NCBI GenBank assembly: GCA_013115145.1 | Contig: JAAPAO010000102.1 | Location: forward strand, 1-64,000 | Reading direction: 5' to 3' | Length of the DNA stretch: 64,000 nt | Source: Perkinsus chesapeaki ATCC PRA-425 | Lineage: Eukaryota; Protista; Perkinsozoa | Shown here: one piece after another, positions 1-64,000 of the stretch | Position numbering within the stretch: position 1 is the first letter of the stretch | How the letters are laid out: each line of letters starts with the position of its first letter | Notes under the pieces: model-generated | Database searches by the model: none | The model's input: the letters and a program-made list of their open reading frames with translations, nothing else | What the model was told of the DNA's origin: nothing | Translations under genes and position numbers: made by a program

Positions 1-260
1 TATATACCGTAACTAGGCTTAANNNNNNNNNNNNNNNNNNNNNNNNNNNNNNNNNNNNNNNNNNNNNNNNNNNNNNNNNNNNNNNNNNNNNNNNNNNNNN
101 NNNNNNNNNNNNNNNNNNNNNNAGAGTAACTATACCGTAGCTAGGCTTAAAGAGTATATATACCGTAACTAGGGTTGAAGAGTAACTATACCGTAGCTAG
201 GCTTAAAGAGTATATATACCGTAACTAGGGTTGAAGAGTAACTATACCGTAACCAATAGC
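1..260. repeat. Minisatellite: 28-bp monomers alternating as a 56-bp higher-order repeat, spanning an assembly gap (N 23-122)
   Basis: Monomer A AGAGTAACTATACCGTAGCTAGGCTTAA alternates with monomer B AGAGTATATATACCGTAACTAGGGTTGA at 123-234; a partial unit is also present at 1-22. Confidence 0.9.
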
Positions 261-878
261 TACTAACTATGCGTAAGTGAGGTAACCATGTCAGGGGGAA
301 GTGAAATAGTGCCATTCGCGCCCTTGTTGGTGATCTCTATATTCTTCATTCTCGCTTACTTAACACTATTCACCAGAACGATGTTTGACTCTGGATATAT
401 TTTGCCATACATATTCACAACACGTTTCAATTTTCTGACGATTCCCTACTACTATTACTACTGAGTCACTAACATACACCGAGCGATAATAACAAGTAAC
501 TATGTAATACGGACATCCTACGGGATCGGAGGCCCCCCTTTCATCGCCGCTGCTCTCGTCCTCGACAAATGCATCACCAGCAGCATCGAGATGCTTATCC
601 TGACACGTATAGCGATTCAAGCGGGAGGGTTGCCAAGCGAGTGTTCAGCTGTTCACCTTCTTCTTTCTCAAGAGCCTCTTTCCGACCTTAGGCGACCCCG
701 GCGACGACATTATAAAGAAATATCCAATCTGCCGCAGCTCGATGCTTCGCCTTCGAAATGCGACTTCATCCCCTCTGCCGCAATGCCTAACTTAACACTA
801 AACAACTAGTATCGAAGGAAGCAGTTTATTAACGTTGATCAGTGCCAGCAGCAATATACAGCACCGAAACGTGCCAAT

Positions 879-2816
879 TCATGTAGGAACCATACCAATG
901 TAGGCTGCCTCGACCTCTCCTGCATGCCGCTCAGAGTCGCACAGAGGCCCCTCCACCATAAGCCGCCGCAGCGTTCGCCTCCACTTATCGAGACCGTCAA
1001 TGTCGGCGGAAAGTTTGATCGCTTTCTGGATGTACTCCGCCTCGGTTGCGGCCACAGTAGCGCTTGCGTAGTCTTCTCCAATAGCGTGCGCCAAACTAGC
1101 AGTGACTCTTTGGGAATGGCATGCGCCCTTCGATGCTAGAGTCACCACTGGGACGCCCATGTACATAGCTTCCGCGCTGGTAGTGGTGCCAGCGTACGGC
1201 CAGGGGTCCAAGCAAACGTCAATGTCACCGTACATGCCTAAATGAGTTGCAGTGGAGGGGGTCATCCCCACCAAAACGAGGCGCTCCGGCGAGACGCCCT
1301 GTGCACTGAACAACCGTTTCATCCGATCGACGGCCGCAGCGGAAGCTAATGCCTTCGACTTCAACAGCAATCGGGAATTCGGCACCTGTAGTAGGATCCC
1401 CGACCATACCCGTATAGTGTCATCAGAGAGCTTAGCGAGAGTGTTGAAACTGCCGAAAGTAACAATGCCACCGGATCGTCGCTGAGGAGCTTCTAATGAG
1501 CACTCCGGCGCATTCAGAGGAGGCGAGTAACACAGGAAGCAATGTGGCAGGCGGACAAGCTTCTCACTGTAGCCCTCGCCAGAGTCACCAATAGGATCTG
1601 TGACTCCATCTACTAGACGGTAGTCCATATTAGGCAGACCAGTAGTGTTGGGATACCCTATGTAAGTGACGGTCGTTCGGGCCGGCTTCACGGCGAAAAC
1701 TAGAAGGCGATTGTTTCCGGAGTGCCCCGCCAAGTCGACCAGAACGTCGATACGGTCGTGCCAAATCCGGCGGCACAACTGACGATCGTCCAACTCGTGG
1801 ACATCCACCCATCGCCAGTCTGGATTCTTCTCTATGCGGCCCTTCAGCCGCAGAGTAACAGCATCGTTAATGATGGAGTCGTGGTAAGCATAGACTTCGA
1901 CCTTAGATGGATCATGAGATCGAAACAAGCCTTCGACGAAGTAGCTCACAGAGTGACCGCGGAAATCTGGCGACAAGTAGCCGATTCGCAAACGCCCTTT
2001 ACATGGACGAGAACTCCGCTCTTCTCCACCGAACAAGCTGGCTTTGTCGATCTCCCTCTCGACTCGGGCCGCGACAGCGTTGCCCCATTTGCAGTGTTCC
2101 TCGGACACCCAGCGGCCACCGTCGTGCTGAGGGAGGTAGTTGAGGCTCATGAGTCGACTGTGAGGGGCGTGGCGGTGATCGGGCTCGGCTCGAATGCAAT
2201 CCTCAAAAGATGCGATCGCCGCTTGAGTTAAGCCCATATCACGGAGGAAGATCCCAGCAGTATTGAAAGCCTCAACTTCGCCCGACAGTCTACATAACTT
2301 CACCGCTTTATCCAGATTTCGCCCGGAAACGCCGTAGATGGCGCCAAGTCTATGGAGGTAATCTTTATTAGACGGGTCCGCGTCAACTGCCTTTTCCATG
2401 GCCTCCTTACAGTTAGCCCAGTCGTCGAGTAGCCTATAGCACTCCGCCTTAGCTGCCCACAGCGCTCCCTTCTCCTTGTTGCCCGCATCTCCATTCAGTT
2501 CAGCAAGCGCTATTGCAGTTCCGAGGGTAGGCAGCTCCACGGCAAAGTTCCTTTGTCGGTGAAGCATTGCCGCCTTGGCCTGGAATACTCGATAATCATC
2601 AGGCGCCAACTGGTAAGCTTCAAGCCACAATGTTTCATCTCCCTTCTTCAAAAGTGTCTCCGCCAACCCTCGTGATACATTTTCGATCGCCTTGGTGAGA
2701 CCCTCAGTGCTCTCATCAGATGCCAACGCCGCGGCTCGATGCTCCTCTCTTAGGCACTGAAGCGCTCGCTTCAATGCCTCCACCGCCTCGTCCAGGTTCC
2801 CAGGAGCCGTTGACAT
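879..2816 (-). CDS. SPY: SPINDLY-like TPR + GT41 protein O-glycosyltransferase (O-fucosyl/O-GlcNAc transferase family), intronless
   Basis: 645-aa ORF. TPR-like N-terminal half, then RLRIGYLSPDFRGHSVSYF, DVLVDLAGHSGNN, YIGYPNTTGL, TFGSFNTLAKL and DVCLDPWPYAGTTTSAEAMYMGVPVVTL, all hallmark GT41/SPY motifs. Confidence 0.9.
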   Translation of the reverse strand: MSTAPGNLDEAVEALKRALQCLREEHRAAALASDESTEGLTKAIENVSRGLAETLLKKGDETLWLEAYQLAPDDYRVFQAKAAMLHRQRNFAVELPTLGTAIALAELNGDAGNKEKGALWAAKAECYRLLDDWANCKEAMEKAVDADPSNKDYLHRLGAIYGVSGRNLDKAVKLCRLSGEVEAFNTAGIFLRDMGLTQAAIASFEDCIRAEPDHRHAPHSRLMSLNYLPQHDGGRWVSEEHCKWGNAVAARVEREIDKASLFGGEERSSRPCKGRLRIGYLSPDFRGHSVSYFVEGLFRSHDPSKVEVYAYHDSIINDAVTLRLKGRIEKNPDWRWVDVHELDDRQLCRRIWHDRIDVLVDLAGHSGNNRLLVFAVKPARTTVTYIGYPNTTGLPNMDYRLVDGVTDPIGDSGEGYSEKLVRLPHCFLCYSPPLNAPECSLEAPQRRSGGIVTFGSFNTLAKLSDDTIRVWSGILLQVPNSRLLLKSKALASAAAVDRMKRLFSAQGVSPERLVLVGMTPSTATHLGMYGDIDVCLDPWPYAGTTTSAEAMYMGVPVVTLASKGACHSQRVTASLAHAIGEDYASATVAATEAEYIQKAIKLSADIDGLDKWRRTLRRLMVEGPLCDSERHAGEVEAAYIGMVPT

Positions 2817-3440
2817 TTATTTCGAGGCCAAGGATGATCCAACTGAGACCGAGAACACGTACGTCAGTGGCAGGTAATATGCGAATACAGAGCAACACTC
2901 GCTAAGATTGGTTCTTGGTTTCGGACGATTGAAGCTAAGATGCTCAGTTAGGAACTGCAAATTGGACGTTCACTGTCCAAGCCAGAACGAACGACTTAGA
3001 AAGAAAAGTATTGGTGCATATCCCCGTGATTCCCATCTGATAAGCCACTTCCTCCCGAAAAGGTCCCAGACTTCGGTGGAAGTGTGGCCGTCAGCCTTCG
3101 TGGTACAATGCCAAAGATACAGTGACCGAGCAAGAACAGGTTTTCCTCTCAAACTCGGCACCATTAGTTGAACAGAAAAGTTTAATTCGAAGGAGAAACT
3201 CAAAGGGTATTTACATAACGGTATGGTCTGAACAACTTGACACGCAAAGCACCAGCACTAGTTGCTAACACTGTACAGCAGCCGATTCGGGAACGACTGT
3301 ATCTTGCACCACGGCCCTTCTGAGATCGGCCGTTGGTCTTTAGTCTTCTTTCCTGAGGAAATGAACACTAGGAACAAAGAGCCGACGACCTTTCAGGGTT
3401 CGCCCGTTTCGACGAATAATACAGTCACAGTGACTACGAC

Positions 3441-5041
3441 TCACTTGGACACTTTGCTCCGGGAAGATCCTTCATTCATGGCGGCGCTGCTCGGGCGCGC
3501 CAGCGTATAGTGTATGATTGCACCAGCCACAACGAACCCTATCGCGACCATCTGATACTGACTTATGTGAAAACCTTCGACGGGCTCGTATGTGCGGTAA
3601 TCTTCCACGAAGAACCTATTGTACATTTGGAGACACTCCGACACAATAAAGCAAATGTTTACCGAGTAAGGCCAAGCAGCATCAACATATCAGAGGCCTG
3701 CGTCCAAGCCGGAGCATCACGCTTGCGGCGAAGCCAGAGGACCAAAGCTACCGAGCCGGAGGTAACTATCTCATATAGCGGAGTAGGATGTACAGCTGAA
3801 GTAAAGCAAAAGTTACCATCGGAGGCAATACAATATTTGGCTTACGAATGGTGGTTGGGACTAGGCCGTTCGGGAAGCTCATCGCCCACGGCAAGTCAGT
3901 TGGATAGCCGTAGCAACCGTCGCCAGAGAGGAAGCAGCCTAGTTTACCTAACCACGGCAGGATAGCAGCTTCCTGTGTCAGCAAGTTTCGCGAGATGCAA
4001 TTTACGAGCGTCCTTTAATGCAAAAAGCAACTACAGCTAAGAATATCGCAGTTGCTACCGAACCCGACCAGATACGAAGACTTGAGTGCCGTCTAAGTTT
4101 AACAACACAGTCCATATTGACCATCTTCAATAAGGTATCGGCGATGCCGCGAAAGAAGATATGAAACCCGAATCAATCTGAGGGCGGTGAACGCACGTAG
4201 TGAGAAGGGAAATTTTGCCGCAAAAATCTTCTGAACCCCTCCTCCATAGGGTATTATTCTTACCTATCGCATGACCCAGCATCAACAGAGGCGCCAGCAT
4301 GTCCAGCATTTTACCCACAGACTCGTGACACCAATAATGAGTATAACTAATGGAAATGCACAGTCTTATCGGGAGCTCAGTTCGGGGGCATTTAAGCGCT
4401 CTATTGACTACGTTACCGAAATTAGAGAATCCGCAGTGAAAAGCGAGGGTTGAAACAGGCGAACAGCATATGGGAAATAAAGTATGTCTGTAATGTAACA
4501 GAGTGCAACTTAGCGAAGCTCGCCCAGCCAAGAATGGTCGATATACTCAGTCTGCACTTTGGAGGAAGTCGTATGTAACGTAGGGCACTTTTGCGGGCAC
4601 TTACACTGCAGTAGCAATGATGCCTCCTATAAGACCACCTTGAAAGGATAGGCCTAGAAAAAGACAAGCTGACTAGTCTCAAGCAGTTGGAAGGCACGTA
4701 CCAGTATTAAGTGCAAACAGTGCACTGTGATCCCATGTCAAAGCATAGTGTATCCTAGCTCCGACTACTCCACCAACCATGGCACACACCAGCAACACCG
4801 ATGGGTCTATCTGGAGGGAAGATGATTGACCTGCAACTAATCGGCCCTAGCCTTACTTTGAGATGCTTCCTGGCGATCTCCGCCTGCCCTAAGTAATAGG
4901 TCACCATAAACGCCAGGGCCATACAGAGGCCGTAGCTATAGACATTAACCCCTACACACACTGTACGAGACAACGTGGGAGTGGACACTTACCGCATACG
5001 GTGAATAGAACTGGTCGGACAAACTCTACAGTGATGGCCAT
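3441..5041 (-). CDS. lgt: Prolipoprotein diacylglyceryl transferase-like, copy 1 (multi-exon)
   Basis: Spliced exons read MAITVEFVRPVLFTVCG / VNVYSYGLCMALAF / AMVGGVVGARIHY / LSFQGGLIGG / LDMLAPLLMLGHAIG / KLGCFLSGDGCYGYPTDLPWAMSFPNG / VHPTPLYE / RFFVEDYR, joined by GT-AG introns. Confidence 0.85.
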
Positions 5042-5807
5042 TAAATAACAAAAAGAAAACGAAACAATAATCTACTGCACGGAACTGTTGAAGGCCAAAC
5101 AAAGAAAACTCGGCACAGCTTTAATGGTGAAAAAGTGAAAGATGCGGAAGGTATGAAGGATGACGAAGTCAGTGCACGCTGCTCTGCGCAGCGCTTAGTA
5201 TGGCACGTAGAAAGCTAGAAAAGATACTCTGGTGAGGCGAGCTCAAGCCAGCTCATTAATCGGTTTTCCTGAGGAACCAAACAACCTCTGAAATTGCTGT
5301 ACCTTATATATGGCACAATTAATAGGGTGTCAAACGTCATTAGCAGTATGCAGGCCGATTGCGGGGATTAAAGTTCTACTTTGATGCCCACGTACTATAA
5401 CGAGCTTTGGATGACATTAGTCTCTCCCTGCCTCGAGTACCAAGGAAGGGAGGCACTGAGCTACATGTAAAAGAATATTTCAACTTGCAGGCCCCAAATG
5501 AAAAACGCAGCGTTTCAAACGCCAACTCTTCGTACACCAACCGTACGTTTCATTTTCGTATTCCGAGGTTCTGGCGTATACCGGCGGGCTGAGCCCGGTC
5601 CAAGGGCTGTGTAAGATATCGGTGCACAAAATCACCACACTCGTGGTGGTGAAGGCGAGCCAATATTTTGCTGTATCTCGCCAGACCCCTAAAACGATTT
5701 GTAGGTGTCATATGAATGACCAAATACGCTTTGAGCAGCACGCACTATCAAGTCCACCCCTCACACTGTTAAATGTAAGAACGGCTTAGAAGAATTCCCT
5801 ATCGAGC

Positions 5808-7937
5808 CTACTTGGAGTTCGCCTTCTTTCTTCGTCGTTTCTCTATTTTATCGGATGTCCAACCACGTCTAGCAGCAACCTTCATGACAATGCCGGCGAC
5901 CAGGAAAGCAACAGCAACAAGTTGGTACTGGGTTATGCCAACTGTCTCCAGCCTAGAGTGAGCACGATAATTCTCGATAAAGAACCTGAAGGTGCTTATT
6001 AGGAGAAGGAATGCGCGTAGACGCCCCCTCCTTCGTGGAGTCCGTAGGGCAAATCAATGTGAGGTTCACAGCAAAGCGGCAGTCCAATTTTGCAACACTG
6101 GGCCACCAAATGTTTACCAGGTTGCCGCTTTAGGTGATCTAATTCGAGCACTGGCTTAAACGTCTATTTATTCGGAGAGTCTATCGAACTTAATGTTCAG
6201 AGCTCAGAGCTTCAACGGAAGCTCTGAGGCTTGGAAGAGCACGAAAAAAAGAGGCCAACTTGTGGTCAGAAAAGAGGAACAATGCACGACAGTATTTTCA
6301 CTAAGTACCTCACCTAGTGGAGCCCAAAAGGACCAAAAATTCCGATCCTAACGCCAAGGGAACGGACTCCACCTTCTTCCTTCTGTACCATAAGATTAAA
6401 CCACAGCTGCCAGAGGTAATCATTTCGTAAAGTGGCGTTGGATGCACCGCTGAAGGAGATGTTCACGAGTAGCTAATTTACAAGACAGACTTACGAGTGT
6501 TAGTCGGAGCGAGGCCGTTAGGAAAGCTCATAGCCCACGGTACATCAGTAGGGTAACCATAACAACCATCACCCGAAATAAAACAACCAACTTTGCCTGA
6601 TATGGAAATGAAGGATGACGACAACAGAAGGACATTACCGATTGCATGGCCGATGAGGAGGAGGGGAGCTAATGTATCCAACATTCGGCCGATTGATTCT
6701 CGACAGTAAAGCTTTGTGTATCTTGAAGACAGACCTACCATTCGACTTAATTCCACCACCAGAATCACCCCGTGGTCCCGACTATCCCTCCGACTAGTCC
6801 ACCTTGAAAGGAGTGTCCTGAATATCGATATCAAACATCTAGATTTCGGCAGGTTCTCACCTGTTGACATATCCCAGAAGGATACGTTACTTGAATCATT
6901 CCATGTGAGCATAAAATGAAGCCGTGAGCCGAGGATACCACCGATCATAGCACACACTAGAAGGACTGTCGAATCAATCTAAAAGAGTAAAAGTCTGGAA
7001 AGCAGTGCAGCTAGCTGAAAGATAGCTCAAGATAGGATCAAAGATATGCTTGATAGAATATTGCGGAATGAAAGTCGACATCGGTGCTTCCCTGCCCTAA
7101 TCGGCGTGGGCCGTGGTTAATTTTCCACCAAACCGAATAGATTGTGAGCAGCTCACCGATACGATCCAATTCAGTCATACCGATAACTGCTCAGCAAGAC
7201 ACAAGATGCTGATGAGCCAGCGTGTATCCTATCTGAGATAGAGATTCTAGACAACCACATATAGCCTGCTCGAGTGCTAAGTGGATGCGTTTCAATGAGC
7301 GCTACTACAGTCAATTATAACAGTATTCTTCCACCGTAGTACTTTGAGTCCTTTCCTTCTTAGTTCTCCATCCCCCAACAGTAATGCTGATATGAAAGAT
7401 AAGGCCATACAGAGACCATAGCCGTACACCGGACGCCCTGAGGATTATACATGTGGAAAGAAGCGCAGAAAAGCTGTAGGGTGCTTCTGGTCTACATGCA
7501 CTTTGCCATAAATAAAATTCCGATTGATCATCCTGTACGACTCGTACGCATTTTCTCAGTCTAGGCAACGCAGAGATTATAGACACCGAACAAATTATCC
7601 CACATAGCATCCGTAATCATCCAGATATCTCTCGATCCATCACTAATGACCACCATGAAATGTCAGAACTATGGGTGCAATTTCGTTGAGCAAGCTCAGC
7701 CCTTTCGTCGCAAATGTCTATGCTGAGGAGGACTAAAGTAAGATAGATTGGACCAAGTTAAGGCAACTTCTAATCAGGAGAAGTTCTCCTGATTGATCCT
7801 GAAGTGATTGGTTCTCCTGGAGAACCAATCACTGTACCCCAGCCGTAAAACATCGGTAATCACAAACCCGCTCTGCATCGCTGCTTACCAAAAACTGTAA
7901 ACATAACGGGATTCACGAAGCCCGCAACAATAGCCAT
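5808..7937 (-). CDS. lgt: Lgt-like, copy 2 (multi-exon)
   Basis: Exon 1 MAIVAGFVNPVMFTVFG (ATG at 7937); YGYGLCMALSF; GGILGSRLHF; SFQGGLVGG; GKVGCFISGDGCYGYPTDVPW; HPTPLYE; RFFIENYR ... KKANSK*. Confidence 0.85.
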
Positions 7938-8296
7938 ATGGGAGCAGAAAAAGCTGAGGCAAAGAAGAACAGACACCCCAATCAAATCTCAGTGAGAATT
8001 ATGACTTCACCCAAATAAGGAATATGTGGTGTATCCACAACGGAACCGTGTATCAGACCAACAACTGGCTGTTGCGCGACAAAGAAAGGCTAGACGTGAC
8101 ACTGCATGTAACACTGGGGGCCGAAAGCTTCTAACCGAGAAGTCATCTGTGATGCATACATCAGCTGATGCATGGCATATATTCAACTCGAGTTATACAT
8201 GCACAAAAATACGTCATTAAGACGTATTTTTGTGCATGTATAACTCGACGCATCTCTATAACTCCACTTATGACGTCGTCATAAGTGCAAGTGCAC

Positions 8297-9933
8297 TCAA
8301 AAATTAATTGCTATCTTCAGGCGTCCTTCGAGCTCACAGACTTGCGAATCAGCGACCTTTTTACACGAGCTTTGAAAGTTCAGCTTGCAGTCCCTGTAAT
8401 GCACGTGGTTTTCTGTATGTAGCCATACCTCACTCGCGTAGAGAGTTTCATTGCCAGTACTCGGATCGCTCTGAGCGTGGTAGCCCAGAAACTTGGGTAT
8501 GGCCAACTTGTTCCCGCCTCCGGCTAGAAGTGGAGAAAGAAGATATACGGGCGCACCGGACTCACCGGCGAAACTCTGATAGCCACTGGCGCGATCGCAT
8601 CAGGGACAGCGATTGCGTCAAAATTCCACACATCATCTTCATTGGCGAACATCATGTACTGCTCGGTCTTTCAACACACCGAACTTGTCAACAAGCAGAA
8701 TCGAGCCTAAACGATCGCCAACCGAGTGCAGGCAGGGATAACCGAGCTCAGCGTGATTAAACGTCAATCTGAAGGTCGTCGTAGAGAATCCGTACGGAAT
8801 TCTCTCTCAACTCAGGTCGCTACCGTTGAAGTCAATCTCAATGAAGTGCGCAGCAAACCCTTCGAGTTCGGTCGCACCACAAAGTAGCCCGAATCAGCCA
8901 GAGTCGGACTGTAGTTCAATCATTGTACTGTACAATTTGTACAACAACTGCCGCGAATTATACTGCCTTACCAATATATACGAGGCAAAACCAAGCTTCG
9001 GTACTCGTCCTTTCTGTAGTAGAGAGCCAGAACCTAGTCAAGGGCCGTGAATATCTAGATAGCACGATTCCTGTAGGCTGGTTATTAGTCAAATGTCAGG
9101 GCATTGACTACTCCAGTTGGGCTTAAATAGAGTGAATTTGTACTTGTAGTGGATGAACATCAACGAAAAGCGGCCCAGTAGACTTTTAATAGAAGCCTAG
9201 TTGCCATGACCGGAGGATGTCGACTCTAGAGTCTAGAATCTCCGAGATTCAATCTCGGCGAACGAACACAGCCACATGTAATTGGCAAGAGGCTCTATCC
9301 TATTACTATTCTTATTATACCAACATGCCATCAATCGGAGCATGAACAAATCTAATTGCTTGCGAAGTCGAGAGCATCAATATCTCCACGCACACCAGAA
9401 TCGAGCTGGTATGGAAATAATCCATTGCCGTGAGAAATGTCTTCCCCGGTGTCTTACCTCCACATGACAGCAAGTCTTGCCGGGCAAGAACGGGTAATGG
9501 TCCTCGCGTGTAGCTCGGGATAAGATGCGGCGCATTCCATGTCCCGGCGAGCGCCGGGTCTGGTCATCACCTGCGCTGGTGTCATCATGACACTGCCATG
9601 GGTACCCGTAACACCGAAGGATATATCTCACAGGAGTATAGTAACTCACCAACAACACGTTTTCTCAAGCCGCATGGAACGATCCTTCCCGAGGACCTCA
9701 CCCTCTGTTACACAGACCCAGCAGCCTGCGAGGTAAATTGCCGCTCATCCGCAGTTTCGCCCAGTACTCACACTGCCCGCTGTGATCACCATTGATAAAT
9801 AGAATCGCTCCCCGACTCGGTGGAAACCCAGAATGAATGAAGGAATGGCCACTGGATGAGCAAGTGAAGCTTGAGGAGGAACACCTTGCGAATGAACCAG
9901 CTGCCTTAATGCGATGATTGCAGAGACGAACAC
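8297..9933 (-). CDS. Probable spliced hypothetical gene or genes between lgt copies 2 and 3
   Basis: Protein-like open segments bounded by GT/AG, e.g. VFVSAIIALRQLVHSQGVPP... and GGGNKLAIPKFLGYHAQSDPSTGNETLYASEVWLHTENHVHYRDC. No family recognised and the structure is unresolved. Confidence 0.3.
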
Positions 9934-10430
9934 TCAACACTTTTGAGTACGAAGCTCGTGGTATAAACGGAGAAAGAGATAAGGAAGATTCTGCATCACT
10001 TGGTGAGCCAAGGAAGGCGCATTCGCGGGGAGTGATGATAAGCGAGGGGTTAATCGGATTTCCTGAAACATCACATGCTAACATGCAAACAAAGCCAACC
10101 ACAGTAGGCTGCCTACTGTAGGCATGAACATGACAGTAGTTAAGCAATACTCGTTGTACTGGTGACGATTATATCGTAGACAATAGAACCATTATGTCGA
10201 GGGAAAATCAGTGTTCAGAGTTTTAAAACACTACAGCATTCGCGGGTCATACCGCTTTCCGCCACCACTGGGCAGCAAGTCGGTGTCATTGTCAGTCCTA
10301 ACGTTATACCAGTCCCAACGCAAGTCGAATCACTACACACCGATGAGCTCGAGGCCCCTCCCCCAAGAAAGCAAAGTGAGCAAATCGATATGAGCTACAA
10401 CCCCCCGCAGAAAAAAATCTAATCGATAAC

Positions 10431-12336
10431 TCATGGAGCGTACTTTTCCGCGCTTTTTTCTCTGGATTTATCCGATGTCCAACCGCGGCTAATCGCGGCT
10501 TTCATTAGCAGGCCTATGAGTACAAAGGCTAAGGCGAACAGTTGGTATTGGGTTATGCCAACGTTATCCAGTGCGGAGTGACCACGGTACTTCTCGACGA
10601 AAAACCTAAGAAAACAAGCATCAACCAGATTGAGGTAATAACCATGCATAGACGTTTCATATTTGTGGATGCCGCGGAATGGTCCACAGTGGCCACTCAA
10701 TATGAAATTATACAGTATTACGTATTAGTATATAGAGTACAGCCAGTATTTCAGCCAGAACCCTGCGTGCTCTAGCTCTTCGGGCTTATTATAACTCGGG
10801 TCCATGAAGAGAGAAGCCCTGCTACTAGCAGGCTGCTAGTACCGTAGAATCCTACCTCGTGCATCCCAAGAGAACTAGCATGTCCGACATAAGCGTGAGT
10901 GGAATAGATTCCACCTTCTTTCTTCTGTACCATAAGATTAAACCACAACCGCCGGAGGTAATCATTTCATACAAAGGCGTGGGATGAACCGCTGAAGGGG
11001 GCAATATGGATGAATCAGGTGTGGAAGAATACACGACAGACTTACGAGTGTTAGTTGGAGCGAGGCCGTTAGGAAAGCTCATAGCCCACGGTACATCAGT
11101 AGGGTAACCATAACAACCATCACCCGAAATAAAACAACCAACTTTGCCTGATGTGGAAATGAAGGATGACGACAACAGAAGGACATTACCGATTGCATGG
11201 CCGATGAGGAGAAGAGGCGCTAATGTATCCATCATGCGGAAAACAGACTCTCGACAATACAGCTTTGTGTATCTGATGATGAGATACATGATGTAGATCT
11301 TGTTCACAGCATCGCAGAGAGTACGCTGTTGTGCCAATAGTTCCACCGACTAGTCCACCTTGAAAGGAGTGTCCTGAATATCGATATCAAACATCTAGAG
11401 TTTACCAGGTTTTCACCTGTTGACATATCCCAGAAGGATACGTTACTTGAATCATTCCATGTGAGCATAAAATGAAGCCGTGAGCCGAGGATACCACCGA
11501 TCATAGCACACATTAGAAGGACCGCCGAGTCGATCTAGAAATCAAAAGACCTGCGCTTCATTGTGAATACAGCCCTTTCCAAACATACGAAAACCTAGGT
11601 ACACCTTCCTATTTTCTAAAGTAGCACACAATTTAGCGGAGGCTAGCTGCCCCTGCGTCCTTGCTATAGACAGCATCGCTGCATTGCCAGACCGTGATAG
11701 CAAATATAGTAGTGTATACCGCTGTCCCCAGTGGGGACTCCCCACTAGAATATAATATTTTTTAATCATCTCACATCAAATTTTCAAGTGGGCGAGCTGC
11801 GAACGTCCAACAGGGACTCCGAGTCCGGAGTGGCTACAGCAAGTGGGCTACATTTGTAATAGCGGCCATGCATTAGTCACACCTACTAAAGACGTGCAAC
11901 CACGGCAGCTTTGAGTGATGGACAAATAGGGAGGAATAGACATCGCCAATATGTAAAGGACATTGAATGAAGATAGGGATCGTCTATTTCACCTTCAATC
12001 CTTTCCTTCTCAGTTCCCCATCCCCCAAAAGCAAAGCTGACATGAACGATAAGGCCATACAGAGACCATAGCCGTACACAGGACGTCCTGAGGATTATAC
12101 ACATGAGATGAAGCGATCTCATTCGGCGTTAGTGCGCCACAGCTAGCTTCCTCTAGCAAAAAAAACTGCAGGATTTCCGACATCCAGTGGAAATAGTTCA
12201 AGAACAGTGGACGATGTTTCATTTACCGTCAACTACACTAACGCTATAAAGCACCAGTCGATCAAGCTTCACTTCACACTTTCTTACCAAAGACTGTGAA
12301 CAGAACGGGTCTTACGAATTCCACAACAACGGCCAT
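10431..12336 (-). CDS. lgt: Lgt-like, copy 3 (multi-exon)
   Basis: Exon 1 MAVVVEFVRPVLFTVFG (ATG at 12336); the same motif series as the other copies; last exon RFFVEKYR ... AEKYAP*. Confidence 0.85.
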
Positions 12337-13162
12337 ATGGAGGGTGGCGAAGCCGAAGGACAAAGAATGGCCGCGCTGACTGAAGGAATCCAACAATTGA
12401 AAATGTTGACTGTTTAACTCAAACCTGGATCAGTCATAACGACACCAAGCGAGGTAACACCACTTTAGTTGTCGATGAAGTTGAAGGTTTCGATAGCAGA
12501 ATAGCACTCGATAAGAATCAACCACGAGATTCCGAAAAGACCGGTGAGCGACTATAGGGGGGCCGTAGGGGGGGAATACCAGCAGAAGCAGGAACATAAC
12601 GGTGTACACCGGAAAACGTGCCCTGGAGGTCGACAAGTCTGATCGCATTCGACGAACTGATGCGTCTCGGCTATAAGAGTAGGTGATCAATCTTTTGTGT
12701 GTAATACCGCTAACTTCTGTCCCCACTGAGGTAGACTGTACCCTAATTAGGGCAGTTGAAGTAGCCGTCAAACCGGTAATAGGCTGACAATACGGAGCTA
12801 TCAGAACATGTAGGAAAAAAACTGACCAGACGAACCAAAGTGAGGAGCACAGAGAATCATGCTATTAAGAAAAAGGGTGGCGCAAACTCTCTCTCAGGAC
12901 ACTTTCAACACAATCCAACAATAGCCAACACTAACGATCGTTGTATAAAGCAGTAAGTGCTGCACTTTTCCCATTCCGTAATAGCACCTGCATCGGGCCG
13001 TCCCGATGATTTGACGTTAATTGGTCTTTCTGAGGAGGAGAAGGACAGCGATCTCAGCAGTCACTCCTCCCAGAAGCCCCGCAGAGGCAAGGCGTGATGT
13101 GAAGTAAATGCGAGAACACACATAGAAAGAAACAGAGTCGTCGAAAAGCCTATCTCAGAAGC

Positions 13163-15678
13163 CTACTTAGACCGAGCCTTCTTTTTCTTGTCATCTTGCT
13201 CTGTCGTCTGCTTTGATGATATCCAACCACGCTTGATTGCTAGCTTCAATGCTAGACCAACGAGTATAAACGCCACGGCAAATAGTTGGAACTGGGTGAT
13301 ATAAATGTTATCTAACCTCTCGTGGCCTCGATACCTCTCTACGAAAAATCTGACAAAGAACCACGGTGATGTCTGCTCACGCATCCTATCAAATTGCGGA
13401 GAACTTCCTTCCGGAGCTAGATTTACTTAGAGCAATTTGGAGACACCGCAAAGAACGCGACGGTCACCTGCAGTAGATACTATCTCCCGAGCAAAGCACA
13501 CGAGCGCTTCGCAGGAGTGCTAGCACTCGAATGACATTATGCTGCAGCGTTATTTGGTTATATATGTACGCCACGCACTTCTCCTTTACTCTCGCCTCGT
13601 GCGTTCTGTACGGTTTGCTAGTAGTCGTATGTTGACTGCCCGCCACCAACAAGAAAAGGAAAACCAAATGTGTCAAAGGTTTAAAATTCACACATCGCAT
13701 TATATTTGCACCGTTACCGGCCCACTTGTGGTCCAAGGTGTCCACAACCGCGGAAAATATCTCGAATAGGCAATTTCGTCGACATCCAAAGAGCCAAACT
13801 CGAGTCGTTCGCCCCTTCCACGAGAATCAAGAAGCTAACAACTAAGTGTCCCATACACACAGCTGAGGCATAGGCTACTTCTAGAAAAGTTACAAAGTAC
13901 AGCAGTACGGCTATGAACGACGCTGAATTATTTATCCGTTGTGGACGCGTGAGAAATCTTACCTTGTAGAACCCAAAAGGATGAAAAAATCTGACACTAG
14001 TGCCAGCGGAACCGATTCCACTTTCTTCCTTCTGTACCATAAAATCAAGCCACAGCTGCCAGAGGTAATCATTTCGTACAACGGCGCTGGATGTACCGCT
14101 GAAGGAGATGTTCATGAGCAACTCATTTACGAAACAGACTTACGAGTGTTAGTTGGAGCGAGGCCGTTAGGAAAGCTCATAGCCCACGGTACATCAGTAG
14201 GGTAACCATAACAACCATCACCCGAAATAAAACAACCAACTTTGCCTGATATGGAAATGAAGGATGACGACAACAGAAGGACATTACCGATTGCATGGCC
14301 GATGAGGAGGAGGGGAGCTAATGTATCCAACATTCGGCCGATTGATTCCCGACAGCAAAGCTTTGTGTATCTTGAAGACAGACCTACCATTCGACTTAAT
14401 TCCACCACCAGAATCACCCCGTGGTCCCGACTATCCCTCCGACTAGTCCACCTTGAAAGGAGTGTCCTGAATATCGATATCAAACATCTAGATTTCAGCA
14501 GGTTCTCACCTGTTGACATATCCCAGAAGGATACGTTACTTGAATCATTCCATGTAAGCATAAAATGAAAGCGTGAGCCGAGGATACCACCGATCATAGC
14601 ACACATTAGAAGGACTGTCGAATCAATCTAAAAGAGTAAAAGTCGGCGATCCATGAATTCGTCTATTCTACCTTCAATCCTTTCCTCTTTAGTTCCCCAT
14701 CCCCCAACAGCAATGCTGACATGAACGACAAGGCCATACAGAGACCATAGCCGTACACAGGACGTCCTGAGGATTATACATGTGGAAAAGATGGTAGTTA
14801 CGTGGAACGAGAGCACGAAGATATACTTTCCTATTAGTTCAATAGGCAGCTAACAAAATCTGGGACGTCCCCCAAAAACGAGTTTTTGAATGAAGGTGGA
14901 ATGACGTAGGAGCTAATACCGGCTGAATGAAACAGCCTGTCTCACACTTGTCGATCGACCCTTGCGCAAGTTTCGATGGCACCGAAGCGTTTTGCCGTAA
15001 ACAGAAAATACTGATCGGTATCCCTGCCAATAGAACATGATGTGAGTGGGAATGGGAGGTAGTTCAGAAATGGCATTCGGCATTTTCGCCAAGTTTCAGA
15101 TGTAAACGTTATGATAAACTTTATATAACGTTAAGCATATGAAGCAGCATTTTCTTGAACTTGAGACTTCTCATCCTCGCAGTTACACTGCTCCACCCAT
15201 TCTTATCATAAATGGTGTTATGCGCATAACTCGAGTTCAGAGGCAAATCAAGTCCTGATTTTCGAGTATTATACTATCCTTAGCCCTGCAGATGTTATAG
15301 CAATGGTATTTAATGTCGATTCCAGCCCAACCCTGAGAACTGAACACAGCGCGCCCAAACATCTCCACAACTTCTTATCATAGAATCTACAGCATATATT
15401 CCGAATCCCGGTGTTGATTCTCAAGTCACGTGGTCAGTTTGTTCTATACATTCCAGTAGTGCGTGTTAGCAATTGCATTAGATATATAAAAACGTAAATA
15501 CTCATCACTGAGTGGAAAATCGAAATAATATTTCACTTCATTGCGCCGGGCTGTACAGCCACGAGCATTAAGCCATTCCAACACTAACGAACCGCGGCAA
15601 CGCCTGCTAGTTGGTCCCTGTCAGCTCACCGAATATAGTAAAGAGAACAGGCCTTGCAAAGTCCACAACAATAGCCAT
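13163..15678 (-). CDS. lgt: Lgt-like, copy 4 (multi-exon)
   Basis: Exon 1 MAIVVDFARPVLFTIFG (ATG at 15678); core nearly identical to copy 2; last exon RFFVERYR ... KKKKARSK*. Confidence 0.85.
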
Positions 15679-15799
15679 GGTGGAGCCCAGTAAAGCTGTG
15701 CAAGGGTAGGATATACTACCACCGAATTCAATCATTCTAACTTCAACTCAATTCAAGAAGATAGGATGACATCCAACGCATGGTAATCATACAAAAAAC

Positions 15800-16780
15800 C
15801 GCGCGCCACAAATCTCATTCAGGAAGACATGCAGCACTGCAAAGGAGCGAACCAATATCCAGCCTCAAGTCGATGCCTTCTGGGCGTCGCCGGCTCACTC
15901 ATCTGCAAAAAGATAATCTGATTCAGCCAACTTTCTCCTGTTTGTACCAGGCCATCCATATCTCCAGCAGATGCCATCGGCTGAACCGGCTTTCTATACC
16001 CTCTCGTTGGCGACGGTCCGGCTATGCTCGCCTGGCAAAACCTTCTAACCCACGGGATCTCACAGCTATTCTATTCCCACTACAAAACATTATCAACTCT
16101 CAAAACTTCGAACGTTAGAATTTGAAGAATAGTAAATTCACGAAACGGGCCCATCCTAACCAGCACCACCCAGCCCGATTCCTTGCTCACCTGCGGAGCC
16201 TTCAGCTCCCATTCATTAGTACTTCCGTATCCGTCGCGTTCAAGGGCCTGAGAGTGGCGAGTTACAGGAAGCCGCCACCCGAACTGCAACCCACATGATT
16301 GAGCTCGTCCAACTTGAAGTCATCAAGGGTCCCCTCCGGAACAAGCAACTGCCCCTACAGGCGATCAACTAAATGTCACAGTATACCACCAACCTCACTT
16401 GTGTAGCGCGAAACTCAGCCAGAAGATCTTTCTCCTCGACCATCATGGTCTGAGCAGTAAAGTTAACCTGTGTATCAAACTCCGGTCAACTCCCACCTTA
16501 GGCGTAGGCAGCCCAAGAGCCTCAAACACCGGCCCCGCTTCCTTTGAATAAACGACTGGCTCTTTCGCAGAGTTCTTCCGCCACAGACCGCCCCGTACAG
16601 TCGGCAGGGCCAGGCAGCTGCCAAAAGATGGGAAGGATGTCAGCAAAATGCAGCTACCGATGGCACGTCCTCAGTAGAGCTTCGTCCGAGTCTAAGCTCG
16701 CCAGACTGTCGGACCTGAAAATTTTCAAAGTGTTATCGCGCTCGTGTGTATCATGTTTCCATAAAAATCGCCAAAATCTC
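15800..16780 (-). CDS. Intron-rich hypothetical protein
   Basis: Short in-frame exons with GT-AG boundaries: CLALPTVRGGLWRKNSAKEPVVYSKEAGPVFEALGLPTPK / VNFTAQTMMVEEKDLLAEFRATQ / GQLLVPEGTLDDFKLDELNH / ALERDGYGSTNEWELKAPQ. The ends are uncertain. Confidence 0.45.
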
Positions 16781-16957
16781 CACACACTAGAGGCTGCTCT
16801 GATTTAAAAGCCGAGACGCTCTCCACGCCCCTGCAGCGGGAGGCGAAAAGCCTCACATCTACAGCCTCCAAGAGCTATTCGCAAAGCGCTACCAAAAGAT
16901 GTATGTTCGAAGATGCAGATATCGGTATCGATTATGGACGAAGCCTTCGGTTTATGT

Positions 16958-19777
16958 TTACTGTGACGTTAGGTGGGTTATCGGGTAGAATTGTTGAATG
17001 TCTTCTTTGTTACCACCATATCTCTGCTCTAGCTGATCAGGACAGAAATACCTGGCAAAGTGATGATGCAAGTAGGAGAGCCCTGGACGAGGAGGATATA
17101 AAAAAACCAACCGTGGCTCAGGGCTTGACAACTTTGATGGCTGGAAAACGTGGAAACAAGCTCTTTTTCGACGAACAAAGAAGAATGGCTGGAGCGAGTT
17201 CAGTGGTAGAATGGGAGCACTAGACCCGTAATCGAAGAACAGACCGCCCAGCACGCCTTTAAAATGAATGACAAGAATAATGACAAAGAATATCAACAAA
17301 ACAAGAAGCACAAAGAAGGCCTCGTGCGGAAAGTACGAAAGAAAAAGCCACGGTAACAGAACGATGATGTACATATCTGATTGATAAATGAGACCAACCT
17401 ACTTCGCCAGATCTTCGTGTAAATCCGTGACCACATGGTTCTTCTGCAACTGCCTCTCAGTCATCAGTTTTCTCGCTACGTTCCAAACTACATTCTTCAA
17501 GAAGGATGGTAAATTAACAAGATAAATGGCAGCCATTCGACCCATATAATGATGGGCTAGAACCTCACAGAAACTGCGTAACCATACCACCCAGTGTTGG
17601 AATATATGTATGTACTCGCCTGCATCAGTTGGCGAATAAAGAGAAAGGCTTGAGGGAATTTAACAACATTCTTTTCGACCGTTGCAACTACCAGAATATA
17701 TTACCCATAACGGAGCCACACATTACTTCTTACAATGTGCTATACTATAGCTATACATAGGTTATATATCTTATATAGCCTATATTACTAAATGGGAAGA
17801 GAGTATATTGCCAAGGGAGTTTTACAGAAATCAATCGACAAAGATGGCGAGTATCCCAATACTGATCCCGAGAATTGTCAGACTATGATTTATTGTATCT
17901 GCCAGCTTGCTCTTTTCTACCATTTTCTTCTCACTACTACTGTATACACCGAGGATTGTTCACAGCTGCTTACTTTATAGAGGGCGTAAGCCGTTGAGAA
18001 TGGCACGTCAAATCCAAGGCCACTAAAGTCTGCAATTACTACTATGGATTCTACTTTACTCGGCAGCAACATGTACCTAACCAGTGCATGGCATTTGGGG
18101 ACAGAAATTGTGTCCAAGTTACCGAGTGATGAACTCGAGGATGAAAACGCTTGTACGAATAGCTCTCTCTTTGGAGACTCGGGCTTTCACTAAAAGGCTC
18201 GGCCGCACCACTAGGCAGGGTCGCAATTGCTTATCGCGGCCACACACATACACAAATCCCTAAACACAAAAGGGCTGGGCCGAGAATCGAACTCGGGACC
18301 TCTCGCACCCAAAGCGAGAATCATACCACTAGACCACACAGCCGATACGAGAACCGTTATATAGAAAGCTACTCCTTATTATTGTCAAACTAACGTTTAA
18401 CCAATCCTCACCGCATTCAACTCTCGTAACAAATCCGTATCTCCCACTGGCTGTTTGAAATACTCCAATCCTACCAATGACACCACTTCTATCACTACTA
18501 GCTCAGTCTCTCACTCCATTCTTGAGTTTCAATCAGTTCCCTCGCCGCCCGATCAACATTAAAGCGGGCATGATACAAGTACCTTTCACAGATGCCGATC
18601 ATGACGGATAAGTCTCATACTAGCAATCGAATTAATCGGGATTCTGCTCAAAAGAGCTGCATTGAACATCCTATATACCCGCTACAGTTGAGATGAGGTT
18701 CGTCCAACCATATCGCCCGGACGTTCTCAATACTATCATCTCAGCCATGCGTCTCACATAGTGGAGCAAGCCCCCGACCTCCGGTCGATTAACTAAGTTT
18801 ATCATTGGATGCTATCACTGCAGGCTGAAAAGCTCTTACCATCACCGCCAGTGGTGGTAACAGATTTTCCAGTGGTCCATCGGTGGGGTTTGATGGGGCC
18901 AAAGCGGGCCAAAATTATTACAATAATAATATATAATATATTTTAATATACCTATAATATTACCCCGCAAAGAAATAGTTGAGATTCACAACATATACGT
19001 CACACCTTTCCGCACGTTTTTACCAGAGTTCCCGTTCGCCCAATAGTTCAGTACCCAACTCACAGCTATCATTATGACTAATACGCATTATACTCATAAC
19101 CTCACGAATCGGACGGCCTACCCAAAGTACTACCGTAAAATCCTGGGCTCCAACTGTCTGGCCAGCGTTACTCCTCGTGCAGCCAGCACTCTGTACACTT
19201 CTTCGATGGCTTCCAGTTCATGGGGCATGAGATCTACCTGATACCCATCATGGAGGGGTGAGGATCCAATTATGGAATCTATGGTCATCGAAAGAGAAAC
19301 AAATCCATTTACGATGATAATAGTTTCATTTATATCCACTGAAGCTCAATTGCTGGACATCCAAACCAGCTGAGGGATTTCCGGAGTAACTTGTCCCCTT
19401 CAGTTGGCTGCTTACCACCATCAGTTGACAACTTTCTTGCTTTAAGTGCCAACTTGGCACTTGCAGCAAGTGAAAGCAAGTGTTTCACACTTTCCTAGAA
19501 TAACTCGAATTCTGCCCTCATCAGTTATGCGTAGTACAGACTACCAGCCATGATGGATCCAAGCACTTGCAGGGTTTAGAGTTTGTATGGTTCAGCTATA
19601 CAAACCCGAAACCCCACATTGCTGCCATTCGCCACGCACTACTACATTGAGGAATATTCTCCTTTCATAATCCCCATTAGTAAACCTCGAGAACATGTCC
19701 GCATCTTCCAGCTCTCGCAGGAGCACTTCCGGTGGCAGTGTGTAGTCCCCTATGGCGGAGTCCACCGCAATGCTCAT
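16958..19777 (-). CDS. CRAL-TRIO / Sec14-like lipid-binding protein
   Basis: Phase-compatible exons give ERRIFLN|VDLMPHELEA..PRILR|YLYHARFNVDRAARELIETQEWR..|GFVYVCGRDKQLRPCLVVRP..|VESIVVIADFSGLG..|HHYMGRMAAIYLVNLP..|YFCPDQLEQRYGG. Confidence 0.85.
18272..18343 (-). tRNA. trnP: tRNA-Pro(TGG), inside a CRAL-TRIO intron
   Basis: GGCTGTGTGGTCTAGTGGTATGATTCTCGCTTTGGGTGCGAGAGGTCCCGAGTTCGATTCTCGGCCCAGCCC folds into a cloverleaf with one 6:67 mismatch and is followed by TTTT. Confidence 0.92.
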
Positions 19778-19934
19778 ACAGCAAACACAATCACTGTCCC
19801 CCCAACCTCATTATTAAGAACTCCAGCCATTAACACTTATACGGGAAACAAACTCGATTGCGGTATTTTATGGTAACCAACTATTATGAATGAATAAAGC
19901 ACAGAGAATAGAAACAGCTTCGCACGGCCAGCGC

Positions 19935-20400
19935 CTAGTACGCCGCCGGGGACCCTCGGATCAAGCTCTTCTCTTTGCGGTCTTTGCGCCCCTTAATCCA
20001 TCCAAAGAAGAATATGAGACCGGTCCCGACGGGGAAAACCCATTTCCAATTATCAGAGGAATAGTCATCGATGGTCGGACCGCCAGTCGGATTAGCCCAG
20101 GCTGACACGAACGATCCATCTTCACGCGCCACGAAATTGCCCATTATTACTGATAGGATTTCCCAGCTCCTTAGACTTGCTGTATTCCTGATGCGTTTGC
20201 TCTCCCTCCCCTCCAGCGTGGCTTTCCTCTTGATGAGCCTCGTCCGCAGTAGCCGTCGTACTGAACCCCCGTCCCGCAGGCACACGGAACGTCGGGGCTG
20301 CCATCGCCGTCGAGAGACGGATAAGTGCTGGGCGAGCCATGGCAGGGCCGAACCGGGTGAGGAGAGTCGAGCCACTGTAGAGCACGCGAGTCGATAACAT
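19935..20400 (-). CDS. Small putative mitochondrion-targeted single-pass membrane protein (2 exons)
   Basis: Arg/Ser/Ala-rich presequence-like N-terminus (MLSTRVLYSGSTLLTRFGPAMARPALIRLS...RGFSTT), a 49-nt intron, then WANPTGGPTIDDYSSDNWKWVFPVGTGLIFFFGWIKGRKDRK. Confidence 0.65.
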
Positions 20401-20519
20401 ATGAATGGCAATCCTAGCTTGGCTGACCAGTAATTTCATGGCGCAGTGACGCAACAGACGCTCGTTAGCCTCACAGAAAAATGTCCTATCAGCGAAAACG
20501 CACGTCACATTCTCTCTTC

Positions 20520-21849
20520 CTAATGCTTTGCCTCCGTCGGATCGATAGTGGCGATCTTGTACATCTTGTCCGGCAGCTGTGATGGCATCATCTGCTTGCT
20601 GACGTAGGGGTACTGCACTCCAGGATAGTTCTGGATGACCCAGTTCTCTCTGAGCTTCCACAGCTGATCTTTGGCCTCATTGATGGTGTAGGGATGGTCG
20701 AATCCTCTGTAGAAATAACGGATCTAACAGCACCGAAAATACATATGCAAGAAAATGCGATTATTCCATCAAAAGCGATGCAGCAATACATCCATTACGA
20801 ATGCATTGAGTCAGAAAATCCTGTTGGTTGCTTAGGATATCACTAGTACAAGGAGACAATCCAATAATAACATTATATTGAAGGAATGATAGCAACCACA
20901 TTGCTCAATGATGTCGCAGTGGAACCAAAATATCCTATAAAGACCTTCTACGCGCTGTATTTAATAATATATTATTTTTACCACTACTTATACCACGACC
21001 ATATACACAGGGCATTCATGTCACTGTACTCCAAGATCAATGGAAAAATCAAATACAAGTTATTATCACTATATATACAATCTACAATTTAATATACGTT
21101 ATTATATACAACATACCCATACAATATAAATCAATTAACTGCCATCACCACAAAAGGTCGCTAGCCCATCTCCTCTCATTAAGTACCTTAGCCTGCTCCT
21201 GAGCAATCTTATACGCTGGCCTGCTACCAGGATTATGGTAAGCAGATTGCAGACGAAACTTAGCACCGTTCATGTAGTACCTTACACAAATCCAAGTGTT
21301 ACTATCCCAGTAAAGGTAAATATTACTTATCCCTTCGTTCAACAGGAGCGGTATCGAACCAGCCAGTCCACCAGAAGAATGCCATAGAAAACAGAAGGCC
21401 GGCGTGATGCACGGAGAAGAAGTGCTCTCTGAGAGAAAGAAAACAAATACGTTTATCAAGCGTCGGAGTATTTCGCAGAAAGCATGTCGAGTTTTTCGAT
21501 ACACATTTCGATCTGCATATTGGAGAAATTCTGAAAAATCCGAAGAATTGGGGCCTGTTTTCGTATCTCCAAGCAGAAGAAGATTTCTAGTCCAGTCGAA
21601 CTAGCTTTTGTTGAGCGCTGACGTAGATCGTGTAGAGTAAAGTCGTCACCTCGCCACGAATTGTTGAGTCCATATGAACTTCCAAAACGGCGCCCTTCTG
21701 AGATTAGGGATCTTGAACCCGCCATCGATTGCTCCACCTGAGATACACAGCTAGAGGTGTCAGAAAGATAATGCACTACCAGCGCCGAGTTTCATGATGA
21801 ACTCGGCCGGTTTGATGTTGCGAGCCAGGACACTGGGGGCGGAGGACAT
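20520..21849 (-). CDS. Myzozoan cytochrome c oxidase supernumerary subunit (ApiCOX-like)
   Basis: Exons give RRAPFWKFIWTQQFVAR / EHFFSVHHAGLLFSMAFFWWTGWFDTAPVERRDK / YYMNGAKFRLQSAYHNPGSRPAYKIAQEQAK / IRYFYRGFDHPYTINEAKDQLWKLRENWVIQNYPGVQYP. This resembles apicomplexan ApiCOX subunits from memory; the exact subunit was not verified. Confidence 0.6.
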
Positions 21850-21973
21850 CAGAGAAAAATGAGTAGCGACTGCACACCGAGGAAAAATCTAAAGGATCTC
21901 CCGGCAAACGTTAATTTTCCAGCCATAAAACTTTGAAACAGTTTTCCTTGGTAAAGAGAACGGTAGCATTATT

Positions 21974-23277
21974 TTACACTTGCACTAGATGAGGAGGCTC
22001 CTCCGTGTCGGAGACAGAAGCGGCCTTTTTCCGCCCGGCTTTCCCTTTATTTTTCCGCTTTTCCTTCTGCTGTTTCTTCAACTCCTTCTTGCTCAATTTC
22101 GGAGCATCAACCTCGGATACTTCTGTGGAACAAAACTTTTCTCTCACCTGAGCTGCATTGCAAACTATCCACCCGACCGTCTTCACTTACCTCCGCGAGA
22201 GTCCGGTCCTCCCGGTCTGCCCAAACAACCGAGTTGTAGTGTTCTCCGTCATGGTATGATAGAATGATACACTGAGTCACCTCGGGATCGACCTCTTTTG
22301 CCTTTATTTCGTAATGAACCTACCAGAACATCGACGACCCTAGGGACACTATTTAAAATGGTTTACACCTTCCGCTCGGATGACTAGCGCTGCGACATCA
22401 TAGGCACCACAGAGAGCAGTGAGTTCGACCTGAGCAAGCGACTTGGCATCAATTGAGAAAATCTGGTGGGGAAATTGCCATGATTTTTATCCGAAAAATG
22501 GTAAATAAATTTCACAGAAACTACATTAAAAATATTTCCGTATCGAGGAAAACGAGTAACAACGGCGAGTGAGTACCGAGCAGAGATCCTACCTGCCCTC
22601 CCCATGTGCCAGATCTCCGCATGTTACCAACGTAATCGCTGTAGTGTTCAAAGCCCTCCTCAGAAAGATCGACAAAATCACCAAACCTGCTGGGGACTAT
22701 GGAATAGTTAGAGCTCATTGGCCTACACGTCTTCGTGGGACTCAAGCCAATCACAACAGGCTTGTCGATATTCATCGTGGAAAGTCTCGACGCCTTTCAA
22801 TTGTAAGGCAAAACTGCGGAAGAGGCAGTTGCCGTCAGGGAGGGCCTGAGGACGGGAAAAGCCGACAGAGGTAACTATACCGATAAGTTCAGTGTGAATA
22901 CTGGAGGGATTGCTGGTAACCGAAACCAGAAAATCAATGAATTTCTGTATCATTTCATTTCTATTGAGAAACGAAATTATTTTGACCAGGAAGATTGAAT
23001 AACTGGGATACGTTCAGAAATTTATTAAAAACCCGTTACGGACATCTACACGAAAGCTCTGGTAATCACCTGCCAGTTGGCAACTCGAGACTGGAGTCTC
23101 AATGTGCCTCAACGAGCACAAGAATATCTTCCAACCTTCCCGGATTTCGCCTACCTCCTGGATGAGCAGGCCACGCTTCTGCAGCATCCGACGGACTTGA
23201 TTGAGGTCTTCCGGGGGCGATGATCTGTCATGCCGTTGGTGCTTCGGAGCGCCTTTCTTTTTGCTGCCTCGGGCCAT
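21974..23277 (-). CDS. OTU-family deubiquitinase (OTUD3-like)
   Basis: DGNCLFRSFALQL (catalytic Cys), YVGNMRRSGTWGGQ, LSYHDGEHYNSV (His loop) and a Lys-rich C-terminus. Confidence 0.88.
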
Positions 23278-23769
23278 ATTTTCGTGGCGCGCGGTCAATC
23301 AATTTGCTGTGACCGTTGAACAAACATAAGTGCGCAAGATTATATATCTTCCCCGAGTCTCCACGTCAGCTCGAAATCTACGGCGAGCCCGGCAACCCTT
23401 ACGCTTCGCTGACTTGGAAAGATCTAATGAGACTGAACTCAATCTCCTGGGAGTGTACTCAAATTGATTCCCAAAATTCTATAAAATTGGTTTCCGTGGG
23501 AGTATCCTGCGAATACCGCTTTCCCCTTATTTTTTGTTATCTTAACCTTGGCATATCTTTTACGTCCTCCCTCTTCACTACATTATTTTCACATGGTCAA
23601 CAGCTAACCTACCGCGTTTCCGTTAAACCTCCTCAGACGACTTTCTATGATCAACGTTCGATGAAAGATTGAAAGTTAATCTAATCAGCGCCCCTCTTCA
23701 TCAACACTCGCTCTATCAATATCTATTCAGTGTACTCGTCACTCCTTCATCAAGAAGCTGCTAAGTCTT

Positions 23770-24207
23770 GTGCCGTCCTACACTGTAGCCATACGCTCAG
23801 TATCGACCAATTTAAGCCCAGATCCCCAGCAAGGAGCTCCCTTAGCAACCTTCCATGCCGACCAAACCAGTACCATCTTTCGTTCGTTCAGGATGTTCGA
23901 AAATAGAAGGATTGAATTTGAAACGATCGATGGACGTCAAACATACTGCGATTGGGATTTCAATTATATCTCCGACCTAAGATACATCCTCTTCACACTA
24001 TCTGGTCCGTGCAGCTCATTGTTCCCGAGCTCACCGAACGAGGAAAAGGATCTTGTTCTCAACCTCGAGGAATCTAAGGCGAGCATTCAAGATCCTCCCA
24101 ACCCGATTAGGCTCACTTTTCGCGGTGGAATTGACGGTGGTATCGAGCGGTTGATGAATCTCCATATATCTGATCCTTCTCCACCGTCGCCGAGCTACTC
24201 TCTATAA
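23770..24207 (+). CDS. Hypothetical protein, paralog A of a tandem pair; no in-frame ATG found
   Basis: Open frame aligning with the next ORF: FTLSGPCSSLF..LVLNLE..LTFRGGIDGGIERL. Confidence 0.5.
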   Translation: MPSYTVAIRSVSTNLSPDPQQGAPLATFHADQTSTIFRSFRMFENRRIEFETIDGRQTYCDWDFNYISDLRYILFTLSGPCSSLFPSSPNEEKDLVLNLEESKASIQDPPNPIRLTFRGGIDGGIERLMNLHISDPSPPSPSYSL

Positions 24208-24339
24208 CTTGCTGTTGCTGTCCGGTGTATGTTGTATAGGAAAATGTAGCGTTCGTCACAAAGTGGGTTGGAGGGGGAATATAAGTTACCGATGAAAATA
24301 CTGTAAACTGAATTTGGTCAGCATAGTCACCTTCATTTC

Positions 24340-24813
24340 ATGAGAGCATTCCTAGCTGTTGTGGCACACCTCACTGTAACCATTACAGCGATAAAGAGGG
24401 GTGTTCAGCCAGCATTCCCGCCGCAATAGAAAGCGTTCGCCGTTTTCTATGCTTTGGAGGCGAACAACACGATGCACTCGCTTTCGATGTATGAAGGGGG
24501 AATCCTTGATGTTGTGAGCCGTGATGGATCACATAACGAATGCCAATTCGAGAAGGTCGAAGAAGAGCAAGAACTAATCACTTTCCGTATCACCGGCGAA
24601 TGCTGCTCACTGTACACCTTAACACAACGTCCCAGCCAAATGCTTCTTCTTGAGTTGGAAATGGAGGCCGCCGTGATTCGTGGACCTGTAACGGGTGATC
24701 CCGAGCTCAAGTTCGCTGGGAAAATTGACGGCGGTCTCGCTCGTCTGCGAAGCCCAGTGCCAGAAGTCCCAGATCCCTTGGAGAAATGGATCCCAGTGAC
24801 CCCTATAGACTAA
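24340..24813 (+). pseudogene. Hypothetical secreted protein, paralog B, with an in-frame TAG at 24427-24429
   Basis: ATG at 24340 starts a signal-peptide-like MRAFLAVVAHLTVTITA in frame with ORF 24454-24813 (FRITGECCSLY..LLLELE..LKFAGKIDGGLARL). One TAG interrupts the frame. Confidence 0.5.
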
Positions 24814-25170
24814 TGTATCTGTTGGTTAAGTCAGATGTTATCATGTCGCATATTCATCTCTTTATTCATGTGCTTGTGTGTGCGTAGACAAGCTTTGCGT
24901 TTTGACATGAGGGGGGACACGAACCTTTGCGGGCATTGAGCATAACACAACAATGCTCCTCTGTCGACAGGCAACACAGAGGAGGAGGCTCGCTGGTCTC
25001 GGCTGAGCGAGTCGCTTGGTGTATTAAATGAGAATATAGGGAATGTAGATAGCCACGGTTCTCGAGGGACAAATCAAGTATATACTTTCCAATCTCTTGA
25101 TAACGAATATGATAGCCCCCTCCTACTACTTTATACAGTACGGTTTAAAATATCGTATAATAGAGTTGAA

Positions 25171-25531
25171 GATATCTTATAGTAGAGTTAAAGACATCTT
25201 ATAGTAGAGTTAAAGATATCTTATAGTAGAGTTAAAGGTATCTTATAGTAGAGTTAAAGATATCTTATAGTAGAGTTAAAGATATCCTTTAATGGAGTTA
25301 AAGATATCTTATAGNNNNNNNNNNNNNNNNNNNNNNNNNNNNNNNNNNNNNNNNNNNNNNNNNNNNNNNNNNNNNNNNNNNNNNNNNNNNNNNNNNNNNN
25401 NNNNNNNNNNNTATCTTATAGTAGAGTTAAAGATATCTTATAGTAGAGTTAAAGATATCCTTTAATGGAGTTAAAGATATCTTATAATAGAGTTAAGGAT
25501 ATCCTTTAATGGAACTAAAGATATCTTATAG
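25171..25531. repeat. 22-bp AT-rich minisatellite spanning an assembly gap (N 25315-25411)
   Basis: Repeated ATATCTTATAGTAGAGTTAAAG with the variant ATATCCTTTAATGGAGTTAAAG. Confidence 0.9.
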
Positions 25532-25547
25532 TTAATGTTGATCTAGT

Positions 25548-28500
25548 ATGGTGGCCAAATCATCAATGCCAGAATCTCAAGCAAGAGTATCTCGATCAGT
25601 CAAGCCTGCATGGAAAGCCAAGTGAGTAGTTATGATCTACCCGCACTTCAGATAGACAGCCATTTAGTTTAGCTTCATCAGCGCGGCTTGAAAATTAGTA
25701 GCGACCATCTCAATGAGAATATTCTCTATCAAACTTTTCATTATATATTGACGCCAAGAACCCTTCCCAGAGTTGCAAGCTTTAAAGAACTTGGATGGAC
25801 TTCTGTCGAGTGAGACATATTGATACCTATTTTAGGAGTCGTAAGCGTCGAGGCCTCCCATCTGTTTTATACAGCCGATGGATTGCTTTCTGCAGCACTA
25901 TAGTCGACAAAGTCTGGTGAGTCCGGATGCAAATCACATTCGTGCACGACCATGCCAGGTTTTCTACCACCACAACAATTCTAACACTTTACGCCTTGTT
26001 CGGTGATGATGTCCGAATGGCCAGTTTTGACAGCGATGCAGACCAGTCAGTTCTCTTGCTTGGCTTCCTCCTTATTCTGAATAAGGAGGAAGCCAAGCAA
26101 GGTGAATAAGTTATTCACCTGTCAGGACCTTCAACGTCATAACAGTGATCTGTCTGCTTGTCTTCGGTCTGGAGATCGTGTTCCAATCCTTCGGCAAGCC
26201 CGGCTACTTGGGCGGATTTTTCTTCTTCCTCGACGTCCTGTCATCGGCATCTCTGGTTCTAGATGTAAGCTGCGCCTAACTCACTCCTTCCCAGAGTCCT
26301 CTCGCTGTCAGCTCACGTACGTCGCTGAGGACCTGTTCGGTGACGGCTCGGGAGCCGCTGGCCAAGGTGCCCAGATCGCTCACGCTTCACACTGATACGC
26401 TTCACCTCAGGCGATGTTGCCCGAGCTGGGAGAATGTCTCGTGCTGGAACCAAAGCCGGAAGAGTCGTTCGAATCATTCGGCTGATCCGTCTCATCCGTA
26501 TCGTGAAGATGTGACGACTTTTCACAACTGCGCGCTGCCCGTTAACGCCGCCACGCAAGGTACAAGGCGTTCCTCGACGCTCAGCAGCGAGAATCCAAAC
26601 GGAAAGATCCGAGGCAGTCCAGACCGGGCAATGTTCTCCAGGATAACGAAAGCGATCACCTTCCTGACGACGAGTCCGCGGTGCGCAGTTCGGTCGTGAG
26701 CATATCGTTCGGAGTTCTCCCAATTCAGTTGCCGGATGACTTCTTCGAAGAGTTTGATAAGTCCATCGAGCCCGAGGATGACGAGCCGGAATCGAGAGTT
26801 GGCAAGAAGCTGAGCGAAAGGACGACCCAGAAGCTCATCGTAACGACTGCGATGGGGAGACCCCTTCCTGAGTGTTACTCAGATTCTCATTCTCCTGATG
26901 TTGTTCATGATACCTGTGTTCACTGTGTCGGACGTCGTCCCTCAATCGGCACAGTACGGGGTGGACACCGTGTACTCCTCCTATTTGAGGTACGTCGTTA
27001 CGTTTACAAGCAGAAGTTTGGTATAGTGGAAGCGTATCTGTCTGTCAAGCATATGGTCGTGGGTCGATCAGTTACGTTAACGAGTGTCTTACCACCGGTC
27101 CGCTCAGCCCAGAGACTCTAACCCATCGATCACTGTAAGCAGATGTCCACTGCTTGATTGAGACCGCTCGGCCAGATACGCTGATAAGCTCTTTCACTTC
27201 CTCTATGCGCACAACTGGGAGTCCCGTGAAGAGCCATGTGAGTTCAGATTATCGGCCAGCTATTGCAACTGTCATTACTCGCTGCTTTCTCAGGTTCCAG
27301 CAGTGGCGCTATGTGCGTTTCCGATTACGTCAGCCATCTCGCTTGGGTTGGGTAGGCTAGGGGAGAATCTGGTTTGTCAGAGCTACTGAAACTACTTGGC
27401 TCGAGATGCATTGTTTCCGACCTTATATCACAATTCTTAACGGTTTTGAGAATTGAGGACTCCCAGTGTGAGGTCAACACGCTGTATTTTCGCCTTCGGC
27501 GCAAGAAGTTCACTCAGTTGTTGGTGATCATCTTCATCATTGACAATAGTTCATTGAGGAGTCCAAACACAGCGCCTTGTTCGCTATTTTCGTAGAACTT
27601 CGCGAAGATCTACTCGTCAACTCAGTTACTACTCCGAGGGAACCGACCCCTGCTGGACGCATCCCCACCTGGAGAACGTCACCGCCAATGAGATACGTCT
27701 AGAGTAGTCCCTGAAAAAGCCCAAACGCGATAACTGAAATACCCAGATACGATGAAGCGTTCAACGGCGATGATTTCCTGGTTAAGTCAGGCGACCTCAG
27801 CGACTTGACCGTAGAAAGGATTACGAAGCCGTGGGCATCCTGCGGAACTGATGCAGCTATTCCAGAAGGGGTAGGCTCGACAAGAGGGTATCTGGTCTCT
27901 CTAAACCCTATGAGTTGTAGCTGTTAAGGAGACCAGACTGTTACAGTCTATAACATTACAGTCACTAAGAGAAGAGGACGTCGAACTGATAGATTAGAGT
28001 GTTAATTGATCTCAGGCTACAGGGGTCTCGTTGATAGCTGACATCGAGTGCCCGGGCGACCTACGCTTCAACGAGAGGACTGCAGTGCTGCCCTGGCTGA
28101 GGAAAGAGACTGATCCTGACAACTATAACACCTACTTTATAGTGCGGCACTGGCCTCAGTGTTGCTGATAGTGTGCTCGCTTAGTTCGTGATGGATGACA
28201 GATTAAAGGCCTACTGGGAGGCTGTACTCAATATGTGCCAAACGCTTTTCATCTGCCTTGTTCTCGGCATCGGTGCACTGTTCTTCTCCAGGGACGCCAA
28301 TGTAGGAGGCAACCAACTTAGTACATCTATCGCTCTCGCCGAGCAGGTGCTGGTCTTGGGTCCGATCGAGCGTATGATTGTTAAACTTGCAAAAATCAAA
28401 GACAATCCACTGGCGGCAACAACGCTTGGTGTGGACGGAGGGGTATGCTGTGGGGAATGCGAGTCACTTAGGCGATGAGGAGTTCAGAAGGGAGGAGACA

Positions 28501-30438
28501 GCAAGAGCAAGAGACGCAGCTCGCCAGGCTCGAACGGGCCTGTCGAGATTGTGGGACATCGTTACGGTAGGGCCTCCTGATCGTGGGAGTGTTTTTATTG
28601 TTTTTCTATCAGTTCCAAGGCGCCCGCTCCAGTGACGGAGGTCATGAGTAAGTCGTACTACTTTCATACTGTTCAACTTGATCCTCTCATTCGTAGACCG
28701 CTCGAGACCGTCATGCTCGAAAAGACTATCATCAAGATCGGTAGCCTGTTGGCTCTGGGATTCGGGGAGGCGGGGGCCGAAATCATCGGCAAGAATATGC
28801 AGGTGAGCAACGTCTGGTAAAAAGCGCCTTGCAGGGCGGAAAACGCCGTCTTAGGGAGCTGAGAGGTCGGCCGGAGTGAATGCCATGATTCCTGGACGAA
28901 AGGTCAACGCTGTTTTTGGCTTTTGCGACATTCGCAACTTCACTGATGCCACTGAAGTTCTCAAGGACAAAGTGATGCTGTTCGTGAACCAGGTGAGCCT
29001 ATTTGACATAGCCGCAATCACGCCACCTTGTTGGTTCAGATTGGAGAGATCGTGCACGGCATAGTCGACGAGTTCCATGGCGCCCCCAACAAAAATATCG
29101 GCGATGCATTCCTTGTGAGCGCTGAAGCGACACTCTTCATACTTACTAACTGACAGATCGTTTGGCGATTACCGGAGGACAACTCGGACCGGCGAAGAAA
29201 AATGTGTGACATGGCGATCATGTCATTCGTCAAGGTAAAGCTGCAAACCAGCGAAAACCTTCAAGCTCAGCTCTCCAGGTTGTCGCTGCCATTAATCGAA
29301 GTCCAGTACTGTATGAGTATCGGCAGCATCCGGGATTGCAAATGCGATTGGCAAACTACAGGTGGGCCAACTCGGTGACTATCTCTCATGCTTGGAAATC
29401 GTTTCAGGGTTCGAATGGGCTTCGGTATGCATTGTGGATGGGCTATCGAAGGTGCCATAGGCTCGGAGTTTAAGATCGATGCAAGCTATTTGTCACCTAA
29501 CGTCAATGTTGCTGGTCAATTAGAAGCTGCCACGAAGGCATATGGGGTAAAGATTATCCGGGCCGTTGGAAATGGGATCTCTCGTGTGGGTGTGTAGCTC
29601 AGTGGTAGAGCGGCTGACTGCAGATCAGCAGGTCCTCGGTTCAAATCCGGGCGCGCCCTTTGTTTTAGGTTTGCATGCTCCTATCCGGCGCTCTGATTGA
29701 CTCTTGCAACAAGGAATTGCGACGGTACCACTCATGAACCTTTTAGCATTCCGAACCCTTTCTCATTCTATCAGGCATTGTCGTATCATAGACAGAGTCA
29801 TGATACACGGCGCTCCAATGGGCCTCTTCACCATCGATTTGGTCTACGAGCATCTCTCACTCGCGGAAAGCGCATGTAAGTCTTCATTAATGAACTTGTC
29901 CTCCCACTGGCATCTCTGCAGCGAAGCCTCTCCGAGTGCATATTAAAGGAGACCATCATACCAGCGCCAGCGCCCAACGGTGAGTACATCTCTGTTTTTC
30001 TGTGATGTCATCCTATATCGTTGCTGTCAGATTCAGAACCCGACAAGAACGGGAGGCAAGGAAGGCGAATAAATGGGCACCGAATTACTGCATTGCTGAT
30101 TTGTTTGATCACCATGAAGACGTAATCGAGATGCGGAAGATCTTTACAGCCGAGTTTTTTAAGAAGTTCGATATGGGTTTTCGGTGAGCTCTATCGCGGC
30201 GACTATCTCTGCAGCACATTCTAGGAACTACGAAGCTGGCGAGTGGGAAGTGGCGTACAATATGTTTTGCGTGACTGAAAAGTTGCTCGCTTCAGAAGGA
30301 TACACTGATGGGCCGAGTGCGGCTTTGAAGAGGTGGATCATAATGTATCGCGGTAACCTTGACTGTGACTTTAGGTATATGGACAAGTATAATAGGGAAG
30401 CCCCACCGACATGGAACGGTGCCCGAGAGTTACCGTAG
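25548..30438 (+). CDS. Voltage-sensor/K+-channel-like domain fused to a class III adenylyl cyclase (alveolate AC-alpha type)
   Basis: TILTLYALFGDD (S1), RVVRIIRLIRLIRIVK (S4), ESRVGKKLSERTT, IGSLLALGFGEAGAEII, FGFCDIRNFTDATE, NKNIGDAFL, GMHCGWAIEGAIGSEFKIDASYLSPNVN. The start position is approximate. Confidence 0.92.
29588..29659 (+). tRNA. trnC: tRNA-Cys(GCA), inside an adenylyl cyclase intron
   Basis: GGGTGTGTAGCTCAGTGGTAGAGCGGCTGACTGCAGATCAGCAGGTCCTCGGTTCAAATCCGGGCGCGCCCT folds into a full cloverleaf. Confidence 0.95.
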
Positions 30439-30585
30439 CCGTTGTCAAAAAATTTACCAAGATGTCATGCAACATTGTTACTGTCGCGTTAGGCGATCTC
30501 TGTTGTGTTCGCAGTGCTTATCGACTCAAACACGAGACTCTAGACTTTCTTAAACGTTACATTATATCGTTACAGCTCTAGGGGC

Positions 30586-32286
30586 TCAAGCACCTTCACT
30601 GAAATCAAAATGCGCCGCCCCGCTCCTGCTAGCCACCGGAGTGTGAGGAACAACTCCAGAGGATACGCAACCGACAACTCGCTCGTGGAAGCCCCAAGGC
30701 TCCTCGTAGGAGGTCTGAAAGACAAACAATCGAATTCGCGGCAATGCGGGTTTTACCTGTATGGTGACCAAGTCGGCACGGTCCTCAGTGGCTCCCAAAT
30801 TGCTGTAACGTACATAGAGGATGAAACCTATGGTGACGCCCACGACGCCGAATAGAGAATAAGGGGAAAAGGTTTCAGCATGGTCCTTGCCCATGAGAAA
30901 GGAACTGGTGTACAAGAGGCTCGATACCGGCAATTTAACAGCATAGGCTAGGGAGCACATAATAGCTCCAACCTGCAGTGCTGAGCCATAGCGGGTCACG
31001 GCAACACCAAGAACATTGAAAACCAGATTAACCACACAGTAGGCCAAAAGGAGGGCACCGGCCGGACCTACTGAGAAGGTGAATGCATCCAGAAAGTTGA
31101 ATACGACCGCGTGCGGCGCGAGCGGCACGCCGCCTGGTTGACCAGAGAGATAGGGAATGCATTGAAGGAAGCCGAGGCCGAATGATATAATAGTTTGGTA
31201 GCCAGCCACGTAGGCAGTCAGAGTCCAAACGCCCACACTGTAGTTACTGAAACCGGATTCCTTGTAGACGTTGGAGAGGGCCATTGGTATGTTGGACAGG
31301 AAATACCTGAGGAACGAAGTTGTCGAGGAATCTCGAATGAGAGAAACTCGTTTTGGAAGAGTCGGAGGATTTGAAAAGTGGACTAGAAATGTGGATGCCG
31401 TGATAACCTAAAATTAGGAAATCGCAGTTAGGAAGTAACTTATCTAAAACTAACTACTAATTTCGAGTAACTCGTCACTCGTTGCTCTCGCAATTCCACC
31501 GAATACTTACAAACAGACCGACAACCCGCTGCAGTTGGCCACAGTTACCCCACTGAACGAAGGGATCACGGTTATGCAAGCGCTGATGAAGACGATCGAG
31601 GCCGCGCCCTGAAACCAGCACTTTTGTTCAACTCCATCTTATCAAATCCTACTATCGATTTCATGCTGTAAGTGGTACCGAGTACCAACGCGCTGCACAC
31701 CATCGTGACGGGGATCAGAGTCTGGTTGAGAACCGTCTGGAACTGACCAGGGGTTGACACCCCTCCAATGCTGCTGAGGAGTGTCCCCAGCCCGTCTAAT
31801 AGGCCCATAATAGCGAACTTGTATCTATGCGGGCTGGTAAGCAAATCCGAGGCTATTTTCCTACTGTGGTGGGACGCTTTCCTCGGGTCGCTTGGAGGCC
31901 TTCTTCTCGCTTTTCAGGACCATGGCGGGGATAGCGGTCATGACCATATACCCGACATTGCAGAATTGGTCCACGAAAAATGCGTAACTACGAGGAGACG
32001 CTGCCGCCGTCGGCCCTGGACTGGCCACTCACTCCTGGCCGTAGATGTTTTGAACTATTTTACAGGACACATCGTTGATGCTTCCCGCAATACAAAGAAG
32101 TAGTGCAAGCACTATAAGCACGTTGCGTGGTTGGCAGAGATACTCTGTGCACGTTTGGCGGCGCGGTGTTGCCTCCTGAATAAAAAGAGTAACCGAAAGG
32201 TCCCCGGTTCGATCCGCGCTTCTTACAGTTTGCGCCAAGAGCGGTATCTCGAGTGGCGGCTGGACGCTGCCTTTAGTAGTTGCCAT
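30586..32286 (-). CDS. CRT-like (chloroquine-resistance-transporter / CLT family) transporter
   Basis: RYKFAIMGLLDGLGTLLSSIGGVSTPGQFQTVLNQTLIPVTM; multiple hydrophobic helices; VVNLVFNVLGVAVTRYGSA. Confidence 0.8.
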
Positions 32287-32540
32287 TGTAGAAGTATAAA
32301 ACAGAAATCGCCAACTACCACAGGCCATCCTGCACTTCACTAATAAACCCAAATCCTTTTGAAAAGCAATCAAATAGTACAAATGAAACCAATGAAGGTA
32401 ATTATAATAGACGTTATTATCATCATCTCTGGGCTGCCATTCGCCGCCGTTTCCCGGCCACCACGCTAGACTGTGCGTTCTTCGGCGTGGAGCTCCTGAC
32501 GCCCACAACTACTGCGAGTCGGCATACTACCGTCTCGGGC

Positions 32541-35500
32541 TTACTTTTTGGTGCTACTGTCATCCATGGGGTCGCCACCAGCTTCTCCAAAGTCAGTCTC
32601 GATCTGCTTCAACCGAGTAAATGCAAATTTCTCCAGTTCGCGAGCGCATCTGACGCTCAAAGATTCTCCTCGAGGTCGCTTGGCGCCGCCTACTTCACGT
32701 AGATATTGCCGTCATCGCCGTTGTAAAATCTGCAGTTGTCGAATATCCACATCATTTCTGTCTTGTACTCCTCAATGGTGGTGATCTGTTGACTCTGCAA
32801 CTTCTTCTTTATCGACGACAAATCCGACGGGTGCTTTATAATCTACCCGGAGATCGAATTTCATGGCGCGCGAGAAACGATAGGTCACCATATAATAGTC
32901 GGGCGCATCCTTGACAGCCACCGGAACTCGGAAAGGCCAGCTTGACTTGTGCTGCAAACAGGCGTCCGTAAGCCCCAGCAGTCGACTCTCCAGCGTCCTA
33001 AAAACACTGGAACCAAAAATGGCAAATTCGCGCGCTCACTCGGGAATGGTGCTGGCCTCTTCGTTGCTGAGGGAATCGTCCCCCGCCGATGGACTTGCCT
33101 TTGATACCGAATAGTTGGAGAATTCGATCTGAAATCTTGCCATCTTGCATTTCCTCAACGCACGACAACCTAACCTACCCCTGGCAGGCGTGACGGCGGC
33201 AGCGGGTCAGGCAGAGGAGTTGCTGATTTCGACAGCGGCGGCATCTCTACTGGTGGCTTTTCCTTCCTGACACGCAAACGGCATACGTAGGGCGTCTGGC
33301 GACTAAGATCGACAGAAGGTGGATTCAAGCCACGTAGTCGGGAGTACTACAAGTGGGTAGGAGGAGGAGGAGGCAGATTGAAAAGGCGACTCAGATTGAA
33401 GCTCGTACGTATCGAACCACGCGACAAGAGCGCCGGTGTGAAGGCAAATGTTATCTCAAAGAACAGTTTATCCTATATTCTCGCCTTGAGCGTATAAAAG
33501 CAGCCGGAACATGCACTGCCACTCTCACAGTGTGATTAACAGAGCCTCTTTCTGGTCAGAAAGAGCCTCAATAAACTAACACACGACAGGATTCCTGCCT
33601 CAGTAACCCTTAGCGACAAGCCTCATATACCGATATTATCCTTGCAGACTGCTGCTATACCCATTCGACGTGGTAAAGGTACCGATGGATGGATCTGTGC
33701 CTATTGCTGACCAGTGCCCATATTCCCCTGAACCTACAATGCTGCCTGCCAAACTGCCTCTCTAGTATCCGATAGCATGTCCGCAACCCGCAGATAGTTC
33801 ACATCCAAGGCGAGCTCCACCGACATCATATGAGCCCCCTCGTACGATTTGATCATCCTAAATTACCGCGCGCCGTAAAATTCACAATCCACCGGTCTTC
33901 TTACCCCGACCAGATATATTTCGGTATCTTAACATGTTTCGTGAACCCCTGAACCGACCAGAATTATTGGGCGCGCGGTCACAGCTACTCACCTGCTTGG
34001 CGAAGTATCCTACAGCGGCGTTGTCAGCATAAGTGATGAAATGCGTTATTGGCCGATATTCCGGACTTGCCGCCTCTATATGAGGATTGCACTGTTTAAT
34101 AAATTCCTTCAACCGATTCATCAGCCGCGTACCATATCCCTGCCAAACAACAGTGGCGAATACCAACAGTAACAAAAAAGCCGTCAGATACAGTACCCCT
34201 GTCATTTTTATTTCTTTCACAAAGACAAGGCATCGCAGGAAGCAAGGAAGGTTGCACCGATGACTACCATAACAGAACTCTCCCTGAACAGTTGCTACGT
34301 GGCATCTTGACACGATGAAACGACTGCGCCACTCCACTGCGCCATTTCTCGCTAGTTTACAAAAGTGCATCATAATAATAACATGCTCTACGAAACTATT
34401 CAAAAGGTTGACGTCAAAGGAATCAAATTAACCTTTGGGATGCCCTTCCCCGTCCGTAGCGTCCAAGATAATACACCCATCGATGGATAACGATACTTCT
34501 CGACTTTGCACAACTTCACGGATTGAATCTTCCCCAATTTGTCCCCCCAATCCCCCTTTTCCAACATTATTACTTTAACCTGCTCATCGCTGGTGACCGC
34601 TAAAAATGCTATCTCCAATAGACCGTACTTGAAGTAACACCGGAAGCATACCGCCCCAATCAGTGATGACCCTTTCCACATAGTGTAGGTTGTATGCCGA
34701 CGATCGAAAACCAATTTTGCAATGTACCTTACACCAGCACGAAGAGAGTAGAGACTGTAGATCGCGGAGCCGTTTCTACTGCCTCATTACTCCTTCGGCA
34801 TCTTCGGTAGTTGCCGGGCAAACAGGTTCTTGCACGCCACTAGCTTCTTCAATCGGCCTATCTGTTCCTCACTAGGATTGACGATCGGCACGTCATTGGT
34901 GATACACTCGAAGGCTACCTCTCCCGAGCTCTCCTCAGCCGCCACAGCTGACAACGCACATGTGCAGTCTCAACAATGTACATAATCGACAACTACTGAA
35001 CATCATTCACAGGTACATCTTATAAAATATAACGCAAAATTTTCAACCTTTCAAGGTCCGTAGCGCATACTGAACTCGACCACTTCAAACGTTCAATCCC
35101 ATCGGCTCCACCGAGGCACTCCGATCTAGTAGACCGTTCCCCAATGCTTCACCGCCCGCTAGTACCCGTATTGCGGGCAGCAAACCCTGTAGAGTCCTTC
35201 CCTTCCGACGGCCTATCCTTCTGGCCTCTTCGTGCACTACCAGAGGACACAGACCTGCCGTCAGTTGCATGCTGATTTTGCACAGTGCCTACTTTGGCTT
35301 CTCCGGCCCCAGTGCCCGCGGCCTTCGCTTGAACAAGAAATCTTGACCGTCATCGTTGCTGGCCTCGTCACCCTAACCCCGGACCATCCCTTTGGGTCGC
35401 CCACACCAGCCGAGCAACTACCGATAGCTGAAGGAGCATGTCCAGCTCCTGGGACTCCTCTGTGGAGGATTTGATAGAGACTGCGACGTCGCCATTGCTC

Positions 35501-35556
35501 GTCGATCGATCTGCCACGCCCGCAGCCGCCTTGGACGCTGCTCGGCGAGGAGGCAT
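32541..35556 (-). CDS. GCN5: GCN5-type histone acetyltransferase with C-terminal bromodomain
   Basis: [28 protein letters not shown]|[25 protein letters not shown]; bromodomain [31 protein letters not shown]. The start is inferred. Confidence 0.9.
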
Positions 35557-35761
35557 ACGGTACAGGGAGCTCTGGGATCTCATCACTGGTTCCCCCGTGG
35601 AGATTGAAAACTCCAACGCAAAGCTATTGGGGATAAATAAAATGATTTAAGATGCGGCTGAGGGCCCCTGACAGTTTGAGTAGGGACCGTGCGCAGTTAG
35701 ACTGATAATACCGCCAGACGAAACGTCACCGGCGACCTCGGCTACATTGATTTAAGATACT

Positions 35762-37703
35762 TTACTCCTTCGGCGGCTTCAAGGACGACATGATCTCCTG
35801 GGCGATTTCACCGACCGCGCCAGGATTGTGGGGAATGAAGATAGTCTGCGACTTCGACGAAGAGGCAAGATCCTGAAGTATAGGAGGTAGTTGAAAAGAT
35901 GCGAAATTGCATCCAAAGCTAACATGAGAACCAAGTTAGCAATAATGACGTTCTTAGAGCGACCGTGGCTTGACACAATATTTCCCAAATTCAGGGAGCC
36001 ACTGCACTTGAACCGTAACCAACGACGTGGTACTGTAACGAAGAATAGTTTTGCATCACCGACAATGCGAGCATGCACTCAATTGAAGATGTGAGTGTCC
36101 CCCCTCTCCTCCCCTTCTACCTTAATGGTGTCAAAGTGCTGTGTGATGAGCAGCAGCTCCATGACGTCTTTCGATGATATTCCCTGAGTCCCCTCCGTGA
36201 AGCTTTCAACACTGGTCTTCAACCCTTCAATTATTGCCTGGGAGATCAATAACCCACGGATCAGCGACGCACAGTATTAACCTGTCTCTGCCTGGCGATA
36301 CCCTGACCGGCCAGGAACTTAGACTCGGCTTCGGCTTCCGCGTTCTTCACCAACATGATTTTCTCAGCTTCGGCCTTCTCCTGGGCCGCTATACGCAAAC
36401 GACGACCTGAACGGAAATTCTCGCCCTGCAGAGACGATCGACAGATATGTTAGGGGGCGGAGGATATATCCCCGTATCCCTGTACTCCCGGTTTCGCTTA
36501 TTTCACTGCAAGCTTCGCTGAATCTTATTATTACACATTTAGACAGTATCGCTTGTGGATGACGTTTAGGCCATCCTTGTCTGGCATTCCTGCATCCCCA
36601 TAAGCCCTTGAGTGAACTGCCGTTAAGATATGCCCTTGTTTTCCTCGCAATTTCATTCTCCATAACTTATCCATTTCAACCAGCATTTCGGTGACATCAT
36701 TTCCTCAGCCTCTCGCACAATTGTGCATTATATCAACACAGACGGTCTTCGAGTCTACTCTCAGCGCGCGTCCTTGCTTCCTAGTAATTTATCCCCTCCA
36801 CCACATGCCTGTTATATCTTATCCTTACTACAATTAATTCCGAATTCCACGACTACCACCAATTCACTAATGGCTCTACAGACGCTCAAATCGCCATGTA
36901 TTTCTCGAGTGTCGACAGACGTTCTTCGACAGGAAATATGTTGGTGACAAGCGAAGTGCCGAATTCGCTCCTCCTGCGCCTTCTATGGCTCATCGTTGGT
37001 ATTATAATAGAGCTGGTTACTTGTCTCGTGTACACCGTATCGTATACCCGTCATCTTTCGCAGCTGTTATATTCCACAGACAGTATCACAGCACCACACA
37101 TTGAACCAGTTCCCCTCTTCTTACTGGCATTTTGCTCGTTCATGGCCTCCTTCACGGTGTAGTCCGGCTCGATGTCGACAACCAATGCGTCCAAAATACG
37201 GAAACCAAATCCGGTCATAGCATCAATCAGCTGGTTCTTAATCTGAACATCACTTCGCTCACACAACACAGATTCCTCAGCAGCCCACATCAACCGCAAT
37301 CTTCTGCTTCTCCTCGAAGACCTCATCCAAGGCCATCGTTGGCGCCGACGACCGTACCACATCGTAAACGTAAGAGTTTATCTGTCCAGCGGGCGAGGTT
37401 AGCCGATAGAAAGCATCGTACGCCTGACAAAGGTCAAGTCGGCATTTCAGTTCCCGAAAATGCTCTCACTTTCTCTGGAATCGCCTCGTACTGCACCGAC
37501 ACTTCCATAATTATAAAAACGTTGTCGGCAGTTTTTGTCTCGACTCTGACATTGAGCTGCCTCACATTCAGAGGAACCATCCCCGTGACGCCGGTAACGC
37601 AGGGAATCAGGCAGACGCATCCGGGATGCTCGGTCCTATCGAACTTGCCGAATCTCTCGACGACGCCGATGTGAGCCTCGGGAACAACAGCACAGCAACC
37701 CAT
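35762..37703 (-). CDS. SPFH/band-7 (HIR-like) membrane protein
   Basis: [38 protein letters not shown]; [15 protein letters not shown]; [16 protein letters not shown]; [18 protein letters not shown]. Confidence 0.9.
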
Positions 37704-37845
37704 TCCGGGGAGAGAATCTTTAACCTACCGCGACCACTCGCAATCATCAACATTGAAAACTCAACAGACAAATAATATTTTCAGAAGCAAGCTACAGTCC
37801 CGTTTACAGCATCCGGAATCACAACGCTACTAAACGATGGTTCGT

Positions 37846-38293
37846 TTAGGCACCGATCTTCCTGGTGTAGATGAGAGCACGAGAGTGAGGCTGGCCGACC
37901 CTCTGGATCTGACCGGTGCTCTCGAGCATACGGAGGGCCTGGCGAGCCAAAGAGCCGTTAACCTACAACAAGAACCGTAACTCTCAGTAAGCCTAACGAC
38001 TGCAGCTGAGCACTGGCGACCCTGTACTACCTTAATACGCTCGGACACAATGGCGGGGGTGATAAGCTTGGCTTTGGGAATCTCCTTCTGGAGCTTGGAA
38101 ACAGTGGCCTTGTCCCAGCAGACAGCGTTGTTAAGCTTCTCCTGGACCTGTAAACCGATACCGATGAATTCTAGACCATTAGAGTAAAGTGTGGTATTAC
38201 CTTTCCCTTGGACCACTTCTTCTTCTTACCCTTGCCACCGGCCATAGCGGCCTTGGCCTTTGCCTCCTTTGACTTTTGAATCTTAGGTCCCAT
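37846..38293 (-). CDS. RPS25: 40S ribosomal protein S25 (eS25)
   Basis: MGPKIQKSKEAKAKAAMAGGKGKKKKWSKGK..EKLNNAVCWDKAT..KEIPKAKLITPAIVSERIKV..ALIYTR. Confidence 0.93.
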
Positions 38294-40387
38294 GCCGAAA
38301 CAGACCTGCTCGCGGACTGAGTTTGAGGTGGAGAACCCGTCGCGGAATTAGCTGTAAGCAAATCGATCACTCGGGCGTGCGAGAGATGAAAATCGACAAA
38401 CCTGCGCAGTGTTTACAGCGGAGCGATGTGGCTGGCATGCTTGTCACAGTGAAAGGTGAAGCCGTGCTATCTGGGATCTAACGCATTAAAGCGATTGCTA
38501 AGCAATAGGGTATCCTTGGGTGGATAATTACGCTCCAAGGGAAAGTTGAACGGAGTAAAAAAGTTGGATATTTTGGAGGTCGGGATATGTCCCAATGTGT
38601 TCAACACAGGAGTATTTTGGAGGATGATCAAGGGGGGATTAAGTTTGTTAGCAGCCATCAGACTTGAGAGATAGATCTTCCGTTCTCTTCTTAAGAAGCA
38701 TCGCTGAGCTAGTCCAACGAACCCGTCTGAGGTGAACCCATGACAGTACGCGAATTAGAGGCTACCATATACTTAGGAATAAACTGTAACACTCGGCTAC
38801 TTAGTTAACTTCACTGCGGGCGTGAGACCCACTTCTCAACTGCATAATTAGCCTGCTGAACTGGCCCTTCAATGGGCTACAGATTGCACAATGAGACACA
38901 ATCGCGCACCGTATAAATCTGCAACAGCAGCTGCACCGTCATGGTTCCACACACGAGTACTCGTGGTTCGATAACAATACTTAACGAACAAGAGCTTGTA
39001 GATCATGAGCATTCTCCTCAGCGCTCTTCGTACCCCGGCCAATATGTCTCCTCATCCACGTAGTTGTGTATAGTTGAATCCGGTTGCTGTTCGTTGCTCA
39101 TGGATCGTCACCCCCTAGTTCGACCATAGTAACTTCGATTTCGACGGGCAAACGAGATCTACGTTAATATTGTCGTTTAGTAGCCTCGAGTTCCCCTGGG
39201 AGGAGGTGGTTCAAGAACTTCAAATTCGCCACAATCGTCTAGGAGTAACAATTTCGGAGCTTCAGTGAAAACAATTTCGACTATAGGAAATTCAAGCTCG
39301 ACACATACTTCCTAACTCGACAAGGTTGACTTAGAATCATAGAATACCAAATCCATGCTAGAAAAGAAAAGCAATGCTTCATTAGACTAGTTGTTTTATT
39401 CAACCTCTGTGCTCTCATCTCAATCTACCGGCCTCAGTTCGATAACGCTTTGCGTTGTTTCGAGTGCACCTGAGACCATGTTGCGTTCTCAATTGCCGGG
39501 TAAACAGTATGACCTCATCTTAGGGTCCAGCGCTACCATGCTGGTATCATCATCACCACCTGTAAAGCGGTTAGCTACCATTGCTGCACCGCGTTTGGTG
39601 AGGGGGAGGAAGCCGCCGGCTAATACTCGAGATGTAACCTACTATCCTAGTACGAACGTTTGCCAAGGCATCTATGTAGTCGCCGAAATCCACAAGCTCG
39701 ATTGGCTTCTACGAGCAGCTGGCTCGCGAGAGCCCCCTGTGCAAAGCCGCACTGGAGTTGAGGTCTCGAGCAAGAACAGAACGTCGATCACCGAAGTTGC
39801 AGAAGGAATGGGCAGGGCTAGCCCGGCGTATCACCGCTTCGGTAAGTGGAGAAAATTTGCGGTTTGTGATTTCGGCGATGGCAGGCGGGCGATTTGAAGC
39901 CCAGCGAGGCTGCGGTTTTGTGTCATTTTCTGTCGGGGAATCTCCCACAGGACCACAGGGATGCGAAGGAAGCATTGGCTGCAGTAGCTGCGTCTCACTT
40001 TTATTCGAAGCTGGCAAACTGGACGGGGAAAGTGAGTTTGGGACGGTGGAAATCGGTTTGCATTATTGTCGTTAACTTGGGCTCGTTTACCTGAGTATTT
40101 CGTCGCAGTAAGCCTCTTATGCCAGATAGATTCCGCCTAGTGGTGAAGCACGGGTTCTACGGGTCAGTTGTTGGTCGAACTGCGCCCTCGGACTGGCAGG
40201 CCAACTCTTTGTGGATAAACTAGGCAGCATCAAACCATCGTTGCTCTTCATCATCTCTGTCCGAGTTCCGGTTGAATTTTGCACACCTCGCTTAGGGCCC
40301 TTGCTCAGCGTACTTACTCTGAAACCAGTCGCCCACTGTCGCCGTCCGCCCCCGGACGAAATCCCCGGGCAGCTCGAATACCCTGCA

Positions 40388-42660
40388 ATGCTGGCCGTTG
40401 CAACAGCACACGGCGGATGTTGCTCTGTTATTCATTTAGTGTACAGAGCATTAGGTCTGGTTTTATTTAGGAGCTCGCCATGTGGTCCACCGCGGCAACG
40501 GTACATTTCCCCATTGTCACTCGAGAGGCTTATCGAGTCTTCCTGGATCACATAGGGAAGAACATCGATCACCTGGATGCGAACGACGCCGCTGTGCTGG
40601 CCTCAGCGCTGATGCGGAACAAGGAAAAGATGCATTCTAGTCTGAGGAAGCATGTCAACGATGTGAGAATGCACTCTGTGGGATTCGAACCTGCGCCGTT
40701 GTGTGGCCGTATTGTTATATTGACTACTATATTGTGAACTTCGATACATTCTCTCCCACGTAATTCCAGCGTCAGTTATTCATCTCGACTCGACGTGCCT
40801 AACAAACGCGGGCCCGTTTTATAATAGTCGTATCAGGATGAGACTGCAGTATATGCTTTCTATTTGCACTGAGCTGCGTATTCAAGACTTTCCTCCATTT
40901 ACCGTAAGCTCACGTGTACGCCTCACACGCTGCAGCCTGCGGTTGTATTCAGCCTCTCGAGCTAGGTTGAGCTATTACTACCGCTGGTCTGTACTGTTCT
41001 ACTGGAATATCTTCCTTGAGGGGTGAAAGTATCCCTACCGCGAAGATATCTTCTTTAAAGGGGGGAGCTCCGAATGCTAACCTCCTGAGAGTATTTGAGC
41101 ATCTCTATCACTTCTTAGGTTGCGAGGAATCTGGTGAAGTCGCTTCCAGCAAAGTTGCCATCAATGACCCCGATGTCGATAGTGCAAGCTGCCCAACTAG
41201 TCCCCGCTGGCAAGGTCGGCACTCACCGGCTGATCATGCAAGAGCTGGCCACTCGAACCGACATCACAGCCGCTACGTGGGGCCAGATCCTGCGACTCTA
41301 TGCCGAGGGGAATAATGAGTGGATTGGTGAGGTGTGGGGGAAGATAAACGAAGCTTTGTTGGCAGCCGATGGCAAAACGACGGCGATTGTTCTCAACGCG
41401 CTCGCTCGAGCTCACCCGAAAAGCGCTAACATACGGCAGTTCGTTTTGCAAGTAGAGGAGCGGCCAAGGGGCTGGGACGTGCACAGTGCGGCCATCACGT
41501 GCATTTCCATGGCGAGACTTGGTCAAGTCCAGAATGCCATCGACAGCCCTGAGCTCGACGGCAACTTCGCGAAGCTGCAAGAATACCTGCTCACGCAGGA
41601 CCTACGGCGATCAAGTATGTTGCAGTTGAAGCAGATTGCATTAGGGTTTTCCTTGGCCTTTAACACCAAGGTTTCTAAGGAGCTTTGGAAAGCCATAGCT
41701 TTGGCGGCTGTCGACGAGCAGATCCCGGGCACGGCGGAAGACCGAATAGGTGTCTTAGGGTGCCTGTCGACCGGATATCCACTGGGCAAGGCAACCCGAG
41801 AAATTGAAGCGCTTGTGAAATCGGTCGGTGAGAAAACCGATTTTCGAAAGTTGAGCTCCAGAAGCCTGAACCTGTTTACAATGAAGCTGGTCAAGATGCG
41901 ATATTTTCCGAGTGACACCATGGCCAAAGTCGAGGCGTGCATTGTCGAAGATCCCGATAAGTTCGTTCCGAACGGTGAGGCCGTACTCTCGGTGATTCAC
42001 TACCTATTTGCCTGCAATTCTGGCAACCTGGCGTTGTGGAAAACTGTCGAGGCCAAACTGAATGCGTTGCATGAGACGATGCGAACGGAGGATCTGTTGC
42101 CTTCTGTGGGCTTCATGACTACCTCCAACCGCCGCCCTTCGGAGAGCGTCGCAACTGATGTGTTGGCGCGTTCAGCAGAGCCGGGAGCGGACGTGCAGGA
42201 AGCTTTAAGAGCACTGGTTGGGTTGTGCAAAGCGGATCTCGCGCTTGATCTGCCTGTGCATCACCCAACGCTGGAAATCCTGATGACTATACACAAGAAG
42301 GAGCTTCAAACGGAAGTTTTGCGCGACTGTATCGATATGGTGTGCCAGGTGGCTCTCTATTCTGGGTCCTCTGAACTGATATGCGAAATAATTTGTAATT
42401 TTTCTAAAGTCAAATTGCGGAATACCAACATGGCTTGGCTAGCTTGGTCTTCGGCTATGCTGAGCTCCTTGGAGCTGCTGCCGGTGTCGCTCATACGATC
42501 GATGCTACGCGTTAATCTGGATTATCGTCATCCAGTTGCAGGGCTCTGCCGTGATAGTCGGATGGCCCGAGGGGTCCAAGAAGCTCTTGTGAGCCTCGGC
42601 CACGACTTCAACGCAGAAAGCGTGATTGGCGGGTTTCAGATAGACTTTGTTTCTACGTGA
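40388..42660 (+). CDS. Helical-repeat organellar RNA-binding protein with the start of a RAP-like domain
   Basis: Long alpha-helical ORF 41134-42660 ending in VQEALVSLGHDFNAESVIGGFQIDFV, which is RAP-domain-like. An upstream exon reads LDANDAAVLASAL. The 5' and 3' ends are uncertain. Confidence 0.55.
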
Positions 42661-42788
42661 GAGTTTTTTGTTGTGTTCGCAGTCCCGATCGAACGAAGTG
42701 TCCGCATTTCAGTGGGAGATTCTGGTACTCCGCAAAGCACCCGCAACCGACTAATCGGAGTGAGCTCGATGCCAACAAAGACCGTATA

Positions 42789-42860
42789 TAACCCCGGCGG
42801 GACTTGAACCCGCAACCTTCGGCTCCGGAAACCGACGCGCTTCCATTGCGCCACGAGGTC
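42789..42860 (-). tRNA. trnR: tRNA-Arg(CCG), copy 1
   Basis: GACCTCGTGGCGCAATGGAAGCGCGTCGGTTTCCGGAGCCGAAGGTTGCGGGTTCAAGTCCCGCCGGGGTTA; cloverleaf; no immediate T4 terminator. Confidence 0.88.
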
Positions 42861-43108
42861 GACAAGTATCCGAAATCAACAACTGGTTTATCGTAATAGA
42901 TAACATTATGTTACCACTCTTCCGCCAAATCGTCAATGAATAAGACGAGTGAGGGCCTAAAGAGGATGTCTTTGTTTAACCTTAGATCGCAACATTTGTC
43001 TATACGACTATTCCACCGATGATGATACATACGCTACATCCGAACCAATTTAATTGGAAACTGGATGAAAGAAACTAGATAGCTGAGGTGGCTTATTCTG
43101 AAACCATT
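42789..43108. repeat. 320-bp segmental duplication (tRNA-Arg plus 5' flank), copy 1; copy 2 is at 46404-46723
   Basis: Direct comparison shows about 6 mismatches over 320 bp. Confidence 0.92.
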
Positions 43109-43491
43109 CATGTCAAGATATTTCTCTGTGTAGCAAATGGTGCTCAGCGGACTTCGTTGTTTGCCGCTGGTAGTTCGTCACGGGCGTGGTTCAACCTCGG
43201 TCGTAAATACAGTATACGACAAATGATTTCACTTTAGGTAATCCTCATTAAGCATCCTCATACTTGAATGGACCATCCACCAGCAAGTTGCTTCCAATTT
43301 ACAAGTAGACACGACATATTATGATTTGCTTGGAAAACTAACGAGAACAGCGACGCGAGCGCGGAGATCAGATCCTAGTCGCATTTCTGGCATTCGGCAA
43401 TGGGATGGATAGTGATAGAGATAGTAACGGATTAGTCGCATTGGGCTGGGCGAAACAGCGGCGTTGTTGAAGGATTCTGCGGGGTGTATCT

Positions 43492-44594
43492 CATCTGAAC
43501 CAGTATAATTACGTCCAGTGGCCAGTTGGTCCAGTGGTGTCATTTTCTCTTCTCTGTTGATCCACCATTATTTCATCCATCGTTATTTCATCCAGCTTGG
43601 CAGTTTTGCTGTCGTTTCAAAAGAGAAATGCGTTTCAGATGTGTTCGTCCAGTACCATTTCATCCAACGTACACGTCCCGCTTCAACCCAACTGTGGTAG
43701 AGCACTTTGGGAAGCTTCATAGTATGATACAACCTAAGCAACCACGACGATACCGCAATACACGTAACTTAATAAGCTCACACATATTAATACATCAGAA
43801 ATATGCGGCTGCAGAAGAGGTGTTGGAGCCTGTTTGCAACGGGTTGTTGCAGGGTGAACCTCATCGTAGGCGTCCCTTGGTGACGCGGGACCTTCTCAGC
43901 TCTGGTTAGAACAAGGCTGCAGGTTTTTAGATGAGTGACACGTATATTGACAATCAGGTAGAGAGTTAGGAGATGGGTGCCAAGTGGTTCCACAATATTG
44001 TGGGAAGTTAGCGTTACAGGTTCGCTGAAGTGTTAGTCCAAACTCTTTTCGGTTGGTACTGGGTTTTTGATGATTGTCACCACATACCAGTCCGTAAAAT
44101 AATCGGTCATATTTATCATATTGGTCTGAGGATCTCAGACAGAGAGAACTAAAGCGAGTTGGCAGGAGACGTATATGAACCAAATTGTTAAGCGTGTGAT
44201 AATATGCTTCGGCCAAGTTCGATTTTCTTTCACTGCAGCCATCACTGAGTGTTTTCGACGAACGTGGGAAGGATGTCGATGACTTGGGGCCCTTGGGTTA
44301 AATCCAACAAGATATGAGCTCGATCAAACATGTAGGGCAAGGACAATAGGCAATAAAAAACAACTAAGAGAGGAGTGATTACTAATGACTAATAGGCATA
44401 TGGATTCCCCGACGGAATCATAACTCAGGCGTTTCAGAGGCAGGTTAGAGCCATGTCAGAGTTCTTCAGAGTCGCATTAGCCTAGCAGTTAGTCCGGTGG
44501 TAGCCGAAGTGAGATGGAGGGGGTGTGAGTATGAGTGTGGGTGGAATAAGAATGGACTAACTGGCCACTGGACGTAATTAGACTGGATCAGATG
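43492..44594. repeat. Pair of 42-bp inverted repeats (43492-43533 and 44553-44594) enclosing about 1 kb
   Basis: CATCTGAACCAGTATAATTACGTCCAGTGGCCAGTTGGTCCA is the reverse complement of TGGACTAACTGGCCACTGGACGTAATTAGACTGGATCAGATG, with 3 mismatches. Confidence 0.8.
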
Positions 44595-45461
44595 GGTTAC
44601 CCCGGATTCTGCGCAGTCTATGTGCATGCGTGCTATAATAATCCATAGCTAAGCGGCCGACGCGGTTGGTTATGGCCTGCCCTTGGTGTGTTCTTCATTA
44701 TCACTACTATCTCTAGCGTAAGCTAACTATCCCTCAAGGTCCCTCCTGTTGTGTTAACGCATCTGAGCCTCTAGTCCTATATCAACTAACTAGTTAACTA
44801 GCAATATGCACGCATGGGCCGAGTAGCTACATCGTGAGGGGGGGGCAACGTAACAATTTGATGCCATAATTGGGGCCCAGTCAGCCACAGGAATCGTAGC
44901 CTCAGGTCAAAGGGCATGCACTGTTTGAAGCCTGGAACACCTGAGACGGAGCGGGCAATGCTCCAACGGGAAAGGTGCATGACGTGCGTTAATCGCATAA
45001 CTCGCTCTGACTTTTCAAGATTTACAGTATCGCTCAAATCATAGACGCCCACAGTTGGATTACCAATAAGTCATTGTCCCTTTAGTGCAAATTCGACTCT
45101 ATGGTAAGCCTTACCAGGTAAGGGCTAGCAGCTTTGATTATCAGTCCTGTAAGATGCGACTGAAAAAGAAACTCAAGGTGAGCCCAGCAGATGTAGCTTT
45201 ATACGCCACGCGAGAGAAAAGCCACGAGAGTATGGTCACCGCCAGTGACTCACTAGCCGTGAAAGAGTTATCGACATGATTAGAGACGTAGAGATCTGTT
45301 CGTAAAAGGAATGAGGGAATAGGGCGAAGCCTGTCGATGTGCGAGCAGGGACACGTGGTTCAACTTGTTTGATTGTTGCAAGTCTGACAAGGAAAGTTCC
45401 AGTCTGAGCATCCGTGCGGTGACGGCTATCCGCCACAGCAAACCTGTAGTGGAGAACAACT

Positions 45462-45890
45462 ATGACAGCGATGGTCTCTCATGTTCGCCATTTTCTCATC
45501 AGCGTCGTGACTAGCCTCGTTTGCCTGCCGCACGGGAGTCTGCAGTATCCCCAGGGTACATACATTACCCAGGATACCGATTGGGTAATCACTGGTAGCC
45601 TGTCCTTTCACAAAGGCGAGTCCCTGTTCGATATAGACGTAGAAATGGTATTGCGGAATTTTATTGGTAACGAGGTTGACTGTGACGTCGTAGCTGATAA
45701 CGTACCTTACAGCATGGGTCCTTCTAATGTTATCCTTATTACTATGACACCTGATTTGGAAGAAAGCTTGAGGCCTTGCTACCCCGTTGTGAAAAAAGGG
45801 GACTTCAAAAACATGACCTTCGACCCTCAGAAGGATGCTGTGGTTTATGACTACCGAGATGTGATGGAGGCATACTTTCTGAAAAAGTGA
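45462..45890 (+). CDS. Small intronless putative secreted protein
   Basis: 142-aa ORF with a signal-peptide-like N-terminus (RHFLISVVTSLVCLPHGSLQ) and beta-rich globular composition; no family recognised. Confidence 0.6.
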   Translation: MTAMVSHVRHFLISVVTSLVCLPHGSLQYPQGTYITQDTDWVITGSLSFHKGESLFDIDVEMVLRNFIGNEVDCDVVADNVPYSMGPSNVILITMTPDLEESLRPCYPVVKKGDFKNMTFDPQKDAVVYDYRDVMEAYFLKK

Positions 45891-46403
45891 AGTCGAGATA
45901 TCCGTGTGGATCTAATAATCCGATAATCCGATAATCGTACTCACCCATCCTCATCTCACTTGGTTGGGTCTAACCGATCATTCGTTGATAATACAGTAGA
46001 TATCTCTTTATGTATCCAACTTAAGTGTTCGAGTTTTTAAGTTCGGAGCTGAATGCATACCAATACATACTGTAGTTCTCCTGGAGAACTTCTCCACTCC
46101 AATGATAGGCAAATTCCGTAACGGCACTACCGTAAAAACCGATGGTCAACTAGCGTACCAACACTTTGAGGCTGACGTCGATGTCTACAACTTAAAATTT
46201 GATTCTACTCACTCGCCGATTCGCTCGCCGAATTGCCTCGCGATAAAGCCAGAAGGAAAAGTGAAGGGCCTCAGTGGCAAGACAAGTCAAGGGGAAGCAA
46301 GTCTTATGCCGCAAGACAAACAGCAGGAGGGCTGCCTCGCTGCTGCGACATAACTTGCTGGCGCTCGCAACAAACCTGGTTGAAGCAACTGACTGTACTG
46401 AAT

Positions 46404-46475
46404 TAACCCCGGCGGGACTTGAACCCGCAACCTTCGGCTCCGGAAACCGACGCGCTTCCATTGCGCCACGAGGTC
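46404..46475 (-). tRNA. trnR: tRNA-Arg(CCG), copy 2
   Basis: Identical to 42789-42860. Confidence 0.88.
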
Positions 46476-47078
46476 GACAAGTGGCCGAAATCAATAACTG
46501 GTTTATCGTGATAGATAACATTATGTTACCACTCTTCCGCCAAATCGTCAATGAATAAGACGAGTGAGGGCCTAAAGAGGATGTCTTTGTTTAACCTTAG
46601 ATCGCAACATTTGTCTATACGACTATTCCACCGATGATGATACATACGCTACATCCGAACCAATTTAATTGGAAACTGGATGAAAGGAACAAGATAGCTG
46701 AGGTGGCTTATTCTGAAACCATTGCAACACTGTTAACGGTTATCATGGCCTATATCGTTGTCCAAACAGGTTTTTGCTTATTCTCGAAAGAGCTATCGTA
46801 GATGTGACAGCCTACTCTTCAGTCACCCCACTATAGAAGAGGGCAGTAAGCCCTGGACGTATTCAGAGCCAGATTGAGCGGTTTCAGTCATTGCCTGCGG
46901 CTAGCAGGCCCCTATCGTTCTAGACTCGTCATTTTCCCGTCCATAAACTACTGCATGTCAGTTGGTAAAGGTACGTCGGTTTTGAAGGCACGGAGGTATG
47001 CTAACGGGAATTCGCCCTCACGATTCACATTGACGCGTTGAACCCTCAATAACTCAAATCACCACATCAAATGTTTTG

Positions 47079-48564
47079 TCAGAAAATAAATTCCTCGTCG
47101 GGGATATTGGTTCCTTTGCTATGGAGTTGCTCAACACGTTCCCGTCTGGAAGCCAATACACATTGCAAACAAGGATATTGCTCACTAACCTGCATCTTTC
47201 CATCTCAATCCTCTTTAATTCCCGTACTCGCTCTTCTCGCTAGAAAAAGAACAACTGCTAGGGCACAAAGGTTGAGAAGGGTTAGTCTTACCCGGGCCGC
47301 TGCCTCACTAGCCAGGCGCTGTTGCTCTTCCTTAGCTCGTCGACTGAACATGAAATGCCGTACTAACTTTCAAGGAAGATTTTACGCGTTATCGTCCATA
47401 ATTTTCTCAAGCTCCTCACTGCTACGCTGCTTCTCTTCCAGCTGCGATTTGAACTCATCCAAGAGTCGCCTCTTTTCGGCTGCTATCTCGACTGCCTGAC
47501 GAACAATACGCGGAGCCTCTCCTTGGGAAGTCTCCGACTATGTTTTCGGAAGCATTTCACATTAGGATAGATCGAATTCTGGCACCATCGAGGAAAGCAC
47601 AGTCTATGACCTACAACGTTCTCCAAGGCCTTCTCCCTCTCTTTCTCTTTTTCCTCCGCTAATCTTGTTTGGAATTCTCCACTCGCCAAAAACTCGCTCA
47701 GTCTTCTATCAACCTCTTCTACTATCCTGACCACATTAAGCATTAAGTTACCAACATTAACTCTCCCAGACCTTTTCTCCTCCTTAGCTTCAAGGCTCTT
47801 TTCCTCACAAACCGGGAGTGCCGATATTGGACCTAACCCTACTCTGCCGAATCTTCGCACCCCTTGAGATCAGCTGGCATCAATTTGTTACCTCTGCCCT
47901 GTGCTCGTCGCCTTCGATGTCTTTCACCTCTCAAATCCTCTTCTTCTGACTTTTCGCGTGACCGGTCCCTGATAGTGAACTTACACTTTAAACCGAAGTA
48001 AAAGTGCATTTCAGACGAGCGATTGGTGGCTGCTGAACAAGCCCATCACGCATCACATTTTGCCCGTCAGGAATCTGCGGACATGTATTGACAGCTTGTG
48101 GGACATGCGCATCGACAGCTTCTCCGTATCCCCAGGCAGGCTGCTACTCACCTTTGCCCGTCCCGGCTGCGTCTTTTATTGCCCTCGCGTTCTCGATACC
48201 CATATCCGAAGGAGTCTTCACCACGTCGCGTATCCCTACTTCTCCGTCGATGACGTTCTTCTCGCGAGCGACTTCTATCATCATCGCGACGGTGGTGATG
48301 GCGAGATCTCGAACTGTCCCTGCAAAACACGCTCATCCAGTGGCACGGAAAACTGCGTTAACCGCTAGAATTAGCGGCCATGCCTACCTGCCCGAATGTC
48401 CGCTGCTTTCTCGACGACTCCGAGGTGACCTGATTATGGGAGCGCAAGTTTCTCTCTCCCAGTCTGGCTTTCCTCAAGCCCGCCAAGCGACCCGCTTCTC
48501 ACCTTCGCTCTCGGCTTCGGTGACTTCTTGAAGATGAAGATTCCGAACGATGGTGTCGGTGCAT
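47079..48564 (-). CDS. Arginine/glutamate-rich RS-domain coiled-coil protein (ARGLU1-like)
   Basis: RS-rich N-terminus (MHRHHRSESSSSRSHRSRER..), then EEVDRRLSEF..EEKQRSSEELEKIMDDNARK. Confidence 0.7.
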
Positions 48565-48829
48565 CGGAACTAACGCTCACTAAAACCGCAGCTTTGAACG
48601 TCTCACTAGACCGTCATCACTAGCCAGTTCCGGTCAGTTTTAATTAGTCAGCCAGCTTTTCTCATGATAATGCCGCTAATTGTACCACGGGTTCCTCTCT
48701 ATAGCTCGCCACAGCGTGTAGGCTACCATGCGCCAGCCGTATTGGCCTCCATCGTATCGGTGACCTCACTACTACATGAACTCAAAGCGACGCTTTTTAA
48801 TAGTCAACAATGATACATTATTCCACCAA

Positions 48830-50076
48830 AAGCATGGTACACTGCTAACTGCGATAAGCACGTTGAAGAACGTAACCTCAGATGTCTTTGATGCTTTCAC
48901 TCAATCTGACATAATCGGCGATGGATCACGTAATCACTACCACAATTCTACCACAACATCGCTAGCGGTATCGCTAAGCCCCAATGAGCCAGGAATGAGC
49001 TTGGGTCTTCCCCTGCTATGTGGTCGAGATTGCGGCGGCCTCAAGGGTAGACTGCCTGGCTGCTGTTTTCCTCTGGTGCGGACTGGCGGGGTTGCCTAAA
49101 TGGTAGTTTCTGATAGATGCAAGCCCAATAGAGGTGCTACCCGCTGAGGATTTGCAAGGAATGGTGGAACCAACGACAACGCTCCTGGCAGTTGAGGAAG
49201 AGGGGTAGCGGGTACGGTGGTGTCCTACGAGGAATCAGAATCACTCTTGAATTTCATGTCTTAAAGGCTCCCCAAGTGAGTAAAAGAATAGAAAAATACC
49301 CGATGCAGGATTCGAACCTACGACCATCTGCTCCGTAGGCAGACATTCTATCCAGCTGAACTAATCGGGCGATGATTTCTTTCCTCAAATCGAATACTCT
49401 TTCAGATATTACCTCTGCGTCGGGGGGAGGATACATCGGTCTGGTCGCTGAAGACTCCTGAATGCACAAAATTGAACGGCGCCGAACACTCGTTCAAGTC
49501 GGCGGCAAACAACGCGAAACTATTTTATAGACTTCTCCTTACCACATCTGTTGCTTCGATTTCTCCACCAAACGAGACCGTGGGTGGTGAACTAGGGACT
49601 GCTCCAGATACCTATAACACAGCGTACTCATCTCCGCACATGACACGTGACAAGCCCAATTACCTCCGAGAACCGATGTCTTCCCAAAGACGCTCTTCCA
49701 CTACTGGAGAACAACTAACTACTCCATATGATACAATGTCCTACCTCATCGACCCTCGCTTTAACGAGCTCCGCTGGGAAGTTCGCTGCCGCACGTCCTA
49801 CAACAGCAAGACTATGCCCTCCGAAATCATGTCGCTTTACTTCCTGTATTCTCGCCAACTCTCGCATGCGCTCCGACACAGCCACGAGGCCCTCCTCCAA
49901 CTGCAAGAATCTCGCACCCACACTCTAAGATAGTTTCCGTCCCAACAACTGTGAGAACTCCCTACCTGTTCCACCAGGCTCAGAATCCTGCCTTCAATCG
50001 AGGGGAGGTCTCCGTCACCATCCTCGCCAGCATTATCGTGGACCGCTGGAGCATCGCCACTCCTGATAGGCGCCAA
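48830..50076 (-). CDS. Spliced hypothetical protein (coiled-coil); may be a C-terminal extension of the K+ channel gene
   Basis: Exon-like segments DLPSIEGRILSLVEQ, LQLEEGLVAVSERMRELARIQEVK..AELVKARVDE, and TPPYPLPLFLNCQERCRWFHHSLQIL. The linkage between them is unresolved. Confidence 0.45.
49297..49370 (-). tRNA. trnR: tRNA-Arg(ACG) with a bacterial/organellar-style D arm
   Basis: GCCCGATTAGTTCAGCTGGATAGAATGTCTGCCTACGGAGCAGATGGTCGTAGGTTCGAATCCTGCATCGGGTA; 74-nt cloverleaf followed by TTTTT. Confidence 0.92.
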
Positions 50077-50220
50077 TTCTAACCAGCCGAGGCCTCATTA
50101 GTACGTCGGGAGCTCTGAACTCCTCGGGGACACCTTTGCCTGTTTCGGCATCTCTCTAATCATCCGATGAGTTCGTTCTGAGGGAATTTTCAAATCTCGC
50201 GCGCCACAAAATTAACCCTT

Positions 50221-53200
50221 ACTGTCCGCACGGCGATCATGTACCAAATCATCGGACTCCTCGTTCGGCGGAGGCTCCGGGTCGGGGACTAGCCTACCGC
50301 CAACGGCCATCCGACCGACGCAGGTTCGATTCCCCCTCATGGCATTTTACCTTTCTGACGATTTCCTCTTTTCCCTGTCGTAGAGCCATTCTCTATATGA
50401 TGCTGCTGAGGACTCAGACGCTCGCCGAGCATCTTGAATGTCAGGGCTGATCAGTCCCAAAAAGGGAGTTCCCGCCGTGGACAGTCTGACGAGAAAATGT
50501 CGCCGCCAGGGTTCGAACTCGGGTGCCCACCGTCGCATGCTATCCTGGACCGAGTGTCTCACCGACGACCTCCGAGATACATCTGGGGTCCCTACCGACT
50601 CCGTCTTATCACGCTAAGGAGCACAATCGTCCCATTTCCCGCGCGCCATGAAATTACCTCCGTGCCCTCAACACTATCTCTTTCGCCCGTTTTAAAACGA
50701 TAGAGAAACGTTTCCGGAAACATCGTTCTGGCGAATTCCGCGAACGAGATCGAACCCGACATATCTTCGTCGAACACCTGGCACACTGGGTGTTCAATCA
50801 ACCTTCCAGGAATCTTACGTGGAAGAGCTCAATGATTCGGTCCTCTCTCAGCCCTGTTCCCATCGTCGTCATCATCAGGCGAAACTCATCGATGTCGATC
50901 TCACCGGAGCTGTCTTGGTCAAAAGCCTTGAACGCTTCCTCAACCTGATTTGAGGGAAAGTCGGTATGAGATCCTTTCAGCCTCCACAGCAAAAACGATG
51001 ACAAGCTTAGCAAGACCTGTCCATGCTCCCAGTGGAGGAAGAAACCCCCTCAGGCCAACCAACATTCGGGGCCTTTTCCTATCCACCTCTGCCGTCCATG
51101 AACCCGTAGTGGGACACACAACATGTGTCGTTTTCTATCAGCTGCATATTTCGAGCTACACTTTCTATAATATGTCCCCGTCAGTAATATTTATCGGGAG
51201 AAGCAGAAAGTTTCCGCGAGGTGGCCCTATCTCCGTGGGACCGCACGAGCCCTGGTTGATACCGCTGATGAGCCATAGCCAAGGTCCGTGAGCCTTTGCT
51301 TAGTTTTCTCAACCACCAGGATCTTATCCCTATCCAACCACACCAACGTGAAATTGGACCCCACAATCGACAGAGGCATCGCCATGTACCTAGCAAGGAA
51401 TAAAATAATAACAACAATCCCGCACGGGTTCGATCCCGGGTAGCTCCATTTTGAACTTACATCACTCCAGCTATTATGAGTACAGCACTGATCAACTGAC
51501 CAGCGACAGTCTCAGGCGAGACATCTCCATACCCAACAGTGCTGATGGTAACTATACTGAACCACATAGCCTGAGGAATACCTAACAAAAATCATGAAAC
51601 ATGAATCGCTTCGCTCCGCTCATTTTCGTTACTGTCAATTTTGGGGTTGGTTTCCCGTTCAAAAAAGTATATTAAAGCTGCACTGGAGATAACCATAATC
51701 AACAATAAGAATAGCGGCACCTGAAGACCATACAGATGGTGTAATAACAAGCCCGAAGCTCGCTCGCCACCACGGCCTTCTAGTGGCCACGATTCCGCTG
51801 GTAGAGCTCTTGAGCTTGAGAACTGGGGGATATCGAACAGCTGGCTGGTACGTAACGTACCAGTCAGCTGTTCGATACCTTGAGGGGCACGTAATGTACG
51901 TTAAGTGCAGTGGATAGCGGGAGAGAACTGGATCGAGAGCAAAGCATTCTTTATAGGTTCCGGAGTCCATGGTAGGAACGCATACATGTGCGGGCCTATC
52001 TATGTTGGGGAGGAACGAAAACTTTAAGGAAATTCCAGAAAATTGCGAAAAATTTTTCCATTTTCCGCCATTAACAAGAGTACTTATCAGAAACCACTGG
52101 CGAGGTAATGTCACTCCTCGCCTGACTGAAGGAGCGGATGGAACCTTTTCCATCTTTTCTAACTTTTTTCGAACGTGTCGAGCTGCAAGGAGCTACGCGC
52201 TGACATTGCACTCACCGGAAGGGACTCCGCCGACATGCTCAAAGCACGGATGAGTAGCTGAAAGCCATCGAAGTTTCGGGTAACCTGTGACGCTTCGCTC
52301 CGCTAAATATGTTTGCGACATTTACCTTCAATAGACGAAGAATAGGCCGAAGGATGTTTATAAGCTCAAAAGCGGCATCTTCCTGGGCCTCGGGGAACAA
52401 AACCCAAATATAAAATGGCAGAATGGTTAATATCTACGTGCAATAATCGATCGACGCGAGTTCGAATCCCAGCTAGTACATCAATGCAATTGTAGAAGTT
52501 CCTCAAGAACTTCCTCCTGTTCGGGTACACTGCTACTCGTATAAGCAACTGACCCGAGAACTCCACCAACACTGGATTCCGCCGTCCCACCTCAGCCGTG
52601 AAAATCATATTAACAACGACATCTATGGTCGTCCAAAATCCATAATTATGATACTCCGGCACGGTTTGCAACTGAAAGCACCTAACGTCCACCGGAGATA
52701 AAACATGAATTTGAGCCCAGATACCCTAGAAATGACAACGACTTCTCGAACTGGGGATATCAAACCGTGATGTAACCATACGATTTTAATGTGATGTAAC
52801 GACTAGCTCGAATAGCTCGATCGAACTGGGGAAATTGAGCAGCTCGAGTACAGTCTATCTTTTTTATCGACTATCCCGCACTCGATAGAATTCTGTTCGT
52901 CAGATCATTCGTCCTTTATAACTCAGGCTTCGCCTATCTAAACTCACGGTGGTGAACACCTCCGCCCAACCCATCAAAGTAATGCTCTACCAACCTCACA
53001 AGCATCTTTGGCGTTATTGCCTGTCGATATAACTAGACAATTTTATGCGACGTGGAAGGATAAGGTTCAAGTGACGGGACCGAACAAATTGGGCGATATC
53101 ATCCGATTCTGTGAGATTCTTCCTCCGTGCTGGCGTCCAACGCCAAAGGAAGTTCTACCTTGTCAAGATTAAGATGAGAGTGATGCTAAACATTTCAAAT

Positions 53201-53866
53201 GTTTCATACAAAATTGTTTCCCGTTTATTCCCTTCAAAGAAGTAAAGAACGCCAGCAAGCCATGCCGATTTGCTTACGATAATCGCAGTGACGGAAGATA
53301 CGATAATGAAGCTCATCATAGATGAATAGGCCAAAGCCATCCGACTGCTATCTAAAAAATAAAAATACCGCGACAGGGATTGAACCAACGCCCTCTATAA
53401 TGGAAGTGAGGCGCTTTCCCTGCTGATCTAGTAGACCTCCTCCTACTTGGCTCCTCCATAAATAACCAGAGCCTTTCCCGCCATGATCGCGTTACGCCAA
53501 CTCCTCCAAATTTATCAAGAAGTATCCTCCTCGAACTACGCCGTCGCATATCCACCTGATTTATACGTGCTTCAACCTAAGATACCTCTCCATCGAGCGC
53601 ATCTAGAGTTCATTACAATCCATAAGCGGAACTGAATTCCAATTTTCAACCGCAAAATGCAGTCAAGACCATCCTTCAGAAGTAAGAGCGTACTCGACCA
53701 CACATGTACGAGCAAAACCAATAAAACTGGGCAGAATCTTGGTCAATTCTTCCCGACTCCCTAGTGCTAAGAACTCAGGATAAAAAGTATATAGTAATGA
53801 TTGTAGTGATAGGTGACTGTGATGCAGTGAATGATAGTAATGATATACCAGGATTGGTAAAACCAC
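50221..53866 (-). CDS. Voltage-gated K+ channel (6TM, TVGYGD filter) with C-terminal EF-hands
   Basis: WRERLWLFMEEPNSSRMA; IDILTILPFYIW; ILRPILRLLK; AMWFSIVTISTVGYGDVSP; GVMYMAMPLSIVGSNF; EAFKAFDQDSSGEIDIDEF; VFDEDMSGSISFAEF. Both ends are approximate. Confidence 0.88.
53366..53437 (-). pseudogene. Degenerate tRNA (TCC loop, Gly-like) filling a 95-nt intron
   Basis: TAGATCAGCAGGGAAAGCG (D-arm-like), CCTCACTTCCAT (anticodon-like), GGTTCAATCCCTGTCGCGGTA, then TTTTT. Confidence 0.55.
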
Positions 53867-54689
53867 ATCCTGTCATTAAGTCGCAATTCCACTTCAGCGT
53901 TATTTTACACTTTGTCTTCATAACTTAGCTCTGCCAACTGCCGTACCGTTCTTATAGAGCTATGGAGCGTACGAAAAAGGCTATCTAGTCGTGTAAGTTA
54001 AAGTTTAAGGAACGAAGATGAATAGAAAAATAACAGATCAATGCTTTCATATAATGTTTAATAAAATACCAAGTGAATGAGTAGTTCAGTCTCCTACATG
54101 ACCCCTCGAAATACGGTTTTTCTATCAGAATCCATCCCAGTATACTACTGTAGGCCTCCTCTCATCATCAGAAGGAACCTCCGATTCGCAGACCACTACA
54201 CTCTGTCTGGAAACAGTAGTCGAGCCTCTGAAAATTGCACAATTCAATCTGTCCCCTCCAGGCCTCAGCCCAGCAATAGGCATTACGTTGCTCGCTTTTC
54301 ATGTTCGTCACTATCTGGCGTTTCTAAACGCTCATTAGCCATCGACTGGTGTTCAACAGTTCAAAGGAAGGACAACTCACAAACTGCGCAGATGTAAAAA
54401 GCGCACGCCCGACTAATCGATTTAGCGCGCAGAATTCCTCGGCATCAAATGGCTAGAAAATACATCATATACTTGACCATACGGGTAAAACTAGGTGTCG
54501 TAAAATTATGTTATTGGTTTGCAAAGGGAGATATCATTCATCATCAGATGTAGCTAAATTTCCTGTGACCTTAGCGAATTCATCCCGGTCACCTCGGGCA
54601 TTCTTTAAAAGTTGGTATCACAGCGGTCTGTCCCTCGATTTTGCAAATCATATATATTATCTGTCATGGTTCACATACATCCCGATTCA

Positions 54690-55157
54690 ACGATCCATCT
54701 GTTCAGTCATTTCGTACATTATGTGTTTATATGTCTGTTGTGCCTGTTGCTGCGCCAGTGGTGCTGGCTGTATGGCCTATCAGTGCCGAGGTGATGCTAG
54801 AGAAATGAGAAAATTAGAAAAAGGCGAAGCCAGGTAAATCCTCATTGAGCCTCACTTTACGATCGTGAGTCCATCCTGCACCCATTCGACCAGCTCCTCC
54901 AGCCCTCTGGAAGGTGAAAACTGTAGAATAGTTGGTTTTTGCAAAAATATTTCGATTCCGGGATTATTCGACATAGTACCGCTTCCTTAAGAAGATATCT
55001 GTCCCCTTTTCAGACGCCTTGAATTCCCTCCGGAAAGCTTCTCCGCACCAGGCGAGCCTCTACTAACAGATGAAGACGAGCAGGATTATCGGCAATATGA
55101 AAATGCCGTTTTCGTAGAGAAATCGGCAGAGTCGGGGTCACTGAAGATATGGTAATA
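54690..55157 (+). CDS. Hypothetical Cys-rich membrane protein (partial)
   Basis: ISYIMCLYVCCACCCASGAGCMAYQCRGDAREMRKLEKGEA plus a downstream exon PLLTDEDEQDYRQYENAVFVEK. Confidence 0.4.
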
Positions 55158-55702
55158 TACGTTGGCTCTCCAGGAATCCCTTAATGAGTGGGTTTACTCA
55201 GTAAAGTAGCGCGTAATGAACTAGTCTACTATCCGCGTAAAACTCGATCTGTCTTGGCTCTAGGGCTCAGTTATGTTGATAGTACTTCCTATTAGGCTCT
55301 TCCATCATGTAGCACTCGTAGTAGTATGGCCATACAATTCACTCTTTGGTATTAACAAGTAGACACGCCGCTGCTCTAAATCGAAAATATGTGATTGATA
55401 CTCTTGCACAAATTCAGTATTGGTGATTTTGCGATCTTCTCGGTTGGCCACGAGAAACCGAGTCCCAGCGTCGACCACTGCTGAGGGGCTTAGCGCAGTC
55501 GCGGTCTGCGTAGGGTAGTACCAAATTAATTTGGATTGGGGGATAAAGTCGTTATCGTTAAGCTGTGCAAAAGCAACATAAGAACGTCGAGACAGTGCAA
55601 TGTAAGTTGTATGATTGCGCTGCCCATACCTTTTCCAGAAGGCTTAAATTATTACCATAAATCCGTCTGATCGTATTGTTTTATACCCTCTCTGTTCCCG
55701 TA

Positions 55703-57668
55703 GGTACAAGACATATTTCCCAGCTTCCGAGGGTGACATCACCTGTATTATAGTTGGTTATCATCCTTATATAAGCAACTCGGAGTATCTAATGAAGAAC
55801 CATGCAAGGTGGGTCCTATCTCAACCTAACCTCGAAAATATCTTTGCAGATGCCTTCGACATTTCGAAAAGGCCGCTGTGATATTATTCGATCAGCCTAG
55901 TTGTGGTCGAAGTGACGGTCTTTGGGGGTAGTAGTGACCGAGAGGGCAATTTTGAGGTAATTCTTGTGCAGGTTCATGCCCTCCTGGGAGGACCATGTTG
56001 CTTTGACTGAGAAGTTCGTACGCAAGGTAACTCCGGGCGTTCGGGGAATAAGGAATATTGCAAACCAGATGCGATGTTGCCCCTTGGAGTGCTTGGCCTT
56101 GATTCTCTCCGCAGTGCCATATATTGTGCGAGCGTAATAGGTCATTTCAAAACCCACATCGCTCCGCTAAATAATACGGAGATTCCGAAAAAGTGGAAGT
56201 TTTGTATCTTTAGAAGTCAGCTTCGCAGGATTTGTGTGTTTAGAGTCATCCTTTGTTGTTCGGTACGGCTCGTCTCGTCCTGCTCCGCCGTGTCGAAGCG
56301 GCTTCTGCTGTCCGTTACCGCTTCACACTTTTGTTTTGTGTCAGGTCGTTGTCCCCCTTCGAGACCGTATAACCTCCGAGCAGCATAAGTTCATACCGAT
56401 TTATGGTTTCGGTGAGGATATCGGCGCTAATGTCCTCGCCACATCTGCATTGCGATCGTAAGCCGTTGCGCATGCGTGCATTCCATACCGCTCTCTCCTC
56501 TAGGCCTGATATTTATAACGGTATCATTCTGGCCTCTCCCTTCATCCGCGATGGCGATGCGGTTAAAGCTGGTGGATTCGCTAGTAAGTTGTAGACAGTC
56601 ATTTTCATACCGCTCCTTCCTATTCGAACCTTAAATTATTGCACAGTATCCTGCAGCTCAACTCTGACAGAATGCGGTTTTTCTATCAGATTTTCTGGCC
56701 AAATGTGAAGGCTCCATCTTTCCCAAGTACCCCGGCGCGCCTTTGAAGGAGGCTTTAGATAAGCGTTTTGTAGACAAGGACTTCTCCGACTACACCAGTA
56801 AGTTGCTCCTTACTAGCTCACACTCCTACCGACCGAGTTCATGAGAGGCCAAGATCTCTCCAGAAACCTAAGCCCTGAAATCAGGCTCGAGAGCTTGATT
56901 ACGCATAATGTTTTTCGGGAGTATTTAGTAGCGATCGTATTTCGTACAGAGAAACTGGAGGGGCTAAGAAGTTCCATCACAGCTTGGGATTTGGTCTGTT
57001 ATTGTTGTTGCTAAGATGGATTATGAGGATCCTATAGGTACCGAGAACAAATTAATGTGGAGAATGCCGCTTAGAATGAAAACAAATAAGTCGATCAAAC
57101 AGGGACAGAAATGGCTCGAGAAACATTCTGCCGAGCTGACAACTCCGATCTTGGTAGGGGTCTTTTTCTAGACTGGCGAGTGGGATGGGTTGATTTGGCA
57201 GATTCTTCAATCGTCCAATGATAAGATAACTTCGCCTGACGGATCTAAGCTGCTGTATGATTTGTGTGGAAGTAAAGACAAGTGTATAAAGATGTATGAT
57301 GACTGCCCCGAGGCGGGACTAAAGTAGGGCAGCCGAGGATCGAACCGGGGTCGTTAGCATGACAGGCTTGTGTTAGGTATGCTCACGAACTGCTCAGTGC
57401 AGAGCCTGCTGAAATGTCCAAGCCGGTCTATAATGACATCACGACGTGGGTGAGTGCTCGTAAAATCCGTGCAGAACCTCTTCATTCGTCAACTCCACGA
57501 GGACAACATACCGCAGCTTCAACTCCTCAAATTGCACCCTCGGGGGCCGCTTCGGCCGGTGCCACCCAAGCTGCTCCTTCGGCCGGTGCCACCCAAGCTG
57601 CTCCTTCGGCCGGTGCCACCCAAGCCGCTCCTTCGGCCGGTGCCACTCAAGCCGCTCCTCATAATTGA
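55703..57668 (+). CDS. Alpha/beta hydrolase (monoacylglycerol lipase / Hydrolase_4-like), paralog 1; the true start lies upstream
   Basis: GYHPYISNSE; LFDQPSCGRSDGLW; FMPSWEDHV; IYGFGEDIGANV; GIILASPF; LTTPILV; GLKYAHELLSAEP; Ala-rich repeat tail. Confidence 0.8.
57549..57659 (+). repeat. Coding 27-bp tandem repeat (APSAGATQA x4)
   Basis: The unit GCTCCTTCGGCCGGTGCCACCCAAGCT/C is repeated in the last exon of hydrolase 1. Confidence 0.9.
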
Positions 57669-57743
57669 GGTTTATTTATCAGTTAGCCAACGATTCATTT
57701 AGTCGTTCGGCATTCCTGTCTTGTTTGCACTTTATCTACTCTT

Positions 57744-59711
57744 ATGCTGTCCTCTAACTCCGCGAAGGTTTCGTGTGTCCTATTTTGTGGTGTTGTTGAG
57801 TTCCAGTCAGTATACACCCGACAGTATAGAAGGATCAACGACTGGCAGACACTTCACCATAAACGAAGAACTCTCTAGCCCACCAAACGTGTCGTGTCGA
57901 AGGTGTCGCAATTGCTCTGAAGCACTCTGCGCGTTGTTGATAGTTCCTCTCGGAGAACCAAAACCTTCTCACCATGGGCCTTTGCGATCGCCGAAACAAG
58001 ACAGACCTGACGACAGGTGCCGGCAGGTAAGACTGGGAGTCTCAGCGACGGCTTCAACACCTCTCAGGCGCTTGGCGTTCCAAGAGGAGGGGCATCCGCA
58101 TCCAGACGAACCACTGCTGGAGGCTGAGGACGAGAAAGGCTGCTGGGAAAAGGACGGCATGGTGACGGTGAAACAGAAGGGTCAAGATGTTCAGCTGTGG
58201 TAGGGCGCATTGGTTCTTTTTGAGGTTAGTTTAGAGAAAGCAGGTATAGAATTTACAATCTCCCCGAAGGCGAGACTCCGTCCTGTATCATTATTGGCTA
58301 TCACGGCTACTCTGATCACTCTGATTTCCTCATGCACAATCATGCCAGGTTGGAAGAGCTTTTCTAAGGGAGAAGTTGGGCTGCCATTTTAGAGTCCTAC
58401 GTCACAATAATAAGGCCCTCGTCGTTCTCTTTGATCAACCTAGCAGCGGCAGAAGTGACGGCCTCTGGTGGTGGGTCGACATCTTTGTGTTAATAAGTCT
58501 TCAGATGCAGCTGTCAGGTACATTCCCTCCTGGGAGGAGCACATCGGCGCCACTGAGCAATTCATTGACAAGGTGAGCTGTTGAAGAAACCTAGAAGCGA
58601 CTGAAACGTTTATTGAGCGCTAAAATATATTGGTCTTAAGTTCCTCTACTGGAGAAGCTCGAGGAGGCTTCTCTCAGCCGCCGACACAAAATATCTTTTT
58701 CAGATTGCAAAACCCCTCCAGAAAGAGATAGAAGACAAGGTCGAGATGAAGGTCCCAATGTTCGCCTTGGGTGTCTCCCTGGGCGGTGGCCTGGTCTGCC
58801 AAGCCGCAATAAGAAGGTCCGTCATTCTGTACTATATCATCGCATTGCCTTCTGGTCAGGCCTGAAGTTTACGATGGCGTCATTTTAGTAAGTCCCATGG
58901 TGAAGGTTGATGAAGCCATCAAACCACCAAAGTTCGTCGGTAGTTATATCTTTTTGGTTAGCCAGAGGTAGCTTCGATTCTCAGAGGTCACTTTTCGAAA
59001 GCTCGGCGGTCTGATGCCGAAAATGCCGATAACGCCTACGAAGGACATTCTGGACAAGTGCTTTGTGTACAAGGATTGGGCAGACTATGCAAGTGAGAGT
59101 GCCCCCCCCCTTGGTTTTCGGAGCTAAGCCGTTGTGTTCAGGAGACAATAACAAGTTGCTCTATCCAAGCAAGCCTCGTCTTGGGACAGCCATCGAGATT
59201 CTTTTTGTTCAAGATTGGCTCTGCGAACATATGGAAGATCTCAAGACGCCCGTCTTGGTGAGTTCTTGTTCAATCGAATGACCTATGAATTTCGTCGTAG
59301 ATTTTGCACGGCAAACATGACCAAGTGACTTCGTGCTCGAGTTCGGAGGAGCTCTTCAGAAGATGCTCCAGCGAGGATAAAAAGATCCTCATCTACGATT
59401 CGGACTCGGAGACCGGAGAACGGTGAGCCTTTAATTCGGGACTTGACAGCTTGGAACCGTTGGCAGATACACACACGTCATTTTTGGAGGCCAGCCAGCG
59501 TGCATGTCAAAGAAGGTGTTTGATGATGTACGGGATTGGCTCAACGAAAGAAAGTGATTTTTTCAATATTTTACTTTCAAAAAGGGCGCGTTGTGTTCTC
59601 GCAAGTTCGGAGAGCCTTGAGGAGAAAAGAACGGGTGATACACCAGAACCGCCTATCAATAACGGCTTGCAGCCCCGGGAGCGCCGGCCGTGGCCGATGG
59701 ATGAGGAATGA
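57744..59711 (+). CDS. Alpha/beta hydrolase (monoacylglycerol lipase-like), paralog 2
   Basis: GYHGYSDHSDF; VVLFDQPSSGRSDGLW; YIPSWEEHI; PMFALGVSLGGG (GxSxG); PRLGTAIEIL..DLKTPVL. The ends are approximate. Confidence 0.82.
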
Positions 59712-59809
59712 GGTCGTTCATTAAAGCTTGTTCACACGTATTGCTCACATAGAAAGCACCTATCTCCCGGTTAGTGTTTCCAGGGATAACGCATAGAAGT
59801 GGTTGTCCA

Positions 59810-59877
59810 GGAGCCCGTTCAAGTGCTCAACTGTTCCGAAATGTGCGCTCGGAAAAGTGGGTACTTGAACGGGCTCC
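59810..59877. repeat. Long hairpin with a perfect 15-bp outer stem
   Basis: GGAGCCCGTTCAAGT ... ACTTGAACGGGCTCC, with further inner pairing (TTCCGA/TCGGAA). Confidence 0.8.
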
Positions 59878-59929
59878 AGGAAGTCTCTACTGATTGAAAC
59901 TCAACCCTTCAGTGTATATCGAGCTGCAA

Positions 59930-61060
59930 TTACAATGATGATTTTTTGCATACAAAATCAAGCCACACTCCACTGGAGCTGCTGGCAACATACGCTTCAG
60001 CATCAGCAATTAGCTCGGATGCTGGACGCCACGAGGATTTTCCAGTGAACACGTCTTGTTGGACGACTGGCGATGGGCCAGAGGCGCAACCAAAGGGGAC
60101 GAACCGCGGACAGTAAAGCATTTGATTTGTTACCTTCATCATCTGACCATACCCAAGATCCACGAGGGACTCAATGGCGCCAGCAACGCTCTCGGCTGTA
60201 CTGAACGGCCCTTCTAGCTGCAGCAATGCTGGCCGCTGTTCGACAGGGATAAGATAGAAAGATGCCAGGCACGCCAAGTCGTGGCCTTGGATGTCGATCT
60301 TCATGAACCGAATCGGTCCGCTGGTTCTCGTAACGCGTCTGATGATTTGGGCGCACGTTACTGCTTTGACTTTCTGAACTTTCCTGCATTGCTGAGAGTC
60401 CCCATCTGCGAGAACGTGGGTCATTTCCCAGTCCTGTTCGCAGACCTCGACTGCTGCTGAGGTGACGTTGCGAACTACGGCGAAGTTGTACGGTATCATT
60501 TTTCCTTGCGCAACTTTGAGTTTGAACCACTTGTTGAAGTGTAGCGATCGGATAGCTGTGGGATTGGCGTCCACTGAGTGTGTGGTGAAATTTAGAGATA
60601 GAAAATACAGCGTATCCTGTCCACGGTCCATACCAAGGTCGATGACTGTCCCACCAGTGGGAGCATCGAATTTGCGTTGCTGCAAGGTTGAGGCCGTCGT
60701 TAGCATGCCATCAAGTTTGACTATCGAATTGATATCCGCCTGGCCGATTGAAAGTTGCTGCTGAGGCGGTTTGGCGAGATCTCCTTCCATGTACTCGAGG
60801 AGCACCCGAGAGTAAAGGGCGTAATGCATTATCCACGGGGACACATTATGACGGACGGTAAAGATGTCGCTCCAGCTTGGTTCCTCGGCACAATCCGTAA
60901 GGATGAGATTCATCAAGTGCAGGCCTGCTCTGACTGTATGGGCCTCTTCAACGTTAACAGGCGCCCAGTATTGCCAAGTATAATAGGACAGCAATACTGC
61001 CGAAATGCAGGCCCCTTCGCCGTTCACTAGTCCCAGCTCGTCAGCCACTGTACGAGACAA
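59930..61060 (-). CDS. FkbM-family SAM methyltransferase domain in one long exon; probable extra 5' exons to about 61916
   Basis: VIDLGMDRGQDTLYFL..SVDANP, FMKIDIQGHDLACL, and a C-terminal FGCASGP..WLD. Confidence 0.7.
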   Translation of the reverse strand: MSRTVADELGLVNGEGACISAVLLSYYTWQYWAPVNVEEAHTVRAGLHLMNLILTDCAEEPSWSDIFTVRHNVSPWIMHYALYSRVLLEYMEGDLAKPPQQQLSIGQADINSIVKLDGMLTTASTLQQRKFDAPTGGTVIDLGMDRGQDTLYFLSLNFTTHSVDANPTAIRSLHFNKWFKLKVAQGKMIPYNFAVVRNVTSAAVEVCEQDWEMTHVLADGDSQQCRKVQKVKAVTCAQIIRRVTRTSGPIRFMKIDIQGHDLACLASFYLIPVEQRPALLQLEGPFSTAESVAGAIESLVDLGYGQMMKVTNQMLYCPRFVPFGCASGPSPVVQQDVFTGKSSWRPASELIADAEAYVASSSSGVWLDFVCKKSSL

Positions 61061-62155
61061 GAATCTGAAAGGTAGCGTTACTCCACACGTGAAGCGCGTC
61101 TCTTCTGAGTTTTAATGTATTCATTCGCTCGGCGAGATCCCTTAAGTCCTACCTAACCATCCTAAGGGAGGACGAAGTAATACCGAGCTGCCACACGTTG
61201 AGCCCAAAAGGAAAGCAATTGATAATCCCTCTCTCACTAAAAACATACTCCCCGATTTCTGACGAATGTCTGCACTAGCTACACTTCTCCACCCACCACG
61301 GTGAGGTCAATACGAAAGTGATGGGCGATTCCGGCGAATGCTCACGGTTCCGGCCGGCTGCCAACATATGCATTGATAATCCCAACTGCCTCATCCAAAA
61401 CGCCATGTGGATCGGCGTAGAAGTCGCTGTGCTTCGGATGCTGAATGAACCCCCAAACCTTGGGCCAGGAATTATACAAGAAATGTGATGGTTCGATGGT
61501 AGCTTCACCACGGTGACAGTGCAGTTCGCCCGGTGTAGCGGACAGGTCCGCTACGGCGAAGCATGCCGCAGAGAGGCTTGGGGCGACCATTACTAGACTT
61601 AATTAATAGAGGAATTAATGGCACACGCGTTCTTCAAGATTTGCACTTCGCTCTTTCAGTTGCGAACAAAAGCCAGCGAGCATTGAGATTGAGAGAGAGT
61701 GAACCCGCAGTAGGTTAGAATCGGCGTGTCTACAGACCGATTGATCGGCCAACTCGGCCCCAGTGGGAACCGCCGTATTAGCTTCCGGTGCTGGTTGATA
61801 ACCGCGACGACGGTACTGACAAACGCAGTGCAGCAGTATGGGTGGAAATGGCGGACAGATGTAACGCATGCAATCAATTCATGTTTATGGGGTGCCATCA
61901 TCATCATAATCAGCATCCAGCGGTGGCCTCGGAGATCTACGTGTCATCGGTGAGGCCCCGTCAACGTTCCTTCTGGAGATTGGGCTCTAAAGAGGCACCC
62001 ACGCCTGCGTGATCGTATGTGATTATCACCGCTCACCATCATGCCTGCCACCACGATTTCCTCGTGGCTCTCCTCCACCGCTGGCTGAAGTGCTTCGATA
62101 GCGTTACAAATCCTTCTCATTATTTCCTACGGAAGACATGACATCGCTGACAGCA

Positions 62156-63790
62156 CTAGCCTACTTTGCTGTTGATCCCTAGAAGCTCACACCAGACTTC
62201 GACATCTCTCTCGTCAGCTAGTGTCACCGTGACATCATCCAACGAGCCAGTCTCCCGGTCTTCCCGACTCTTAATACGCTCGATCCAAGCCTCGCTCTGA
62301 TGGCAAATGAATCTAGCTTCATAGTCGGCATGAAGATCTGCCCTATCTATATAAGCCATACAAAATGTCTGGAGTTCTTCGACACCGAATGAAAGCAAGT
62401 GGGAAATAGACCTATTTCTCACAGCAGTATTTCTCACCAAAAGACTGCCGACTCCCCAACTGCCAGGTCCTTGACGTAGGTTAGTATCAGCAAAACAGTC
62501 ATTCACCAGATAGCTGCTCATCTCCAAGTTAAGTTCCGACACACAGACACCCAAACAGTAATTCCCTAAGAAAACTGTCCCACCGCGGCCAGGCACCTAA
62601 TGATGCCCACCGTTGATTTCATCTTGCTGGTCAACGACCTCCTCCAGAGACTCCTCGCCGTACTTCGAGCGGATCTATCACAAATTTCGAGTAATATTTT
62701 ATTCACATCATCTTCACCTTTTCAAGCAGCAGCTTAGCCGTGTCGTACTTCTGATTGGCTATGGCGCAGTAAACCGGCGTACGTCCATCGAAGTCAGTGA
62801 GGCGAGGATCCGCTTCGTTTTCTGAAAGGGCCAACATTGGCCTATGCAGCTTGCACAGCGCCATAGCCTCTGCAGTCTTGGGGGGCGTATTGTGCAAGCC
62901 GATAGTCGTCAACGAGTGCAAGGCTTTCCAATCAACATCGAGAGCTATTGAAAGTATCGAACTGAGCTCCTGCGCTATAATGAGCCTTGTGTTTTCCTAG
63001 TAGAAGTTCTGCGGGGCCTTTACCAAGGAGGGCCACGAGATTCTCGATATTATTATTAATAATAAAATATTGATTGTTCAATCCGACCTTTCCAAGGCGC
63101 AAAGGTGGCCAAACCTACCGCAGCCCAGCAGATAGGAAAACGTACATCAAGAGGAAAGATGCGGTTCCGGTTGAGCTCTGATCCTCACCTATCAAGAATT
63201 CTATCACAGCGGTTGAATTCCTTCCAGCAGCGGCGTAGTGCAGTGCCGTGGCCCCAGTCTTCGGGTTGACAAAGGTAGCATCGCAATCAAACAGGTTCAC
63301 CAGCTTCTTCAGAACCGGTAAAGCGTTTTTATCGTGCGGTTTTTGGCATACCTTCTGGGAGCTATTAAGATCTCCATAGGTAAACTTACCTGAAGCACCA
63401 CTGTATCGCCTGTGTCGGGGTTGGGCTCGTCCGGAGCGGCGCCGCTGTCCACCAGCAGGCCGAGGAGCTTGTGATCGCAGTTCTTCTCCAGAGCAACGCG
63501 GAAAGGACTTAGCTGATGATTGGAGTACACATTGACCTGCGCACCATACAGATTCCGAAAGATACTCTTCTGCGCACGCGTGCGGTTACACTAGCTCCAG
63601 CCTTCAAAAGCAGCTTCACCAGCACGTCCCTCGACTTTGGTTTCTTCAGAGCAGCGAAGAGCGGCGTCTCTCCATTGCCGATTTTCTTGTCCGGATCGGC
63701 TCTATACTGTAGCAGTATCTCGCACATCTTAGGCACCCCTCGATTAGCCGCCGCATAGAGCGGACTGAACCCTGTGGAAGGTGCCGTATT
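62156..63790 (-). CDS. Ankyrin-repeat protein; the 5' end probably lies beyond the window
   Basis: ADPDKKIGNGETPLFAAL; GAAPDEPNPDTGDT; GATALHYAAAG; ADPRLTDFDGRTPVYCAI. Confidence 0.85.
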
Positions 63791-64000
63791 AGGATCAGCC
63801 TTGCCTGATTGACAACGGTCAAATATTCTCTTTTACATCACATAGCTTCGTTTCTACTACGAACTATTGGCTTATACTTGTAATAGTACAAATTGTAAAG
63901 TGTCAGTAATAGAATAATTGGCACTACTATACGTTATTAAACATACACCTAGCAATCAAAGTGAACGTGCAACACAGGTAGGTAGTACATCACGCAGAAA

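What the first reader, a model, noticed from the sequence alone, without database searches (positions are those of the whole stretch)
3441..15678. Four-copy tandem array of intron-containing bacterial Lgt genes in a eukaryote
Seen: four same-strand paralogs, each with the same 8-exon layout and intact Lgt motifs (YG, GGxxGxR, SFxGG, GCxxSGDGCYG..PW, HPTPLYE, RFFxExYR). Established: Lgt transfers diacylglyceryl from phosphatidylglycerol to the lipobox Cys of bacterial prolipoproteins, a pathway not typical of eukaryotic cells. The proteins start directly with the bacterial-like N-terminal arm (MAIVVDFARPVLF), with no obvious bipartite plastid-targeting leader. Inference: an old horizontal or endosymbiotic acquisition that gained introns and then expanded, pointing to an undescribed eukaryotic protein-lipidation or lipid-remodelling system.
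Basis: partly seen in the sequence, partly recalled or inferred. Interest (0 to 1): 0.82.

Follow-up and report, generated by a model that had tools for sequence, protein, structure and literature searches.

The report
Bacterial-type Lgt genes in Perkinsus
The oyster-parasite relative Perkinsus chesapeaki carries four intact, intron-containing copies of a bacterial lipoprotein-lipidating enzyme (Lgt); at least two are transcribed, and they belong to a wider, unstudied eukaryotic branch of that family found across dinoflagellates and their kin.

Summary
Four same-strand (minus) genes at 3441-15678 each have 8 exons, GT-AG introns, an intact ORF of 264-272 aa and a full-length Pfam LGT domain.

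The window is Perkinsus chesapeake contig JAAPAO010000102.1. Copies A and B are already annotated (FOL47_000228 and FOL47_000229). Copies C and D are buried in a fused 1023-aa gene model.

RNA contigs show six of copy D's seven introns spliced exactly as modelled. They also show a spliced-leader 5' end that fixes the first AUG at MAIVVDF, so there is no targeting leader. Copy B is also transcribed.

The genes are not peculiar to this genome. P. marinus has 2 copies and P. olseni 3, in the same CRAL_TRIO-LgtB-LgtA order. A well-supported clade (100/99) also holds Amoebophrya, Symbiodinium, Polarella, Crypthecodinium and many environmental eukaryote sequences. It is nested among bacterial Lgt of Poribacteria/Acidobacteriota type.

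The eukaryotic clade has K in place of the essential R143 and Q/M in place of H103. It gains H139, and 80% of members end in a di-lysine ER-retrieval motif; the four window proteins do not.

Most likely this is an ER-membrane Lgt-type transferase from an old bacterial transfer. Its substrate is untested.

The scan had already noted copy D on an overlapping window (s1-215545).

The parts
3441..5041 (-). Copy A (type-A paralogue, 264 aa; public FOL47_000228). Exons: 5041-4993, 4951-4857, 4810-4702, 4653-4605, 4346-4264, 3947-3846, 3795-3663, 3615-3441.
   Evidence: Hand model, all introns GT-AG. Identical to P0006. Pfam LGT E 4e-46. Orthologous to P. marinus P0007 and P. olseni P0005 in the tree.
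5808..7937 (-). Copy B (type-B paralogue, 269 aa; public FOL47_000229). Exons: 7937-7889, 7437-7343, 6978-6861, 6817-6769, 6721-6639, 6596-6495, 6449-6314, 5985-5808.
   Evidence: Model, identical to P0001. Pfam LGT E 7e-43. AlphaFold2 mean pLDDT 91; the only significant PDB match is E. coli Lgt 5azb. B-specific transcript pieces appear in the RNA runs: the loose end at 12085 equals B exon 1, and X4 record 14 carries B's three differences in exon 3.
10431..12336 (-). Copy C (type-B paralogue, 268 aa; not annotated as a gene of its own). Exons: 12336-12288, 12087-11993, 11534-11417, 11373-11325, 11272-11190, 11147-11046, 10991-10856, 10605-10431.
   Evidence: Model. Intact ORF; dN/dS 0.19 against B and 0.14 against D. 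In the public annotation it is part of a fused 1023-aa CRAL_TRIO+LGT model. No copy-specific RNA evidence was obtained.
13163..15678 (-). Copy D (type-B paralogue, 272 aa; not annotated as a gene of its own). Exons: 15678-15630, 14766-14672, 14627-14510, 14466-14418, 14370-14288, 14245-14144, 14098-13963, 13349-13163.
   Evidence: Model. RNA contigs show joints that skip 863, 44, 43, 47, 42 and 613 nt at exactly these boundaries, all CT..AC on the + strand. A D-specific exon 7-8 contig with no mismatches comes from a run labelled as the same organism.
15715..15717 (-). Spliced-leader trans-splice acceptor of copy D. The AG lies at 15717-15716 and the mRNA body starts at 15715. The 5'UTR runs 15715-15679 (37 nt).
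   Evidence: Contigs from three RNA runs stop matching the genome at 15717. They continue with letters whose reverse complement is CCGTAGCCATTTTGGCTCA, the dinoflagellate/perkinsid spliced leader (SL sequences in PMC3101222). This removes the upstream in-frame ATG at 15735-15733.
14144..14627 (-). Gene-conversion tract shared by non-adjacent copies D (14144-14627) and B (6495-6978), covering exons 3-6 and introns 3-5.
   Evidence: B and D are 97-100% identical in exons 3-6 and 98-100% in introns 3-5. Exons 1, 7 and 8 are only 67-82% identical. blastn gives 6309-6995 against 13958-14644 at 94.3%.
14144..14245 (-). Exon 6 of copy D, encoding the Lgt signature motif in its eukaryotic form (GK-VGCFISGDGCYG...PWAMSFPNG). 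The homologous exons are 3846-3947, 6495-6596 and 11046-11147.
   Evidence: Aligned to E. coli G142-G154. K replaces R143, C replaces N146 and D replaces E151.

Best explanation
These are four nuclear paralogues of an Lgt-family integral membrane transferase in Perkinsus chesapeaki. Copies B and D are shown to be transcribed and spliced, and B, C and D evolve under purifying selection.

History (shown): the gene entered an ancestor of Perkinsozoa and dinoflagellates, possibly of a wider group, from a bacterium carrying the 'GRxGCFxxGDGCYG / PWAMSFPNG' Lgt subtype. In the Perkinsus lineage it gained seven spliceosomal introns. It then duplicated into types A and B before the Perkinsus species split. 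Type B amplified in tandem (D, C, B), with later gene conversion between B and D.

Mechanism (inferred): the protein inserts into the ER membrane through its own first helix, with no leader. It adopts the bacterial topology, with the C-terminus in the cytosol and the catalytic cavity towards the lumen. Most members of the eukaryotic clade are held in the ER by a C-terminal di-lysine signal. The enzyme transfers the diacylglyceryl group of a glycerophospholipid to a thiol, most likely a cysteine of a secretory or membrane protein. It does so with a remodelled catalytic centre: K143 and H139 in place of R143 and H103.
For: Gene structure, intact ORFs and identity to the public proteins.

Family and fold:
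- Full-length Pfam LGT.
- The profile hits E. coli Lgt 5azb at E 9e-37.
- AlphaFold2 model with mean pLDDT 91 and seven long helices; its only PDB match is 5azb, TM 0.77.

Expression:
- Spliced and SL-capped transcripts of D, and B-specific transcript pieces.
- A P. marinus EST (PMC2868825).
- dN/dS of 0.14-0.21 among B, C and D.

Genuine eukaryotic residence:
- Eukaryotic neighbours, and the CRAL_TRIO-LgtB-LgtA order conserved in three Perkinsus species.
- Homologues in Amoebophrya, Symbiodinium, Polarella, Crypthecodinium and MMETSP/EukProt transcriptomes, and on a 23-kb eukaryotic contig.
- The eukaryotic clade is one side of a branch at 100/99.

Reaction centre: the donor-lipid cavity residues Y26, E202, R239, E243 and R246 are kept, as is D at position 151.

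Localisation: di-lysine C-termini in 103 of 128 eukaryote-type sequences against 13 of 184 bacterial-type, p = 6e-43. In E. coli Lgt the active site faces the periplasm (PMC4728403).
Against: - R143K and H103Q each abolish activity in E. coli Lgt (PMC4728403), and both changes are fixed in the eukaryotic clade.
- The TIGR00544 equivalog cut-off of 118.9 bits is not reached (84-100 bits).
- The four window proteins themselves lack a canonical KKXX or KXKXX C-terminus.
- Phosphatidylglycerol is scarce in ER membranes (general knowledge).
- No lipobox substrates and no Lsp or Lnt partners were looked for or found.
- 'Eukaryotic' is inferred rather than recorded for the unnamed environmental members.
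Confidence: 0.6

Rival explanations
1. Neofunctionalised Lgt fold. The enzyme keeps the lipid-binding cavity but no longer lipidates lipobox proteins. It might move diacylglyceryl to a non-protein acceptor, use a donor other than phosphatidylglycerol, or act in membrane-lipid remodelling.
For: - R143 becomes K and H103 becomes Q/M across the whole eukaryotic clade, with a new near-invariant H139.
- R143K and H103Q are inactive in E. coli.
- The scores fall below the NCBIfam equivalog cut-off.
- A Sec14/CRAL_TRIO lipid-transfer gene is the conserved upstream neighbour in three Perkinsus species.
- No Lsp or Lnt is known from these organisms: no paper was found.
Against: - The bacterial sister subfamily also lacks H103 (it has Y/F) and N146 (it has C), yet is named Lgt in its genomes, so these positions are not universally required.
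- The GGL part of the proposed peptide-binding motif is kept in Perkinsus.
- K can still bind a phosphate.
- No positive evidence points to any alternative acceptor.
Confidence: 0.27
2. Organelle-targeted Lgt inherited from the plastid or mitochondrial endosymbiont, working in an organelle membrane where phosphatidylglycerol is available.
For: Phosphatidylglycerol is concentrated in mitochondria and plastids (general knowledge). Perkinsus retains a relic plastid. Amoebophrya proteins have N-terminal extensions of about 135 residues.
Against: - The SL acceptor leaves MAIVVDF as the first AUG, so there is no presequence.
- Most clade members start directly with the Lgt arm and end in a di-lysine ER signal.
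- The best bacterial relatives are Poribacteria, Acidobacteriota, Calditrichota and KSB1, not cyanobacteria or alphaproteobacteria. The latter two groups were not placed explicitly in the tree.
Confidence: 0.08
3. Artefact: bacterial contamination of the assembly, or dead gene copies.
For: The bacterial family assignment. Copies C and D are not annotated as separate genes.
Against: - 28 GT-AG introns, spliced and SL-bearing transcripts, and eukaryotic flanking genes.
- The same locus is present in three Perkinsus genomes.
- All ORFs are intact and dN/dS is about 0.14-0.21.
Confidence: 0.02

Closest known systems
E. coli phosphatidylglycerol:prolipoprotein diacylglyceryl transferase Lgt (PDB 5azb/5azc)
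   Same: Same Pfam family over its whole length. Same seven-helix fold (TM 0.77). Same N-terminal arm, and the cavity residues Y26, E202, H196-P197, Y201, R239, E243 and R246 are kept.
   Different: About 25% identity. R143 is K, H103 is Q, N146 is C, E151 is D, G154 is Y and Y235 is L, and the L6-7 loop around W256/Y259 is missing. Encoded by an intron-containing nuclear gene with an SL-trans-spliced mRNA. No thyA linkage.
Bacterial 'GRxGCFxxGDGCYG / PWAMSFPNG' Lgt subfamily (Poribacteria, Acidobacteriota such as Terracidiphilus and Angelobacter, Calditrichota, KSB1, Eisenbacteria)
   Same: Closest prokaryotic relatives, at 33-40% identity. They share C146, D151, the second Cys, PWAMSFPNG and VHPTPLYE.
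   Different: The bacteria keep R143 and have Y/F at position 103 and Y/Q at 139. They start with MYPExFxIGP and rarely end in di-lysine. No single phylum is resolved as the donor.
Annotated eukaryotic homologues: P. marinus 'prolipoprotein diacylglyceryl transferase, putative' (P0002, P0007), P. olseni (P0003, P0005), Symbiodinium 'lgt' (P0293, P0294), Amoebophrya (P0127, P0334), Crypthecodinium (P0301)
   Same: Same clade (100/99). Same K143/H139/C146 signature. The Perkinsus orthologues share the type-A and type-B split and the CRAL_TRIO-B-A gene order.
   Different: P. chesapeaki has four copies, against two in P. marinus and three in P. olseni. Its proteins lack the canonical di-lysine end that the P. 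marinus and P. olseni orthologues carry. Intron positions are not shared with Amoebophrya.
Archaeal lipoprotein biogenesis proteins AliA/AliB (PMC12462473)
   Same: Another case of lipobox-type protein lipidation outside bacteria. It is an analogue in what it does, not in sequence.
   Different: That paper states that archaea have no Lgt homologue. The Perkinsus proteins are true Lgt homologues. No comparison was run here.

Membership tests
Lgt family (Pfam PF01790, fold of PDB 5azb) | Full-length match to the LGT profile above the curated cut-off | tested here: met
   P0001 (copy B) scores 147 bits and P0006 (copy A) 158 bits against a cut-off of 24.9, covering profile positions 1-238 of 240. 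The read-through ORFs of C and D also pass.
Lgt family (Pfam PF01790, fold of PDB 5azb) | Seven-transmembrane-helix Lgt fold | tested here: met
   AlphaFold2 model of copy B with mean pLDDT 91.3 and seven long helices. Foldseek returns 5azb as the only hit with E below 0.001 (3e-11, TM 0.77).
Canonical Lgt (equivalog, EC 2.5.1.145) | Score above the NCBIfam TIGR00544 equivalog cut-off | tested here: not met
   84-100 bits against a cut-off of 118.9. The best model, NF000778, scores 110-118 against a cut-off of 334.
Canonical Lgt (equivalog, EC 2.5.1.145) | Arg at E. coli position 143, called 'absolutely conserved'; R143A/E/K are inactive | tested here: not met
   Lys in all four window proteins and in 41 of 42 eukaryote-type rows. 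Arg in 38 of 38 bacterial kin. Mutant data are from PMC4728403.
Canonical Lgt (equivalog, EC 2.5.1.145) | His103 of the HGGL motif; H103A/N/Q/R/Y are inactive | tested here: not met
   Gln in all four copies (SFQGGL). The eukaryotic clade has Q, M or I and the bacterial kin have Y or F.
Canonical Lgt (equivalog, EC 2.5.1.145) | Signature motif G142-G154 (GRLGNFINGELWG) | tested here: inconclusive
   G142, G145 and an acidic residue at 151 (D) are kept. N146 is C, N149 is S and G154 is Y in an ungapped alignment, although a Gly follows one residue later.
Canonical Lgt (equivalog, EC 2.5.1.145) | Y26, E202, R239, E243 and R246 of the donor-lipid cavity | tested here: met
   All five are conserved in A-D. 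R239, E243, R246 and E202 are present in 42 of 42 eukaryote-type rows.
Canonical Lgt (equivalog, EC 2.5.1.145) | Transfers diacylglyceryl from phosphatidylglycerol to the lipobox Cys of a prolipoprotein | not testable with these tools
   Needs a complementation test, an enzyme assay or lipoproteomics.
Bacterial lipoprotein pathway (Lgt-Lsp-Lnt) | Partner enzymes Lsp (signal peptidase II) and Lnt, and lipobox substrates, in the same genome | not tested
   No tool here searches the Perkinsus proteome. The scan's own notes hold nothing, and no paper was found.
Eukaryotic (dinozoan-type) Lgt-like clade, defined here | Placement inside the monophyletic eukaryote-type clade | tested here: met
   winA-D fall in the Perkinsus subclade (100/100) of a 42-row clade supported at 100/99.
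Eukaryotic (dinozoan-type) Lgt-like clade, defined here | GH-AIG-K signature: His139 together with Lys143 | tested here: met
   All four copies read GHAIGK. H139 is present in 122 of 129 K-type sequences, against 7 of 195 R-type.
Eukaryotic (dinozoan-type) Lgt-like clade, defined here | C-terminal di-lysine (KKXX or KXKXX) ER-retrieval motif | tested here: not met
   The clade has it in 103 of 128 sequences, but the window proteins end in ..KKANSK..KKARSK..RSKVSK and ..EKYAP. The P. marinus and P. olseni orthologues do carry it.

The most novel reading that the evidence does not exclude
Perkinsids, syndinians and dinoflagellates run a bacterial-style S-diacylglyceryl lipidation of secretory proteins in the ER. 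The enzyme would be an Lgt descendant with a rebuilt catalytic centre (K143/H139). If so, these eukaryotes make bacterial-type lipoproteins, a class of molecule that animal innate immunity recognises, at the surface of a mollusc parasite and of coral symbionts.
Probability: 0.33. Interest if true: 0.85.

Novelty: new variant of a known kind. Interest (0 to 1): 0.62.

Why it matters
Lgt-dependent lipoprotein formation is treated as a bacterial hallmark and an antibiotic target, and archaea are reported to lack Lgt altogether. This analysis shows a conserved, expressed and selected Lgt lineage in a large eukaryotic group. It has its own signature (K143, H139, an ER-retrieval tail) and no functional study that I could find.

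If it still lipidates proteins, it would be a fourth kind of eukaryotic protein lipid anchor. It would also be relevant to host recognition of Perkinsus parasites and Symbiodinium symbionts. If it does not, it is a natural experiment in which residues thought indispensable for Lgt catalysis were replaced.

The four-copy array itself is an ordinary tandem expansion with gene conversion.

Tried and rejected
- **Single-exon comparison with PDB:** too weak to use. A read-through ORF matched 5azb only at E 0.37. It was replaced by a profile search.
- **Scan notes on Lsp or Lnt in this genome:** nothing found.
- **Literature on eukaryotic Lgt, or on Lsp in dinoflagellates or Perkinsus:** only a one-line EST mention turned up.
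- **ESM Atlas look-up of P0122:** it returned only bacterial LGT clusters and gave no taxonomic help.
- **Naming the compact-genome eukaryote that carries P0122, through its TRAPP neighbour:** only unnamed environmental relatives were found.
- **Shared intron positions between Perkinsus and Amoebophrya:** none is identical. My exon mapping of the last Amoebophrya intron did not finish.
- **tRNA or Rfam elements in introns and spacers, prompted by this genome's tRNA-derived introns elsewhere:** none found in 2500-16500.
- **Copy-specific RNA for copy C:** the reads that land on C are explained by B or D sequence identical to C over those stretches.
- **Upstream in-frame ATG of copy D (15735) as a possible leader:** rejected, because the SL acceptor lies downstream of it.
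- **Not done:**
  - The spliced proteins C and D have no reference id, so they were analysed only in scripts and were not sent to the protein databases.

Full report
**What is in the sequence.**

The region 3441-15678 holds four Lgt-like genes, all on the minus strand. I built the models by hand from the reverse-strand sequence.
- Each gene has eight exons and seven GT..AG introns, at identical positions and phases.
- Exon lengths are 49, 95, 118, 49, 83, 102, 136 and 175-187 nt. Copy A has in-frame deletions of 9 and 3 nt.
- The ORFs are intact: 264 aa (A), 269 aa (B), 268 aa (C) and 272 aa (D).
- Most introns are 41-54 nt, and a few are 200-863 nt.
- B, C and D are 81-83% identical as proteins. 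A is about 56% identical to each of them.
- tblastn finds no further copies or fragments anywhere in the 64-kb window.

**Where the window comes from and what is already annotated.**

A database search with a read-through ORF returned Perkinsus proteins first. My models of copies B and A are identical to P. chesapeaki FOL47_000229 and FOL47_000228. The encoding contig is GCA_013115145.1 JAAPAO010000102.1, and window coordinates equal record coordinates.

In that annotation, copies C and D are not separate genes. They are merged with the upstream CRAL_TRIO (Sec14-like) gene into one 1023-residue model.

**Expression.**

I laid four small RNA runs on 10400-15750.
- Joints skip 863, 44, 43, 47, 42 and 613 nt at exactly my boundaries for introns 1, 2, 3, 4, 5 and 7 of copy D. 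All are CT..AC on the + strand.
- A D-specific exon 7-8 contig without mismatches comes from a run labelled as the same organism as the DNA runs.
- In three runs the contigs leave the genome at 15717. They continue with the reverse complement of CCGTAGCCATTTTGGCTCA, the dinoflagellate/perkinsid spliced leader (compare PMC3101222).
- These libraries are described as RT-PCR, so the leader letters may partly be primer. The junction position still stands.
- The acceptor AG is at 15717-15716. The upstream in-frame ATG at 15735 is therefore absent from the mRNA, and the first AUG is 15678 (MAIVVDF).
- This shows that D has its own mRNA, which argues against the fused public model. It also shows that there is no N-terminal targeting extension.
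- Pieces carrying B-specific sequence show that B is transcribed and spliced too.
- A P. marinus EST matching this enzyme was listed in passing in 2010 (PMC2868825).

dN/dS among B, C and D is 0.14-0.21.

**Family assignment.**
- Copies A and B match Pfam LGT over the whole profile, at E 4e-46 and 7e-43.
- A profile of the family hits E. coli Lgt (5azb) at E 9e-37 along its full length.
- An AlphaFold2 model of copy B has mean pLDDT 91.3 and seven long helices. 5azb is its only significant PDB match (E 3e-11, TM 0.77).
- The NCBIfam equivalog cut-off for lgt is not reached: 84-100 bits against 118.9.

**A eukaryotic clade, not a Perkinsus oddity.**

An exhaustive search and a profile search found many relatives with three shared traits. 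They have the same N-terminal arm (M-IV--FV-PVLF), 'GHAIGK-GCF-SGDGCYG', and Lys-rich C-termini.

Named members are:
- Amoebophrya sp. A120 and A25;
- Symbiodinium sp. CCMP2592 and S. necroappetens, both annotated 'lgt';
- Polarella glacialis;
- Crypthecodinium cohnii;
- several MMETSP and EukProt transcriptomes, and one Tara metatranscriptome record.

One environmental member (P0122) is an intronless gene on 17-23-kb contigs. Its neighbours are TRAPP, LSM, VPS13, kinase and ankyrin genes, so the contig comes from a compact eukaryotic genome of unknown identity.

I built a maximum-likelihood tree of 81 sequences with E. coli as outgroup.
- All 42 eukaryote-type rows fall on one side of a branch, with support 100/99.
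- Perkinsus forms a 100/100 subclade. It is split into type A (copy A with P. olseni and P. marinus orthologues) and type B.
- B, C and D form a P. chesapeaki-specific triplet.
- The bootstrap had not fully settled, and the 'eukaryote' label of the unnamed rows is my inference.

The nearest bacterial genomes are Poribacteria, Acidobacteriota (Terracidiphilus, Angelobacter), Calditrichota, KSB1 and Eisenbacteria, at 33-40% identity. No phylum is resolved as sister. Cyanobacterial and alphaproteobacterial Lgt were not put in the tree.

**History of the locus.**

| Species | Gene order |
|---|---|
| P. marinus | CRAL_TRIO, LgtB, LgtA |
| P. olseni | CRAL_TRIO, B, B, A (partly fused in annotation) |
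| P. chesapeaki | CRAL_TRIO, D, C, B, A |

All seven intron positions are shared by types A and B, so they predate that duplication. The Amoebophrya introns lie at other positions: the equivalents of residues 46, 107, 198 and 216, against 16, 48, 87, 104, 131, 165 and 211 in Perkinsus. The environmental gene P0122 has none. Introns were therefore gained within lineages.

B and D are 97-100% identical across exons 3-6 and 98-100% across introns 3-5, but only 67-82% in exons 1, 7 and 8. That is a gene-conversion tract between non-adjacent copies.

**Catalytic residues.**

Positions follow E. coli numbering.

| Position | E. coli | Eukaryotic clade | Bacterial kin |
|---|---|---|---|
| Y26, E202, H196, Y201, R239, E243, R246 | as listed | kept | kept |
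| 151 | E | D | D |
| 146 | N | C | C |
| 143 | R | K (41 of 42) | R (38 of 38) |
| 103 | H | Q, M or I | Y or F |
| 139 | L | H (122 of 129) | Y or Q |

In E. coli, R143A/E/K and H103A/N/Q/R/Y are all inactive, and R143 is described as binding the donor phosphatidylglycerol (PMC4728403). A review proposes H103 as the proton acceptor (PMC8048626).

The eukaryotic enzymes therefore fail two defining tests of canonical Lgt while keeping most of the donor-lipid cavity. One idea is that His139, one helical turn before Lys143, takes over the role of His103. That is my speculation.

**Location.**

Among sequences with a complete C-terminus, 103 of 128 eukaryote-type proteins end in KKXX or KXKXX, against 13 of 184 bacterial-type (Fisher p = 6e-43). 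Both P. marinus orthologues (KKTN, KKAD) and both P. olseni orthologues (KKKG, KKDD) carry the motif.

In E. coli Lgt the cavity opens to the periplasm (PMC4728403). Its C-terminus is cytoplasmic, which I take from established knowledge of Lgt topology. A cytosolic di-lysine tail therefore fits an ER membrane protein whose cavity faces the lumen.

The four proteins of this window end in KKANSK, KKARSK, RSKVSK and EKYAP. None of these is a canonical motif, and I cannot explain the exception.

**Verdict.**

The finding is real, and its gene models are correct.

It needs correcting on three others:
- There is no sign of an endosymbiotic source.
- The gene family is widespread in dinozoans and already carries automatic Lgt annotations.
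- The catalytic centre is altered, so classical Lgt chemistry is a hypothesis and not a given.

My best reading is an ER-resident Lgt-type transferase, with confidence 0.6 for the whole statement. Identity and history are far more certain than function. The main rival is a changed acceptor or donor (0.27).

Noticed in passing
window about 16100-19780, minus strand: A CRAL_TRIO (Sec14-like lipid-transfer) gene lies directly upstream of copy D. The same neighbour precedes the Lgt genes in P. marinus and P. olseni. Public annotations of P. chesapeaki and P. olseni fuse it with Lgt copies (1023, 692, 720 and 855 aa models). The spliced-leader site of copy D argues against that fusion.
   Followed up: partly
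window 12449-12724: An unspliced transcribed piece (contigs of 275 and 151 nt in two RNA runs) lies between the stop of copy D and the ATG of copy C. It has no Rfam or tRNA match. It could be a long 3'UTR, a leader of copy C, or DNA carry-over.
   Followed up: partly
proteins P0301, P0328, P0340, P0351, P0134, P0135 and many others: One dinoflagellate subclade of the eukaryotic Lgt-like family has a conserved N-terminal extension beginning MC[ILF][LF]C followed by an alanine run, ahead of the Lgt arm. It might be an acylation or targeting signal.
   Followed up: no
L083-L085 (ENA metagenome scaffolds, 17-23 kb): A gene-dense, apparently intron-poor eukaryotic genome of unknown identity carries an intronless Lgt-like gene next to a TRAPP subunit gene. 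The TRAPP-Lgt adjacency recurs on other environmental contigs, judged from matching contig lengths.
   Followed up: partly
window 8188-8248 and 7803-7833: Two near-perfect palindromes (61 nt at 95% and 31 nt at 97%), one in the B-C spacer and one in intron 1 of copy B (blastn self-comparison).
   Followed up: no
window 879-2816, minus strand: Downstream of copy A, the public annotation has a 645-aa Glyco_transf_41 (O-GlcNAc-transferase-like, TPR) gene.
   Followed up: no
ESM Atlas clusters: Acidobacteriota have LGT domains fused to an O-methyltransferase domain (Methyltransf_3/24), about 480 aa, in clusters of 55 and 290 members. This is a bacterial Lgt-family fusion of unknown role.
   Followed up: no
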